Shown piece by piece: positions 1-64,000 of a stretch of 64,000 bases of DNA (position 1 is its first letter; each line of letters begins with the position of its first letter). The notes beneath the pieces were generated by a model. It did no database searches. It worked only from the letters and a program-made list of their open reading frames with translations, and was not told where the DNA came from. The stretch is taken from positions 682,001-746,000 of the forward strand of contig CBFDEM010000004.1 in assembly GCA_965603825.1 (NCBI GenBank), in the 5' to 3' direction. The translations under genes were made by a program, and so were the position numbers. Source of the stretch: Blepharisma stoltei ATCC 30299. Lineage: Eukaryota > Protista > Ciliophora.

Positions 1-232
1 AAATAACATCAATGGCTTGCAACACATTTAAAGCATCATACACTCTGCGCTGGATATTTTTGAACTCAGCCTCATATGTGCTTTCTGGGAAATCCTTTAA
101 AATAGCTTTTGCAATTTGATTGCCTGTTGTCACTTCTGAATTTTTTACTTTTTCAAGAACCTGCTTACTGAGGTTAATAAGCTTCTTATTCTTATCAGGA
201 ACAGGAAGATCTAAAGGCGGGCAGCTAGCCAT
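1..232 (-). CDS. DP (E2F dimerization partner) family transcription factor, 5' part; runs off the window start
   Basis: Manual translation from ATG at 232: MASCPPLDLP...LINLSKQVLEKVK...KNIQRRVYDALNVLQAIDVI. RRVYDALNVL is the DP DNA-binding signature. Absent from the ORF track. Confidence 0.88.
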   Translation of the reverse strand, partial: MASCPPLDLPVPDKNKKLINLSKQVLEKVKNSEVTTGNQIAKAILKDFPESTYEAEFKNIQRRVYDALNVLQAIDVI

Positions 233-282
233 TTTTATAACCCGCCGAGACCAGATCTATAATACGCTATTAATCTTTTTTA

Positions 283-1164
283 TTACTTATCTGTTTTAAT
301 TTCTACTTCGCTTGTGAATTCGTCATTTCCTTCGAGAAGTTCATATTCGTGATCGCTCTGAGATAAAGGAGAAACTGGGCGATTTATCGTTTGGATACCC
401 AAGAAAGGTTCATTTCCTATCGGGAGTTCTTGAACTGACTGATAAGAAATAAAAGTAGAGAAGGATTTCAGGTATCTGAACACACTAGAGTTTTCGAGCT
501 CTTCAACCTTTGCATCTGATAGCTCCATGCAGCTCAAATGTTTCCTTATATCTAAATAATGATTACATAAATACCCTAAAATAAGCCCTGCAATCAGCCT
601 GAGCAAGACTGGGAAAAGCAAAGATAATACAACAAAGATAATCCAAGGAATAATAAAGTTTTTTATTTCCCACGATAAGTGTGGAATCTTGTGTATATAA
701 TAAGGATTTTTATTGAATGTAATTGTAATTTCCATCATTAAAACAGACCATAAACTAGGGTATAAAATATAAAAGAATCCTGAATTAATTCATATTGGGG
801 CCAATGAAAATGTAAGTACGAGTATCAAATACATAAACTGTAGTAATGTGGAATTTATAATAAAGAAAATTGAATATCTGACAGTTCCTATTCTTCTTTC
901 AGTTATTGATGCAATGATTCAATAGATAGCCAATTCAAATATAAAATACGCTCATAGAAATGGAGTGAGGTAATATTGCCATATCTGAAAATAGCTAATC
1001 AATGCTGTTGCTTGAATATTGCTAGAAAGAATGATTGCTCTTATTAGAGTTAGAATATATAAAAGTGTAGAAATGATCAGTACGAATTTTGTAAACACTG
1101 GAGTCTTGAGAATAAAATTCTTTATATCAGCTATCAGATTTCCTGAATGTTCTCCCGTATTCAT
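283..1164 (-). CDS. Rhomboid/Derlin-like multi-pass membrane protein
   Basis: ORFs 952-1194 and 283-738 join in one frame through three TGA=Trp codons. TPVFTK...FQIWQYYLTPFLW...TERRIGTVRY resembles a Derlin/rhomboid N-terminus; several hydrophobic helices. Confidence 0.6.
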
Positions 1165-1995
1165 TATAAACATGGCAAATAATTTACAAGACAAACTTCT
1201 TGTGACTTTTTCAAAGTTTAAATATTTTATTAAATAGAGAATACTTAAACACTTGCAGGCGCAAATCTTTCAAAATCTAATATGAGCTGTAGAAAATTTT
1301 CGAAACAGTTGGACTAATTAGTTAAAATATTTACTATTACGAAGAGAATTTTAGAAAATTAAATTCAGCGATAAAGATCTAATTCAAAAAAAATAATAAT
1401 CGCTTTGGGTAAAATTATTTAAAAGCTTAAATGAAATTTTTAAGTAAAGTAGAAAAATAAAGGATTAACTAGAGTATATGACTTAGCCTGAAAATTTCTT
1501 AACTGACTACCATTGCTGATATTTTTTTTTAGTTTTCTTATCCTGTAATTTGTAGACTTAGAATAAGTGAAATCTTAACTGATTGTCTAAAACAATTATT
1601 ATAATGCTAATGGATTATAGTTGACATAGTTTTCATCTTTATTTAATTATTTTATTTTGTTTTATCTAAAATAATTTTAGATAGAATAATAATGGAGATG
1701 CAATAAAGTATAAAATTTTGAGACTGATTTTCAATGGTGCTAATAGCATATCATATCGAGAACAAATTAAACAGAAATTGAATTTTCCTTTTTTTCCTAA
1801 GGAAAATGCTAAATAATTTGTTTGAATTATTATAATCTTTCTCCAACATTCAAAAAAAAACTCTTACATTATAATCATATATTCTTCAAGCAATCATATA
1901 ATTAAGCTTTCATTCTTCTATAACTCATCAAATCCTTAAAAATAATTTCACACAATCATAAAAACGACTACATCCACTTCAGTAATAATTTTATT

Positions 1996-3252
1996 ATGGA
2001 AAACAATATTTTTTCGTCTGACGAAAAGTTAATCCCAGAAGAAGCCTACTATTATTGGCCAGAAGGAAACTATCTCTACACAGGTGAAGGAAAAAGCATA
2101 GTGCGCTATATTTTCTATAAAACCAAATATACAACATTTGAAAATGAAATTCTGGACAGATTCAAGCAAGAAATTAGATCCTCTTTTTCTGATATCCCTA
2201 ATTTTTTTGGAGATGAAGAACTCTTAAGAATCCTTCTTGGCTGTAAATTTAACATCAAAAAAGCAGTTCGGTCTTTAAAAGATTCAATTGAATGGCGAGC
2301 ATTAAATTTAACAGACAGTTTTCGGTCACTTTATTCAAAATGTTCTCATCTTCTGAACTCAGGAGCTATATATATTCACGGCAGGGATCATAGATATCGT
2401 CCTATAATAATTATTAATGCAAGCAAATTTGATATGAAGAAATATTCAATTGATGACTTCTGCGCCTTACTTTGCTTCAACCTGGAATTCGCAGTTCAAA
2501 AGCTGACAATTCCTGGACAAATAGAAAACTGGATAATTATTACAGATTTGTGCAGTCAGCCTCTTAAAAATCTGCCTTTTAGCGAGTTAAGAAGAATAAT
2601 AAAGGTTCTGCAAGACAATTTCAGATGTAGAATGATAGTTAATTATGTTGTTAACTCTCCGTCTACTCTTACTTTTGCTTGGAAAATTGTTAAAAATTTT
2701 ATAGAAGACCATACAGTCAGAAAGATAAAAATTTGTAAAAATTCAGATCCTCCCGAAATGAAGAAGCATGTAGCTCCTAATCAATTGGAAGAAAAATATG
2801 GTGGGAAGGCTCCAAATACGGCTGCTTTTTGGCCTCCCATATTGCCAGATGGGCCCTTTACAATTCCTGAAGAGTCTCAAAGTGCTCATTTAAGTAATAA
2901 AACGACATATAATGAGTATCATGATATAAAAGAAAATAGCATATATGATGCTCCTGATGATGTCCCTGACGATGAGCCTATCTTCCAACTAATTCCTTCA
3001 CTTTCTTTGCCAATATTTCGAAAAGAAATGGTAGCAGATGAAGATTATAGTGAGCCTGAAAAAAATAATAGCCTAATCTCTATAAATTTAAGTTTCCCAG
3101 AAGAAAAAAGTGAAGAAAAAATTGAAATTCGATCACTACGCTCAGATGGAGGACAAACCAAAGAAAACACAGAATTACAGTCATTTTCTTCTCCAAAGCC
3201 AAAGAGTAAGAAAACTTGTGGGTGTGGGGCTAAAATTTGTCAAATATTTTAG
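1996..3252 (+). CDS. CRAL-TRIO (Sec14-like) lipid-binding protein with C-terminal CaaX (CQIF)
   Basis: ELLRILLGCKFNIKKA...HGRDHRYRPIIII...LQDNFRCRM...QLEEKYGG motifs of CRAL-TRIO. Confidence 0.88.
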   Translation: MENNIFSSDEKLIPEEAYYYWPEGNYLYTGEGKSIVRYIFYKTKYTTFENEILDRFKQEIRSSFSDIPNFFGDEELLRILLGCKFNIKKAVRSLKDSIEWRALNLTDSFRSLYSKCSHLLNSGAIYIHGRDHRYRPIIIINASKFDMKKYSIDDFCALLCFNLEFAVQKLTIPGQIENWIIITDLCSQPLKNLPFSELRRIIKVLQDNFRCRMIVNYVVNSPSTLTFAWKIVKNFIEDHTVRKIKICKNSDPPEMKKHVAPNQLEEKYGGKAPNTAAFWPPILPDGPFTIPEESQSAHLSNKTTYNEYHDIKENSIYDAPDDVPDDEPIFQLIPSLSLPIFRKEMVADEDYSEPEKNNSLISINLSFPEEKSEEKIEIRSLRSDGGQTKENTELQSFSSPKPKSKKTCGCGAKICQIF

Positions 3253-3401
3253 TTTTTGTAAATGATATGTGAATTAACTTTTATTTCCTATACATAAATA
3301 TAAAATTAGTTTTAATAATCTAAATGAGCATGAAAAGAGAATTGCAAGCTTAAGATAGTTATTCTTTATATAAATTTTCTTAATTCATCGTTAAAGTTAA
3401 A

Positions 3402-5186
3402 ATGTCAAATTTAGAACCCATTGAAGAAGAAATGTAAAGCTCATTTAGTTTTCAAGGAAATACAGCAGAAGAAAAGCTAGTCAACGCCAAATCAATTATT
3501 GAGTCTCTTGAGAAAGAATTATTCAAACTACGCACAGATCTAAAACGATCTGAGGCTACCGTTCAAAAGCTTCAAGATAGTGCAGCTTTGCAATCTCAAA
3601 ACCACAATAACACATCCTCAGCTTTTTCCCTGCCAAGCGAATTTAAAAAGATTTGGGAAGTCATGGTTTTGGAAAATATTTTGGACGTTTTTTCATCATT
3701 TTTGTCAGACCATGTTACATTTACGATGCTTATACAGGTTTTAATAAAGCTTGTAATCGACAAAGTTCAGTCTCAAATCAATTATAAAGTCAATGAAATC
3801 ATGAATTTATTATTAATCCCGAGCAGCGAAGAAGAAGGGGTCAAAAAATATCTGCTGAAGCTTTTTCAAGATTTTTCGCTAAAATCGTTTCCAGTACCAT
3901 CACTGTTGGATATAAAAAAAGAGTATACAGAAGCTGTGGAGGGAATAGAGCAAGTGGAAGATTTTGAAGACATGGTGGATTCACCTGAATTTGAAAAATT
4001 TGTTATAATAATCCACAAGCTGAGTTTGCATATGTGCTTAAATGACCCACCTTTAAGTTTGAATTTTTCTGAAAATCTGGAGTATTTGGTGTTCGACAAG
4101 CCTGATGAATTTTATTGCATTGATGGGTTCCCGAAAAATGCGCCTCCATGTGTAATTGTGGTGCCCCCTGTAATGAGAAATAATTATGCCTATCATGGAA
4201 TTAAGCCAGCAGTTTTGGTACTTACAAAGCAAGATGTAGAAGAAGCTAAAAAAAGGCCAAATTTCCTGAAAGAGAAAAAAGTTAAAAAAGAAGAAAATGA
4301 TATTAAAGTAGAAGAATTAGAAACTGAGGCAATCCATCATGAAAATAATAAAGAAGAAAAGCCTCCAATCGAAATAAAAGAGGAAAAGAATGAAAAGAAA
4401 AAAGAAATTGTTTCAAAATTTGAAATAAAACCTCTAAAGCTGCCTATCAAAGAAGAAATAAAGCATCATGAAAAAGCAGAAATTGCAGAAGATGAATGCT
4501 TGAAGATATCAACAGGAATAAAAATAGCAATTGATCCAACGAACGCTACTGAAACCAAAGAAACTCTGAATTCCAAAGATGTGGAATCTGACCAATTCAG
4601 TTTTTCAAAAGAGAAAACTGTGAAGGCTGAAAGGTACTCTGATGAAGAAAACCAGCCTCCGCTTTCGAAGTCCCCTGGGCATATTGTAAAAACCAGTACT
4701 AGAGACACTTCCCCTCGCCAAGTTATGGATTTGTACTGCAGATATAAGACCCAATCTAAAGAAAGGAAAACTTCCAGCTTCGATGATGATCGCTCACTTT
4801 GCTATTTACCTTTGCAAAAGAAATCACCAATTAGAGTATCAAACTTTATCCGCCCAGACTCACAAAGGCACTATCAATCTGCAAGAGTATTTGAAAAAAA
4901 TTCTTCAAGCATGCCTAAAAAGCATGAAATATGCACTCAATGCAAGCCAAAGCTTCCTTGCACCAGGTGCGCAAAGACATCTCTTCTTGCCTTAAGTAAC
5001 AGAATTCCATTGTCCATATACAACCAAAGAAATGTGACCCCAGTTCGAGCTTTTAGTTCATCAACGTTAAACAGTTCTGGAAGGTTTGACAAGTCAAAAA
5101 CCCAGTCTTTACACACTAGAAAGCCTAGTCCCAATTACAATGATCGCCCTCAAAACGGAGTATCTGATAAATGCAAAGTCATGTAA
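3402..5186 (+). CDS. Uncharacterised protein (coiled coil, helical domain, low-complexity tail, CaaX CKVM); one intron
   Basis: ATG 3402. The 15-nt intron 3434-3448 restores frame into ORF 3588-5186. Confidence 0.75.
3434..3448 (+). other. 15-nt spliceosomal intron
   Basis: gtaaagctcatttag; removes an in-frame TAA; A at position 10. Confidence 0.85.
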
Positions 5187-5228
5187 ATTTAATAGTTTGA
5201 ATATTATAAAAATTAATAAAATCATAAA

Positions 5229-5684
5229 ATGCTGCAAGGAAAGCCCTTATCTTTGCTTCCTCTACAGACACTTATATACTATGACATCCTTTACTCTCAT
5301 CTATACTTTATTGTCACAGCAGTTTTATATATATACAAAAGCACGATCCTAACTTATCCTCCAAATACCATCTCACTTGAATGTGCCGGGCTTGCATTTT
5401 TTATTTTCCTTCAATATTTTCGTTTATTTATCGGTAATTATAATTCAGGCATAGTTGGAAATAAAGCAGAAGGGCCAGGGGTCATGATTCATTTCTTAGT
5501 TTTAACAATCCCTTCTATATTTGGAGGAGTGTTTTTCATTGCTTTGCAGCTTTATGTGTAATTAGTATCCAGACTAATAGCAGACCGGGTCATGAATATT
5601 ATTTTCTTGATTATCTCAAGTATAGAGTTTATACTTGGGATTGTTGTTGTGATTAGATTCAAGAAGGCTGAAAGCACAAGATAA
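5229..5684 (+). CDS. TMEM216: TMEM216/TMEM17-family ciliary transition-zone membrane protein; two introns
   Basis: LSLLPLQTLIYY...YKSTILTYP...RLFIGIVGNKAE...QLYVLIADRVMN after splicing 5434-5448 and 5558-5572; stop TAA 5682-5684. Confidence 0.8.
5434..5448 (+). other. 15-nt intron (in frame, stop-free)
   Basis: gtaattataattcag. Removal restores the compact RLFIG..GN motif. Confidence 0.7.
5558..5572 (+). other. 15-nt intron
   Basis: gtaattagtatccag; removes a TAA. Confidence 0.88.
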
Positions 5685-5726
5685 TTAATAATAAAATGAA
5701 GCTAATAATCCTGTTAATTAATTTCA

Positions 5727-7148
5727 TTATCTTGGTCTTCTTTCATTGTCAATATCCAGCATCCTTGCATGTCTAAACCTGTCCACTGCAACCATCAGTG
5801 CTGATCGCCCTTCCAGTAAAAGCCCTCTAGGAATTTTGTTATCAGGGCACATGCCTTTGAGCAGCACTACAGTTTCGTGCTCTTCTCTAAGTGTCTTAAA
5901 CATTCTCATCATCCTAGAGACTGCATTTACCTTGTTTTTCAGTAGATTCTTCTTGGATTCTTTGGCTTCAGATTCCAGACCAATCAATCTTTTTTTAGCT
6001 ACAGAATCAAAGCCAATATTTTTTTCTCCGTACCTGGGCTTTAGAATATTATAAAGCATTGCCATGACTTTCTCTATAATGAAAGGTGAGCTCCAGTTAA
6101 AGACATTCATAAAATTTGGCAAAAGATAAGGATGATGGCTGTAGTTGAACTGCTGGACATTCAATGTGTTGTTTGTGAACCTTATAATAGCTCCTTTGTT
6201 GTTGTAGACATCACAGTAATTAGGAGCTGAAAACACTGTAATGACAAGAGGAAAATCGTCGTCACCTGCCCATCTATGCATTTTATACCCATCTGCCTGC
6301 ACTTCATGCGCACGAATCAGCGCAATGAGATCATTTTGTTGTAAAAAATCATTCACTGCATCAGCCCCGTATAAATAGCTGCAACCCCTTGTAGTATTTT
6401 GAATATATGATGAAGGCATTACCCCATTTGCGTTATCAATTGGATCTGCCCACAATAAATCACAGAACATCCCATCTTTGGGTGGCTCTTCAAAGCGGTA
6501 TACATGGTCAATATCTCCAATATTTTTCAGGTGTGGAGACAGGCCTCCATGCACTGATAAGAAGTTATCATTGACTGTTGCTGCAACAGGCAAGCAGTCA
6601 AAGCTGTCCATTATCTTTTCATATACTTCTGAGTCATATTTCTGAATACACTCAATTCTGAACGTAAAATACGAAGTCAGCTGCCTGCATTCATGATTTC
6701 CACGAAGCAAGAAAACCAGATCTGGGTAATTTAACTTCAAACAGTAAATCAAAATAATAACTTCTAAAGAAAAAGAACCACGATCAACGTAATCTCCTAA
6801 GAATAAGTATTTGTTTTTTTCTGGACTTCCGCCAAGTTCAAGGATTTTTAACAGATCAAAAAATTGGCCATGAATGTCGCCGATCACCAGGAGAGGGTCC
6901 TGAAGCCGGATTAAATTTGGCTCTCTTGCAAGGATATCGATAGTCTTATTAATAATAAACATAACATCTAGCTTTGTCAAAGTTCCTTCTCTCGCTAAAT
7001 GGTCCCGTACAATTGTTCAATTTGGCTTTGAGCCTGACTATTTATTACTGCCTTGGGGAAAAACCAAATCATGTGCCAAGGGTCTGTGAGGAGGCGGAGG
7101 GAGGTCTTTTACAACTCTATCTCTCATTGGGTCACTCAAAGGCTCCAT
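5727..7148 (-). CDS. CNA: Calcineurin catalytic subunit A (PP2B); one intron
   Basis: GDIHGQ, GDYVDRG, RGNHE, SAPNY, LPNFMNVFNWS, CaM-binding and autoinhibitory (DIDNERRP) segments. N-terminus extends via TGA 7017-7019 and intron 7034-7048 to ATG 7148. Confidence 0.95.
7034..7048 (-). other. 15-nt intron
   Basis: gtaataaatagtcag on the minus strand; contains an in-frame TAG. Confidence 0.88.
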
Positions 7149-7240
7149 GGTTTATGTAAACTATTAAAGTGTAATTCAAAATTCATCCATTTCTGTGAAA
7201 CGACTATAAATCCAATTTTGTGAACAATTATCTTAACTTA

Positions 7241-7918
7241 TTAGCTAGGCCTTTTAGTTTCTCTAGATACAGACTGGATTCTTTTGGTTTTCTTATTGTG
7301 CATTTCCATCCTCTCCAAGTTTATGACAAACTCAGAACTGCCCATGCGGATATCCACATTATTTGTGCCAGTTTTAAGCGCCTCTTCAAGCTTCATCACG
7401 ATTTCTCTTGAAAACGGCTTTATTTTGCCTTTGTCATCGTAAGTCCAAGATGTGAATTCTCTTCGATTTTCAGGCCTCCTCATCATTGGAGGAGGCTGCC
7501 TGATTATGGGTCTCCAAATCTTGCCAGTCAGGGGAGATTGCGCGAAGTGGATCAGGTTGATGTTGTAGAGCTTCCCAAAGGTCTCCAAGATTAGGGCTGG
7601 CTGCTGGCTTTGGAATGCGTCCTCGATCTTTTGATTGGAGTCAGGGTCATAAGGAGAATAGGATTTCCCATTAAACCAAAACCATTGGAAAGCAGATTTG
7701 GGGATTGATGACTGCTGGATCAGAGATATTAATATGTGCTTGGCTTGCTGCTGAGCTTGAACAGGAGTATCTCTTCCAGTTAAGAGGAATCGGCCCTCCT
7801 GATAATCTACTTTAACCTGGTACTGGGACTCTAACCATTGGAGCTGGCCGGAGGTTTGGAGTAATCTTGCTATTTCTTCGCTGCAGTACACGTTATAAAC
7901 TCTCTCCCCAGATTCCAT
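7241..7918 (-). CDS. Tandem WWE-domain protein with possible N-terminal KH-like domain
   Basis: QWFWFNGKSYSPYD...KIEDAF and SWTYDDKGKIKPFS...KLEEAL are two WWE repeats. Confidence 0.75.
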   Translation of the reverse strand: MESGERVYNVYCSEEIARLLQTSGQLQWLESQYQVKVDYQEGRFLLTGRDTPVQAQQQAKHILISLIQQSSIPKSAFQWFWFNGKSYSPYDPDSNQKIEDAFQSQQPALILETFGKLYNINLIHFAQSPLTGKIWRPIIRQPPPMMRRPENRREFTSWTYDDKGKIKPFSREIVMKLEEALKTGTNNVDIRMGSSEFVINLERMEMHNKKTKRIQSVSRETKRPS

Positions 7919-8087
7919 TTATTAATTGTAGCTATGAATAATAAGATATTCTTTCTCAAAATCTAAACCAAAGCTTATTTATGTATCATAATCGCTTGAT
8001 ATTGTTTTGTGCTGCGTTTATTGCCTTATCCTTAATTTATATTTTCTGTCTTAAAATTTGGGTAGCAATATCTTGCATAAAATTTAA

Positions 8088-8831
8088 ATGGATTTTTTAT
8101 CTTTGCCACCTACTGATATATCTGTATCAGCAATTCCTACTCAAATCTGCGAAACAAAGACTACAGATGAGCTTAGCTGCTTTGATGAATTGCCTAGAGA
8201 ACAAGAAATCAAAGACCTGCTGCCTAGGCTTGAAAGAGCTGAAGAACGAGTCCGTCAGCTTAGTCTGGAGTGCCAAAAAAGAGACTTCCAAATTACTCAA
8301 CTGGAGTTTGAAAATGAAGAAATGCGAGAACAAATAAAAAAGTTCCAAGATGAGGACATTGATGATGTAAGAATCCAATTGGAGCATTTGCAGTTTTTAT
8401 ATAAAGCATTACAGGATAAGTTCCAAGAAAGCCAAATGAAGATATATGCTTATGAAAAGAAAGAAAAAAACGAATACAATGATATAAGAATTCAAATTGA
8501 AGAGCATGCAAAAAACAAAGATTGGATGGATCAAAAAATTGATATTTTAAAAGAAGAATTAAGTTATGCTACATCAGAAAAAGAAAAATTGAAAGAAAAG
8601 CTGAAGGTTTGTGAAAGCGAGTCTCTAATTGTGCATCTGGATTGTGACGAACTGAATAAAGAACTAAATGAGCATAAAAGAACAATCAGCCAATTAGAAG
8701 CTCAGCTTGAATTTGAAAAGGAGCAGTATTCGGCATTAAAGTCAAAATATGATATCCTTGCGAATTCAAACCAAAGGAATGATTATATTACTCCAAAATC
8801 AAGTCCTCGCAAAAGGACTCTAAATTTTTAA
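8088..8831 (+). CDS. Coiled-coil protein of unknown function
   Basis: 247-aa E/K/Q/L heptad-rich ORF, ends TAA. Confidence 0.7.
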   Translation: MDFLSLPPTDISVSAIPTQICETKTTDELSCFDELPREQEIKDLLPRLERAEERVRQLSLECQKRDFQITQLEFENEEMREQIKKFQDEDIDDVRIQLEHLQFLYKALQDKFQESQMKIYAYEKKEKNEYNDIRIQIEEHAKNKDWMDQKIDILKEELSYATSEKEKLKEKLKVCESESLIVHLDCDELNKELNEHKRTISQLEAQLEFEKEQYSALKSKYDILANSNQRNDYITPKSSPRKRTLNF

Positions 8832-8991
8832 TTAATTTAATCGCTAATCTCATAAAATTTTACTGTTTATAGATAATAAAGCCCTTTTTCATTTTTAAAA
8901 TCTACTAGCAATGAATTTAAATTTAGATTTTTCAATAAAAATGGCAAAAATATATGCCAATTGCTATCATTTTTCTAATTATCACAAGTTA

Positions 8992-9294
8992 TTATAAAGA
9001 TACCTTGGGAACATATCGGTATTTTTGCCGTAGTAAATTCAGTTGAACGGTAATGTTTGTCAAATGGCATGTCAAGAGAAAATAATTCCTCGGAGTGATC
9101 ATTCAAGCAAAACGCGCAAACAGACTAGAATAAATCACTAAAGCAAGAGTCATATTTCTCGATATTTTTTCAGGCGGCTTATTCATATCAAGTATCCCAG
9201 CAATTACAAAGCCCCAATTAAATGCTGGGCCCCAAAAATGAGTTGTTTTAAGGCCCATAGGATGGTTCCAGAGATACTTAATCGCAGCTATCAT
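8992..9294 (-). CDS. MPC: Mitochondrial pyruvate carrier subunit
   Basis: [13 protein letters not shown]...RFA[TGA=W][16 protein letters not shown], the canonical MPC motifs. Confidence 0.92.
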
Positions 9295-9324
9295 ATTTAA
9301 TTTATTGTTTAAGCAAACTGCGTT

Positions 9325-10302
9325 TTAGTCTTTTAACATAGAATATTCTTTATCTCCCTTCATCAATGCCAATTTTGTGTATTTCCACGTCAATTTGTTA
9401 GCGTCAAAATCTCCCTGAGCAAAGATCTTCCCATATCCCTTTGGTCCATATACAGTGAACTCTGCATTTCCTTTGGTATATTTACTGTCAGTTCGTCCTT
9501 TAACATTTTGCAAAAAATTCATCGGGATCCCTATTTCTCTTTGAATAACTGGATCATATTTCAATGACTGAAGGGTTGATCCAAAGAAAACTGAGTTTGC
9601 TACAGGAAGAATTTTGAAATATTTTCTACCGATAAGATACCCAATCCCTCCTATCACCAAACATGCTCCGCCGACTGTAAGCATTCTTCACATAATATTT
9701 TTAGATCGTTCAGCTTTTCTTTTTTGAATCTTGTCTTTATAGCTTAATGGCTTAATTTCTAGCTCTAATGTAGTCTCAGGTGATAATTCTATTTCTTTAA
9801 GCTCTCTCATTTCTTTGTGGCTTCTTAGCTTATCATGAATAAGAGGATAATTTGAGACTTCATCAAATTTTACATGCAAAGAGGTGATTTTCCAGCTGAA
9901 TGTCGATTTATTGGAGAAAGCTGGGTTGAATATGTTGATGATATGGCCAAAAGTTGATGAGGGGTGTGCTGTTTCTTTGACTGGGAATTCGTCTGAATCG
10001 CATGACTCTTTTGCTTCTGCGAGAATGTGGGCCTTAGCTTCACCTTCAGATCCATATACTATAAACGCAGCACTTGCCCAAGTTTTGTCAGGCTCTAGAG
10101 TTCCTTGGATGCTGCCTTTCCTTGCTAATGATTTTCCAAGTATTTTCTGTACTTTTGCATCTTTTTCTAATAGAGTGATAGTTTCTTTTACTAATGCATG
10201 GTTTTTCTTCCAATCATCTTGGACATAATAGTAATTTCCTCCTATAACTGTTCCGAACAAAAGTGTTGTTAGGCCTGCTGCCTTTACAGCGCTCGCTATC
10301 AT
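9325..10302 (-). CDS. Protein with two tandem TM + Coa1/Tim21-like domains
   Basis: ORFs 9688-10302 and 9325-9684 are in frame across TGA AGA ATG. Each half has a TM helix then L..D..VQ..LG...G...A.F.VYG..G. Confidence 0.6.
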
Positions 10303-10349
10303 TATTTACGAGAAAATAATGGTAAAATTTATGAATCTTTATTTCGCTA

Positions 10350-11597
10350 TTAATATAACACACTTCCATGCCTTCTTAAATACAAATTTGGTCGAAAAGG
10401 TTGCGAAGGGAATCCTTCTGTAGGTATTTCATAGCTTACGCTTTTTACTCTTTGGTGGGCTGATGGAATTCTTGCTCTGTTTTCTTTAAAACTATCAGAT
10501 TGCTGGTTGTGCTTCTTAGCTTCTAACAATTTTTCAGCTTGCCCTGGATCTCCTATATAAGCTTTTATTTTTTCTTCAAACGTCATTGATAAGCTTCTAG
10601 GTCTGCATCTCGATATTTTTAAGCCCTCTTCGTAATCCAGCAAAAATTGTTGCTGAGGGCCAAGAATGCTGCCTGGTCTGCAAATTCTGCATCATGCAAT
10701 AAACTCATGTGCTGGGAAATTAAACACTCTTATTGCGTAGCATCCTATTAAAGTGCCTGTCCTTCCTAAGCCAGCTTTACAATGCACAGCAATTACACTC
10801 TTTTCTTTTAGCCCAATATCTATAAAGTTCCTTATTATTTCACTGTCAGGTATACTCCCATCCATAAAATAAAGTTCATGGTGTTTTATCCCTTCACGAG
10901 TGAATCTTTCAGGCTGATATCCTCTTTTATTTAGCCTGATAACTGTACTGATTCCCAATTTACGGAAAATCTTTGAATAATCCTCAGGCGTCATTCTTCT
11001 ATCTTCGTTATGCTGTTTTTCAGATGGAGAGCTAAAAGCTAAAAATTTGTCAGGGATAATTCAATTGGCATCCCCATTTTCTACTTTTTCATAAAACTCA
11101 TATTCCTTTACATTGAAACTCCTATAATCAAACCATTTAAGCCTGATCGCAGTTTCTAATGCAGAAATGCAATGCTTTATTGTGCATTCATATCAGCATT
11201 CCCCATCACTTGCGTCACGAAAGGGCTCTAGATCATGCATCTCAAAAGGAGAAAAAGCTTCTTCAGCAGTTCTTCCAAGGACAATTACTTGAAAAGCACA
11301 AATTAAATAAGCTGAATTAGCTTTCTTTTCGGCTTTTTCTGAAGTGTAATGATAGATTCGCTGGTATTCGTATCGTGGGTCTTTTAAAAGTCTTTCTAAT
11401 TGAACACAATATCTATATGTCAAAGCTAGGTTAAGTGGCCCAAAATCGTAGCAAAAAGGTTTGTAGATGAGATCTGAATCTATGCAAATGAAATAAGAAT
11501 TAGGGCGATTTCTTGGAGGAGAAACATCAGAAATCCAATAAAGTCGGTCTAAATAATTCTTACTCTTTATAATTTCTGAAGATGAGCAGCTTAACAT
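10350..11597 (-). CDS. CDC14: CDC14 dual-specificity phosphatase
   Basis: DFGPLNL, PFRDAS, ENGDAN[TGA=W]IIPDKFLAFS, HCKAGLGRTG, [TGA=W]CRICRPGSILGPQQ. Three ORFs joined by three TGAs. Confidence 0.95.
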
Positions 11598-11723
11598 TTT
11601 AACGTTTAACAAAGCTTTAAAATTTTTTTAAATATTAATCATAAGCCATGATAAAGTTTTAAGAAATTCACATAGAAAATAGATTTTATCTTAAAATCTA
11701 AGGTTTATTCGCAAACGAAAGAC

Positions 11724-12185
11724 TTATGAGTTAACATTAGCTCTTTTCTTCATCATCTCTACCCACCTTTGATCAGGGATATTTTTAGCCCAAAACGGGT
11801 GTGGCATTTGTATTTTTTTCATTATATTCTTAATTTGTTCAACCTTCTCTGGTGTCATTGGGATATCCCTTTTCACTTCTGGCAGCTTTTCATCTGTTTT
11901 TTCTTCTCCTTCGTCTGAATCAGACTCGCTCGGACAAATTTGATATTGCGGCTCTTCTTCTCCTTCATCAAATGAAGCTTCCCAGTCTTGACTTGAACTT
12001 GCATTAACTGATTCCTGGAAGCATTCAATCGGATCAATGGTCGCTGCAACTGTAATTGCATAATCTAAGTCAAGCTTGCTAAGCTCCCTATCAATGATCC
12101 CATCAACATCAATTCCTTCTAATTTCCCGTCCAGTTCTCTATTAATCGCTTCAACTGGGTCACTTTCAGAAGGTTCTGAGTTCAT
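11724..12185 (-). CDS. Acidic protein with MEA1-like C-terminus
   Basis: EKVEQIKNIMKKIQMPHPFWAKNIPDQRW resembles the male-enhanced antigen 1 motif. Confidence 0.55.
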   Translation of the reverse strand: MNSEPSESDPVEAINRELDGKLEGIDVDGIIDRELSKLDLDYAITVAATIDPIECFQESVNASSSQDWEASFDEGEEEPQYQICPSESDSDEGEEKTDEKLPEVKRDIPMTPEKVEQIKNIMKKIQMPHPFWAKNIPDQRWVEMMKKRANVNS

Positions 12186-12237
12186 ATTAATTTACTAAAT
12201 TTCCTAAATAGCCAAGCGCGCTAATATAGTTTTCAAA

Positions 12238-13092
12238 ATGGAGCTATCAGACGGCGAAGATCTAAGTGACTCAGAAATGATTGACGTTTCTGTGGACTTT
12301 TTAAAGTTTAAGGCTACAAATGTCATTGATAACTTGAAAGAACTGATTCCATTTAACATGACAGATGGGTATGGGAGGACACTTCTGCATTGGGCTTCTT
12401 ATGAAGGGAAAATCAAGAAGGTAAAGTTTCTGGTAGAAAATGCAATGCAGGACCTCAGTTTGAGGGACTTTTCGGGGTTCAATGCTCTTGAATTGGCTGC
12501 AAAAAGGGGTCATAGCAAAGTGATTGACTTTTTAAGTGAAGCGGGATTAGAATGTAGAGTGGTTGATCCAAATCTTAGGCTCAATCCAGATGTCAGCTTA
12601 TTGAGAGAAGGCCAAATTGCTGCTGCAATTTATGCTGACAACTTAGAAGAGCTGCGATTGAAATTTGAGGGCTATGTCACAAATATCAATGGCTGGTTTT
12701 CTCTTCCAGAGTTTTACGAATACACCTTGGTCGGAATCTCATGCTGACAGCTTTCACCAAAGTGTCTGGAATGGCTTATATCTAAAGGTGCAATGATCAA
12801 ACTTGAAAACAACGATGGCTCCAAGCCTCTTGACAATTGCCTTGAAGCTCTTCTTGGCGCTATGCCACCTGAAAGTGAAGAAGAATTTATTCAAGTCAAC
12901 ACTGGAATCGAGTGCTTAATAATTTTGCTTGACCGAATAAAAGACTATACGCCTTATCTTCCCAGACTTCGGATGCTCTTTGCGAGATCCAGAAATGCAG
13001 GTAAAGGCTCTTCAACAGCTGGGAATGACTATGAAAGAGAAGTCATCAACAAACTAATTCGAATGGGTTTATTAATTTCCAAATATGTGTAA
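12238..13092 (+). CDS. Ankyrin-repeat protein
   Basis: GRTLLHWASYEG, GFNALELAAKRGH, GSKPLD. Two ORFs joined by TGA 12745-12747. Confidence 0.85.
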
Positions 13093-13126
13093 TTCGATGT
13101 GCTTATAAAATTTAAATAATTAAAAT

Positions 13127-15865
13127 ATGACTAATCGTACTTTGAGAAAAAGAATTGGGATATATGTGCTAGTCCCACTTTTACTTGGAATAATTTTGAT
13201 TTCACTTGCAAGCTCAATCCCACTCTATGTAAAGGTCCCAAAGTTAATAAATGATGTAGTTGATAATATAAGTGATGACCAAAACGACATTATGGAAACC
13301 ACAAGTATTGTAGCAGCCTCTGTAGTCAGTATTATGCTACAAAAACAAATCAACATACTAATTATTATGAAAACCCTTATGGATAAATATTACAACAAAA
13401 ACCTTTCAATTAAAGAAAATTGGGTTGGGAACAAATCTTATGTTAATGCATATAAGCTTGCACAGACACTTACAGCAAACAATTCATGAGGGAGAAATTT
13501 TGAAACTTCAATGTGATATTTAGGTCAAAAAATCACAGAAGAAGATCAATTAGATGCTGATAGTAAAGAATATTTATATGATCAAACTATATTTGATTCA
13601 TTTTTAAGACCAGTTGGCCAGATTGATAAAATAAACAATGAAGTTTACACGGCTTATGATTCCAACGGCTTTTTTTATTATATTCCATCGAGTTATCAAC
13701 AGTTTTTTTTAAGCAACAGCACAAACTGTTACAATGCTACAGGATTTGAACCAAGATGTAGGCCATGATATGCAGCTGTTAGATCAAGCAATTACCATGA
13801 AGAAGTTATATTGACTCTTCCATATCTATTTGCGGAAACCAACACTTTGGGGCAAACCGCTTGTGATGGGTTTTGGAGCTCAAATATTAATTTATATCAA
13901 GCCACTTGTTTAGACTACAAACTTGACAAGGAGCAGGTCAGCAATCTTCCGGAAAATTCCTACGCTTTTATTTTGGATGACAACTTAAAGGTGTTTTACC
14001 ATCCAAAATTAAATAGGAGTGACTCAAATGTATATAGAATATCAGACCTTGAATTCGGACTTGACGATTATTCCAACAAAAACAGTGAGCTCAACAAATT
14101 TGAGTCAAAAATTCTTCCTCTTTTCGAAGCAAATATCTCACAAGTAAGTCATTATACAAACCACGGAGAAAGCATGTAACTTCCAATTAGACTTATTGGA
14201 GTATCTCCTGTATTTTTAAAAACTCAGCTCTACTCCTCCCCTACAAAATATTACTCAATAGGAATTGCGTTAAAAGATGAAAAAATAAAGGCAAGACTTC
14301 TAGATCTCCGAACATCGATTCAGCATATGATAATTTACGAGGGAGTTTTTTATTCGTTTTTTGTCATTATTGTTGGAGTTATTGGAATTTTGTAAGAGAC
14401 ATGTAGTTCTTCAAGAGTGATATCTCGGTCAATTACAGAGCCTCTTGATGAATTATCGAAAATTATTGATAGACTTCTGGTTGAAGATTTAGAAGTGAAA
14501 ATCCCTGATAAAGAAGAATATACAGAACTGATACAGAGGCTTTTTAAAGTGTTTAAAGGTTTGAAGACTGTGCTGAGGTTTAGAAAGCAAGGAGGGGTAA
14601 TTGGAAATGAAGCAGAAATGCTGATTCAGTATGCTGATTCTTTTACATTATTTAATCAGTATTATAATTTGAGAGGAATGGAAATATGCATGAGCAGGAT
14701 CGCATATATTCATTATAGTAATAAAAGATATGTGGAAGCACAGGAAGCGATGCAGATGGCACTAGCTATAACTGTTAAAATGCAGCAAAAATTGAGCCCT
14801 TCTTATATAAAGATGGTCAAGAAGTTAAAAGAACAGTTGGCTGATATATTAATAGACTCATCATTAGAAACAAAAAACAAGCACTGGCCTACAATTATTT
14901 CTCTATTAAGTGACTTGGAAAATTCTTCAAACACAAGAATAAAGCTTAAACTCAGTTTAGCTCTAGCGAAAGGTGGAAAAATTAGTGAAGCTCAAGAAAA
15001 ACTAGCTCCCATAGAAGAAGAGCTTGATGAAAACTCCCCATATGCCGAAATGTTCTTATACTTAAAAGGAGTTCTATTAAGCTCAGTCAAAAAATTCAGA
15101 TCTGCAGCTCTCATTTTCAAGCAGTGCTTGGAATTAAATTCCCACTATGATCCATGAGTAAGAAAAGCATGCTTAATTGAACTGAAAAATATTTTCATAA
15201 ATGCTGGAATAAAAAAAGATAAAGTTAAAAGAAAACTTAAATGAGACAAAAATTTTGTTAAAGAAGTCGTTCTTTTGCATGATTACGGAATAACGATAAA
15301 AGGACCTAAAAATTTGAGAGCGCTGAAATGCTTTTCAACTATGATTGATTCGCTGTCAAACAACGATAAAGTAAGCTTTGTATTATCTTCAAAACTCCCA
15401 GAAATTGTATTTAAACTCAGTTTGGCTTCAAAAAACACAGCTTATATGAAAAATGCAATTATGGCTTGTGACTCCCCACATGGGAGCTCGTGTATATATG
15501 ATGGAATTTCTGCAGCAATAATGCAATTTAATTCTACTGATGTCGAAAAAGAGGGGTGTTTTGTGTTTGATGAAAAAAAGCATTCAAAAGCTATTCCAAT
15601 AAGATGAATTATAGCAGTGTCGAATGGCGAAGATTTTTCTAAAAAGCATAATCCTAAAACCATTAGAAATTTACTTATCGCATATAAATGTGGGCTAGTA
15701 ATTATTGGGTTTTCTTTAAAAGATCAGCTAAAAAACGATCTTTTAAATCTATGTGACTCAATTCCAAATGGCTACTTTATTGATTGCAAGTCTAATAGAA
15801 TAGCAGAAGCATTTCAGGAAGCAATTGAAGCTATCACCGCAGAAAACATCATTTTGCCATTCTAA
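13127..15865 (+). CDS. Membrane receptor-like protein: TM-dCache-TM-HAMP-TPR-VWA (about 902 aa); two introns
   Basis: Five ORFs joined by six TGA=Trp and introns 14176-14190 and 14392-14406. FEPRCRPWY and YAFILD..LKVFYHP (dCache); ITEPLDELSKIIDRL (HAMP); TPR-like helices; VVLLHD...IYDGI...WIIAVSNGED...LVIIG (VWA). Confidence 0.8.
14176..14190 (+). other. 15-nt intron
   Basis: gtaacttccaattag; removes a TAA. Confidence 0.88.
14392..14406 (+). other. 15-nt intron
   Basis: gtaagagacatgtag; removes a TAA. Confidence 0.85.
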
Positions 15866-16066
15866 GTTCGATATTATTGCATGGCGACAATTAAGTATAA
15901 TTAAGCAATTTTTGTTTTTATTTTTCTTCAATTATTAAATTGCTCTCAAACATTTTATACTAATATCACTGCTAAATAAGTTCAAATAACTTAAATTAAA
16001 TTTATTTAAGATTTAATACCATTTATTGCTAAACTATAAATTTTTAAATAGCATTTATTTCTCTAA

Positions 16067-16906
16067 ATGAAAGCTAAATATTTATCCTCATATCATTCTC
16101 AAACAACAAGCACAGAAACAGATCCTTATTCTATGATTGGCGATCCAGACCTCGCACTTGAATCTCATCGTAAGAGAATAAGAAAAAGGCAATTTGAATC
16201 TTTTGACTTTGACATTCCAAGTGAAAGCCCAACCTCAGAACTAATAACTTCAGTAGCTGAATATAAAGATTTGAATAATAAACTTGCGAATATTGAAAAC
16301 AGAATAAAATTTCTACAAAGAAAAGAAATTAGAGGTAAAAAGGAAGAGGAAAAACAGAAGCAGAAAGAAAAAGCTGAGCTGGCAGCTCAAATTCGACTGC
16401 TGGAGGAAAAAGAAAGAAAAATGATAAATAAAATAAAATTAACAGAGGATCAAGAATTTCAAAGAAAAGCTATAGGAAATGCAAAAAGAAATAGAGAAAA
16501 CATTTTAAAGCAAAAAAGATTAATGCTAGAAGCTAGAAATAGAAAATTTGCGAGAAAAATAAAAGAAGAGAATGCAAGATTAAAAAAATTGAGATCAGAA
16601 TCTACACAGCCAATTTCATCTTCTCCAATTCACAGATCATCAGACTTTCCTGCAAGAACGAAAGAAATACTGCAGGAGCTGCAGAAAAGCAAAGCCACAA
16701 ATAGGGTTATGCAAAAAATTGAGGAAACGAAGAAGCTTTCTATTGAAATTAAAGATAGAATTAAAAATTTAGAAGCAAAAGAAGAGTCCCTCCTATATAG
16801 CTTAAAAAGCTCCTTTGCTCATCATTTACCTGAACTTAGACTTATTTCTAGGCTCAGCAGAAGTTTTGATTCCTCTCCATTCGCCAATTCAGCAGAAAGC
16901 AGGTAA
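16067..16906 (+). CDS. Coiled-coil protein of unknown function
   Basis: 279-aa K/E/R-rich ORF. Confidence 0.7.
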   Translation: MKAKYLSSYHSQTTSTETDPYSMIGDPDLALESHRKRIRKRQFESFDFDIPSESPTSELITSVAEYKDLNNKLANIENRIKFLQRKEIRGKKEEEKQKQKEKAELAAQIRLLEEKERKMINKIKLTEDQEFQRKAIGNAKRNRENILKQKRLMLEARNRKFARKIKEENARLKKLRSESTQPISSSPIHRSSDFPARTKEILQELQKSKATNRVMQKIEETKKLSIEIKDRIKNLEAKEESLLYSLKSSFAHHLPELRLISRLSRSFDSSPFANSAESR

Positions 16907-17120
16907 TCGAATAGTTCAATGAAAAGATATCTAATTTTTCTTTTCGACTCTATTTGATATTTTTGAACCCATTTAAATAACTTTTTATCAATTTTAGAAC
17001 AAAATTTATTATCCATGTTCTACAATTACACATCAAAATAATTAGATAAATTCAGTGAACACTCATAACCATCTTTTAATATCAGATCTTTTTCAAGCTA
17101 AATATCCAGTAATTAATAAA

Positions 17121-18098
17121 ATGAGGACAATCGAGATAGAAACAGCTTGTGGTAAACTAGGCATTATGAGAGGTGTGACTGTCAACGACACATATGTGGT
17201 TTATCGCCTAGGCAATTCAGAGGATAAAACAGAAATCTGTGAAGGTGGAGGAAAATTTCCTTTTTGAAATAAAGTCTGCTCAATCAAAGGCAGGGATCCA
17301 AAAATTCTAATGAAAGTTTATACCACCAATCCCAGTGGAGACATTTTGATTGGCAGCTCACGAATAGATGTGAAGGATGGCGAAAAGTGGGTAGATATTG
17401 TAAGAGACCAAGCCGGTGCTGGGCAGATAAAAATTAAAATGACAATAAAAGATGCTCAACCATCAGCAGAAGCTGCAGGCCCTAAATTAGCACAGAGCCA
17501 AACAACTCGACGTCCTCCAGAGATAGTTGCACAAGCTTCTATGGCTAATTCTAACTCCAAAGGTGGAGAAAAATTGGCTGAAAGCCAATCTCAACAGCTT
17601 GAAATGGATTATACAAAAAATGAGTCTATGAAAATGACAGAAGAAACAAAAGAAGCCCAACACCAAGGACCTTTTGGCTGTCCAATAACTCAGCATATGA
17701 TGCTTTCAATGCCAACTGGTCCATTTCCAGAGCATTATTCATACTTGTACGAGCAGGCAGGGATGAATAAGCAAGAAGAAATTCAAATTCCTCAGCCTTC
17801 GCCTCAAGATTTCAGCCGAGACATGATGTTTTATGGAGGAGGGCATATGTTTGGATCAATGGTGAATTTCCAAGGCCTCCCAAACAATTTCGTTGATCCT
17901 TCAGGGAGACAGAATCTTTGTGAAAATCCTTCGCATAATGCGTATTATGGGATGCCAGCTTATAATAGCTTTAATCCTTATTATTCACAAAACATGTACC
18001 AAATTCCACAGAATCAGCGCAATATTCAAACAAATCCTTATGTCAATGGCCAGCAAGGACCATATATGTATTATCAGCAAGATCCGAACTTCAAGTAA
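17121..18098 (+). CDS. C2-domain protein with Q/N/P/Y-rich low-complexity tail
   Basis: DTYVVYRLG...KTEICEGGGKFPF[TGA=W]NK...DILIGSSRID...GQIKIKM, a C2 pattern. Confidence 0.75.
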
Positions 18099-18682
18099 GT
18101 AATATGATTATTAATGAATATCTGCAAATATAATCAAATTTGTAAGGTTGAACAATAATTTAAATTATATTTAAATAGAGTTTTAAATCTTTTTTAAGAA
18201 AAGATTATGATTTTGCTTGTATATTATCTTGGCTTATCTCTTTTAGAAAGAAATAATTAGGCTTTTCAATAAATTCGATAATTTTTTATATTTTGATTTT
18301 TACTAGGTATTCAATTTCTTAATTTATTAGATTTTGTAAGTTTTCTACTGATATCTAAAATGGCTGATAAATTTATTTTATTTACTTTACTGTAAATATT
18401 TTCAATCTATAACAATTCAATACTTGTTTTACGCTATTTTCATATTTCAAAAGGATTTACATTTAATATACAAGTAATTTAGCTAATTAACAGCAAAATC
18501 GATAAGAAATTGATAAGATTGTAGATTATTATAAATAGCTGGTTCTATAGTTTAATGCTCATGCTAGGCTACGAATTAATAAATAAATAACTAAGTTCAT
18601 CAAGGGTGCTACTTAAGTAAAACCATCAACTTTATAGATTAATGCCTAATTAAAAATAATTTTTAAAGAACAATAAAAAATA

Positions 18683-19579
18683 ATGGGAGGAATTCTACCT
18701 ATTCAAACTTTGCCCGTTGCTGTAGTGAACACAGTATCGGCAGAATGCCCTATCTGTCTTCAACCATTTGATTCTGATCTCATCATCCCAAAGATGATAA
18801 AATGTGGACATACAATGTGCTCAATTTGCTTAGAAAAATTAAAATCAGATATCGGTTCTGTATGCTCGATATGCAAATCATTAGACCCAGAAAACATCAA
18901 AAATTTACCCACAAATTATGCGATTTTGCAAATAAATGAAACTCAATATAATTCAAAGATGTGCATCAAGCATGGGCTTGAATATGGATGCTATTGCAAA
19001 AAAGACAATAAACTCTTGTGCTGAAACTGTGCTGAAGAGCATAGTAATCATAAATGCATACCTTTAAACAGCTCAAAAACTGAAAAAATTATTGATAAAA
19101 TTAATCATAGGTTCTTATGTGAAGAAGATTTTCTCTTGAAAAAATTGGAAGATATAGAAAGCAAGAGGATGGAGTTGCATGAATGCATGGAAGAAGTTGA
19201 AAAATCTGTGCAAATTCAGATAGATTCCCTGAATAAAACGCGAGATGATTTGATTGCTAAATTAAATTTTGCAACAGATGAATGCATAAAAAAGGTTGAA
19301 AAAACATACAAAAAATCAAAAATTATGGCAGCAGACGAGGCTTTACAAGCTGCAGCTAATGATGTCAAAAATGAATATAGAAAAATCTTAGAGCAAAAAG
19401 AAAAGTATGAAAAATCTCCAAAAGAAAAGAAACTTTTATATTTCAAAATGAAAACTTTAAAGCATAAAAGATGAGCATTGCCTTCCGTTGGCAAATTTTC
19501 CAGCATAGTCGAGGAGCTCAAAGATGACCAAAATTACTCGGAAAATATTTTAGCTGAATTCGAAAAGCTTATAATGTAA
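18683..19579 (+). CDS. RING + B-box + coiled-coil (TRIM-like) E3 ligase
   Basis: CPIC...CGHTMCSIC...CSIC RING; CIKH...YCKKDNKLLC[W]NCAEEHSNH B-box; coiled coil. Two TGA=Trp. Confidence 0.82.
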
Positions 19580-19628
19580 ATTAATTAATCTGAATTAATT
19601 AAAGCTAATAACAATATTATCGTAAATA

Positions 19629-20915
19629 TTATCTTTTGTTCAAGCTATCAAATTTATGTGACAATAAAGTAATTGAACATTTGAATTTTTCAAGATTTGC
19701 TTCAACCTTTAAAACTCTCTCCGAAAGATCACTTAATATTGCTTCATTATCATCTGCATCAATCCCCAGCTCTTCTCTAATTTTATTGAATGATCGAGTT
19801 TGAGTTTGTACTGAGTCTCATGCATTGATTTTTTCTTCAGATGTGCTAAATTTGGATTTTGTATAAGTAAAAGCCCTTTTAATAGTTGCTATTGCTGAAT
19901 TGGTTAGCAGAATTTCTTTTAAAGCTTTCTCTTCGCTGCTTGTAAGTGTAAAGATATGAGTAAGCGTCACAAACAAAAATGAAAGAACTACACTGCCAAG
20001 GAATGAGCTCAAAGCAATAGTTATTCTTCCCAAATTAGTAGCTGGAAAGAAATCTCCATATCCAATTGTAAAAATGGTGACAATTACATTTCATATAGCA
20101 TTTCCTGGATAATCAAAATCAACAGCAGACCTTTTCATTGGCCTTTCGAAAATTCTCATTGTCGATGCAAATATCAATGTTCCAGGTAATAATAAGAAAA
20201 GAAAAAGCATGGCCATCGGGTTTTGATTTACATAGCATTTTAGTGAAAAATAAGGACTTGGCGGAACATCATATTTTTCACAATATCTCATAGCAATAGG
20301 GTTCTGATAACTTCCATAATTGAATAATACAAATATTAAAAATGCTCATCTAAAGAACATCATAGCATAAAATAATTCAGCCCAGAAATAGCAGATATTG
20401 ACTTCTTGATACAGTATTTGTTGCCGAAGAGTAAATGTGGCGTTAAGTCCAGGATAAGGAAAAATAATATTTACACAAAACGCGAAAATTGTGTCTCCTC
20501 CTAAATAATCTCTTCAGGTTGCTTTCTTTTTCAATTTAGAATACTCTGAAAGGGAAATTTTTGCTAGACAAGGGAGCTCTCGATATGTTGAAGGTATATG
20601 TTTTCTTCATTTAATATAATAATAGCGATAAGGTATTAAGAGAATAATTGAAATGAGGCAAAGGATCATGACTAAAAATCTTGGAGATGAGTTGTGATCT
20701 GTGTCAAGGTCACAATTTTCAGCATTTCTAGCCTCAGAAAATCTCATTTCATAATCAGTACCAGCAGGAAAAACTGAAACAGCTGAGAATATCGCTGAGG
20801 CAAGCCTGAATATTCTTCATCTATTTAAAAGAATTTGAGACTGTTGAACTTCGCCTATCACCTCATTTTTCTTGTGAACGAGGTTGAAATTACGGCTAAA
20901 TTGAATCTTCGCCAT
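19629..20915 (-). CDS. SK-like (small-conductance Ca-activated type) 6TM potassium channel
   Basis: Continuous frame from ATG 20915 with six TGA=Trp; MRIFERP and pore NAI[W]NVIVTIFTIGYGDFFPATNLGR. Confidence 0.88.
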
Positions 20916-21839
20916 AATTTAAATATAAAATATGAGTATGATAAATTTTTCAATTTATTTGGATCAAATTAAAAATGATTATGATGGCTAGGAAACTTCT
21001 CATTCAAGGCTCTTGTACAAGCAAAAATCTATATCTCAAACTTACTTCAAGCCTTTAATATATGAATTTTAATCAGTATTAAGAGAAAAGGCTAGACATT
21101 ATGCAAGAAATCCAACTCATTACATAAGAAAATTTTCTTTGGGGTTTATTGATTTAATTTGTTAAAATTTAAATAATTTTAACACTAATTGAAATGGCCA
21201 TACAAGATCAATATGAACAATAATTTGAAATATTAAACTATTTATTATAATTTATCCGTTTATTATCTATATTCACACTTACTATTGAACCTATATGCAT
21301 GCCATTGAAGAAATAATAATTTTATCTTGAATTAATAATTAATAAAGCCTAACTTCTCATTAATTATTCCATAATAATGTTATATGAATGTTGAGTATTT
21401 TACTATAATAAAATGACTTTTAGTGGAATGAGCTCTTATAGAGAACTTTTCCTCTTATTGCATATTCATTATTATTGAGTTCAGTTGCTACAGATATAAC
21501 TTTATCCAGCTATAGCCGGAAAACCTAGCGCACAAGCTGGAAAAGCTGGTCCTTGAATTCACGAGGCACAGCTTTAAATACTTGATATTTTTGAATGAAG
21601 ACACTTAGGCAGAAAATGCGCAGAAGTCAAGCTCAGGGTGAGTTAAGGTTCCTGTGAAGTCCTTTGACCAACTAGGCCTTCATAATTTTGATTTTCTAGT
21701 AATTCCAATAAAAAGGCAGAGGAAAAGGCTTATGAGTAATATGCACATTCAACTTGCCAAAAAAGATATCAGTTAATATAAATTCCCTTAATTAGCCAAA
21801 ATTTGCTTATTATTAGGAGGAGTAAACTAGCATATTATA

Positions 21840-22439
21840 ATGTTTAGTATTTTAAAGATCGCTGCAATAATATGCGTTCTGATATTCGACACAAGTGGAT
21901 GCTCAAATTTGATATTTATTTATCTGATTATGTTTGGTGGAATTGATTTTTACGAGCTTTTTTTCAATATTGGTGTCCTATGCTATGCAAATGGAGGGCA
22001 ACGGCACATTTCTTCTTGGCTTGTGAATATTATGTTAGCATCATGCGAAAGGTAATGATTATGAAGCTTCAGGATGATTATATCAGTCGCTATGTCAGTT
22101 GAAATAATTAGAGACAGAAATTGTGTTATACATAGTATAATGGGAATATTAGCTATGTGCCTTTGTGCTATGACTTATTTTAAATGCATAATGTTGATGA
22201 TTTACGCGCTGCTATGACTTTGCTACAGGAAAAGGAAGAGAAGAGAATTGCAGGAAACTGTTGATAGCTTAAGACAATATTTGACTCCTATGCCTGAAGG
22301 AGAGATTTGCTCTATATGTATGGATCATGAAGTAAGAGAAAGTGTGGTTTTGCGATGCAACCATTGATTCCACAGAAGTTGCCTTGAAGAATGAATACAA
22401 CGAAGAATGGCTTGCCCTATGTGCCGAAGGCCATTGTAA
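21840..22439 (+). CDS. Multi-pass membrane RING-H2 E3 ligase; one intron
   Basis: TM helices, then CSIC...CNH[W]FHRSCLEE[W]IQRRMACPMCR after intron 22052-22066. Start codon uncertain. Confidence 0.8.
22052..22066 (+). other. 15-nt intron
   Basis: gtaatgattatgaag; removes a TAA. Confidence 0.82.
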
Positions 22440-22511
22440 TATAAATTAAAAAAATTATTAACTATCTCAAATTAAATAAACCAAAAAAATGCAATTTGTA
22501 TAATTTATTAA

Positions 22512-23111
22512 ATGGAAGAACTTCCTACTTTAAAAATCCTTACATTGGGGGATGCTAGTGTTGGAAAAACTTCAATTCTCCTACGTTTTTCAGAAGACGA
22601 ATTTCCGAAAACAACTATGCCGACAATAGGAATTGAATATAAAACAAAATACGCTGAGATCTCAGGAAGAGCAATAAAACTTCAAGTTTGGGATACCGCA
22701 GGACAAGAAAGATACCACCGAACTCTTGCCAGCACATTTTATAGGCGAGCAAATGGGATTGTTTTAGTATTTGATTTGACTGATAAGACTTCTCTTGAAC
22801 ATGTAGAAAGCTGGATGAAACAAATCCGAGCAAAGGCCGATCCCAAAGTGGCGATTATCCTTGTAGGAAATAAAATGGATTTGATAGATCAAAACGAATT
22901 TCCTGAAGGCAAATCCCTTGCAGATTCTTATGGGATCCCTTTTATTATGGTGAGTGCTAAAACTGGCAAAAATGTCGTAGAAGCATTTAATACTCTTTCG
23001 GAAATGATCGTCATGCATGATCCTTCTGCTCTGCAAGATAACGCAGCCACCACAGAAACTTTAACCCAAAGACATAAGCCTCCACCTAGCAACCAATGCT
23101 GTAGCAGTTAA
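22512..23111 (+). CDS. Rab GTPase (Rab8/Rab1-like)
   Basis: GDASVGKT, WDTAGQE, GNKMD, SAK, C-terminal CC. Confidence 0.93.
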   Translation: MEELPTLKILTLGDASVGKTSILLRFSEDEFPKTTMPTIGIEYKTKYAEISGRAIKLQVWDTAGQERYHRTLASTFYRRANGIVLVFDLTDKTSLEHVESWMKQIRAKADPKVAIILVGNKMDLIDQNEFPEGKSLADSYGIPFIMVSAKTGKNVVEAFNTLSEMIVMHDPSALQDNAATTETLTQRHKPPPSNQCCSS

Positions 23112-23139
23112 ATTACGTTTTAATTTCTTTTTAATTATT

Positions 23140-23769
23140 TTATATGAATAAAAGTGCCAGTGTTAAAGCAGCAAACACGAGGTATAACGCCCCTGCTGCT
23201 ATTTTCACGATCTTTTCAGGTATATGTTTTCCAATAACTTTCCCCAGAATTACTGCCAAAAATCCAATTATTGCAAAACCCATAATTGCTCCAATGGCAA
23301 CAAAAATAGGATTTGATAGCGCGGCTAGTGCCATTATGCTTGTGTTGGACTTATCACCCCATTCAGCAAAAAATACCATTGCAGCAGTTTTCCAAAAAGT
23401 TTTAAACCAAGTTGGATATGATATTAAGGGTTCCTGGTTATCTCCTTCAATTTTTTCGCTTTCTCCAGCATATGCTTCATAAAATGACAAAATTGCATAT
23501 ACCAAAAACATTACACTTGAAGCAATTGCAACCCAGAAAGGATCGATCAAATAAATAACCGCTCCTCCGATAAATGCTGCAATTACAGCAATGAAGGTCA
23601 TAGTCAATTGATTTCCTAGGAAGATAGCAGATCTTGAGTAAGTCATAGCTAAAACTGCGATTATAAAGAAGGTTCTGTCACCAATTTCAGCAATAAAGAT
23701 TGTCAGAAGGGAACTTCCAATTGTTTCTAGTGGAGAACCAGTTGAGATGATAGCTCTTGTGTCAGTCAT
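23140..23769 (-). CDS. GDT1: GDT1/TMEM165 (UPF0016) Ca2+/Mn2+ transporter
   Basis: Two ExGD[KR][ST] motifs: EIGDRT and EWGDKS. Confidence 0.92.
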   Translation of the reverse strand: MTDTRAIISTGSPLETIGSSLLTIFIAEIGDRTFFIIAVLAMTYSRSAIFLGNQLTMTFIAVIAAFIGGAVIYLIDPFWVAIASSVMFLVYAILSFYEAYAGESEKIEGDNQEPLISYPTWFKTFWKTAAMVFFAEWGDKSNTSIMALAALSNPIFVAIGAIMGFAIIGFLAVILGKVIGKHIPEKIVKIAAGALYLVFAALTLALLFI

Positions 23770-23816
23770 TTAATTTTTATAAATAAATATTTTTGCCCTT
23801 TATATTGCACTGTTAC

Positions 23817-23835
23817 TGGACCAGTTGCTGGTCCA
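23817..23835. repeat. Perfect inverted repeat (8-bp arms, 3-nt spacer)
   Basis: tggaccag-ttg-ctggtcca, about 50 nt upstream of the GDT1 start. Confidence 0.8.
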
Positions 23836-24388
23836 TTTACATTAGTATGGAAAGTTAGACCATATTTAACAAAAAGTAAAAATTCTTGTGAGGCTGTTCA
23901 GATAAGGGAGGTAATAAGAAATAAGCATAAAAATATGGAGAAATAAATAATCTGCGATAAAAATATGAATTTCACAACTGGTATTAAATTAAGGATTTGT
24001 ATGAGATAATTACTTATGATCTTATAGTAGCAAATGATTGAATAATTTTGAAGGATTTATCTGTCGATATAAGCAATATTAACTTTGTAAAAATAAGCTC
24101 GGAAAAGCTTTTCTCGAAATAATCTTTTTCCTTCTTTGAAGTAACTAATAGATACATTTTTTAAAATATCCATTAATTCTTTCCTTCAAATTTTATCCCA
24201 TAACCAAGTATATATTTAGAAAGCCTGAAATTTCTAACAAAGCATTAAGAGAATAAAAATTGGATTTTGGTCAATCATGATTCTACAAGATGAGAAATCA
24301 CTTATAAATCTTAATTATTTCTTGCATAAGGTTTCTTTTTAATAAAATTATAAATTAATCCATAATTATTCTTTAAGGTGTTTATTTA

Positions 24389-24919
24389 ATGGGACATGAG
24401 CTTGAATATCCCTGGTCACTTTACGTAACTAGGAGCAAGAAGAAAACCAGCCAACAAATAACTCTTCAAGCTTGGGAAGAACGTCTCAAAAAGCTCAGCA
24501 CATTTAAAGAAGCTGAAGACTTTTGGCAAGTTTACAATAACATCAAAGTCCCCACGGATATATATGGAAGAGGTGATTATTACTTGTTTAAAGGCGAAAT
24601 TTTGCCTGAGTGGGAGCACCCAACAAATGCAAACGGAGGAGCATGAATTCTGAGGACTGAATACTTGGAAAAAATCAATGAGCAATGGCTTAATACACAA
24701 CTAGGATTAATTGGATGCTTTTTTTTGGAGCTGATGCCTCATATATGTGGAGCTGAGATGTGTGTCCGCATGAAAAGGTTCAGAATTTGCTTATGGATAG
24801 ACACAATTGAAGAAAACATTGCAATAGAGATTGGGAGGAAATTTAAGGAATTGATTGGGCAGGAAACTGGATTAGAGTTCAAAAAGCACTTCGACGAAAA
24901 AGTTCTTTATACGATTTAA
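24389..24919 (+). CDS. eIF4E: Translation initiation factor eIF4E family
   Basis: HELEYPW, EDFWQVY, DYYLFKGEILPEWEHPTNANGGA[TGA=W], RICLW. Confidence 0.92.
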
Positions 24920-25700
24920 ATAGGAACTCAGCTAAAAATAATAGCTTAATTTTTTCATCACTCCCCGTTAAGTAAAATATTATGAGCTAGTCTTTGTTTG
25001 AACGTTATCAAACGTCATGTTAACTTCAGAAGTAGATTCAAAGCATATTTGATTCATCATAGTTCATGGAATAAGGAACGACATATAATATTTTATCTTA
25101 AAAGCATAATTGAGATTGATTCAATACGAAAATTATATTTGAGTTATTGTCCCAATATGCCAGGTTGATTAAAAAATTTGTCTTTAAAGACGACCTAAAT
25201 TTTCATTTTTACTAAAAATAAAATTATGATTATGGCACTTTGTTAAGCAAAATTGCATAATTTTTGAAGCTATGACTTTCTCTATATTTGAACCCACAAA
25301 TACATAATTTAGCAAGGTCTTATAAAATTAAATCTCTCTGCCAAGAATGACATCATATGAAATATTCTTTCATGATAATTTAAACATTTTACTTTTTTTT
25401 TCTAAAATCCTCCCTTTAGCCAAACTATTGATATTAAGCCATATGTGTTTTGGAAATGAGTTTCTGTGCTATTATTTACAAAAATTACTTTTCCTTGAAA
25501 AAATTTTATAAGTTTATTATAATAAATCTAAAATCATATCTGATCCAACTTAAAAATATTTTCCAACAAATTTCAATCCCTAGAGACAATTTTCAATCTA
25601 GATAATTGACATTCTCAATAAATATTTCCTTTTAATAGCATTTGTTCTCCAGCCAAGAGTTGACTTATTTTTCAAAAATGGTGCAATATTATAAAAAATA

Positions 25701-26147
25701 ATGGGAAGTTCATCATCAGTTTCTTCACAGGTTGAAATGCAGGAAAAGCAAAAATCTACCGTAAAACTTCCATACGAAGATGATTTCATTATCCAAATCC
25801 AATTACCGAACAAAGGTGACTGTTACGAATACAAATATCCTGCATTTAAGGATAAAATATCCTTTACTACTCTTATGAATTTATTATGCTTTGAAACCGA
25901 GTTTGATGAAGAATTAGATTCAAATTTCATATCCAGATATAATAAGTCAAAAGACAGATTCGAATATTTTGTTCAAAAACTTATGGGAATTGAAACTGAA
26001 GATGAGACTTCCCCGTATAAAGGAAAAATGTGGGTCGTCTATATAAATAATTCCCAATGGGATTGGGATGAAATTTGTGAGAAGGACCTTAATATCAAGA
26101 TCAAAGACAAAATCGTTTGGAAGTATCAAAAGTGTAATAATAAATAA
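25701..26147 (+). CDS. Putative N-myristoylated protein with DUF4430/transcobalamin C-terminal-like beta-grasp domain
   Basis: MGSSSS N-terminus; YFVQKLMGIE...WVVYINN...KIKDKIVWKY pattern. Confidence 0.6.
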   Translation: MGSSSSVSSQVEMQEKQKSTVKLPYEDDFIIQIQLPNKGDCYEYKYPAFKDKISFTTLMNLLCFETEFDEELDSNFISRYNKSKDRFEYFVQKLMGIETEDETSPYKGKMWVVYINNSQWDWDEICEKDLNIKIKDKIVWKYQKCNNK

Positions 26148-26791
26148 TGAAATAATTAGCACTAAGAAACTGTTTCAGGTTTGGAAAAAACACTTAAAGG
26201 GGTTTCTGTCACTTTCGGATTTAAATATGTAGAAGCTATAGTTGAAAATTAGATTCGTATTGCAAAAATTCTATTAAACTTCGTGATTAGGTTGAAAATC
26301 TGATATAATAATTATTCCTTATTTTAAAAATCTTTTATCAGAATTATTCAACTACTTTAAATAGTGTAATGAAGACACCAAGAAAAGAATTAGAAAAATA
26401 AGCGATATTTGAAAATTATATTATCAGAATAATTCCATCTATATAATTTAAATCTGACATAAAACTATTAAACCTGAGTATAATAAAATACTTTCATCAG
26501 AACTTATTCGGAATTATATAATACGGTTATTAATCAGTATTTTTCCTCTATCTAAATGTTTGATATCAATTACTTTATTATCAGATTTATAAATAAAAGA
26601 ACTGCTCAAGCAAAGACCTTTATACTCTTCAATGTCATTATCATTAATTTTAAATCCTGGTCAAAATATTTTAAGATTTTTATTAACTTTTTATTTATAT
26701 CTTAAATTAATATGAATTCAATTTCTAAAGTGGAATATCTTTAAGTGCTTTTTTAGGCTAATGAAATAATATTTAAAATAATTTTATTGCA

Positions 26792-27352
26792 ATGGCTTTT
26801 TGCTTTGTGCTAACCCCAGCTTTTTCAATGAACTCCCCAGATATTTCAACCCTCTCAAGCTCATGCGCTGACTCTTTGGGTGTAGAAGTCCAAGATATTG
26901 AACTTTTTACACTCGTCCCTTTAAAAGATATTACAAAATCAAGAGAAGTTGTAATAAAGGTGAAGCAGAATTCTTTTTCTCTATCTTTTATAGAAGATCT
27001 TCTTACACAGCGAGATCAGCTTCAACTTCAAGTGCAGCGATCAAGAGATGCTCTGATTGCTTACTCTCAAAAACTTGAACTCCAGCCAGATTTAAAAATC
27101 CCAATTGACGAAAAATATGCAAAGAAGTTAGCTAAGTTATCAGAGGATAACAAAAAACTTAGATTATTATTAAAGACTCAATTGGAAAATGCAGAAAAGC
27201 TTAGATCTGAGACTCAAAAAACAGTGGAAAATCTTCGTCAAGAGTTTGACACTCTAGTAAAAGAACTTCTCCAGGCAAATGAATCAAAAAATTTAAACCT
27301 CCCAAAGAATATTACAGATAAAAAGCTGTCAGTTCCAAGATTAAAGCTATAA
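26792..27352 (+). CDS. Coiled-coil protein of unknown function
   Basis: 186-aa ORF with heptad repeats. Confidence 0.7.
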   Translation: MAFCFVLTPAFSMNSPDISTLSSSCADSLGVEVQDIELFTLVPLKDITKSREVVIKVKQNSFSLSFIEDLLTQRDQLQLQVQRSRDALIAYSQKLELQPDLKIPIDEKYAKKLAKLSEDNKKLRLLLKTQLENAEKLRSETQKTVENLRQEFDTLVKELLQANESKNLNLPKNITDKKLSVPRLKL

Positions 27353-27474
27353 ATTTTTCCTGTTTTAAATTATTCATTTTAAATAGGCAATTTATTATAA
27401 TCATTTTATTTGCAACTCCTCAGCATATTCATATTTTGTTAAAACAATTGCTAATTAGTTGCCATTATTCTAAT

Positions 27475-28236
27475 ATGCTTAAAACAGCTTTAAGAAACTT
27501 CGGGACTTTAACATCCAAAAAGCCTGTTTACAAGAAGCTCCAAACAAGATTCAACAAGCTCTATGATGAAACGACAGCAATGCCTTTATTCTTGCGTTTA
27601 GCATGGCATGACGCAGGGACTTTTGACGCAGCAACTAAAACTGGTGGTCCTAATGGAAGTATCAGATTTGACAAAGAGCTCGCCCATGGTGCCAATGCTG
27701 GACTTACATGGGCAAGAGACCAAATTGTTATTATAAAGGCTGACTTTCCAGATGTAAATTACGCGGATTTGATCCAAGCAGGAGGATATATTGCTGTTGA
27801 GTACTGCAAAGGCCCAGCAATCGCTTTCAAATTTGGAAGAAAAGAAGCTCCTGATGATTCTCACTGCACCCCTGACGGAAGGTTGCCTGACGCCAAGCTA
27901 GGAGCTGATCATCTCAGAAGTGTTTTTGGAAGGATGGGATTCAATGATAAAGAAATCGTCGCTCTAAGTGGAGCACATACATTAGGGCTAGCTCACAAAG
28001 ACAGAAGCGGGTTTGAAGGGGAATGGACTACTAATTCCAATACATTTGATAACGCTTATTTCACTGAGCTGCTTAAACCCCAGCCCAACCCTAAACTTCT
28101 AAGACTCCCAACCGATGTGTGTCTACTGCACGACAAGAAGATGAGAAAATGGGTCGATAAGTTTGCATTTGATTCTGCCGATTTCTTCAAAGAATACGCT
28201 AAGGCTCATAAAAAGCTTTCTGAGCTAGGTAATTAA
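27475..28236 (+). CDS. APX: Ascorbate peroxidase / APx-CcP class I heme peroxidase, probable mitochondrial presequence
   Basis: RLAWHDAGT, GGPNGSIRF, ALSGAHTLG, HKDRSGFEGEW, FDNAYF; MLKTALRNF N-terminus. Confidence 0.92.
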   Translation: MLKTALRNFGTLTSKKPVYKKLQTRFNKLYDETTAMPLFLRLAWHDAGTFDAATKTGGPNGSIRFDKELAHGANAGLTWARDQIVIIKADFPDVNYADLIQAGGYIAVEYCKGPAIAFKFGRKEAPDDSHCTPDGRLPDAKLGADHLRSVFGRMGFNDKEIVALSGAHTLGLAHKDRSGFEGEWTTNSNTFDNAYFTELLKPQPNPKLLRLPTDVCLLHDKKMRKWVDKFAFDSADFFKEYAKAHKKLSELGN

Positions 28237-28345
28237 CTCAGTTTCTTAATTTTTTTCTATTTCCAGCTCGAAGTGCTTTCGCCTTCAGCGACTTGCGCTT
28301 GTCCTCGCGTGGGATATAGACTTTAATATGCATTAAACTATAAAA

Positions 28346-29134
28346 TTAACCTAGATGAGTAGGCTGATATAAATATGCAGGGGCTGAGTCTCCTTTCTTT
28401 AATTGAACTTTTAAGCGTTTACCAAGTACCTGATATCCATTAAGTGCTCTCACAGCATTAGTCGCACTTGTAGGATTATCATAAGTCAGAAACCCAAAGC
28501 CACGGCTTCTTCCAGAGTCTTTTTCTGTCATAATTCGGGCACTTGTGACTTTTCCGAATGGAGCAAAGTGAGCGACAAGCTCGGTTTCTGTTCATTCATT
28601 AGGAAGGTGAAACAAAAATAAATTGCACCCAGTCTTGGCCTGGGATGCTTGCTGGGATTTGGCCTGGATCGGGGATGATACTTGGATTTGGTCGACTGGG
28701 ATTACAAGGGCACTTTCAGGCTTTTCCCACTGGGTTTCTCCAGTTTGAGAGTTCCAGTAGTAAGGCCGCCCGTCTGAAGAAATGTACTCAACAAAAGTTG
28801 ATACATATTGAGGAGGGGCTTGCTTGTAGTCTGCAAGTCGTTCTTCTTCTCCATCTGCCCATCGGATTGTCAAGTTTTTCTGCTTAGAACTGACTAAAAA
28901 TTACCTTACAGCTGATCTTTCAAGTTCGCGAATGCATTTTTCAGCGTGGCTTTTTTTGGCAAACCTTACATATGCGCATCCGAGATCTGAATAAAAGTTA
29001 CTTTTGCCTTGGTCTTTGAAAGGTGACACATCAATTATGGTTCCAAAAGTTTCGAAGTATTCTTTTATGTTGATTTCGTCCCACTCTTTAGGGAGTTTTG
29101 AAACAAAAAGTTTTAAGTCAGGCTCAGACGACAT
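28346..29134 (-). CDS. CELF/Bruno/FCA-like RNA-binding protein (RRM-WW-RRM); two introns
   Basis: KLFVSKLP...GCAYV (RRM); GRPYYWNSQTGETQWEKP (WW); GCNLFLFHLPNE[W]...SRGFGF...KRLKVQLK (CELF RRM3-like). Confidence 0.85.
28890..28904 (-). other. 15-nt intron
   Basis: gtaatttttagtcag; removes a TAA and keeps frame. Confidence 0.85.
28987..29001 (-). other. 15-nt intron (in frame, stop-free)
   Basis: gtaacttttattcag just before RNP1; fits the consensus with A at position 10. Confidence 0.65.
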
Positions 29135-29408
29135 TTACTATTTTAATGATTATAGAGAGCCGAATACACTTCTTTAGATATGGAATTTTATTTTTTTTAG
29201 ATTAGGAAAAGAAAGATTTGGTTTTAGGCTAAAAATAGAGGGTTTAGAGGAAAGCAAGTTTGGTTAGCAGTAATCTTATTTATTTTTTAAAAATCAGGAC
29301 CGAAAAATTTAAATTAACTAAATACTGTGAAATAATATAAATAACGTATAGGAGTAAAAGTGATGTATATTTTAATAATAGAGGCTTCTTAAATAAATTA
29401 TACTTTAA

Positions 29409-31319
29409 ATGGAAAACGACGACCGAGCAGTCACAGCTCATTTTTATCTAGTTCTCAACAACTTAGTTCGTACAATTGATACTCTCCAATCTGAATTTTC
29501 GTCACGAACCCCTACAACTCACGAGCAATGGCATTCATCTCTGCTTCGAGCAATGGAAGAAGGCAATCGACAAAGATTTTTCGACCAATGGGAACGATAC
29601 ATCCCAGATGTCTGCAAAACAGGGGAATATGAAAAGCTTGAATTTTTTTCTCACATTTATTTCACGGTTTTGCCTTTAATCCATGGAAAGCGGGATATTT
29701 TTACCAATGAAATGAGGATTTTCAAAGATTTCCTCAATACAAAAGGGGCAGATTTTTGCAAGACGACAGAGTTTTTACCGTTTTATGCACTTCCACATAT
29801 TCCAAATCCTTTAAATCATCCGACTTTTAAGAAATATTTCAACCAAGCATGATGCAATCAGCTATTGGGAAAAGTGCAGGGTTATTTAAAAGAGCTTGCA
29901 ACAAGATTTTCTCTGCCTAAAGAACAAAGCTCAGAAGCTTCTAAGCAAGAAATGGCTAAAGCAAGACATAGAGAAGAGTATTTAAGGTCAGCTTTAATAG
30001 AGAGCAACACAAAATGGACAAATTTTGCCTTTACTCTGCTTGGAATATCTAAACAGCTATTAGCACACATTGGAGGGCTCGGAGAAGCTAATTTGCCATT
30101 AGTCAGGAAAAAGGTGTCAGAATATGAAAAATTCTTAATGAGTTCAGAAGATTCAGTCAGCAATGCTAGCTCTTTTCTTCCCGTTTCTCAAAAAGAGCAT
30201 TTAGCAAATTTAAACTATCAGATTGTGAAACGAGACCTTTTTAATTTGCAAGATGAAATAAAGGCTTGTGCTTTATTTCAAGCGTTGAGATGGAGGCTAA
30301 CTAGGACACCTGCATCAGTTAGAAGAGCGGTTTTGGATGAATATGTAAGAGAAGATATTCTTAAAATGGCTGATTCTGGACTATCTATTTTACTGCAAAG
30401 AGGAAACCCAAGAGTGATTGATTATGCTTGCAAGCTTGCAAATGTGATGGCAAGCGAAATTCAAGGGAGGAGCTACCTTTTAGCTGATTCTCAGTTGATA
30501 CCTACTTTAGTCTCAATATTAAGAAAAGAAACTCAAGACACTGTTTTAAGGCAAAACACAATCGGAATCCTACAGAAACTGTCCTTAAGAAGAAGGCCAC
30601 AGAGTGTGATGATTGAGTATAAAGTCATAGAATGGCTTATAAGCATCCTAGAGTCACCTCAAAATTTAAGTGAATATACCTTAGAATACAGTTCAGCCTT
30701 ATTAATGAACCTTTCTTTGCGTACAGCTGGCAAGAATGTCTGTGAAAAGCTTGACGTCTTACCTCTCCTTGGCACTTTAATGGAGCATGAAAACCCTAAT
30801 GTAAGAACTTATATCAATGGAACCCTTTATTCAATATTCACAAGACAAACTTTGAAAAGAAAAGCTAGAGAAATGGGGTTTGAGCAACATCTAGAAAAAC
30901 TCTATAATAGTTCAGAAGAAGCTTTCAAAAAACAAATTTACTTCGTATTGGAACAGCTCAGATGTGAGTATGAAGACAGCTGCTATTCAGATGAAGAGCA
31001 AGATGAAGAGGAGCCTTCTTTGAACCCGGATGAAGAAAGTGAGCAGATTTCTGATGATGAAGACATGGACGATTTACTTGATGCATCAGGGCTACTTGGA
31101 GAGGAGTTGCTGAGGCAGTATCAGACAAATCCTACAGAAGAGTCAATATCAAGAACATCATTTTATCAGAGGGCTCAGCAAAATTCAAACTCAACCAGTG
31201 TAAGAGCTTCGTTTATGGACATTGACCCAAATAAATCAAGTCCTCAAGATTTCAATGAAATAGTGCACGCATTCAAGCCCAGGAGTAAAATTCCTCGAAC
31301 GCCTGTCCATCAGAATTAA
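29409..31319 (+). CDS. ARMC9: ARMC9 (LisH/armadillo ciliary protein)
   Basis: EFLPFYALPHIPNP..HPTF, LFQALRWRLT, LQKLSLRR, EYTLEYSSALLMNLSLR, YINGTLYSI. TGA=Trp at 29850-29852. Confidence 0.9.
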
Positions 31320-31340
31320 TAATTAATCAATATAATTTAG

Positions 31341-33173
31341 TTACTTTAAAAGCCCTTTCGTAATTATTGATAAGAAAAGGCGAAGATCTATCACAGAAAT
31401 TTTTGTTTCTGCAATAATATTTACGATATCATCCAAGTCAATGTCGCTATGTCCTGGCCTTTGAACTATAGCACTTTTATGTGCAATTACAGCGCTGCAA
31501 ATTAAATTCCACTGCTTTTTGGCATAGTCAGGACATGATTTATTTTCAAAAAGACTTTCTAATGCATCAGCCATAGTATCAAATTTAATATCTTCTTTTT
31601 TTGTTATATCAAGATATTTAAATAAAAATACAACAATGTTGTATAGCTCAGCTCTTTCAAGAACCAATAAAATATAAAATAAAGAAAATTCTTTCCAAGT
31701 CATTTTATTGCCACTTAAAAGAGTTTCATTGATTCCTTTTAGGACTCCAAATGGAACAGAATATTTTAAGCACACAAGATATGGATCCAGACCATGGCTA
31801 TCGCCACATTTTAGCTGAAGCGAGCAATATTCAGTTGCTATAGTGATCATTTCGCTTCGAGTTAAGTAATTTTTGAAAGCTGCATCAACTGATTGGACCT
31901 CTTTTACTACATCTTTCATGTTAGGGAGCTTAGAAGGGGATTCCTTGAACTCCGGCTGAGCTGGGATTTGAAGATTCTGGGTCCTTAGTTTATTGATTTC
32001 AAATTTCAGTGAGGGTAAAAATGATTTCCGAAATCCTCCTGTGCCTTCTTTGATTTTATAGCCATTTAAAGGTCGTTCTGTATAATTTGCAGGTTTTTCT
32101 GGCTTGATTTCAAAGTTAGTTTCATTATTGGGAATTGATTTTCTGGAAGTTTTGGGCATACTCAGCTTCATCCCTTGAAAAAAAGCTTTTCAATTGATTG
32201 CTTTGGCTTCTTCAAGATTATTGAATAAGGGCATTGTAGAAGGCATATCGGATTTTCATCTGAATATTTGAGTACTTCTGCTGCGTTTGGAAACAGGCAG
32301 TATTTCAATAAGATTGCAGCATATTTTATTAGGTATAATACTGCCATCAGTGCTTTTTCTTTCATCTCTTTCTTTTATTGGTGATTCTTGCTTTTCATGA
32401 ACTTTTTTATCATTTGTTGGCAGTATATTTATTGTTCCTTCAAGTTTGGGATTCAGGAGTGATGCATTTATTATTATTTGTGCTTCAGGATCATAGCCAG
32501 TTAATGTTGGATTAAAATTCAATTTTTCCTTCGGGCTTATAATAAAAATATCGCTGTCTTCTGGAATTTCTTCAATTTTTGTCACTGGTGAGTCTTTGTA
32601 TGAGCAGTAAAGATAACGGAATGCATCATCATAGACCTCATCAACTGAGTTTCGATAATAATCTCGTATAATTTTGCAATCAGGGTTATTCATTTCAATA
32701 AATGCTAATAGTTTTCTTAGCTGAAAGCTAACTTGGATTTTAATATCGTTTGGGAGATAGTATACATAATTTCCAGCTTCTTCTTTTGAAGGCTCTAATT
32801 GAGATCTCAATGTTTTTCGTCTTTCTGAAAAAAGGATACTTTGAGAATTTATTCACTCATCATTTATATCTACAGAGGCCTTCTTTTTGGACAATTTTTT
32901 ACTTCGTAGTAATATAGAGGTTTGAGGAAGGCTTTTTCGCGGTAGTGGATATAATTTTCCTTCTCTGAGTGTGGACTTAGACTCTGCTTCGCTTCTCAAA
33001 TGATATTTGAGGCCATATGATTTAGCTTTTAAAGGAAACCCAATCTTTAAAGGCATGCTTTTGATGGATTTAGTTAGTTTTTCAGTGTCTTCCTTGAATC
33101 CAACATTTGCTCATATGTGGACTTTATTATCAAAGGGCGAAGTGCTTGAAGCTGTAATTTTATTATCGCTCAT
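31341..33173 (-). CDS. Uncharacterised protein with possible doublecortin-like domain and degenerate C-terminal EF hands
   Basis: Four ORFs in the same frame joined through four TGAs; RYLYCSYKDSPVTKIEEIPEDSDIFII; FKYLDITKKEDIKF. Confidence 0.65.
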
Positions 33174-34101
33174 ATAAAAATTAAATAAAATATATAGAGA
33201 TATTCCTATATTTATTTGAGGTTTTAAAATACTTCGTGATAAAACAATAAGAGAGTTACTAAGATTTAATGCAAATTTCCAGTTTAGATTATTTATAATT
33301 AATAAATAAATTTGCAAAGATTAAATGAGTAAAGAGTTTTATAACTGTCTAGCTATGTATAATAAACTTAATTATTTACTTCATTTTTAATGATACTCAG
33401 AAAAATGATAATGATTGGCTATGGCAAATAATAATTATATATATTATTCACTTATTTTTATAATTAAATTAAGAGCAGGTTTTATGATTGTATAATTATA
33501 GCCAACATAGCTTTAAAGCTAAACAATAAGAAAATAAATGAGATTTTGTAATAATTTTTAAGAACTGCTAGGTATAAAAATAATATGCCAATTGTTGAAT
33601 TAAAATTTTTAAGAATCTAATTAAGATCTATTAATAGCCTAGATGCCACAGCTCGCCTATAGGCAATACTACTCTTTCGTTTGATTATAATTTATTTTCT
33701 ATTTATTGATATTATTAATAAAAATTGAAATTTCCCAAAATAATACCTATCCTGATAGCTAGTTTTTTTTTTAAATCTAGATAGTAGCTTAGGCTTCACT
33801 ATCACTTAATTATTTAAAGTTTCTTTTTTATCATCGATTTTTACGATTTGAACCTTCAAATCTGATTTAAAATAATAAATTCAGAATCCATTCTCCATTA
33901 TTAAATACCCCGAATGACTTTGTCCATTCCCTTTAAATTCGTCAAATTTGAATTTTTCGATTCTGACACAAAATTTACTAATGAGTCAAATTCTTTTATC
34001 CTCACATTGACGCATCTTGAATTGCTTGCTGGTTTCCAGTGAAAAGTGAATTACAAATATCCATTTTGAATTCAAATTATGATGCTTTTATATAAATAAG
34101 A

Positions 34102-34542
34102 ATGCTAGGACAACAATTTAGTTGCTACTATACTTGGTGCGATAAAAGCTTCAACAGCAAGTACAACCTTAAACGCCATATAAACGCGACCCATATCGGT
34201 ATTAAAAAATTCAATTGCGAGGTATGCAGCAAAAAGCTAGTAAGCAAGCAAAATCTTACCGAGCACATGTACACACACACTGGAGAGAAGCCATTTCGGT
34301 GTGAAGAGCCTGGCTGCGGAAAAAGCTATCGGCAATCTTCACAATTGAGCGTTCATAAAAAGGTTCACAAAAGAAATCAAAAGAAATTAGGAGAAAAGAA
34401 AACGAAATCCAAAGAGATTTCGGACCAAGAGGAGAGAGACCAACTTAGTTTAGATGGCCTTGAACTGCCTCCAATCAATTTTGAAAGCTGCTTCAGACAG
34501 CAAAATATTAAATTGCCTATTTACCACTCACTGCTAATATAA
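34102..34542 (+). CDS. C2H2 zinc-finger transcription factor (3 fingers)
   Basis: Three CxxC...HxxxH fingers with an HTGEKPF linker. Confidence 0.92.
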   Translation: MLGQQFSCYYTWCDKSFNSKYNLKRHINATHIGIKKFNCEVCSKKLVSKQNLTEHMYTHTGEKPFRCEEPGCGKSYRQSSQLSVHKKVHKRNQKKLGEKKTKSKEISDQEERDQLSLDGLELPPINFESCFRQQNIKLPIYHSLLI

Positions 34543-35160
34543 TGTACCATTTTTCCATAAAATTACCATATTATTACCGTTAAGATTTTCTGATTAGATA
34601 CTGTAGATATAATAGCAGAGTTATATTTAGGGTCATTGCCTGTTGATTTGAAAATTTTCAGACGCCTTATAAATTTAATTGTTTATGATTTTAGATAGTC
34701 TTTTTATTCTGAAAAGATCAGATTTCCTTTATGATTTTTCAATAGAAAAATCCGGATATATAAATATGAAGTTAAAAAGGAAAATGGGTATAGAAATGAT
34801 ATTTTAAGATGGAATCAAATTGATATAAAATTAAAAGATTTACAGACTAAGTGTAAATCTAGAGAAAAGAGAAAATAATTGTTTTATGCAAATTTAATTA
34901 CAATTGCAAATAAAAATTAAATTATTTTGTAAAAAATAAAAGAAATATAAAACATGAGCAAAGATTTTGGGGTACAAATGAATTCACGAAAATTATTTAT
35001 GCAATATAGCTAACCTTTAGGTATTATTATGTTTTGATATCAATTTTTATTAAATTCTCTTTCATAAGAAATAAAGAATAATAGGAGAATGTAAATTTGT
35101 ATCAAATAAAAATTCCCATTTCGTAAATTTCTTATTTAAATTTCCTTATCTAATTAAGAA

Positions 35161-36231
35161 ATGACAGATAAAGAGAAAAAAGCATTTACCCAATGGCCAG
35201 GCACAAACAAGTTTTATTGTAGCGGAAGAATCATGATGGGGTAAATTCTAATTAGTCCTGATAATCACCGAGCTTTCATTACTTTTTTCCTAATCCTATG
35301 CCCAGAAATCGTCTATATTGCTTCCCCTTCAGTTTATTTTATAAAAGAGCACGATAATCCAGGACCTTTTCTTGTAAACCTATTTTTCACCATCCTATCA
35401 CTATTTTTCCTTTACAGATGTGCCACAAAGAACCCAGGATTCATTCCAAAACAAAAGCCACCCTTTGCCTGGGGACCATCAGGCGCTTTGACGATCCAAG
35501 AATTAATGGAAGATTCATTCAAACCTAAAGAGGTCCCATGCGAAGGAAACCTTGTAAGACTGAAGTACTGCGTCACATGTAACATTATTAGGCCTCCGAG
35601 GGCTTCCCATTGTTCTGACTGTGGAGTTTGTGTGGAAAAATTTGATCATCATTGCCCATGGTTAGGAAACTGTGTTGCTAAAAGAAATTATAGAGAATTT
35701 ATAGCATTTTTGATATCAACTTCTATGTTAGATATTTCGACAATGGGATTCTGCATATACCACATTGCTGATGTATGGACAGGGGAAGGATCAGGGACAT
35801 CTGCTTTTGCAAGTGCCATGCAGCAAACAGGCCCTTCTGTAGCGCTACTCTTATATGGATTTTTGGTATAGTCTATTTAGGCATTTTGATTTGTAGTCGG
35901 GCTAACTATGTTTCATATGTATTTATTGTTCACAGGACAAAGCACACATGAAAAAATTAAAGGAAATTTCAAGATAATGGGAGAAAATCCGTACCACAGA
36001 GGAAATTATATAAATAATTGTATGAAGGTGATCTATGGCCCAACTCCTCCTCAACACTTTAATTTGCGTGCACCTGCTGCAAAAAGAGAAGATCATATTG
36101 AACTGTCTCACAGCAAATTAGCAATGGTAGCTGGAGCTAATAATAATGAAGAAAAAGCGGCAGGAACTATATCTCCTTCAGAAATTCATATTGTTAGAGA
36201 AAACTCTCCTGATGGGCATGACAGTCGCTAA
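35161..36231 (+). CDS. DHHC palmitoyltransferase (ERF2/ZDHHC9-like); two introns
   Basis: WPGTNKFYCSGRIMMGP; KYCVTC...RASHCSDC...DHHCPWLGNC...RNYR; STHE; NPY. Confidence 0.93.
35241..35255 (+). other. 15-nt intron
   Basis: gtaaattctaattag; removes a TAA. Confidence 0.88.
35866..35880 (+). other. 15-nt intron
   Basis: gtatagtctatttag; removes a TAG. Confidence 0.85.
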
Positions 36232-36468
36232 TGATAATTTATTTATAAATTTTTATCAGCTAACTAGAATTGCTATAACTTGCATAGTAATATAGCAAGT
36301 GCATTACTTAGAAAGTAGTTAATACTTTAAGAATATTTTATATTTAGATATCGATTTAATTAATTTGTAAAGTGAATATGGCATTTTCATGCAGTATTGC
36401 AAAGACCTAAAAACTTTTGTTTGAATTAGTCTTTATTGTGCAAATCAAAAAAATTAATTAGATAATAA

Positions 36469-39231
36469 ATGAAAATTTTCCTCGTCATCCTTTTAAGTGT
36501 GTTTGCTTTTGGAAATCAAGATCAAAACTCATACACTGAGGATACAGCAGTTTTAGAGGCACAAACAGAAAATAACGAGGAAAGCTTATCTGGCAATCCA
36601 AATTTGAACTTCGATCCAAATGATGAATCTAATCAAATAGAAACGTCAATAAATGAAGGAAATAATCAGGAAACAAATAATGATGAGCCTACTAATAGCA
36701 TCCAGAATGAGCTTAATCCAATTACACAAGAAGCTAATACAAATGAGGAAAATCCTAACAAAGAATACTTCAATGATCTTTCAGAACAATTACTAGAAGA
36801 AAACAGCAATGAAGTAAAAGAACAATTAAAAACAGATGAAACTCTTGAAAGTAAAGACATAATTGATGCAGCGAGTAATGGCCAGGAAGATTTGCAATCT
36901 GATATACAAGAAAATGCAAATGGTGCCGATGATGCTCATATTTTCAATTCTGCTCAAGAAAGAGGAGAGCAAGCAAGTAATGAAGTTGATTCTATTCAAG
37001 AAAATAATGTATTAGATCAGCAAGAAAATGTAGTTGCTGAAGAAAGATTAGAGATAAATGAAAATGCTGATGGATTTATTACTGAAGAAAGTAGCAGCCA
37101 AAATATTGACCAGAAGGATATAGAGAGCCAACCTGTACCATCTAGCTCAAATAATGCCGAATGCTCTGACGATTCATGTAGACTGAATTCTAATGCCAAT
37201 ACAGAATTAGTAAGCGAATTACCATCAGATCAAGAAAATGCTTTTGTTGAACAAGAAGCTGAAAACGAAGGTATAAAGGAGTATTCTATAGAAGAAAATA
37301 ATCATGATGAAGAATTAAACAAAGAAGCACTTGAGGAAAGTAAAGAGACTGTAAATGCTGATACATTACAAATTGAAAATAATTCTGAAAGCAGTTCTGA
37401 TAAAATAAATAGAGAAGAGCTTAAGGAAAGCGTAGGTAATGAAATAGGTCGAGATGAAAATAACTCTGAAAGTAATCCTGATGAAATAAATAGAGAAGAG
37501 CAAAAGAAAAGTGTAGGAAATGAGATAGGCCGAAATGAAAATAATTCTGAAGCGAAATATGATGAATTAAATACCAGTGAGCATGATGAAAATAAGGAAA
37601 CAAAAAAAATCAATGAAGAAAGAAACGAAGAAAATTCTGGAATAAACCAAGAAGAGTTAAATGCAAACAAGGAAAACATAAATATTGAGGAAGAACCAAA
37701 TCAAGACAGCTCTGGTATAAGTCAAGAAGAGACAAATGCAAATGAACAATATGAAAGAGAGGAAAATATAAATTTTGAGGAAACAAATAAAGATTCAGGG
37801 GCTTTAGAAAATTCAAATGCTTTAGAAGTGGATAAAGCTGCTGACAATAAACAAAACACAAATAAGGATGAGCAACTAGCAAATATGAAAGACATTGATC
37901 TCAGCTCAAAAGTTGAAACCCAATCTGAAAAAAATCAAGATAGTCATTTAGAGCCTAAGCCTGAAATTATTGCTGCTGATAAACAGTCTGAAATACATAT
38001 TGACTCTAATATCATTTCTAATAGCCAATCAGAGATACCAAATAATACAGAGAATAATCATATTGATGAAATATCAATTTTAGATATAGACCAGGTAGAT
38101 TTTAAAGTCCTATTTATAAAATTTGCATTGAGAACTGAAAATATGATATCTTCCATTTATTTTTTCATAAGAAGCAAGCAACCCTACAACATCATTATTT
38201 TTTATTTTTGCTTTTCATATATTATTTACAAAACTTTCAAGCGAAAAAGAGAAAATTATTCATTTTCTTATAAAATCGTTGAAGAAAAGCAGCAAAGTAC
38301 AATTGCTCAAATCATAGAAGCCAAAAACAAAGAATTAGAAAACACGATTTTATCACTCAATGAACTATCTCAAGCTGGCTTGGATAATAGCCAAATTGAA
38401 AAAATAAAGAATAAACTGAATTCAGATCTCAAAGAAAAATTCTCAGCCATCAAGAAAGAAATTTCTATTATCCATGAAAAACAAAATGAATTCCAGGCAC
38501 AAATTTTGTCTTCACACCAAGAAATCTGGATGAAAATAGATTCTCTCAAAGAGGGTCCTGAAGAAATTCCGTATGTTTCGATTTCCCAAGTCGCTGTATC
38601 AATGCATATTCCAGATAAGCCAAGAAATTTTGAGGAAGACATAGATGAAAAGAATGAAGAAAATACCAACTTTGAGATTAGCCAGAAAGGAGAAATTGAG
38701 TCTGAATGGAAAAATGAGAATAAAGCAAAAGATGCATTAGAAACTCAAAATAGTAATCCAGAAGCTCAATTTATTGAACAAAAAAATCACAACTCTATGA
38801 TAAATCCTCCAATACAGCATTATAAGGAGGAGCAAATGGAGCTTAAAGAAGAAAATATTCAAATGGATTACTTAAAGTTTCCAACTGAAGTAATAGAGTC
38901 TGAAGAGCAAAAACTCATCCAAGAAAAAGAAAATAATCTTAGCCTTATACAAGAAGAAGTAGAAATAAAGACAAATAAAATAGAAGAAAAAGAAGAGCCT
39001 ATAGATACCAAATTTTCTCAGCTTCAAGGTACAACTGGAGCAGAAAAACCATTTTCAAACCCTCCAAAGCCTAAAATTCCTTCATTCGCACCTCCAGGCT
39101 TCAAGCCTGCCCCGAAGATTGCGAAGATAACAAAAGCAGAGCCAGAAAAAAAGCCTCAAAAATTGCCTGAGACAAGATCAAAAGTCATTTCGCAGCCTTT
39201 CATCCAAAAAAGTCCATTTGCACAACTATAA
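36469..39231 (+). CDS. Type I membrane protein: signal peptide, acidic E/N-rich luminal region, TM, coiled coil, Pro-rich tail
   Basis: 920-aa ORF; MKIFLVILLSVFAFG signal; YNIIIFYFCFSYIIYKTFKRKR TM followed by basic residues. Confidence 0.8.
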   Translation: MKIFLVILLSVFAFGNQDQNSYTEDTAVLEAQTENNEESLSGNPNLNFDPNDESNQIETSINEGNNQETNNDEPTNSIQNELNPITQEANTNEENPNKEYFNDLSEQLLEENSNEVKEQLKTDETLESKDIIDAASNGQEDLQSDIQENANGADDAHIFNSAQERGEQASNEVDSIQENNVLDQQENVVAEERLEINENADGFITEESSSQNIDQKDIESQPVPSSSNNAECSDDSCRLNSNANTELVSELPSDQENAFVEQEAENEGIKEYSIEENNHDEELNKEALEESKETVNADTLQIENNSESSSDKINREELKESVGNEIGRDENNSESNPDEINREEQKKSVGNEIGRNENNSEAKYDELNTSEHDENKETKKINEERNEENSGINQEELNANKENINIEEEPNQDSSGISQEETNANEQYEREENINFEETNKDSGALENSNALEVDKAADNKQNTNKDEQLANMKDIDLSSKVETQSEKNQDSHLEPKPEIIAADKQSEIHIDSNIISNSQSEIPNNTENNHIDEISILDIDQVDFKVLFIKFALRTENMISSIYFFIRSKQPYNIIIFYFCFSYIIYKTFKRKRENYSFSYKIVEEKQQSTIAQIIEAKNKELENTILSLNELSQAGLDNSQIEKIKNKLNSDLKEKFSAIKKEISIIHEKQNEFQAQILSSHQEIWMKIDSLKEGPEEIPYVSISQVAVSMHIPDKPRNFEEDIDEKNEENTNFEISQKGEIESEWKNENKAKDALETQNSNPEAQFIEQKNHNSMINPPIQHYKEEQMELKEENIQMDYLKFPTEVIESEEQKLIQEKENNLSLIQEEVEIKTNKIEEKEEPIDTKFSQLQGTTGAEKPFSNPPKPKIPSFAPPGFKPAPKIAKITKAEPEKKPQKLPETRSKVISQPFIQKSPFAQL
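37375..37572 (+). repeat. 81-nt (27-aa) coding tandem repeat, about 2.4 copies
   Basis: ENNSES..D.INREE.K.SVGNEIGR units start at 37375, 37456 and 37537. Confidence 0.85.
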
Positions 39232-39483
39232 TTTATTTTAGCTTATATTTTTGATTTTTTTTCTAAAGTAATCTTAAAATATGAAATAAAAGCACTGACA
39301 ATATTCACTTTTTCCCTTAAGCTAACTAGATAATTAGAACTTAATTTAGTGAAAATTTTTTAAATTTTCATTTCTGGGATTGAAAGAAATCATTTTCATT
39401 ATAAAACCACAAATTTTATTAAAAATCAATATTCAGCGAAGGGGAATTTTATTGATTAGTAGGCTTATCTTTGTAAATAAAAT

Positions 39484-40074
39484 ATGAACCCCAGCAAGAA
39501 ATTCTTGTCCTGCGAATATATTGATGAGAATTTTTATATTAAAAGCTCATTTGGTATTCCCTATACAAATGTTTATGACCAAGAACGCCAGAATTCTAAT
39601 GAGATCGAAAGCAATACTGTAATGAGCTATAACACAGCCAAAAACGAGTTCAACTATGACAATAAAACCTTATCAATAGTAATGAACCCCCAGACTATAA
39701 AATCCTTTGTAATTATGACTTCCTCAATTCCCCAGAATATTATAAATTTGTCCATTGTCAATTCCTTCCTTGGGCACAAAATAGTTAGGAACCTTTCTCT
39801 AGTCTTAAACGATCTGATAAGCTTGAAATATCTAGATCTATCAGGGAACTCTATAGAAGATAGAGGAATGAACTTGCTGAAAGAAAATGGGGACTGCTTA
39901 GCTAGGCTAGAAACATTCATTGTCTGCTTGAACCATATAACTTATAAAGGAGCCCTGCTGATAGCTGACTTTTATATATTCAAAGATCCAATGCATATTG
40001 TTGCAGGAAATTTTAACTTGCAGAAGTGGAAGAAATATAGAGAAGCAGTCAAGGCCTTTGAAATGGACATCTAA
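39484..40074 (+). CDS. Leucine-rich repeat (RI-like) protein
   Basis: LKYLDLSGNSIEDRG, LETFIVCLNHITYKGA. Confidence 0.75.
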   Translation: MNPSKKFLSCEYIDENFYIKSSFGIPYTNVYDQERQNSNEIESNTVMSYNTAKNEFNYDNKTLSIVMNPQTIKSFVIMTSSIPQNIINLSIVNSFLGHKIVRNLSLVLNDLISLKYLDLSGNSIEDRGMNLLKENGDCLARLETFIVCLNHITYKGALLIADFYIFKDPMHIVAGNFNLQKWKKYREAVKAFEMDI

Positions 40075-40159
40075 TTCTTCAAATTTATAAATTTTATTTT
40101 AAACAATTAATTGTAAATTCAGCAAATTGTGCAAAAACGTTGATTAAATATAATTATTA

Positions 40160-41554
40160 CTAGCTTCGGTGCGCCATCATATTTATGAATTCCATATAGT
40201 CAATTGCTCCATCTCTGTCCCTATCTGCTTCTGAAATCATTGCTTCTACATCTCTCTGAGGCAAATTCAAGCCTAGGTCTCCTCCAGTTAAAACATTTCT
40301 AAGCTCCTCTTTTGTAATTTTCCCGTTTCCGTCCACATCAAAGTGCTGGAATGCAGATTTAAGCAGTCCTGTGTTTAAATATTTTTGGTTTTGCATGCAT
40401 GCAGCTATTCATTCTGTGTAATCAATTTTCCCGTTGTTGTTTGAGTCAAGCATTTCACATAAGGTTGCGATTGCTGAGATGTCAAAAGATCGGCCTGAAG
40501 ATGATAATGCGCTGTGGAGCTCTTCTATAGTGATTGACCCATCTCCATCACTATCTAATGAGTTAAACATTTCTCTTAAGCTCTGCAGGTCTTTTTCTGA
40601 AAGTTTGCTGGCTATGTAAATTAAAGAAGCTCTTTTAAGATTTCTGGCTTGGGCAAAAGACCTTAAGCCATCAAAAACTGATGTAGGTAATGATATTTGT
40701 TGAGAAGGTGCAAGACCTGTAATTCAAGGATGCTTTAAAGCTTCTTTTGCAGTAAGTCTGAAATTTGCGTCTTTTACGAGCAATTTAGATATCAAATCTT
40801 TGGCTGCTTCTGACACATTATCGAAAGCTCGATTTCTGAAATTATAATATCCGTTGAAAACATTCATCAAAATTTCTTGGTTATTTCTACCATTAAACGG
40901 AGGAGAGCCGCTTAGCATAATATATAAAATAACACCTAAAGACCAACAGTCAACTTGATAAGTGTAGTTTCCACTCAAAACTTCAGGAGCTATATAATAT
41001 GGTGTCCCATTCAGCGTATGCATCATCTCATTTTCATCAAATACCTTAGAAAGGCCAAAATCAATTAGTTTTATATCACTTTCAGGAGATTCATTAGCAA
41101 AAAGGCAGTTTTCAGGCTTGATATCTCTATGACAAACACCATGGTCATGACAATAAGCTACAGCTGAGAACAAAACTTTCATAATCGCGGCTGCTTCATA
41201 CTCAGTAAGGTATCTTTTCGTGGCTATCCTGTCAAATAATTCTCCACCAGAGCAATATTCTAATACCAAAAAACAAAGACGATCAGTTTCAAAAGTTTCG
41301 ATGATATTTACGATATTTGGGTGATCCAGATGTGAAAGAATTTCAAATTCGTTTTGGAAGCTTGTGTAGTCGCTGACTCGGTTTTTCTGGATTGCTTTTA
41401 CGGCCCTTGTGATTCCTGTAGTCAGTTCAGTAGCTACAAAAACCTTTCCGTATGCACCGCTTCCGATTTCTTTATTAAATGAGTAATGATTTAGAATGTC
41501 TTCAGTTTTTGAGGACACAAACCACTGCTTTTTAATCACGATGTGATTATTCAT
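40160..41554 (-). CDS. CDPK: Calcium-dependent protein kinase (kinase + 4 EF hands)
   Basis: GSGAYG, HRDIKPEN, DFG, GTPYYIAPE, HP[TGA=W]; EF hands DSDGDG, DSNNNG, DVDGNG, DRDRDG. Confidence 0.95.
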
Positions 41555-41635
41555 TTATATTTTTCATCTTTATATAATGGTCATTTACAAAAATCTTATG
41601 CTGGGTTTATTTGATGGAAATAATAATTTTTGGTA

Positions 41636-42433
41636 ATGTTTAGAAGAGTAGGTATTTATTTTTGTGCAGGAAACTCTAAGAGGTGATTTGCAAGGAAAAA
41701 CCCAGTGATAACTAGCATTATGAAAAATGATCTTCCAATTACTAAGCAAACATATATTGATTTCAAGGTTTTCACAGGAAACGAAATTTTATATGCATTG
41801 ACAGATTGCAAGAAACTTAAACCAGGAGAAATAAGCCACGCCTTATCAGAATTAGGGAAGCGAAAAGGAGCTCCTGAAAATTTTGACTGAAATGCACATC
41901 CAGCCATAAAGGCGACCATCGAGCGCACTAAAAGCCAAGCTCATAAATGGCCTTGCAAGAATATTACTTCCCTTGCTCATGCCTACACAAGATTAAATAT
42001 CAAAGATCCGACATTATGATATATTCTTGAAAAGCACGTAAAAAGAATTATCACCGCAATAGAACCTATTGGGCTTGCATTGTGTTTTAATGCTTTTGCT
42101 GGAAAAGGAACTCCTGAGCTTTTTGAAGTCTTAGTAAAAGCTGTCCCTAAAAATATTAGATTCATGGAAATGAAAGATATTTTGTCAATGATAAAAGGAA
42201 TCCAAAAAGCAAATATTCAAGCTGATGAGCTCTTTACAGGTCATATTTATCCTGAAATCAAGGAAAAGAAAAAATATTGTTCAGTTTATGAACTTAATGA
42301 GATGATATCTGTACTTAGCAAAAGGACAGATTTTGCAGATGATCTTAAAAATGAGCTTCAAAATGAAATAGGAAAAAAGATGGAGACCAAGAGAGATTTC
42401 AGCTTTGGAGGGATTAAAAAAAATAATGAGTAA
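41636..42433 (+). CDS. Mitochondrion-targeted helical-repeat (HPR/FASTK-like) RNA-binding protein
   Basis: MFRRV...KR[W]FA presequence; ITSLAHAYTRLNIKDPTL[W]YIL repeat pattern; three TGA=Trp. Confidence 0.6.
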
Positions 42434-42564
42434 TATCAATTAAATTTCGAGCAAGAAAACTTTGTGCATATAATTTAATAATGCGATTGAGTTTTTTATA
42501 TAGTTATGAATATGAGTTTTTCATTAAATGTAAAGACTTATTAATTTCAAAGTTTTATCGAATA

Positions 42565-42888
42565 TTATTTTGCTATGTTTGATGTGTTTAAATACACTTC
42601 CTGATATTCCTGTGTCGCCATGCACACCCCCATTCCGCAAGTATATAAAAGACACTCCAAGCAACAATTCCCAGATATTCCATATTTATTTCTGACCGCT
42701 TGTCGGTTTATTGCAGCCCCACAAGGACCTAAAAGAGTAGATAGCAAACAAGCTGTTCCACCTCCTCGGCCTCCATTCATTTCAAAATGAGCAATTCCCT
42801 GCAAAAACGGGATACCACAAAAGGTAGCTAAATAACACGCTGGTATTGCTTGACAGCAATCACACATTCCCCTTTTCCACTGAGACAT
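42565..42888 (-). CDS. PLAC8-family Cys-rich protein
   Basis: WKRGMCDCC...RQAVRNKYGISGNCCLEC...ATQEYQEV. Confidence 0.88.
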   Translation of the reverse strand: MSQWKRGMCDCCQAIPACYLATFCGIPFLQGIAHFEMNGGRGGGTACLLSTLLGPCGAAINRQAVRNKYGISGNCCLECLLYTCGMGVCMATQEYQEVYLNTSNIAK

Positions 42889-43266
42889 TTTTTTATATCA
42901 GGATATTCGTTTTAATTTAATCTGCTATAGAAATGATAATATTGCTTTTTTAAATTTAATAATAATTATTAATAATTAAAAATAAGCCAATGCTTTTCTA
43001 TTGCCTATAGCTAATAAATAGGCAATTCAGTATCCTTTTGTATCATTTGAATTATTTAAATACAAATTTATAAATTTTTTGAGTGCCAAAAAATATCTCC
43101 AATTTGTTGTTATATCGACATCTTTTAAAACATCCCCTAACAAATTAAATTTGGAAACTTTGCGAATCTTCTAATAATTTTCTTCTTCATAATAAGCTTT
43201 CTAATTCATTTTTAAAAATTAAAACTTGAATAATTTTAGCATAAACAGCATCACTACATAATTAAA

Positions 43267-44252
43267 ATGGAAGGCAAAAAGAGGCCACCACCAAGAATCC
43301 AGGTTCCAGCTCAACAGCAATTTACAGAAATTCCATCGATGCATAGAACGAATTCTGGAAAACTTAGAATTGATAGTTTATCTGATATCGAGTTCATTGA
43401 AAGATTAGGTCAAGGAAGCGCAGGAATTGTTGATAAGTGTAGGCATATTCCCTCTAATAAGATTGTAGCAGTCAAAAGAGTTCCTCTAACTTCCAACAAC
43501 GAAATAAAAAGGCAGATCATCACAGAGGTGAACGCTTTGAATTCATGCAAGAACCAACATATCGTATATTCCTATGGAGCAGTTGTTCATCAGGGCGTAA
43601 TGAACATCATTATGGAATACATGGACAAAGGTTCACTTAAGGATGCTTTGCAGCGCTGTGGCCGGATTTCAGAAGATGTGATTGGCCATATTGCATTTCA
43701 AGTATTATCAGGGCTTGAGTATCTTCATAGGAAGAAGAAAATAGTCCACAGAGATATAAAACCTTCCAACCTACTACTCACATCTGAAGGACTGGTGAAA
43801 ATCTCTGATTTCGGAGTTTCAGGAATCATGAGTCACACAAATGCAACAAAGAGGACATTTGTAGGGACAGTCACCTATATGTCTGTAAGATCTAATTTAG
43901 TTAGCCAGAACGCTTTACAGATGAAGGATACCACGTTGATACTGACATTTGAAGTCTAGGATTGTCGTTGCTAGAGTGTGCGACAGGACGCTATCCTTAT
44001 CCAGAGCCGGATGAAAATGGTAACATCCCTGTTCTGACATTTTGGGAACTTATGAACTATATTTCAGCAAGAAAAGCACCTGAGCCGCCTCCAGGAAGCA
44101 GTGAAGAGTTCAGAGATTTTATAAGGATTTGCTTGGGCAAAGAAAAAGACAGTCGATCTACTGTTGGAGAACTGCTAAGTCATCCTTTTATTCAGAGAAA
44201 TATTAACCCAATCAGCTTCAATCTCTGGCTAAATCAAATCAATTCATTATAA
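43267..44252 (+). CDS. MAP2K: MAP kinase kinase (STE7/MEK family); one 20-nt intron
   Basis: GQGSAG, HRDIKPSN, DFGVS, T-x5-T then FVGTVTYMS|PER, DI[TGA=W]SLG. Confidence 0.93.
43885..43904 (+). other. 20-nt intron (atypical length)
   Basis: gtaagatctaatttagttag. Only this excision restores YMSPER and the frame. Confidence 0.85.
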
Positions 44253-44822
44253 TTTAAGATCATTTTAGAGAAATTTCAATTAGCTATAAAATCTAATCAA
44301 TTAAAATAAATTTAATTAGGCAAGATGTTAAAATTCTTATTTTTGATTATTAAAAATTGTCTGATTTAATTAAGGCGTAAAGAAGAGAACGTTTAAGTAT
44401 ATTTCTTTCAGCCACTTTTGAATACCTTAAAATTTGTAACGCATCAACAAATTACTCTTCTTGATTTGCTGTCGGATTGAAGAGTTTAACTTTGGTGATA
44501 CTTTAAGCAAACAATTTTAGCTATTTGTTTTGGCAGAGCTTGCTACTGTTAATTTTAGGTTCATTAATACAATAACTTTTCTTGTTTTTCAATCGAGCAC
44601 CAGTGTTTGAATAATTAATTACATAAAAGAACTTATTTTTCTGTAATAGATCTAAATTAAAGATTAAATTATTTGCTTGAAGTTTGAAATACTTTGAAAT
44701 TCATCTAATATATAAAAAGAAGTATATTTACTAAACAAGTCTAGTTTAGAGATAATTATCTTTCGTTACTTTAAAAGGTTATTTTGCAGATTATCCAATA
44801 AACTCTATCTTACGATTATTAG

Positions 44823-45941
44823 TTAAAAGCATTTTCTGTGTACAATTGTAGGGCCCGCTTCTTCGTACTCAGCTTTGGTTATCCACATTTGTTGGAATGT
44901 TGACAAAGAAGCCAAAATTGAGCCACCAATCCAGACTGAAGTAGATCTTTCAGCAGGTGCTGTTACTCTCACCTTAGACGATATTCCAGCAAGGCATGTC
45001 ATTTCTACAATTAAACGTTCTGCCATGCCTGAGAATAGCGTATTTCCTCCACTCAGCAAAATATTTGAGTAAAGTTCTTTTCTGATTTCAACATCACTCT
45101 TCATTATCGATCTGTTAGCAATCAAATGAATTCCATCTTCATCAATATTCATTAGCGAAGGGTCAAACATTGCTTCTGGGCATTTAAATCGTTCTTCCCT
45201 GATTATTAAAGATCTTCCGTCAGGCAAATCATAGTTTTTTTCTATGCTTGCTCCAGCTGCATTTAGCTCATCTTTGAATCTCATTGCGGCATAGCATATT
45301 TGCTCTTTGATATCTCTTGCAATTTCTCTTTCTGCACAGGTATTAAATTTATATCCTTTAGCACTTAGCAAAGAAATGAAATATTCAGTCATATCTTTCC
45401 CTCCCAATGGTAAACTCTTGATTGAGTAAGGCAAAGCATAACCTTCATAAATGGGCACTGTGGTGGTAATTCCATCTCCTGAATCAATAACTAGACCTAT
45501 TGTCTTGCCACTGGAATATAGGGAAAGAACTGGCTGAGATGCAATGTAAAAAGCTGGAATGTTAAAGGCCTCAAACATAACTTGAGTCATTTTTTCTTTG
45601 CTGTACTTCGGATTTAGCGGTGTTTCTGTAAGGAGAAGAGGATGATTATCTGGAGCTACCCCTAGCCCACTGAAAAATGTATGATTCCAAATCTTTTCCA
45701 TTTCGTCCCAATCCACGATAATCCCTCGTTCAATTGGGTGCTTCAAACTCAGCATGTCATATTTTGACCTTGCCTCATCTCCTACGTATAAATCCTTTTG
45801 GTCATTTCCTATTTGATTATTTCGGGGTCTTCCAGTTACACAAGGAAATATTGAGCGAGGAGCATCATCACCTGCAAAGCCAGCTTTAATGAATCCTGAG
45901 CCATTGTCAATAACTAGTCCATGCACATCTTCTCCCTCCAT
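44823..45941 (-). CDS. ACT: Divergent actin / actin-like protein
   Basis: [48 protein letters not shown]...HRKCF. Confidence 0.95.
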
Positions 45942-46007
45942 TTTTTATTATCAGCGAGTTAATTATGGATTATTACAAATTTTGCCTTAGTGATAAACTT
46001 CGAAGAA

Positions 46008-47147
46008 ATGTGAACATCAGAATCCCAGCTCAAGCATCTATGGAATAAAGCCGTCAAGAAAAATGCAGGAATGAAAAAGCCTTTTGTGCTCAGAATCAAT
46101 GCAAAATATTGCTATGTAAATGAAAAGCTCAAACTCGTAGGCGATGTAAATCACGAGTCTTTAAGCTTATGGAAAAAGTGGGAGAATAAAGAAAATGACC
46201 AGACTAAATGGTTTAATAAAGCGCAATCATTAGCCAGCCAATTTCAAAGGTTAAAAGACAGAGCATGGGGCGAAAACAGCTTCAAGTCTAATGAAGAGCG
46301 AAAATGGCTGAAAAATTACCTTCCAGAAATCATTATTGACAACCCAGCCACTTTAGCTAGCATACTAAAAGCAGCTGTAGTTAAAACTACTGGAAACATC
46401 AGCTATTTCAACCCAACTCCACCAAGATCTCCAGTCGTATACTACATAGCTGACAAATACAATATGTGCATCCACAATACTTTTTTCCCATATAGAGATT
46501 ATTACTATGAGGCTAAAAAAGAGTATGATTATCTTCCAAAGGCTGCCAAAGAATTATACGAAAAAGCCAATGAACTCGACACTTTGAGAAACCAAGCAGA
46601 ATCTATAAAAGTAGCCAACGCAGAATATCTGAATTATCTAAACAACGCTATTTCTTGAAGAGAAGTCTATAAACGCCCACTATCTACTATATTTGGTGAA
46701 AACTTAAAAGTGATGAGCAAAATATCTCTTTTTTTACTTATAAAAGCTGAAAACTTGATCAATCATTTAATGAACAAAATTGAAAGGATATGCAGAGACA
46801 AAACGGGGAAAAATAAAAAAAATAAAGTCATACGTGAAGCTGTTAATGATTGTATCAAAGAATATCCGCAAGACAAATATATAGCCCATTACACTATTTG
46901 TGGAGAAAATCTGAATAACTACACACCTACACTTTCTATAATTGAACAATCAATACTACATGAAGATTCCTGATATGAAGCTACTGAAACTAACGGCGAA
47001 GTCATTGATTTCCAGGATTTCCCACTCATTAAACCTAATTCAACTGTCAATTTAGGACATGGGATTGTTGCAAAGATTTTTAAAATTGAAGATATTTGGT
47101 TTGACAGCGGAGTTTTAAAGAGGATTCGAGGAATTGAAAGTTATTAG
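46008..47147 (+). CDS. Uncharacterised protein (379 aa)
   Basis: ORFs 46071-46658 and 46710-46973 are in frame via TGA. ATG 46008, TAG 47145-47147. Confidence 0.7.
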
Positions 47148-47175
47148 TATCATTAATAAAATTTTCACTTTATAC

Positions 47176-48015
47176 TTAGCTTACTCTTGCTAAATAAGGA
47201 GACTGGTATTGTCGAATTCTTTCTGTATAATTTTCTTTTATCTCTTTTTTTATCGGTTTCTCTTTTGGGTAAAGCCTTTCTGAAATTCCTATGCATCGAG
47301 GGGAAGTACTTTTAACAAAGGATCGAGGAGAAATCTCACTGAATGATTTCAGATCGATAGGCTCTAAAGGCAGCAAAAGCTTAGGGATTTTCGGACTCAA
47401 TAAACGATTTTGTGAAGGTTTATTGATATTTTTCCTTTTCTTTGACAAAACTGACTTTTTTTTCTCTTCGTTTCGCCTAACTTCTTTGGATAATTGCTTG
47501 TTCGGAGGGGTGTTATTGCCTTCTCTGATAATTTGCATGATTTTTAACTTTTCAAGTTCAAGCTCTTTGTCTTCATCTGCTTGGGATTTTCTTATGAGAA
47601 TGCCTTTATTTCGGGATTTTATCATGGTTTTAGAAATCATGTCTATAAAGCCTGGGCTCAAATGGTGATCTTGTTCTAGTTCTGGCTTAGATTTGATGCT
47701 GCTAAGTCTGCAGAGGCCTTTCATGATATGGTAGCTTTCTGGATGCTGCAATGAATTCTTAAATTTATTTGGATTCACTTTAAGAGACTCAACTGATTTT
47801 ACGCTCTGAGTTGTAAATGCGCATTTTAAAAAGCCAGCCGTGAGCAATTTCAATTTCGAAGTTTTTTTGAGTTTTTTTCATTCATCAGAATCGTCATCTG
47901 AAGCACTGTTATCAGATTGATTTTCAGCTTGCAATTTATTAATTTGTGTCACTTGCCTGTTTGCATTTCTTATTTGTTTGAATAAATCCAAACTCGATGA
48001 TGATCTATTTATCAT
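47176..48015 (-). CDS. Uncharacterised basic low-complexity protein
   Basis: Extends upstream through one TGA to ATG 48015. Confidence 0.7.
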
Positions 48016-48248
48016 TTTATTTTTGTATTTATTATACGGTAAGCTTACTAAATTACTTTCTTTTTGAAATATTATTTAAAAAATTTTGCTGCAATTAAAT
48101 GCCTGTGCTCTTTAGCTGAATTGATAATAATAATGGTCTAAATTAAAAAGAATTTTATGTAAAGTCTCCAAATAATAAAAAAGCTAATAAATGCGCTGCC
48201 TTATGTAGATTAAAGATTTTATACTACGATATGCTTAAAAATAAATTA

Positions 48249-49118
48249 TTACTTCCTATTAGGCTTTGGAAAGCTTTGCTGAATTGCTTTAATCCACTCA
48301 TCATCTGTATTACCCTTTGAGCCTTTAGCAGCATTTGGAGGCGGCCCAATCGATTGAAAAGAGTCTTCTCCAGAAGATACAAGAATTGCTTGCGCATGGT
48401 CTTTTTGGCTTAATTTCCGTATAGGAGATCCAAACAAATGATATGACAAAACCATCCTTAAAGATCCAAGCAATTTCTGATCTTTACTAGACCAATAAAA
48501 AAGGCTAATCCCATTCTTATGGCAAAAATACCGTAGAGCTCTTGCCATTCATTTCCTATTTTCGCTTTCTTGATCACAAAATACATCATATTTTGTCGCT
48601 ATAACATAAACTGGAACGGGAATAGGCTCAAGCCTTGCAGAATCTTCATGCTTGCTTCATTTTTTTGTAATGCGTTTTTGGTATTTTTGGGCTTCTTTTG
48701 GAGGGAGATGTGATAAAATTTCACTAATTCGGTTTCTAATAATTTGCAGCCAGTATAAAAGAGAATCGATAACCTTATATGGATGTGAAAGATCAATAGC
48801 AATCACAATCATCAGCTCAGAAAGCGTTTCTGCAGTCATTGGAACTGACACTAAATTTGCAAGGAGACGGCCGCCGCCTAATTCATATATATAGCCAAGA
48901 TCACGAGTAGAGTTTATCCCAAGAGGCGCTCGAGCATAATAATATTCTAAAGCTACCGTAGGCCTTGGTTCTTCATTATTTGCGCTTTGTGATATCAAGT
49001 TATTAATCAAAGATGATTTCCCTGCCTTCCTTTCTCCAAGGACAAATATAGTTCTTTCACTGGTATTGGGGTCTTGAGATGAGCTTTGTTCAGATAAAGT
49101 TCATATGTCTGATATCAT
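48249..49118 (-). CDS. DYNC2LI1: Cytoplasmic dynein-2 light intermediate chain (retrograde IFT)
   Basis: DI[W]TL, GERKAGKSS, PTVALEYYYAR, YELGGG, IAIDLSHP, PVPVYVIATKYD, EDSFQSIG; three TGA=Trp. Confidence 0.88.
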
Positions 49119-50396
49119 TAACTTTATTTAAATGAGGTTTCACATTTTAGCAAAATTCATAATTATAGCTTTATATGCTATTTTGTTCTATAAATATAAG
49201 AGTCTTTTACTTGGAGTTTATTTTGTATTAAATAAATTCTTGGAAAATTAGATTTTATAATGAATTACTCAAGCGATTAATTTAAAGAAGAAAATGCCTT
49301 CTAATGAATTTTAAACAAATTTCAAGATTATATCGATGGCATAAATAATCAAGCTTAAGAGCATTCTCTTAATCATCTTCTAATGGCTCTCAAATTGGTA
49401 CTTGATAACTTGAAGGTGCAGACTTTAAGTTATGATCACCGTGACCTATGTATGACTCTTCATTTCAATTTACTCAAATATCACTGCCAAGTCCCAAGAT
49501 CATTTTATTCGGCTTTTGGAATTTTGCATAGAAATTGATTTAAACCTAATTGATTCAAACTTGCAGATAATACAGCTTTTGGGTCAATTAGAGATAATAA
49601 ATTCCAAGAGTTGATTTTCAGAATATATGACATAATCTGAAAAATAATTAGTTAGACCAAAAAAGAAGAAGGCATTTTCATTATCATAAACTCAGATCCG
49701 ATAAGCAAAGGATTAGAAAAACATTTTAGAATTACTCAGCCATAGAAACAAACCTAATAGAAAGAAGCTGAAAATATGTTGCTTGGCCGCTGATAAATGC
49801 AAAGGATTCTTTTTTGAATATTATCTACATATAATACACGAAGCCAATGAAATAGGCTTATCTACAATTTATTATGATATAAAAAGGGAGAAGAGCAATA
49901 AAGTGCCATGGATGCCAAAATGAGGAGAAATTTCGCCAAAATCTTCTCATTTACATCGAAAATTTTTCATAGAATTAATTCTTATTTCCCTATAAGTAAA
50001 ATCAAATTTAAATACTCTACAATCATCTACAAAATTAATATAAATAGCATTAAGACGAGCTGAAAAACAGCTTTTATTAGAGTTAAAAATTTATCAATAA
50101 GCTAAAATAGCTATTAAAATTCTGGATCTTCATCTTTAATAAAAAAATCTATATCTATTTTCAATAATCAGTTTTCATCAAATTTTGGTATCATTAATTT
50201 TCTAAAAGGGCAATAAGTTAATATACTAATTCCTTATATAGTTTAATTTAAACATTTTTACAGCAAGATTAAATAAAAAAAGGCTTAATCAAAAATTATA
50301 TAGGCTATAAGTTTAATTTTAATAAATTAATTTCAAAACAGCTTTAATTTTTTTATTAAAATCAAATTTCATGAATCTAATTTTTAAATTTAAAAT

Positions 50397-52520
50397 ATGA
50401 AGAAAGAGGGACTCAGAGGAAACTATCGATTATTAAAACGAAAACCAAAGCAAAGGGAATGCCTATCTGAGCTGTCTCTAAATAATATCGAAAATCGAAG
50501 TCAGCAGAAAGGTAAAGAAATTACGCAAAAGAAATGCTTCAGGCCTTTTGATGCTCTTCCAACAGAAATCCTGATTTATATTTTTGATTTTTTCTCAGCA
50601 AAAGACTTAGTGATGAAAATTCAATTAGTCTCTAAATTATGAAGGCAGCTAGCCAATACTCCAATGCTATGGAAGAACTTGGAATCAAAACAAATAGAGA
50701 TGAAATGGATGGTGAGATGCATAAAATGCTTAGTCGAGCGAAGATCCAAAGGAAAGCTCTTTAGAGGAATTCTAAGAAGCCTAGATGCCCCTGTGATGCT
50801 CAGAAAAGTGTATTTAGATGTAACAAACGCTGGATATGATGATGGAGTGCCCACTTCCTTATTGAGAGAAATCAGTTACCTATCAGAACTCTCACACCCA
50901 AATGTTGTTAAGCTCATTGGCGGAGAAGTCTCGGGCAAAGTAGTCTACATCTGCACAGACTATGAAGAATACAACCTGAAAGAATATATTAAAACCTCTA
51001 CATCTGATAAGAATAAAATTTCAAATGAAAATGTTCGAGATCTAATCAGGCAGCTATTCGTAGGACTTCAATATATCCACAACAAAGGAATTGTCCATAG
51101 AAACCTAAAGCCTGACAATATTCTTATATCAGGCTCAGGAACAGTAAAAATTGCTGATTTTACTTTGTCAAGGCTAACGTCAATTCCTCATGGCCAATAC
51201 ACTCCAGAAGATCCAAAAGAAAGAGATAGGTCAGGAAGAGAAGCAAGGAGACTATGGTATAGAGCTCCTGAACTGTTATTCCGCAAAGACATATATGGTT
51301 TTGAGGTAGATGTATGAACTGTTGGATGCTTAATGGCAGAGTTAATAACTGGCCAAGCATTATTCAACGGCGAAAGCGAAATTGAACAATTGTTCAAAAT
51401 TTTTAAAGTGACAGGAGTTCCTTCTGATATTTACCCTATTCAGGCAAAATCGTTCCCAAGCTGAACACCTATTAACTTCCCTGATGTTATAGCTCTAAAA
51501 AATTCAAAAACATTTAAAAATGTTTTTGCGAAACTCGTACCTGCAAGAGAGCAAATTTTTACAGTACTAAGGGAAATGGGAAAAATCATTGGAGAAGATG
51601 GGCTTGATTTATTGCAGAAATGTTTGGATCCAAACCCTGCAACACGAATAACAGCTGCTAAGGCTTTAAGCCACCCATTTTTAGCATCTCAATCCCCTCA
51701 AATATTGTGCCCTTCTTTTGAGTTTGAAATCCCAAATTATATAGCCCAGCTCCATGCTTTAGAATCTGAGCTGCTTCCTTCGAACTATTTGAATTCTCAA
51801 TCAAATATAAGCCACTCTATGAGAAGTATACTGATTGATTGGCTTATCGATGTAAGTGTCCATTTTGAGGTTAACGATGAAACTCTTCATCTTGCTGTCA
51901 GCTATATAGATCGAGTACTAGGCAAGTTGGCTATTGATAGATCTAAGCTTCAGCTTGTCGGAGTAACTTGTATGAAAATAGCTGATGTTTTCCATGAAAG
52001 ATCTAAAGAATATTATCGGCAAGAAAATTCAATTGAATACGCTTACATTACAGCAGATGAATATTCCCCATCTCAAGTAGTTACAATGGAAAAAGATATT
52101 TTAAATCTTCTGAAATTCAGGCTACTGTCTCCAACTATTTTATTTTTCATGAAAGCTTATCAATCATTACTAAATGTTGACCAAGAGACTTATAGAATTG
52201 CTCAATATTTATCAGACCTGATGCTCCTATCTTATGATAGCATTTTTTGCGCTCCTTCTCTATTAGCCTCTGCAATCCTATATATAAGCTGTGCTTTTAC
52301 TCAAAGATTTGTAGAATTCCAAGACAAAAAATTATTTTTCCCAAAATACTCAAATGAAGAATTTGAGCATGCAGTTCAGCATGTAAAAGAGATCTGGCTT
52401 GAGGCTAGAAGCAATCCTCAATATACAAGGCTTGAGTCAATAAATCACAAATACCAAGATATCAATCCTAAGTCATTGTGGCCTCCAACTCTTTTGTTTG
52501 AAAATTGGATATACAGCTAA
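50397..52520 (+). CDS. F-box + CDK-like pseudokinase + cyclin (A/B-type box) fusion protein, 707 aa
   Basis: Three ORFs in one frame joined by three TGA=Trp. F-box [12 protein letters not shown]...LVSKL[W]; [24 protein letters not shown][W][16 protein letters not shown]; cyclin MRSILIDWL...KLQLVGVTC. Confidence 0.92.
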
Positions 52521-52550
52521 TTTTATAAAATAAATTTTATTATGCAGTAA

Positions 52551-53291
52551 TTATGAATTAATTGATGTGTGGCAAATTGGGCAATGGGGATTAGAGATTA
52601 ATCAGCCGTCAATGCATTCGGGATGAAATTTGTGCCCGCATTTTTCGAGGGTTTTTGAATTTGTATTGGTTTTTATTAGACTGATACAAATTGAGCAGAG
52701 ATGGTCAGAGTTGGTATTGGGGATTGGGATATTCTGAGTAGAAGTTACGATTTCTTCTGAAGGAAGGGTATTTTGGATTTCATCATTATGGCGATGGCTG
52801 TAGATCTCTTGCTCAGCAGCGTATGATTGATTTATTATCATTTCTAGTTGCATTTGTTCATATTCTTCATCTCTATATTGTTCCTGCATTATATTGGTTT
52901 GCAGTATCCTTAATAGCTGCCTTGGATTAATTCTCCTCCTTCGTCTATTACGCTGTTTTAATTCTTCGTTTTCACTTTTGAGATTTTTTATAAGTTCTTT
53001 TTGCTTCCCGATTTGAACTCTGACTTGAGCTATATGCTAAATATATTTTACATTTCTTTGTTTTCTATCTAATTCCCTTATCTCTTCCAATAATATTTTA
53101 AAATCTTTATTTTCTGTCGAATCCATCGTCACTTCACTTGGCTTTTCGGTCTCAATAGATCCCATTTGCGATTTTCAATCTGAAACTATTGACTGCGATT
53201 TCCTAACACGCTGCCTATTTTTTCCTACTTGTGCTGTAAACCGCGAATTAGACGATTTATTTCGAATTCGGAAATCCGGAGATTTCTCCAT
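52551..53291 (-). CDS. Coiled-coil + C-terminal RING-H2 E3 ligase; one intron
   Basis: CSIC...CGHKFHPECIDG[W]LISNPHCPIC; intron 53037-53051. Confidence 0.82.
53037..53051 (-). other. 15-nt intron
   Basis: gtaaaatatatttag; contains an in-frame TAG. Confidence 0.82.
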
Positions 53292-53377
53292 GTTTATGAC
53301 TTATTTTAAGATATAATACTGAAAATAAATAAACAAATTTAGCAGAATGTCAAATTAAATGGAATTAAGTTATAAAT

Positions 53378-54139
53378 ATGCTCAAAGTTCTTGTGGGTGC
53401 TAAAAGAGTTATTGATGCCTATGCCAAAGTTCGTTTACTCCCTGATAACTCAGGTGTTGATCTCAGTACAGTGAAGATGGCCATGAACCCTTTTTGTGAA
53501 ATTGCTGTTGAAGAGGCAGTCAGATTGAAAGAATCAGGAAAAGCATCAGAGGTTACTGTATTAACTATTGGTCCTAAACAAGCTTCTGATGTCCTAAGAG
53601 CTGCACTCGCAATGGGAGCAGATAAAGCTGTTCACGTTCACGTTGAAGAAAGAATTGATAGAGATATTCTCCCATTAAGCATTGCACAAATTTTCAGAGC
53701 ACTTATAGCAAGAGATAACTACAGTTTAGTCCTTCTTGGAAAACAGTCAATTGATTCAGATAGTAACCAAGTCGGACAGCTGTTAGCTGGGCTACTTAAC
53801 TGGCCTCAGGCAACTTTTCTAAATAAATTAGAAATCAACCAAACAGTAAGGGCAACGCGTGAAATAGATGGTGGGTTACAGACTATAGAGTTCCCTCCTC
53901 CTGCTGTTTTAACGTGTGATTTAAGACTAAATACCCCTAGATTTACAGCAATCCCTTCAATAATGAAAGCTAAGAAAAAACCATTGGAAACATTAACCCC
54001 TGACAAGCTTGGTGTAGACTTAACTCCTGGCTACCAAACACTGTCTGTTGAGCCTCCAGACAAGAGAAAAGCAGGAATAAAGGTAGAAAGCGTTGATCAG
54101 CTCCTTGACAAGCTCCGCAATGAAGCCAAAGTAATATAA
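53378..54139 (+). CDS. ETFB: Electron transfer flavoprotein beta subunit
   Basis: KRVID, MNPFCEIAVEEA, GKQSID, REIDGG, DLRLNTPR. Confidence 0.96.
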   Translation: MLKVLVGAKRVIDAYAKVRLLPDNSGVDLSTVKMAMNPFCEIAVEEAVRLKESGKASEVTVLTIGPKQASDVLRAALAMGADKAVHVHVEERIDRDILPLSIAQIFRALIARDNYSLVLLGKQSIDSDSNQVGQLLAGLLNWPQATFLNKLEINQTVRATREIDGGLQTIEFPPPAVLTCDLRLNTPRFTAIPSIMKAKKKPLETLTPDKLGVDLTPGYQTLSVEPPDKRKAGIKVESVDQLLDKLRNEAKVI

Positions 54140-55160
54140 AGGAGCTTAATTTCAAATAGAAGTAATAAAATGGTAGGAATATTCCATATGTTTATTCTCA
54201 GCAATCTATTTGCTTTCTACATTTTTGTTAGAAGGTTAAAATGCTTTATTTTGGTTTCCCTGACCAAATTGTTTCTTTGAGCTAGTAAAAATTTGATTTT
54301 ATATTAGTATCTTTGCAGAATCTAAAAATTAAATTCGAATATAACTTCAAAAAAAACTAAAAATGTCAAAAATATGTGAAAACACTCAAGTTTGTATCAC
54401 ATAAAGGATAGAATGCTACTGAGTACACAATGAATGCAATTGCTATATTTTTAAATTTCAATTTTCTATTATAATTATTTTATGATATTTTGGGCATAAA
54501 GATCAAATAAAGAGAAACAGCTTTTAAAACTGATTGACGAAATAGATGGCATTATTAGAGTGTATTTTATGAATCTACTGACGGCGTGAATCATTTAGAA
54601 GGCTTTTATATTCCTTTGATATCATAGGAAATTGTAAATTTCAAATAAATTCGTGCTAATAAATAATTGAATAAAAATATTTAATATACACATTTCTAGA
54701 ATTCTCTATAAATATTTTTTTATACCTCAAATTTAGTCAACTAGTATTCTTAAGAATTCTTCTCCAGAAGTGAGAGTCAAAAGAAATTAATTCTCTTATT
54801 GAGTCTTAATTTAAAAACAATTACCAAGTATAATTAATTCTGAGTAAAATCATGCAGAGATACTTTATATCTTATTCATATCTTGTGTATTGTACCACTT
54901 ATTAATAAAACCTCAGAGCTGGGATCAAAATTTTGATTTTTTCTTTTAGCCGACTATATATTTAATTGCAAATCACGATTTATTAACAAAAAATGCAATA
55001 TCATCTGGCTTAATTTATTAATGTAACGCATTATATCAATCAACGGGCTTGCAATCAATTAGCATTCCCTTAAATAGTTTCTAAAGATTCTTTGCTTAAT
55101 TTAAAAAAAATCTGAGATTCTGTTCAGTAAATTCATTAAATGACTGCCATATTATAAAAA

Positions 55161-55673
55161 ATGTTTAAAGATTTTCAAGGTTATTCAACTCCTCAGGTTC
55201 GAGCTTATTCCACAATTGAAGAATTTATGAATCGGCAGCGTAGGGCATCATTGAATGCTTGCATTCCATTGAATGAATTTATGAGTCCTCATAGTATGGA
55301 TGAATCCCCACTTCTCCAGATAACAAATCATCTTGCTATAAGAAGATTCTCAATTGAATTTCTTCCAGACTCAAACGATAACTTTCCGTCGCAACTTCAT
55401 AAAAAGCTCTTTCCTGACCATTCTCCAAAGCAATATATTATTAATATAGTTCCAAGCGATATCATGGAAGAGGCTGGAAGACTAGGATGGGACCCTTTAT
55501 GAGGCGACGTCGTTAATAACGATTTTCCAACCTCTTCGAATGATCCTGAATACAATAGTTTGGTTAAAAACAACTTTGAAAATAATAATGACATTCCCAA
55601 AGGTGCAGTTATTAGGACTAAATATAGAAAAAAGCTTCCTGGATCTTCTAATAATGAAGAATTCGCCAACTAA
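55161..55673 (+). CDS. Uncharacterised protein
   Basis: ORF extended through TGA 55500-55502 to TAA 55671-55673. Confidence 0.6.
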
Positions 55674-55748
55674 TCGCTGTAAATAACTTTAATTTAACTT
55701 TATTTGTATAAATAAGCTTATATGGATTAAATGATTAAAAATATCTTC

Positions 55749-57041
55749 TTAAACCCTGCAAACATAAGAACTTGACTGTGTCACATATCTCACCCATCTG
55801 CATGGAGATGATACCTTTCCTTGATCAGCAATTCTCAGGTATTTAACTTGCAAATTCGATACATTGAACATTGGTATTTCAAAATTCATTGAAATTGGGC
55901 CGATTTCTTTAGAACCTGAAGGTGAAGCTAAGCTTACTTTTATTTTAACTGCATATTCCGCCCCACCTGGAAATTTCTTTATTGTCCACTCAGCAATTTT
56001 ATCTTGGTCTCTATACTCAGACTGCTGCGCACTTAGCCCTTTTGGCATTTCAAATGCCACAGAAGATGAGCTTTTTGGTAAGTTCACTCTTACAGCTACA
56101 TTAGATCCATACTGGGTTTCAGGAAAGCATGATTTAACCTTCACCAGCAGCTCCAGCTTATACGGAGTCAGCACTTCCACAAATGGGAAAATCCTAAAAG
56201 GTGTCTGATAATCCCCTCTAATCCTATAATTCATGACTACAAATTCTCCATCAGGAGGATTTATAGTTAAAATTTTGAACTCATTAAACTCATTCGAATT
56301 GACACATTCATGAAAGTTGCAGTCATCTAGGACAGTGCTTCCATAGTTTCCATTATTTCTTCCTATCACTAAATCATCATTTAAAGCCAGTCTCAGCTGT
56401 GGGTTGTTTTTTAAGTACGATTTCATTTGAATGCAGCCATCAATAGCTGAGTTTAGAATGTATCCATTTGAGTTGAATAATACTGAAACTTTTTCTAAAA
56501 TGTCTACGAAAATCTCATTTTTCTGCTTCTTTGAGCTGTTTGTGGGAATCGGTCTTTGGCGCTCTGTATAGGAGACTGTATTTGGAGTTAGAAATCCAGG
56601 GGTAAATCTTGGAGTAGACTGTTCTACAGCGACAGCGTCATTTACAATAAAAGGTCTTACTTGTTCAGTAGATGTGCTTTGAGGGTACCCATAATCCATC
56701 ATTTCATCAATGATTTCATATACAAGAACAAAATTTTTCCTGATAGCTTCTTCTGTCAGAACTCCACAGAAGTCTTTTATCACTGTAACCAGCCTATAAA
56801 GCATCTCAAATACAAACGAGGGGGAAATATTGTGAAGAGAGGTAGCTACCAAATATAGTCCACTTCGCTTTATGTGCAAGAAATTTATTCCTTCAATATT
56901 GAATACTGGAGGAGGATCTCCTTTCCAAAACCTGGCTCTCCTGAAAAAGATTTCATTTGTGCCTTTAATAAGGTCTCCTCGGAAGTCTCTTGTTATGATT
57001 GTATCGCCACGTGCAGAAAGAAGGAAAAGTTGAGATATCAT
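55749..57041 (-). CDS. AP4M1: AP-4 adaptor complex mu subunit
   Basis: MISQLFLLSARGD..ITRDFRGD, LDDCNFHECV, PPDGEF, RWVRYVTQSSSYVCRV. Confidence 0.88.
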   Translation of the reverse strand: MISQLFLLSARGDTIITRDFRGDLIKGTNEIFFRRARFWKGDPPPVFNIEGINFLHIKRSGLYLVATSLHNISPSFVFEMLYRLVTVIKDFCGVLTEEAIRKNFVLVYEIIDEMMDYGYPQSTSTEQVRPFIVNDAVAVEQSTPRFTPGFLTPNTVSYTERQRPIPTNSSKKQKNEIFVDILEKVSVLFNSNGYILNSAIDGCIQMKSYLKNNPQLRLALNDDLVIGRNNGNYGSTVLDDCNFHECVNSNEFNEFKILTINPPDGEFVVMNYRIRGDYQTPFRIFPFVEVLTPYKLELLVKVKSCFPETQYGSNVAVRVNLPKSSSSVAFEMPKGLSAQQSEYRDQDKIAEWTIKKFPGGAEYAVKIKVSLASPSGSKEIGPISMNFEIPMFNVSNLQVKYLRIADQGKVSSPCRWVRYVTQSSSYVCRV

Positions 57042-57157
57042 TTTAATACTCTAAAATGTCTGCAAATCTTCATGATTATAATAAAACCTTGATTTAATGT
57101 TCAAGAACTTTAAAAAATACTTATGGGTTATATAGAAATTCATTTTACAAGGATAAT

Positions 57158-58219
57158 TTAATGAAATGTTGTTCTTGAGTATTGTTGTCTACACACTGGA
57201 CAATGATGTTCTTTATGTATATCAAAATATTCAAAACCTTCTATACATTTTGAATGAAATACATGAGAACAAGACAGCACGCATTTTTCTCTTCTGTCAT
57301 GAAAAGATTGCAAGCAGATGGCGCACTCTTTATCATTTCTAATTAATGCTTGATGCTTAATATGCTCCCATTCTTCCGAATTTTCTCTATTTTGCTGTGC
57401 TTGAGAACCAGTTCTTGCTTGCTGCCGCTGAAAAGCTTGAAAAACTTGTCGAGAAGCCTCCTGCTGCTCATCAAGCTGCCTGAATAAGAATTCAATAGAC
57501 CTTTCTCTCCTATCCATGTCCTCTGTCAATTTGTCAGTCAATCCATGCAACTGCTGTCCAAAATATTTTCTCCTAACTAAAGGATGCTGAGGAGGGTTCA
57601 ATCTGAGATGTTCCATATAAGCTTTTCGCGCTCTGTAGCCTCTATAATAAGCTTGTATCTTTATAGCGCACTGTTCCCTATAAAACTCTTCAGTTTTATG
57701 ATAATTCTTCTTTTCATAAGAATTTCTTCTGCAGATGGGGCATACTTTGATTTTTGCGTATTTTTCGAAACTTTGTAAGCATTGCTTATGAAAAACGTGA
57801 GTACAGCTTAAAATGACACTAGAAGCCCTCCCAAACACTTCTTGGCAAATTGGACAGCATCCTTTGTGTTCTCCTCTTGACTGTGCTTTTTGCTCCACCC
57901 TAAGTCATTGATCTTCATTTAGAGGTGCCGCTGGTTTTTCAATTAACCCCAGTCTCTGTGCAAGTGTCAGTTTATTTTGAAAATTTTGGGCTCTTTGCCT
58001 TATTTCTTCTATATCGCTATCATGAGGCTTGCTTTTCAAATGATTTTTCCTATCATTTACGATTTTTCTTCCAAATGATGCAAGAGGATTTGATTTCGGC
58101 TTCACAGTTGAGGGTTGAAGTTCAACATTATTAAATCCCAGAGATCTTAATAAATGGTCTTGCAGAGCTGCTGCATTTATTGCACTAGAAGAAGGCTCTT
58201 TATATTTACTTGGTCGCAT
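57158..58219 (-). CDS. RNF32: RNF32-like RING-IQ-RING protein
   Basis: AAALQDHL, LTLAQRLGL..PL..Q[TGA=W], two RING-H2 domains flanking IQAYYRGYRARK. Confidence 0.88.
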
Positions 58220-58252
58220 ATTTGTTAATCATAAAAATACAATTTAAACTAA

Positions 58253-59209
58253 TTATAAAGATGGTTCTTTGCTTATAACTGAGCTGAATCGCAATCGTGA
58301 TTGAGCAAGACTTTCATATAAATCCCTTGGCGAACTCTCAAAGCTCTCCAAAAGGTTATCCTGCATAATATTTACACGTTTATCTATAGGTGTCGGCTTC
58401 ATGCTGTTCCAAAAAACATAGAGACATGCTGTGATAGGTAAATAATGAGAAATCACCCTTGTCATGGCAAATAAAAAAATATTTAAGCTTTGGTTTCCAT
58501 CAAAATATTCATTGCAATTAGGCTTTGTATTTATAAAGTAATAAATATTGTTGAAAAAACTAGCTGTGCTTGAAGTAAAGATGATCATTAGTAAATACCT
58601 AATTAGATTTCACCATAATTGTTTCTCTTTGTCTAGATTTGTAATAAAAATCGTTGAAGTGCTAACAATTCTGAGCTGCTTTCTTGTTCTGATCCCAATC
58701 ATAAGAAAAACAGAAGTTAAGACAAAGCTGTTGGATCTCATATAAAGCCAAAGCCCTGTTCTGCAGCTGTATATGTCTTTATCATTAAACTGTTCAATTA
58801 CGAAATAAAGAGCGCAGCCTGATAAATATAAAAAATTGAACCCAAGCAAGCAGGATCCAAGTCTATCAATTCGACTTAAATGCCCGACAAGCGAGTATAC
58901 TTGGAAAGAAAAGTAGTAACAGATGCTAGTGTAGAAAACGAACTGCATATATTCCATAAGCATGTACAGGATATTATAATCATCTCCCACTATTAAATAA
59001 TGAGTTGTCATCACTAGGCACTGGGCAGAAGTGACACAAAGAACTAATAGATGACGCTTAATTGTTTTTTCGGTGTGTCGAATATAATAAACAATTTGGA
59101 AAATCTAAATTAAGGGTACTGTAAAAGTGAAAATAGAGAATGAAACTGCTGCAAATAAATATAAACATACACACCAGCTCACTCCGAATTGACTCCAGCA
59201 AGTCTCCAT
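58253..59209 (-). CDS. Multi-pass (about 7 TM) membrane protein; two introns
   Basis: ATG 59209. Introns 59105-59119 and 58599-58613 join hydrophobic ORFs. Confidence 0.72.
58599..58613 (-). other. 15-nt intron (stop-free under UGA=Trp)
   Basis: gtgaaatctaattag; A at position 10. Confidence 0.6.
59105..59119 (-). other. 15-nt intron
   Basis: gtacccttaatttag; contains an in-frame TAG. Confidence 0.82.
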
Positions 59210-59647
59210 TATTATAATCTACATCATCAAATATTTTGATAAATGGAAAGTGATCAAATTACTTTGCTCATTTTTTAGCTTATTCGGTTATGAAACCATC
59301 AAAATATGCCATTAAAATTAGATTTTCATTAAATCTTTGAAGGCCCTGAAACTGTAAAACATTTTTGATAAAATCGTGAATATGATAAAATGAGAAATTT
59401 AAGAAAAATTGTAAAATTTTTTTAAAGTTAAGAATTAATTATATATTTGAATTAGATCTCTAATTTTATCTCATTAATAATAAATTTATTTAATTTTTAA
59501 CTTAGCTTGGTTTTTTTATTGAACGAAAAAGAATAATTTGCACACCTCAAAATTAGGAAATCCATAAATTTGAATTATTCGATTTTATTTATATCTGTTT
59601 TACTTAGATATCTACTGAATTTATAAATCTCAACCTTCTTTGCAAGA

Positions 59648-60031
59648 TTACATATGTGGAAAAGTGTCTAATAACAAATTGGTAGCAATTGCTCTCTTGT
59701 TAATAAAAGTTACTGAACCTCGATGTTGCCTCGAAGTATAGTTAATTCTTGGACTGGGCAAAATGTCGATTCCGTGGTTAGCCTTGATGCACCTCGGTGT
59801 TCTTAGATCTCCATGATCAAAACTGAAGGAAATGTCGGCTAAACTTTGAGTTTCTGCTCGTTTCCTCAAGCGAGGGGATAAATAATCGCTTTTGTTCACA
59901 TTTGACGAAGGAATTCGTAGTTTTGGTATATGCTTGGGAGACTCACAGAAAGATAACTGTGGGACTGGTTGGGTATCTTGGAGGTTTAACCTTGTCATTG
60001 GTTTCCGCCTAGGATTAATTGTTTGTTCCAT
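59648..60031 (-). CDS. Uncharacterised small basic protein
   Basis: 127-aa ORF, GC-richer than its flanks, with SP/TP motifs. Confidence 0.65.
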   Translation of the reverse strand: MEQTINPRRKPMTRLNLQDTQPVPQLSFCESPKHIPKLRIPSSNVNKSDYLSPRLRKRAETQSLADISFSFDHGDLRTPRCIKANHGIDILPSPRINYTSRQHRGSVTFINKRAIATNLLLDTFPHM

Positions 60032-60378
60032 TTTATTGTTCTGCTAGTAGAGAATTTAAGAGATGAAAACTGAGTATGATTTATTAGGTGGAAACGGGAG
60101 AATATAAAGAGATTGAAAAAATGAAATAAAGATAAGAAAACAGAAATTGAGGTATTATATAAGGATTCTGGTAAAAATAGAGAAGTGTGCAAATTTGGAT
60201 ACGGTAAATGGATTATCTCCAGTAAGAAATTATATATTGATTGAATAAATGTATAAAAATCATTTGATTGCTAATCATAGATAATCACTGAAAAATTAAA
60301 TATAAACTCAAAGTAAAAATAACCAATATTAGATAATTCTATGCCTTTCAAAATTACAAGAGTTAATGCCATATAAAT

Positions 60379-61746
60379 ATGTCAAAAGCGTGTTTGAAAT
60401 CCGAGTATGAGTACTGCAAAACAGAGGATGGATTTTCCTATAGGAGAAGAATTAAGGCATCAGACAAAAAGGATCAATGTAAGGAAGCATCATCGCAGCC
60501 TATTAGCGATCTTCTGTTTTCTTCTTGTAGAAAGATCAATGAAGCAAATAGATTTGAATATACCAATCAAGAAACGGAAGATGGCTTAACTTTCAGAAGA
60601 AAAATAAAAATAGGTGATCTTGAAGCTCAAAGTATTAAAAATGAAAATGAAGCACCCTTATCGATCAGCAAAAGTAATATTGAACAATCTTTAAAATTCA
60701 AAGAAAATGTTCAAATTAACTCAAATTTGCTATCATGCAGAAAAATAAACTTTAATGAATCGATAGGAAAAGAAGAAGAAAAGACCAGTAAAATTGAGCC
60801 AGTTGAAGAATGTTTAATAAACTTAAAACATGAAGAATGAGAAAAAAAATCTGAAGCAATGAACCAGTGTGAAGTTGATAATGGCTTGTCTTTTAGAAGG
60901 AAAAGAAAAGCTATTGATAAGCTTGAAAGCGATTCAAAGCAGCCAATTTTAATTGAAAAACAAATTTCTCTTCCAATCAAGCCAACAGAAAATTTGGAGC
61001 TGCCTATACCCCGCCTAGATACTTCCATTAGACACCCGAAAAGATGTCCTGATTTCCCCGATTTTTCTTTTACAATTAAAAAAAATTACAAAATATTTCC
61101 ATCTTCAATTAGATTGCTATATTTTCTTGAGGATCTCATTTTCGAATTAAAAGCGACCCTTAAGCTGACATATTCAGCTCACCCAGATTTTCTTTCAGTA
61201 TGTGAATTTTTGTTAAACTGCATTAATAAAGAAGCCTCCATTTTACTGGAAACATTTAACGAACAAAAAAAGAAAAAATGAAATGAAAAAACGATTGGAG
61301 AAATAGAAGAAAGAGAAAGGAGGAGGAGAGATGAAGAAGAGTGGAGAATATTTTTCAAAAAAATAAGAAAGAACCCAATTAATTTATTTTTGAAGAATGA
61401 AAAGAAAATGATTGAAATCGCTTTATTGAAGTAAATTTTATTTAGGCTGAAACAGCCAGACAAGGAACTTGAAAATGCTAAGTCACTTGTTTTTGATAAA
61501 AGACATTTTTGTGATAAAACTCGAATGCCAATGGCGAATGCTTTAGCAAGTTTTTCGAGTGATATGAGGAATGCAGTAATTTAAAATTAGATGCAATTAA
61601 ATTTAGTCAAGCTTGCAAGCTATGCAGAAATTGTCCATGCTAAATCTCAGAAAAATGGCAATATTACAGTGATTGAAGATTTTAGTATTTTTTTCCCAAT
61701 TTTTTACTCTGATTCGAGAGCACTTGTATTTCGTTTCCTGCATTAA
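60379..61746 (+). CDS. Putative Dsn1/Mis13-like kinetochore protein with three N-terminal repeats; two introns
   Basis: ORFs joined by two TGA and introns 61431-61445 and 61576-61590; repeats EDGFSYRRR, EDGLTFRRK, DNGLSFRRK. Gene model solid, family call tentative. Confidence 0.55.
61431..61445 (+). other. 15-nt intron
   Basis: gtaaattttatttag; removes a TAA. Confidence 0.85.
61576..61590 (+). other. 15-nt intron
   Basis: gtaatttaaaattag; removes a TAA. Confidence 0.85.
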
Positions 61747-62255
61747 TTAATTGCCTGCAATTAATCTCATTTTTAATTAAATTTTTAGCAACTTCTGTTT
61801 CTCACTGATTGAGTCAAGCAAACTCAATTTAATAAGTTTCAAAATAATCACTTTATCTAAAGCATTTATTGCTATTTATAGTATACTAATTTTGAAAAAT
61901 TAATTTCCTTTATAAATATTTTTCAGCTTAAGAAATAGCAGATCAATTAAAGTGGCAATTCTTATTTCATTTATAACTCTTTTATTTTACTTTCTTGGAG
62001 CTGCTTCTAATTTTGAAAATTATACCATGAAAATTTATAAATAATAACTTCCGATTATTTTTAATTTTTTCATATTATCAATATAAAAGTTACATCTAAA
62101 AAGTTCTTTATATATTATAGATCCAATTTTTCACGCTAAAGATGCAAACTATAAATTAAAAAAGTAAACGCAGATTGCAAGTACAGTTGAAATGCTTTAT
62201 GTCTTTAGAAGATTCTAATTGAGCCTAAATCAATAAATTTTAGATTTGATATAGG

Positions 62256-62299
62256 AATTGCCCGAGGATGGCGCTATCTTGCGCCATCCTCGGGCAATT
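62256..62299. repeat. Perfect GC-rich inverted repeat (19-bp arms, 6-nt loop)
   Basis: aattgcccgaggatggcgc-tatctt-gcgccatcctcgggcaatt. Confidence 0.95.
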
Positions 62300-62532
62300 G
62301 GTATATTTTCTATAAAAATCTTTTATGTTGCAATTTAGATAATTATTACATATATTTGCAAATAATTTTTACCTTATAATCTTCTTCTTAAACCAAACTT
62401 ACTTACGGATTCAAACCTAATTTGCAAATATAATAAAATTTATAGCTCATATTTATTATTTTTTATTACTTAATAGCCTCTCATTATTCTTAAAGAGTGC
62501 TTACATAATACTAATTCGCAGTGAAAAGGACC

Positions 62533-62603
62533 AGAAACTTCTAGATTGTCATCTAAATTTTAGGACAAAATAAAGTGTATTCTAGAACAATATGGAAAAT
62601 TCA
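62533..62603. promoter_or_regulatory. Heat-shock elements upstream of HSF
   Basis: aGAAacTTCtaGAt at 62533; aTTCtaGAAc-aatat-gGAAaaTTCa at 62579-62603 (pentamers in phase). Confidence 0.65.
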
Positions 62604-62623
62604 AAAGGATTAATGTAAATTAT

Positions 62624-63202
62624 ATGATGAATCGAAAACGTTCTAAGTCGGCTCGTCCGACATCCTTTCTTTCCAAAACATTTGATCTTTTAAGCCTTGA
62701 TGAATTTCAAGACATTGTCTGCTGGAGTGATGATGGGAAATCTTTTACTATTAAAAATCAAGGCGAGTTTATGAATCAAGTTCTTCCTATTTATTTCAAA
62801 CACAAGAATTTAGCAAGTTTTATTAGGCAACTGAACATGTACGATTTCCACAAAGTGAGAGACTCAGGAGATAAACAAATTTTTAGCCACCCTTGCTTCG
62901 TAAAAGGCAATAAAAGTCTTTTGGTTGAAATTCACCGAAAAACTTCTGAGTTCTTTCCACCTCCAGTGGCAAGAATTATTCAGCAGGCGTCTGAACCACT
63001 TCTCCAAAAGTGTCAAATGCTTGAAGCAAAGCAAGTTGAAATGCAAAATGCTTTGGACACGCTTGACAAAAAGTATAAGGAAACCTGCGAAATGAACCAA
63101 ACTCTCGTTGTTGAGTTGCTAAATGCTCGAGAACGAGAAGAGAGATTATCTCAAATGATCTTTAGTGCTTCTTTATATGGAGCACCGTTTAATATGATCT
63201 AA
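62624..63202 (+). CDS. HSF: Heat shock transcription factor (HSF DBD + coiled coil)
   Basis: FLSKTFDLL...WSDDGKSF...YFKHKNLASFIRQLNMYDFHKV...FSHPCF. Confidence 0.94.
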   Translation: MMNRKRSKSARPTSFLSKTFDLLSLDEFQDIVCWSDDGKSFTIKNQGEFMNQVLPIYFKHKNLASFIRQLNMYDFHKVRDSGDKQIFSHPCFVKGNKSLLVEIHRKTSEFFPPPVARIIQQASEPLLQKCQMLEAKQVEMQNALDTLDKKYKETCEMNQTLVVELLNAREREERLSQMIFSASLYGAPFNMI

Positions 63203-63673
63203 TGAAGACTGTAACAAAATTTGCGAAGATATACATATATAATTTGCAAGTGAGGATAATGCTAAGACATATTTTACTGAATTAATATAAGTATTTTTAA
63301 TTTTAATTATTATGGCTAAGTTCCAATTTAAAAATGAGAATCCTTCTCGAACTCTATGAAAGCTTTATAATCCATTTTTTCTCCAGTAAAATGTATTTCT
63401 TAAGGGTTTACGAATATCGAAGAATAATTTTTGACTTTTTGTTTTAGAAAGTTTATTCATTGTCAACTCTTCATTAGTAAAAATTCCATAATAGGATGAT
63501 AGTTTACAAATTGCTAAAAACATTATTTTAATATTTTATTATAGCAATTATATAGTTATAATCAGTGCTATTGCATAAATAACACCCAATAATGGCAAAA
63601 GCAATTCAATAAAATAAACAGTTCAATGCATATTTGCAGTCTCTCAAATTCATCTATATTTAAAATTAATTTT

Positions 63674-64000
63674 TTACATATCTACTAACTTTTTTAATCT
63701 CTTTCTCGCCTTCTCTTCTTCAATTTGATCGGCAGCCTTCTCCATTTCTCTCCATTGATTCTTTCTAACCTCTGTAGACTTTTCAAGTATGCAATCATGA
63801 CAGAACCATTCTTCAAGGTCAGGAATTCTATTAATTCCTATGCAAAAGGTATGAAATCCTTGATCACACCCATCGCAAATCAAAAGGAATTCATCTTGCT
63901 GATCAGAACCACATCGTATACAGAATATGCTAGAAATATATTCTTCATACAAATCTTCAATAAGCTTGTCTGAATTTTCTACCAAAGCAACTTCAGATGT
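63674..64000 (-). CDS. PHD-finger protein, 3' part; start lies beyond the window end
   Basis: CIRC...LLICDGCDQGFHTFC...EWFCHDC. Confidence 0.85.
   Translation of the reverse strand, partial: TSEVALVENSDKLIEDLYEEYISSIFCIRCGSDQQDEFLLICDGCDQGFHTFCIGINRIPDLEEWFCHDCILEKSTEVRKNQWREMEKAADQIEEEKARKRLKKLVDM

Follow-up and report, generated by a model that had tools for sequence, protein, structure and literature searches.

A conserved single-chain F-box, pseudo-CDK and cyclin protein of Blepharisma stoltei with a possible role as an SCF substrate receptor

The window analysed here, a 64,000-nucleotide stretch of the Blepharisma stoltei ATCC 30299 genome (contig CBFDEM010000004.1, positions 682,001 to 746,000 of the forward strand), contains a gene whose product joins an F-box, a CDK-like kinase domain and a cyclin domain in one polypeptide. 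The features of this locus, in window coordinates, are as follows.

50380..52547, + strand: transcript extent from contig coverage, given by the longest gapless transcript-like contig (run X1)
50397..52520, + strand: coding sequence, 707 sense codons and a TAA stop, corresponding to public protein P0151
50397..50540, + strand: basic N-terminal region, aa 1-48, predicted to be disordered (pLDDT 40-51 for residues 1-40 and 64 for 41-50)
50547..50681, + strand: F-box, aa 51-95, LPTEIL...LWRQL (PF12937, PF00646; pLDDT 93-96)
50640..50642, + strand: TGA codon for Trp82, the conserved F-box Trp (W in 88/99 relatives)
50700..51689, + strand: CDK1/2/3-like pseudokinase domain, aa 102-431 (Pkinase; CDK3, CDK2 and CDK1 at E 5e-47 to 2e-44)
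50736..50756, + strand: ERRSKGK, aa 114-120, in place of the Gly-rich loop (>=90% conserved in the family)
50802..50804, + strand: R136, in VMLRK, in place of the beta3 Lys (CDK2 K33); R in 94/99 relatives, K in 5
50850..50870, + strand: PTSLLRE helix, aa 152-158, PSTAIRE equivalent, in predicted contact with the cyclin (R157 and E158 invariant)
51096..51104, + strand: HRN, aa 234-236, catalytic Asp replaced by Asn in 99/99 relatives (N236 versus CDK2 D127, codon AAC at 51102-51104)
51156..51164, + strand: DFT, aa 254-256, only the Gly of DFG changed (Mg-binding Asp D254 kept and invariant)
51198..51272, + strand: activation loop, aa 268-292, with T269 (CDK2 T160) followed by Pro and an 11-aa insert
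51315..51317, + strand: TGA codon for Trp307, the CDK 'DxW' Trp, invariant in the family
51462..51464, + strand: TGA codon for Trp356, the CDK 'FPxW' Trp (CDK and family alignments)
51750..52124, + strand: Cyclin_N fold, aa 452-576, closest to cyclin A2 (2e-32), then B1 (3e-27), with cyclin F at 1.6e-17
51819..51842, + strand: MRSILIDW, aa 475-482, MRAIL-type hydrophobic patch, conserved in ciliate-type members
51996..52028, + strand: family-specific insert, aa 534-544, just downstream of V531, in predicted contact with the PTSLLRE helix
52131..52460, + strand: Cyclin_C fold, aa 579-688 (Pfam)

Translated with TGA as Trp, the window frame is identical to public protein P0151. Under the standard code the 707-codon frame splits into four pieces, a point that would favour an artefact: TGA might truly terminate three distinct ORFs, the gene model might be wrongly joined, or the gene might be a pseudogene in decay. 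Against this, the three TGA codons that an initial annotation had read as Trp (50640, 51315 and 51462) all fall on Trp positions conserved in F-boxes and CDKs, TGA and TGG alternate at shared Trp positions between this gene and its paralogue on contig 32, and UGA=Trp has been reported for B. stoltei, along with introns of 15-16 nt (PMC9942806). The ORF is also spanned without gaps by one transcript-like contig per run in four of four runs, with starts at 50380 or 50407 and ends at 52482 or 52547. We treat these runs as RNA because, in the same four runs, intergenic DNA flanking the gene has zero depth and the contigs of a neighbouring gene lack its two 15-nt introns; their RNA nature is a guess backed by this coverage and intron pattern, and their depths can neither rank expression nor time it in the life cycle. 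The gapless contigs therefore indicate one intron-free transcript, in line with the single 707-aa frame proposed initially. The same architecture is kept in hundreds of proteins, and comparison with the paralogue points to strong purifying selection, so an artefact of any of these kinds is barely credible, and the separate-ORF and pseudogene readings are rejected as effectively refuted. The gene is real, expressed and intron-free, with a single transcript and UGA=Trp, in a heterotrich ciliate.

Profile searches of the full protein recovered the predicted domains in the order F-box, pseudo-CDK and cyclin, with both F-box models above the Pfam gathering score (F-box-like PF12937 at 44.6 bits, cut-off 24.3; F-box PF00646 at 31.9, cut-off 20.5) and Pkinase, Cyclin_N and Cyclin_C at 161.6, 106 and 39.6 bits, respectively. 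Searching the four pieces separately also returned F-box-like, Pkinase, Cyclin_N and Cyclin_C, and every sequence feature lies where the initial annotation had placed it. The F-box aligns with the solved Skp1-bound F-boxes of Fbw7, FBH1, Fbxo44 and Skp2. The B. stoltei MAC genome searched (41.46 Mb, 64 contigs) contains 11 Skp1 and 18 cullin profile matches, and a Skp1 gene is present at L013:1171-1653.

The kinase domain is of the CDK class, as indicated by its PSTAIRE-type helix, its T-loop Thr, a GDSEID-type motif and best matches to CDKs in both sequence and fold, the best Foldseek hits being cyclin-bound CDK2/3 (TM 0.85-0.89). Alignment to CDK2 and CDK3 supports the CDK-specific features noted earlier (PTSLLRE, WYRAPE, GESEIEQ, and YTPE followed by an insertion). 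The GxGxxG loop, beta3 Lys and HRD Asp of an active CDK are replaced by ERRSKGK, R136 and N236. Loss of a fourth catalytic element, DFG, had been proposed as well, but this part does not hold, as DFT retains the Mg-binding Asp; by alignment, three key catalytic elements, not four, are clearly lost. Among 99 aligned relatives from ciliates and dinoflagellates, N236, T269, R157, E158, R235, K238, N241 and D254 are invariant, as are the Arg partners of T269. The 11-aa insert that follows YTPE is near-invariant across both groups and is probably an exposed loop in the model, because pLDDT falls to 57-75 over it. Orthologues with intact HRD/DFG would have pointed to local decay or sequencing error; HRN instead stands in 99/99 relatives and in the contig-32 paralogue, so the lesions are ancient and neither explanation holds.

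The C-terminal part of the architecture resembles an A/B-type cyclin, with Cyclin_N and Cyclin_C folds and an MRAIL-type patch; as had been suggested, MRSILIDW aligns with MRAILVDW of cyclin A2. Ciliate-type members share the RxL-patch residues M475, I478, L479, W482, D485, L518 and Q519; dinoflagellate-type members have a diverged MRAIL patch and a degenerate F-box that lacks LP. In the alignment to cyclin A2, the Glu of what we take to be the conserved Lys/Glu pair of cyclin A (K266/E295) is kept as E565; at the Lys position stands V531, with a 4-residue insert after it. The kinase-cyclin interface is probably remodelled, since K266, which presumably contacts CDKs, is Val here.

AlphaFold2 modelled the whole chain with a pTM of 0.89 and a pLDDT of 88.3, the two measures by which this model was judged. 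In a controlled fold of kinase versus cyclin, the pair scored 0.81 against 0.52 for the best of three controls, a mark reached by 51/78 solved complexes and 2/108 mismatched pairs, with at least 74% of contacts shared between runs and partner pLDDT of at least 79; such a pass may echo the model's memory of solved CDK-cyclin complexes. In the predicted interface, which uses the canonical face, cyclin residues 528-536, 542-546 and 558-577 meet the T-loop and the PTSLLRE helix of the kinase. Docking of kinase and cyclin in cis through the PSTAIRE-like helix, an arrangement that the initial annotation had put forward for modelling, is thus predicted only, on a canonical interface.

By sequence, the protein is one of an ancient family whose members occur in ciliates and dinoflagellates; oomycetes and other stramenopiles carry a sister subfamily. 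The family search matched P0151 to P0001 at E 1e-215 and also found members in Paramecium, Tetrahymena, Stylonychia and Ichthyophthirius; the window protein shares with the family a kinase and cyclin in one ORF and transcript, the change of the HRD Asp to Asn, and full-length homology. In the sister subfamily, HRN occurs in 90 of 96 proteins scanned, and the search pattern gave no match in the other six. The F-box is present in both subfamilies, across ciliates, dinoflagellates and stramenopiles. A quick, unrooted tree of the kinase domain resolves three clean clusters (alveolate type, stramenopile type and canonical CDKs); because it is unrooted, we claim no single origin for the two fusion subfamilies. 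Comparison of the window gene with its paralogue reveals strong purifying selection on all three domains, with pN of 0.22 in the kinase and 0.23 in the cyclin, where pS is saturated at ~0.8, and pN of 0.31 against pS of 0.78 in the F-box.

CDKs with integral cyclin domains were described in the Phytophthora infestans kinome (Judelson & Ah-Fong 2010, PMC3019232), and a pseudo-CDK-cyclin fusion, SteCoe_2757, in Stentor (Reiff & Marshall 2017, bioRxiv 10.1101/168187); relatives in Paramecium and Tetrahymena were noted previously (PMC3019232; 10.1101/168187). Like the window protein, these are single ORFs in which Cyclin_N and Cyclin_C come after a CDC2-like kinase, and all members have Asn for the catalytic Asp in subdomain VIb; a single transcript is supported by RT-PCR for the published fusions and by RNA contigs for the window gene. 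The two types differ in detail: the alveolate subfamily, including the window protein, has ERRSKGK, Arg for the beta3 Lys, HRNLKPDN, the 11-aa T-loop insert and the cyclin insert, whereas the oomycete type keeps the beta3 Lys, reads HRNLKPKH and DFALVR, and lacks the T-loop insert. The term F-box does not occur in PMC3019232 or 10.1101/168187, and a Tetrahymena Cip1 paper mentions it in a reference only. Database entries of the same three-domain order carry automatic names, and only names, such as 'cyclin-dependent kinase with F-box domain' (Achlya hypogyna, Thraustotheca clavata), and UniRef applies 'Cyclin-F' to the B. stoltei paralogue, Stylonychia and many oomycetes. The doubts about novelty voiced in the initial annotation were therefore justified, as the HRN fusion is published and the F-box stands in public product names: the find is not new, the protein being a further member of an old family recorded earlier in oomycetes and ciliates. 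That family has been known at the sequence level since 2010, and in the literature searched we found no functional study, structure or partner for F-box/pseudokinase/cyclin proteins.

Metazoan cyclin F (FBXO1) likewise combines, in a single chain, an F-box with a cyclin box that bears an MRAIL-type patch and, according to PMC12232547 and PMC6792013, it acts for an E3 instead of activating a kinase. It lacks a kinase domain and is not known to bind a CDK, whereas in the window protein a dead CDK is predicted to occupy the CDK face of the cyclin. The likeness is likely convergence rather than orthology, because the cyclin box is nearer to A2 and B1 than to cyclin F and a kinase domain is present.

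The matches include PDB entries such as 7b5l, and the genome encodes seven CKS genes. In the SCF-Skp2/Cks1 system with CDK2-cyclin A, an F-box protein is coupled to a CDK-cyclin pair, and the CDK inhibitor bound to that pair is offered to the ligase, leading to p27 ubiquitylation; there the components are separate polypeptides and the CDK is active, whereas here they form one chain with a dead kinase. We somewhat favour, as the most likely mechanism, a single-chain SCF substrate receptor with a cis-locked pseudo-CDK-cyclin module. The F-box, given its profile match and the Skp1 and cullin genes, would dock on Skp1-Cul1, and the pseudokinase and cyclin would be locked in cis in the shape of a cyclin-bound, active-like CDK without phosphate transfer, forming the substrate-recognition domain of the ligase. 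The MRAIL patch may capture RxL/Cy-motif proteins and the kinase surfaces may hold CDK inhibitors or Cks-type partners, and these CDK-cyclin binders would then be presented for ubiquitylation. Such a protein would work like cyclin F or like a hard-wired SCF-Skp2/CDK2-cyclin A assembly, while being an orthologue of neither. The degenerate F-box and diverged patch of dinoflagellate-type members and the probably remodelled kinase-cyclin interface weigh against this mechanism, and a non-degradative decoy or scaffold would account equally for these observations.

A competing possibility, which we hold to be a good deal less probable, is that the protein is a non-degradative decoy or scaffold whose F-box only controls its own turnover or location. 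This idea was raised for the Stentor homologue (bioRxiv 10.1101/168187), a stability role was suggested in the oomycete study (PMC3019232), and the invariant T-loop Thr with its Arg partners would fit a module held in a partner-binding shape. Retention of the F-box in both subfamilies, from ciliates and dinoflagellates to stramenopiles, and the selection measured on it argue against such a role, as does the model, in which the F-box packs rigidly on the kinase (pTM 0.89) in a geometry better suited to a receptor than to a mere degron. The cyclin could instead act in trans, binding a separate active CDK to activate or target it, with the fused pseudokinase as a displaceable autoinhibitory or regulatory lid. 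The genome does encode many canonical CDKs (~300 aa) and the fold is that of a full A/B-type cyclin, but we consider this improbable given the confident cis-interface prediction on the canonical face; moreover, each side of that face carries a family-specific insert (TNAGxDDG ahead of the kinase helix, aa 534-544 in the cyclin), and the two are co-conserved, which argues for a permanent cis pair.

More improbable still is an atypical active kinase, phosphorylating by a non-canonical route despite HRN. The DFG Asp, K238, N241 and the alpha-C Glu are all invariant, and activity is retained by some predicted pseudokinases, a general point made in 10.1101/168187. Every member nevertheless has Asn at the catalytic base, a charged ERRSKGK stands in place of the Gly loop, and Arg replaces the beta3 Lys in 94/99. 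The sister subfamily has lost a different set (N132 to His), sharing only D127N, which looks like drift after catalysis was lost.

Extending the receptor mechanism, we tentatively propose, as a bolder idea that may well prove wrong, that the alveolate subfamily is a hard-wired, single-chain counterpart of SCF-Skp2/Cks1/CDK2-cyclin A. It would be a permanent E3 receptor that lures CDK inhibitors and RxL proteins with a dead CDK-cyclin 'bait'; phosphorylation of the T-loop Thr-Pro would be its switch, and the 11-residue T-loop insert would be a lineage-specific docking or regulatory element.

The protein unites in one chain three players of cell-cycle proteolysis, an F-box, a CDK and a cyclin. 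Ciliates and dinoflagellates have kept the family under strong constraint, and stramenopiles have a sister subfamily, even though the kinase cannot work by the normal mechanism; the family thus offers a natural experiment on uses of the CDK-cyclin surface apart from phosphorylation. Beyond PMC3019232 and 10.1101/168187, the analysis adds the F-box throughout both subfamilies, the invariance of the T-loop Thr-Pro and its Arg partners together with the near-invariant 11-residue insert, and the predicted docking of kinase and cyclin in cis. The F-box, the invariant T-loop and the predicted cis docking provide testable handles in tractable ciliates. If the bolder proposal is true, ubiquitin ligases across a large part of eukaryotic diversity would read CDK-docking signals directly, without a kinase step.

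Read with UGA as tryptophan, the gene occupies a single open frame whose translation matches public protein P0151 exactly, and the standard code splits the same frame into four ORFs. The assembly analyzed comprises 41,464,486 bases in 64 contigs, with the window at contig 4:682001-746000, and the published MAC genome of B. stoltei ATCC 30299 comprises 41 Mbp in 64 telomere-to-telomere sequences, with UGA reassigned to Trp and introns of 15-16 nt (PMC9942806).

50397-52520, + strand: coding frame, 707 sense codons, ending in TAA
50640, 51315 and 51462, + strand: in-frame TGA codons of the F-box/CDK/cyclin frame

When aligned, all three TGA codons coincide with conserved Trp residues of F-boxes and CDKs, and at the same positions TGA and TGG are exchanged between the gene and its paralogue on contig 32, a second fusion copy in this genome. 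Transcript evidence came from four runs of one study, labelled "RNA?" as a guess by the tool. Their contigs are confined to gene bodies, AT-rich spacers have zero depth, and two 15-nt segments are absent from the contigs of a neighbouring minus-strand gene in all four runs; on these grounds the contigs look like spliced B. stoltei mRNA. In each run a single gapless contig covers the whole ORF and crosses the three TGA codons (the longest spanning 50380-52547). The gene is therefore one transcript without introns, the RNA nature of the runs being a guess, and the intron-free frame described in the initial annotation is confirmed.

The minus-strand neighbour (52557-53257) lies tail-to-tail with the F-box gene; its two 15-nt introns are removed at 52734 and 53037 in 4/4 runs, and the Cys and His residues in its ORF piece at 52602-52889 are spaced in a RING-H2-like manner (CSIC...CGHKFHPEC). 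Further along, a 253-aa ORF (53378-54139, + strand) resembles an electron-transfer-flavoprotein beta subunit and has the highest contig depth of the stretch, yet its contigs start only at 53656; the absent 5′ part may reflect a conserved-sequence filter in the reads tool rather than biology.

Pfam searches with the frame as four pieces found F-box-like, Pkinase, Cyclin_N, and Cyclin_C domains, and full-length P0151 bore out the expected architecture (F-box-like, 44.6 bits against a cut-off of 24.3; F-box, 31.9 against 20.5; Pkinase, 161.6; Cyclin_N, 106; Cyclin_C, 39.6). The F-box aligns with the solved Skp1-bound F-boxes of Fbw7, FBH1, Fbxo44, and Skp2. The nearest relatives of the kinase part are CDK3, CDK2, and CDK1 (E 5e-47 to 2e-44), while the cyclin part best matches cyclin A2 (2e-32), then B1 (3e-27), with cyclin F far weaker (1.6e-17).

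Alignment to CDK2/CDK3 recovered the CDK traits initially read from the sequence, namely a PSTAIRE-like helix (PTSLLRE), GESEIE in place of GDSEID, and the T160 equivalent, T269, retained in YTPE and followed by an 11-residue insertion. Three of the four catalytic losses originally proposed hold, with ERRSKGK at the Gly-rich loop position, CDK2 K33 replaced by R136, and D127 replaced by N236 to give HRN. The fourth, DFG to DFT, leaves the Mg-binding Asp in place, and the equivalents of K129, N132, and the alpha-C Glu are also retained.

Relatives were sought with an exhaustive profile-free search using a junction-spanning piece and with word-indexed searches, which recovered hundreds of proteins of the same architecture. 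In a 99-sequence alignment of ciliate and dinoflagellate members, N236 (HRN), R235, K238, N241, D254, R157, and E158 are invariant, as is most of Y268-T269-P270-E271-D272-P273-K274...W287, and ERRSKG and R136 are conserved at ≥90%. HRN is thus no local decay of an intact HRD, and the contig-32 copy (701 aa, 61% identical), the only other fusion in the genome, has the same domain order, HRN, and DFT. In CDK2, three basic residues hold phospho-T160; with R157 and R235 invariant and R259 (the CDK2 R150 equivalent) R or K in all members, the T-loop Thr and its three basic partners are all retained. Synonymous sites of the paralogue pair are saturated (pS about 0.8), and the non-synonymous proportion is 0.22 for the kinase, 0.23 for the cyclin, and 0.31 for the F-box, with linker and tails far less constrained, so that the dead kinase is constrained at least as strongly as the cyclin. 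A family-specific cyclin insert, E[RQ]SKEYY[RK]QEN, adjoins the cyclin A Lys266 position, itself Val here. The MRAIL-type RxL-binding patch noted earlier (M475, I478, L479, W482, D485, L518, Q519) is kept in ciliate-type members but has diverged in dinoflagellate-type members.

Named members of this alveolate type come from Stylonychia, Halteria, Tetrahymena, Ichthyophthirius, Paramecium, Polarella, and Effrenium. A second, stramenopile type (P0315-P0405) is found in oomycetes (Phytophthora, Pythium, Aphanomyces, Saprolegnia, Albugo, Achlya, and others), labyrinthulids, brown and other ochrophyte algae, and the dinoflagellate Durusdinium (P0326); members from other dinoflagellates are of alveolate type. 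The second type has the F-box and HRN, retains the beta3 Lys, lacks the T-loop insert, and carries DFALVR and HRNLKPKH, the latter combining D127 to N with N132 to H. Because Asp to Asn is the sole catalytic lesion common to both types, the sequences fit an early loss of catalysis, after which the nucleotide pocket would have drifted separately in each. A quick kinase-domain tree set both types and canonical CDKs cleanly apart; whether the types share an origin is beyond its reach. P0315, labelled Batrachochytrium salamandrivorans, is the sole fungal-labelled protein with the fusion architecture among the matches listed and shares 85% identity with a metagenomic member of the stramenopile type; its assembly is possibly contaminated. 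A different single-chain fusion, P0302 (569 aa, a metagenome/Logan contig from an AT-rich eukaryote), places a CKS domain (precomputed PF01111) and cyclin box ahead of an apparently active CDK (GQGSYGTV, HRDIKPEN, DFGLSK).

AlphaFold2 with the 99-sequence alignment folded the whole 707-residue chain at a mean pLDDT of 88.3, with confidence dropping only across residues 1-45, within the T-loop insert, along the linker between kinase and cyclin, and in one short loop of the cyclin; the pTM of 0.89 implies a confident mutual arrangement of the three domains. The solved folds closest to the kinase part are, without exception, CDK2 or CDK3 bound to a cyclin. Folded as two chains, residues 100-436 and 437-707 scored 0.81 against 0.52 for the best of three controls, with contact agreement between runs of at least 74% and partner pLDDT of at least 79. 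The mark is reached by 51/78 solved complexes and 2/108 mismatched pairs, and in a family with solved complexes, where memory is possible, such a pass shows likeness rather than binding. Predicted contacts join the PTSLLRE helix (147-164), beta4-beta5 turn, and T-loop (259-269) to cyclin residues 528-536, 542-546, and 558-577, that is, the canonical CDK-cyclin face with the family-specific insert included. The anticipated docking of kinase and cyclin in cis therefore has in-silico support.

The initial observation is confirmed, and the interpretation put on it is partly supported. On balance, the chain is probably an SCF substrate receptor whose recognition part would be a catalytically dead CDK and its cyclin, permanently paired. 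The usual CDK-cyclin partners would be captured, with RxL proteins bound by the cyclin patch and inhibitors or Cks by the kinase surface, and passed to the ligase; binding to Skp1, activity as a ligase, and the substrates themselves are all inferred. Cyclin F works in this way but without a kinase, and the proposed chain resembles the SCF-Skp2/CDK2-cyclin A assembly fused in one polypeptide. The genome has 18 cullin and 7 CKS matches and 11 Skp1 matches, including one canonical 161-aa Skp1 (L013:1171-1653). The Skp1 family is expanded to these 11, four of them clustered on contig 19 (75501-76462, 88064-88827).

A non-degradative decoy or scaffold is a less favoured reading that still carries some weight. 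That the chain serves as a cyclin acting in trans appears improbable, atypical activity of this HRN kinase would be more surprising still, and an artefact, in a frame crossed by contigs in every run, is hardly credible.

Judelson and Ah-Fong (2010) reported four CDKs from Phytophthora that contain integral cyclin domains; they confirmed these by RT-PCR, found Asp replaced by Asn in every one, and pointed to relatives in Paramecium, Tetrahymena, and Theileria (PMC3019232). In Stentor, Reiff and Marshall (2017) drew attention to SteCoe_2757, a CDC2-like but divergent protein that contains two cyclin domains (bioRxiv 10.1101/168187). The F-box is absent from the text of both papers, and no functional study of the family was found in the literature searched. 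Public names include "cyclin-dependent kinase with F-box domain" (Achlya, Thraustotheca) and the UniRef name "Cyclin-F", also borne by the Blepharisma paralogue. The gene adds a member to a family that is already known but functionally uncharacterised, and these results contribute, beyond both papers, an F-box running through both subfamilies, an invariant T-loop Thr-Pro and 11-residue insert, a co-conserved cyclin insert at the interface, and in-silico support for docking in cis.
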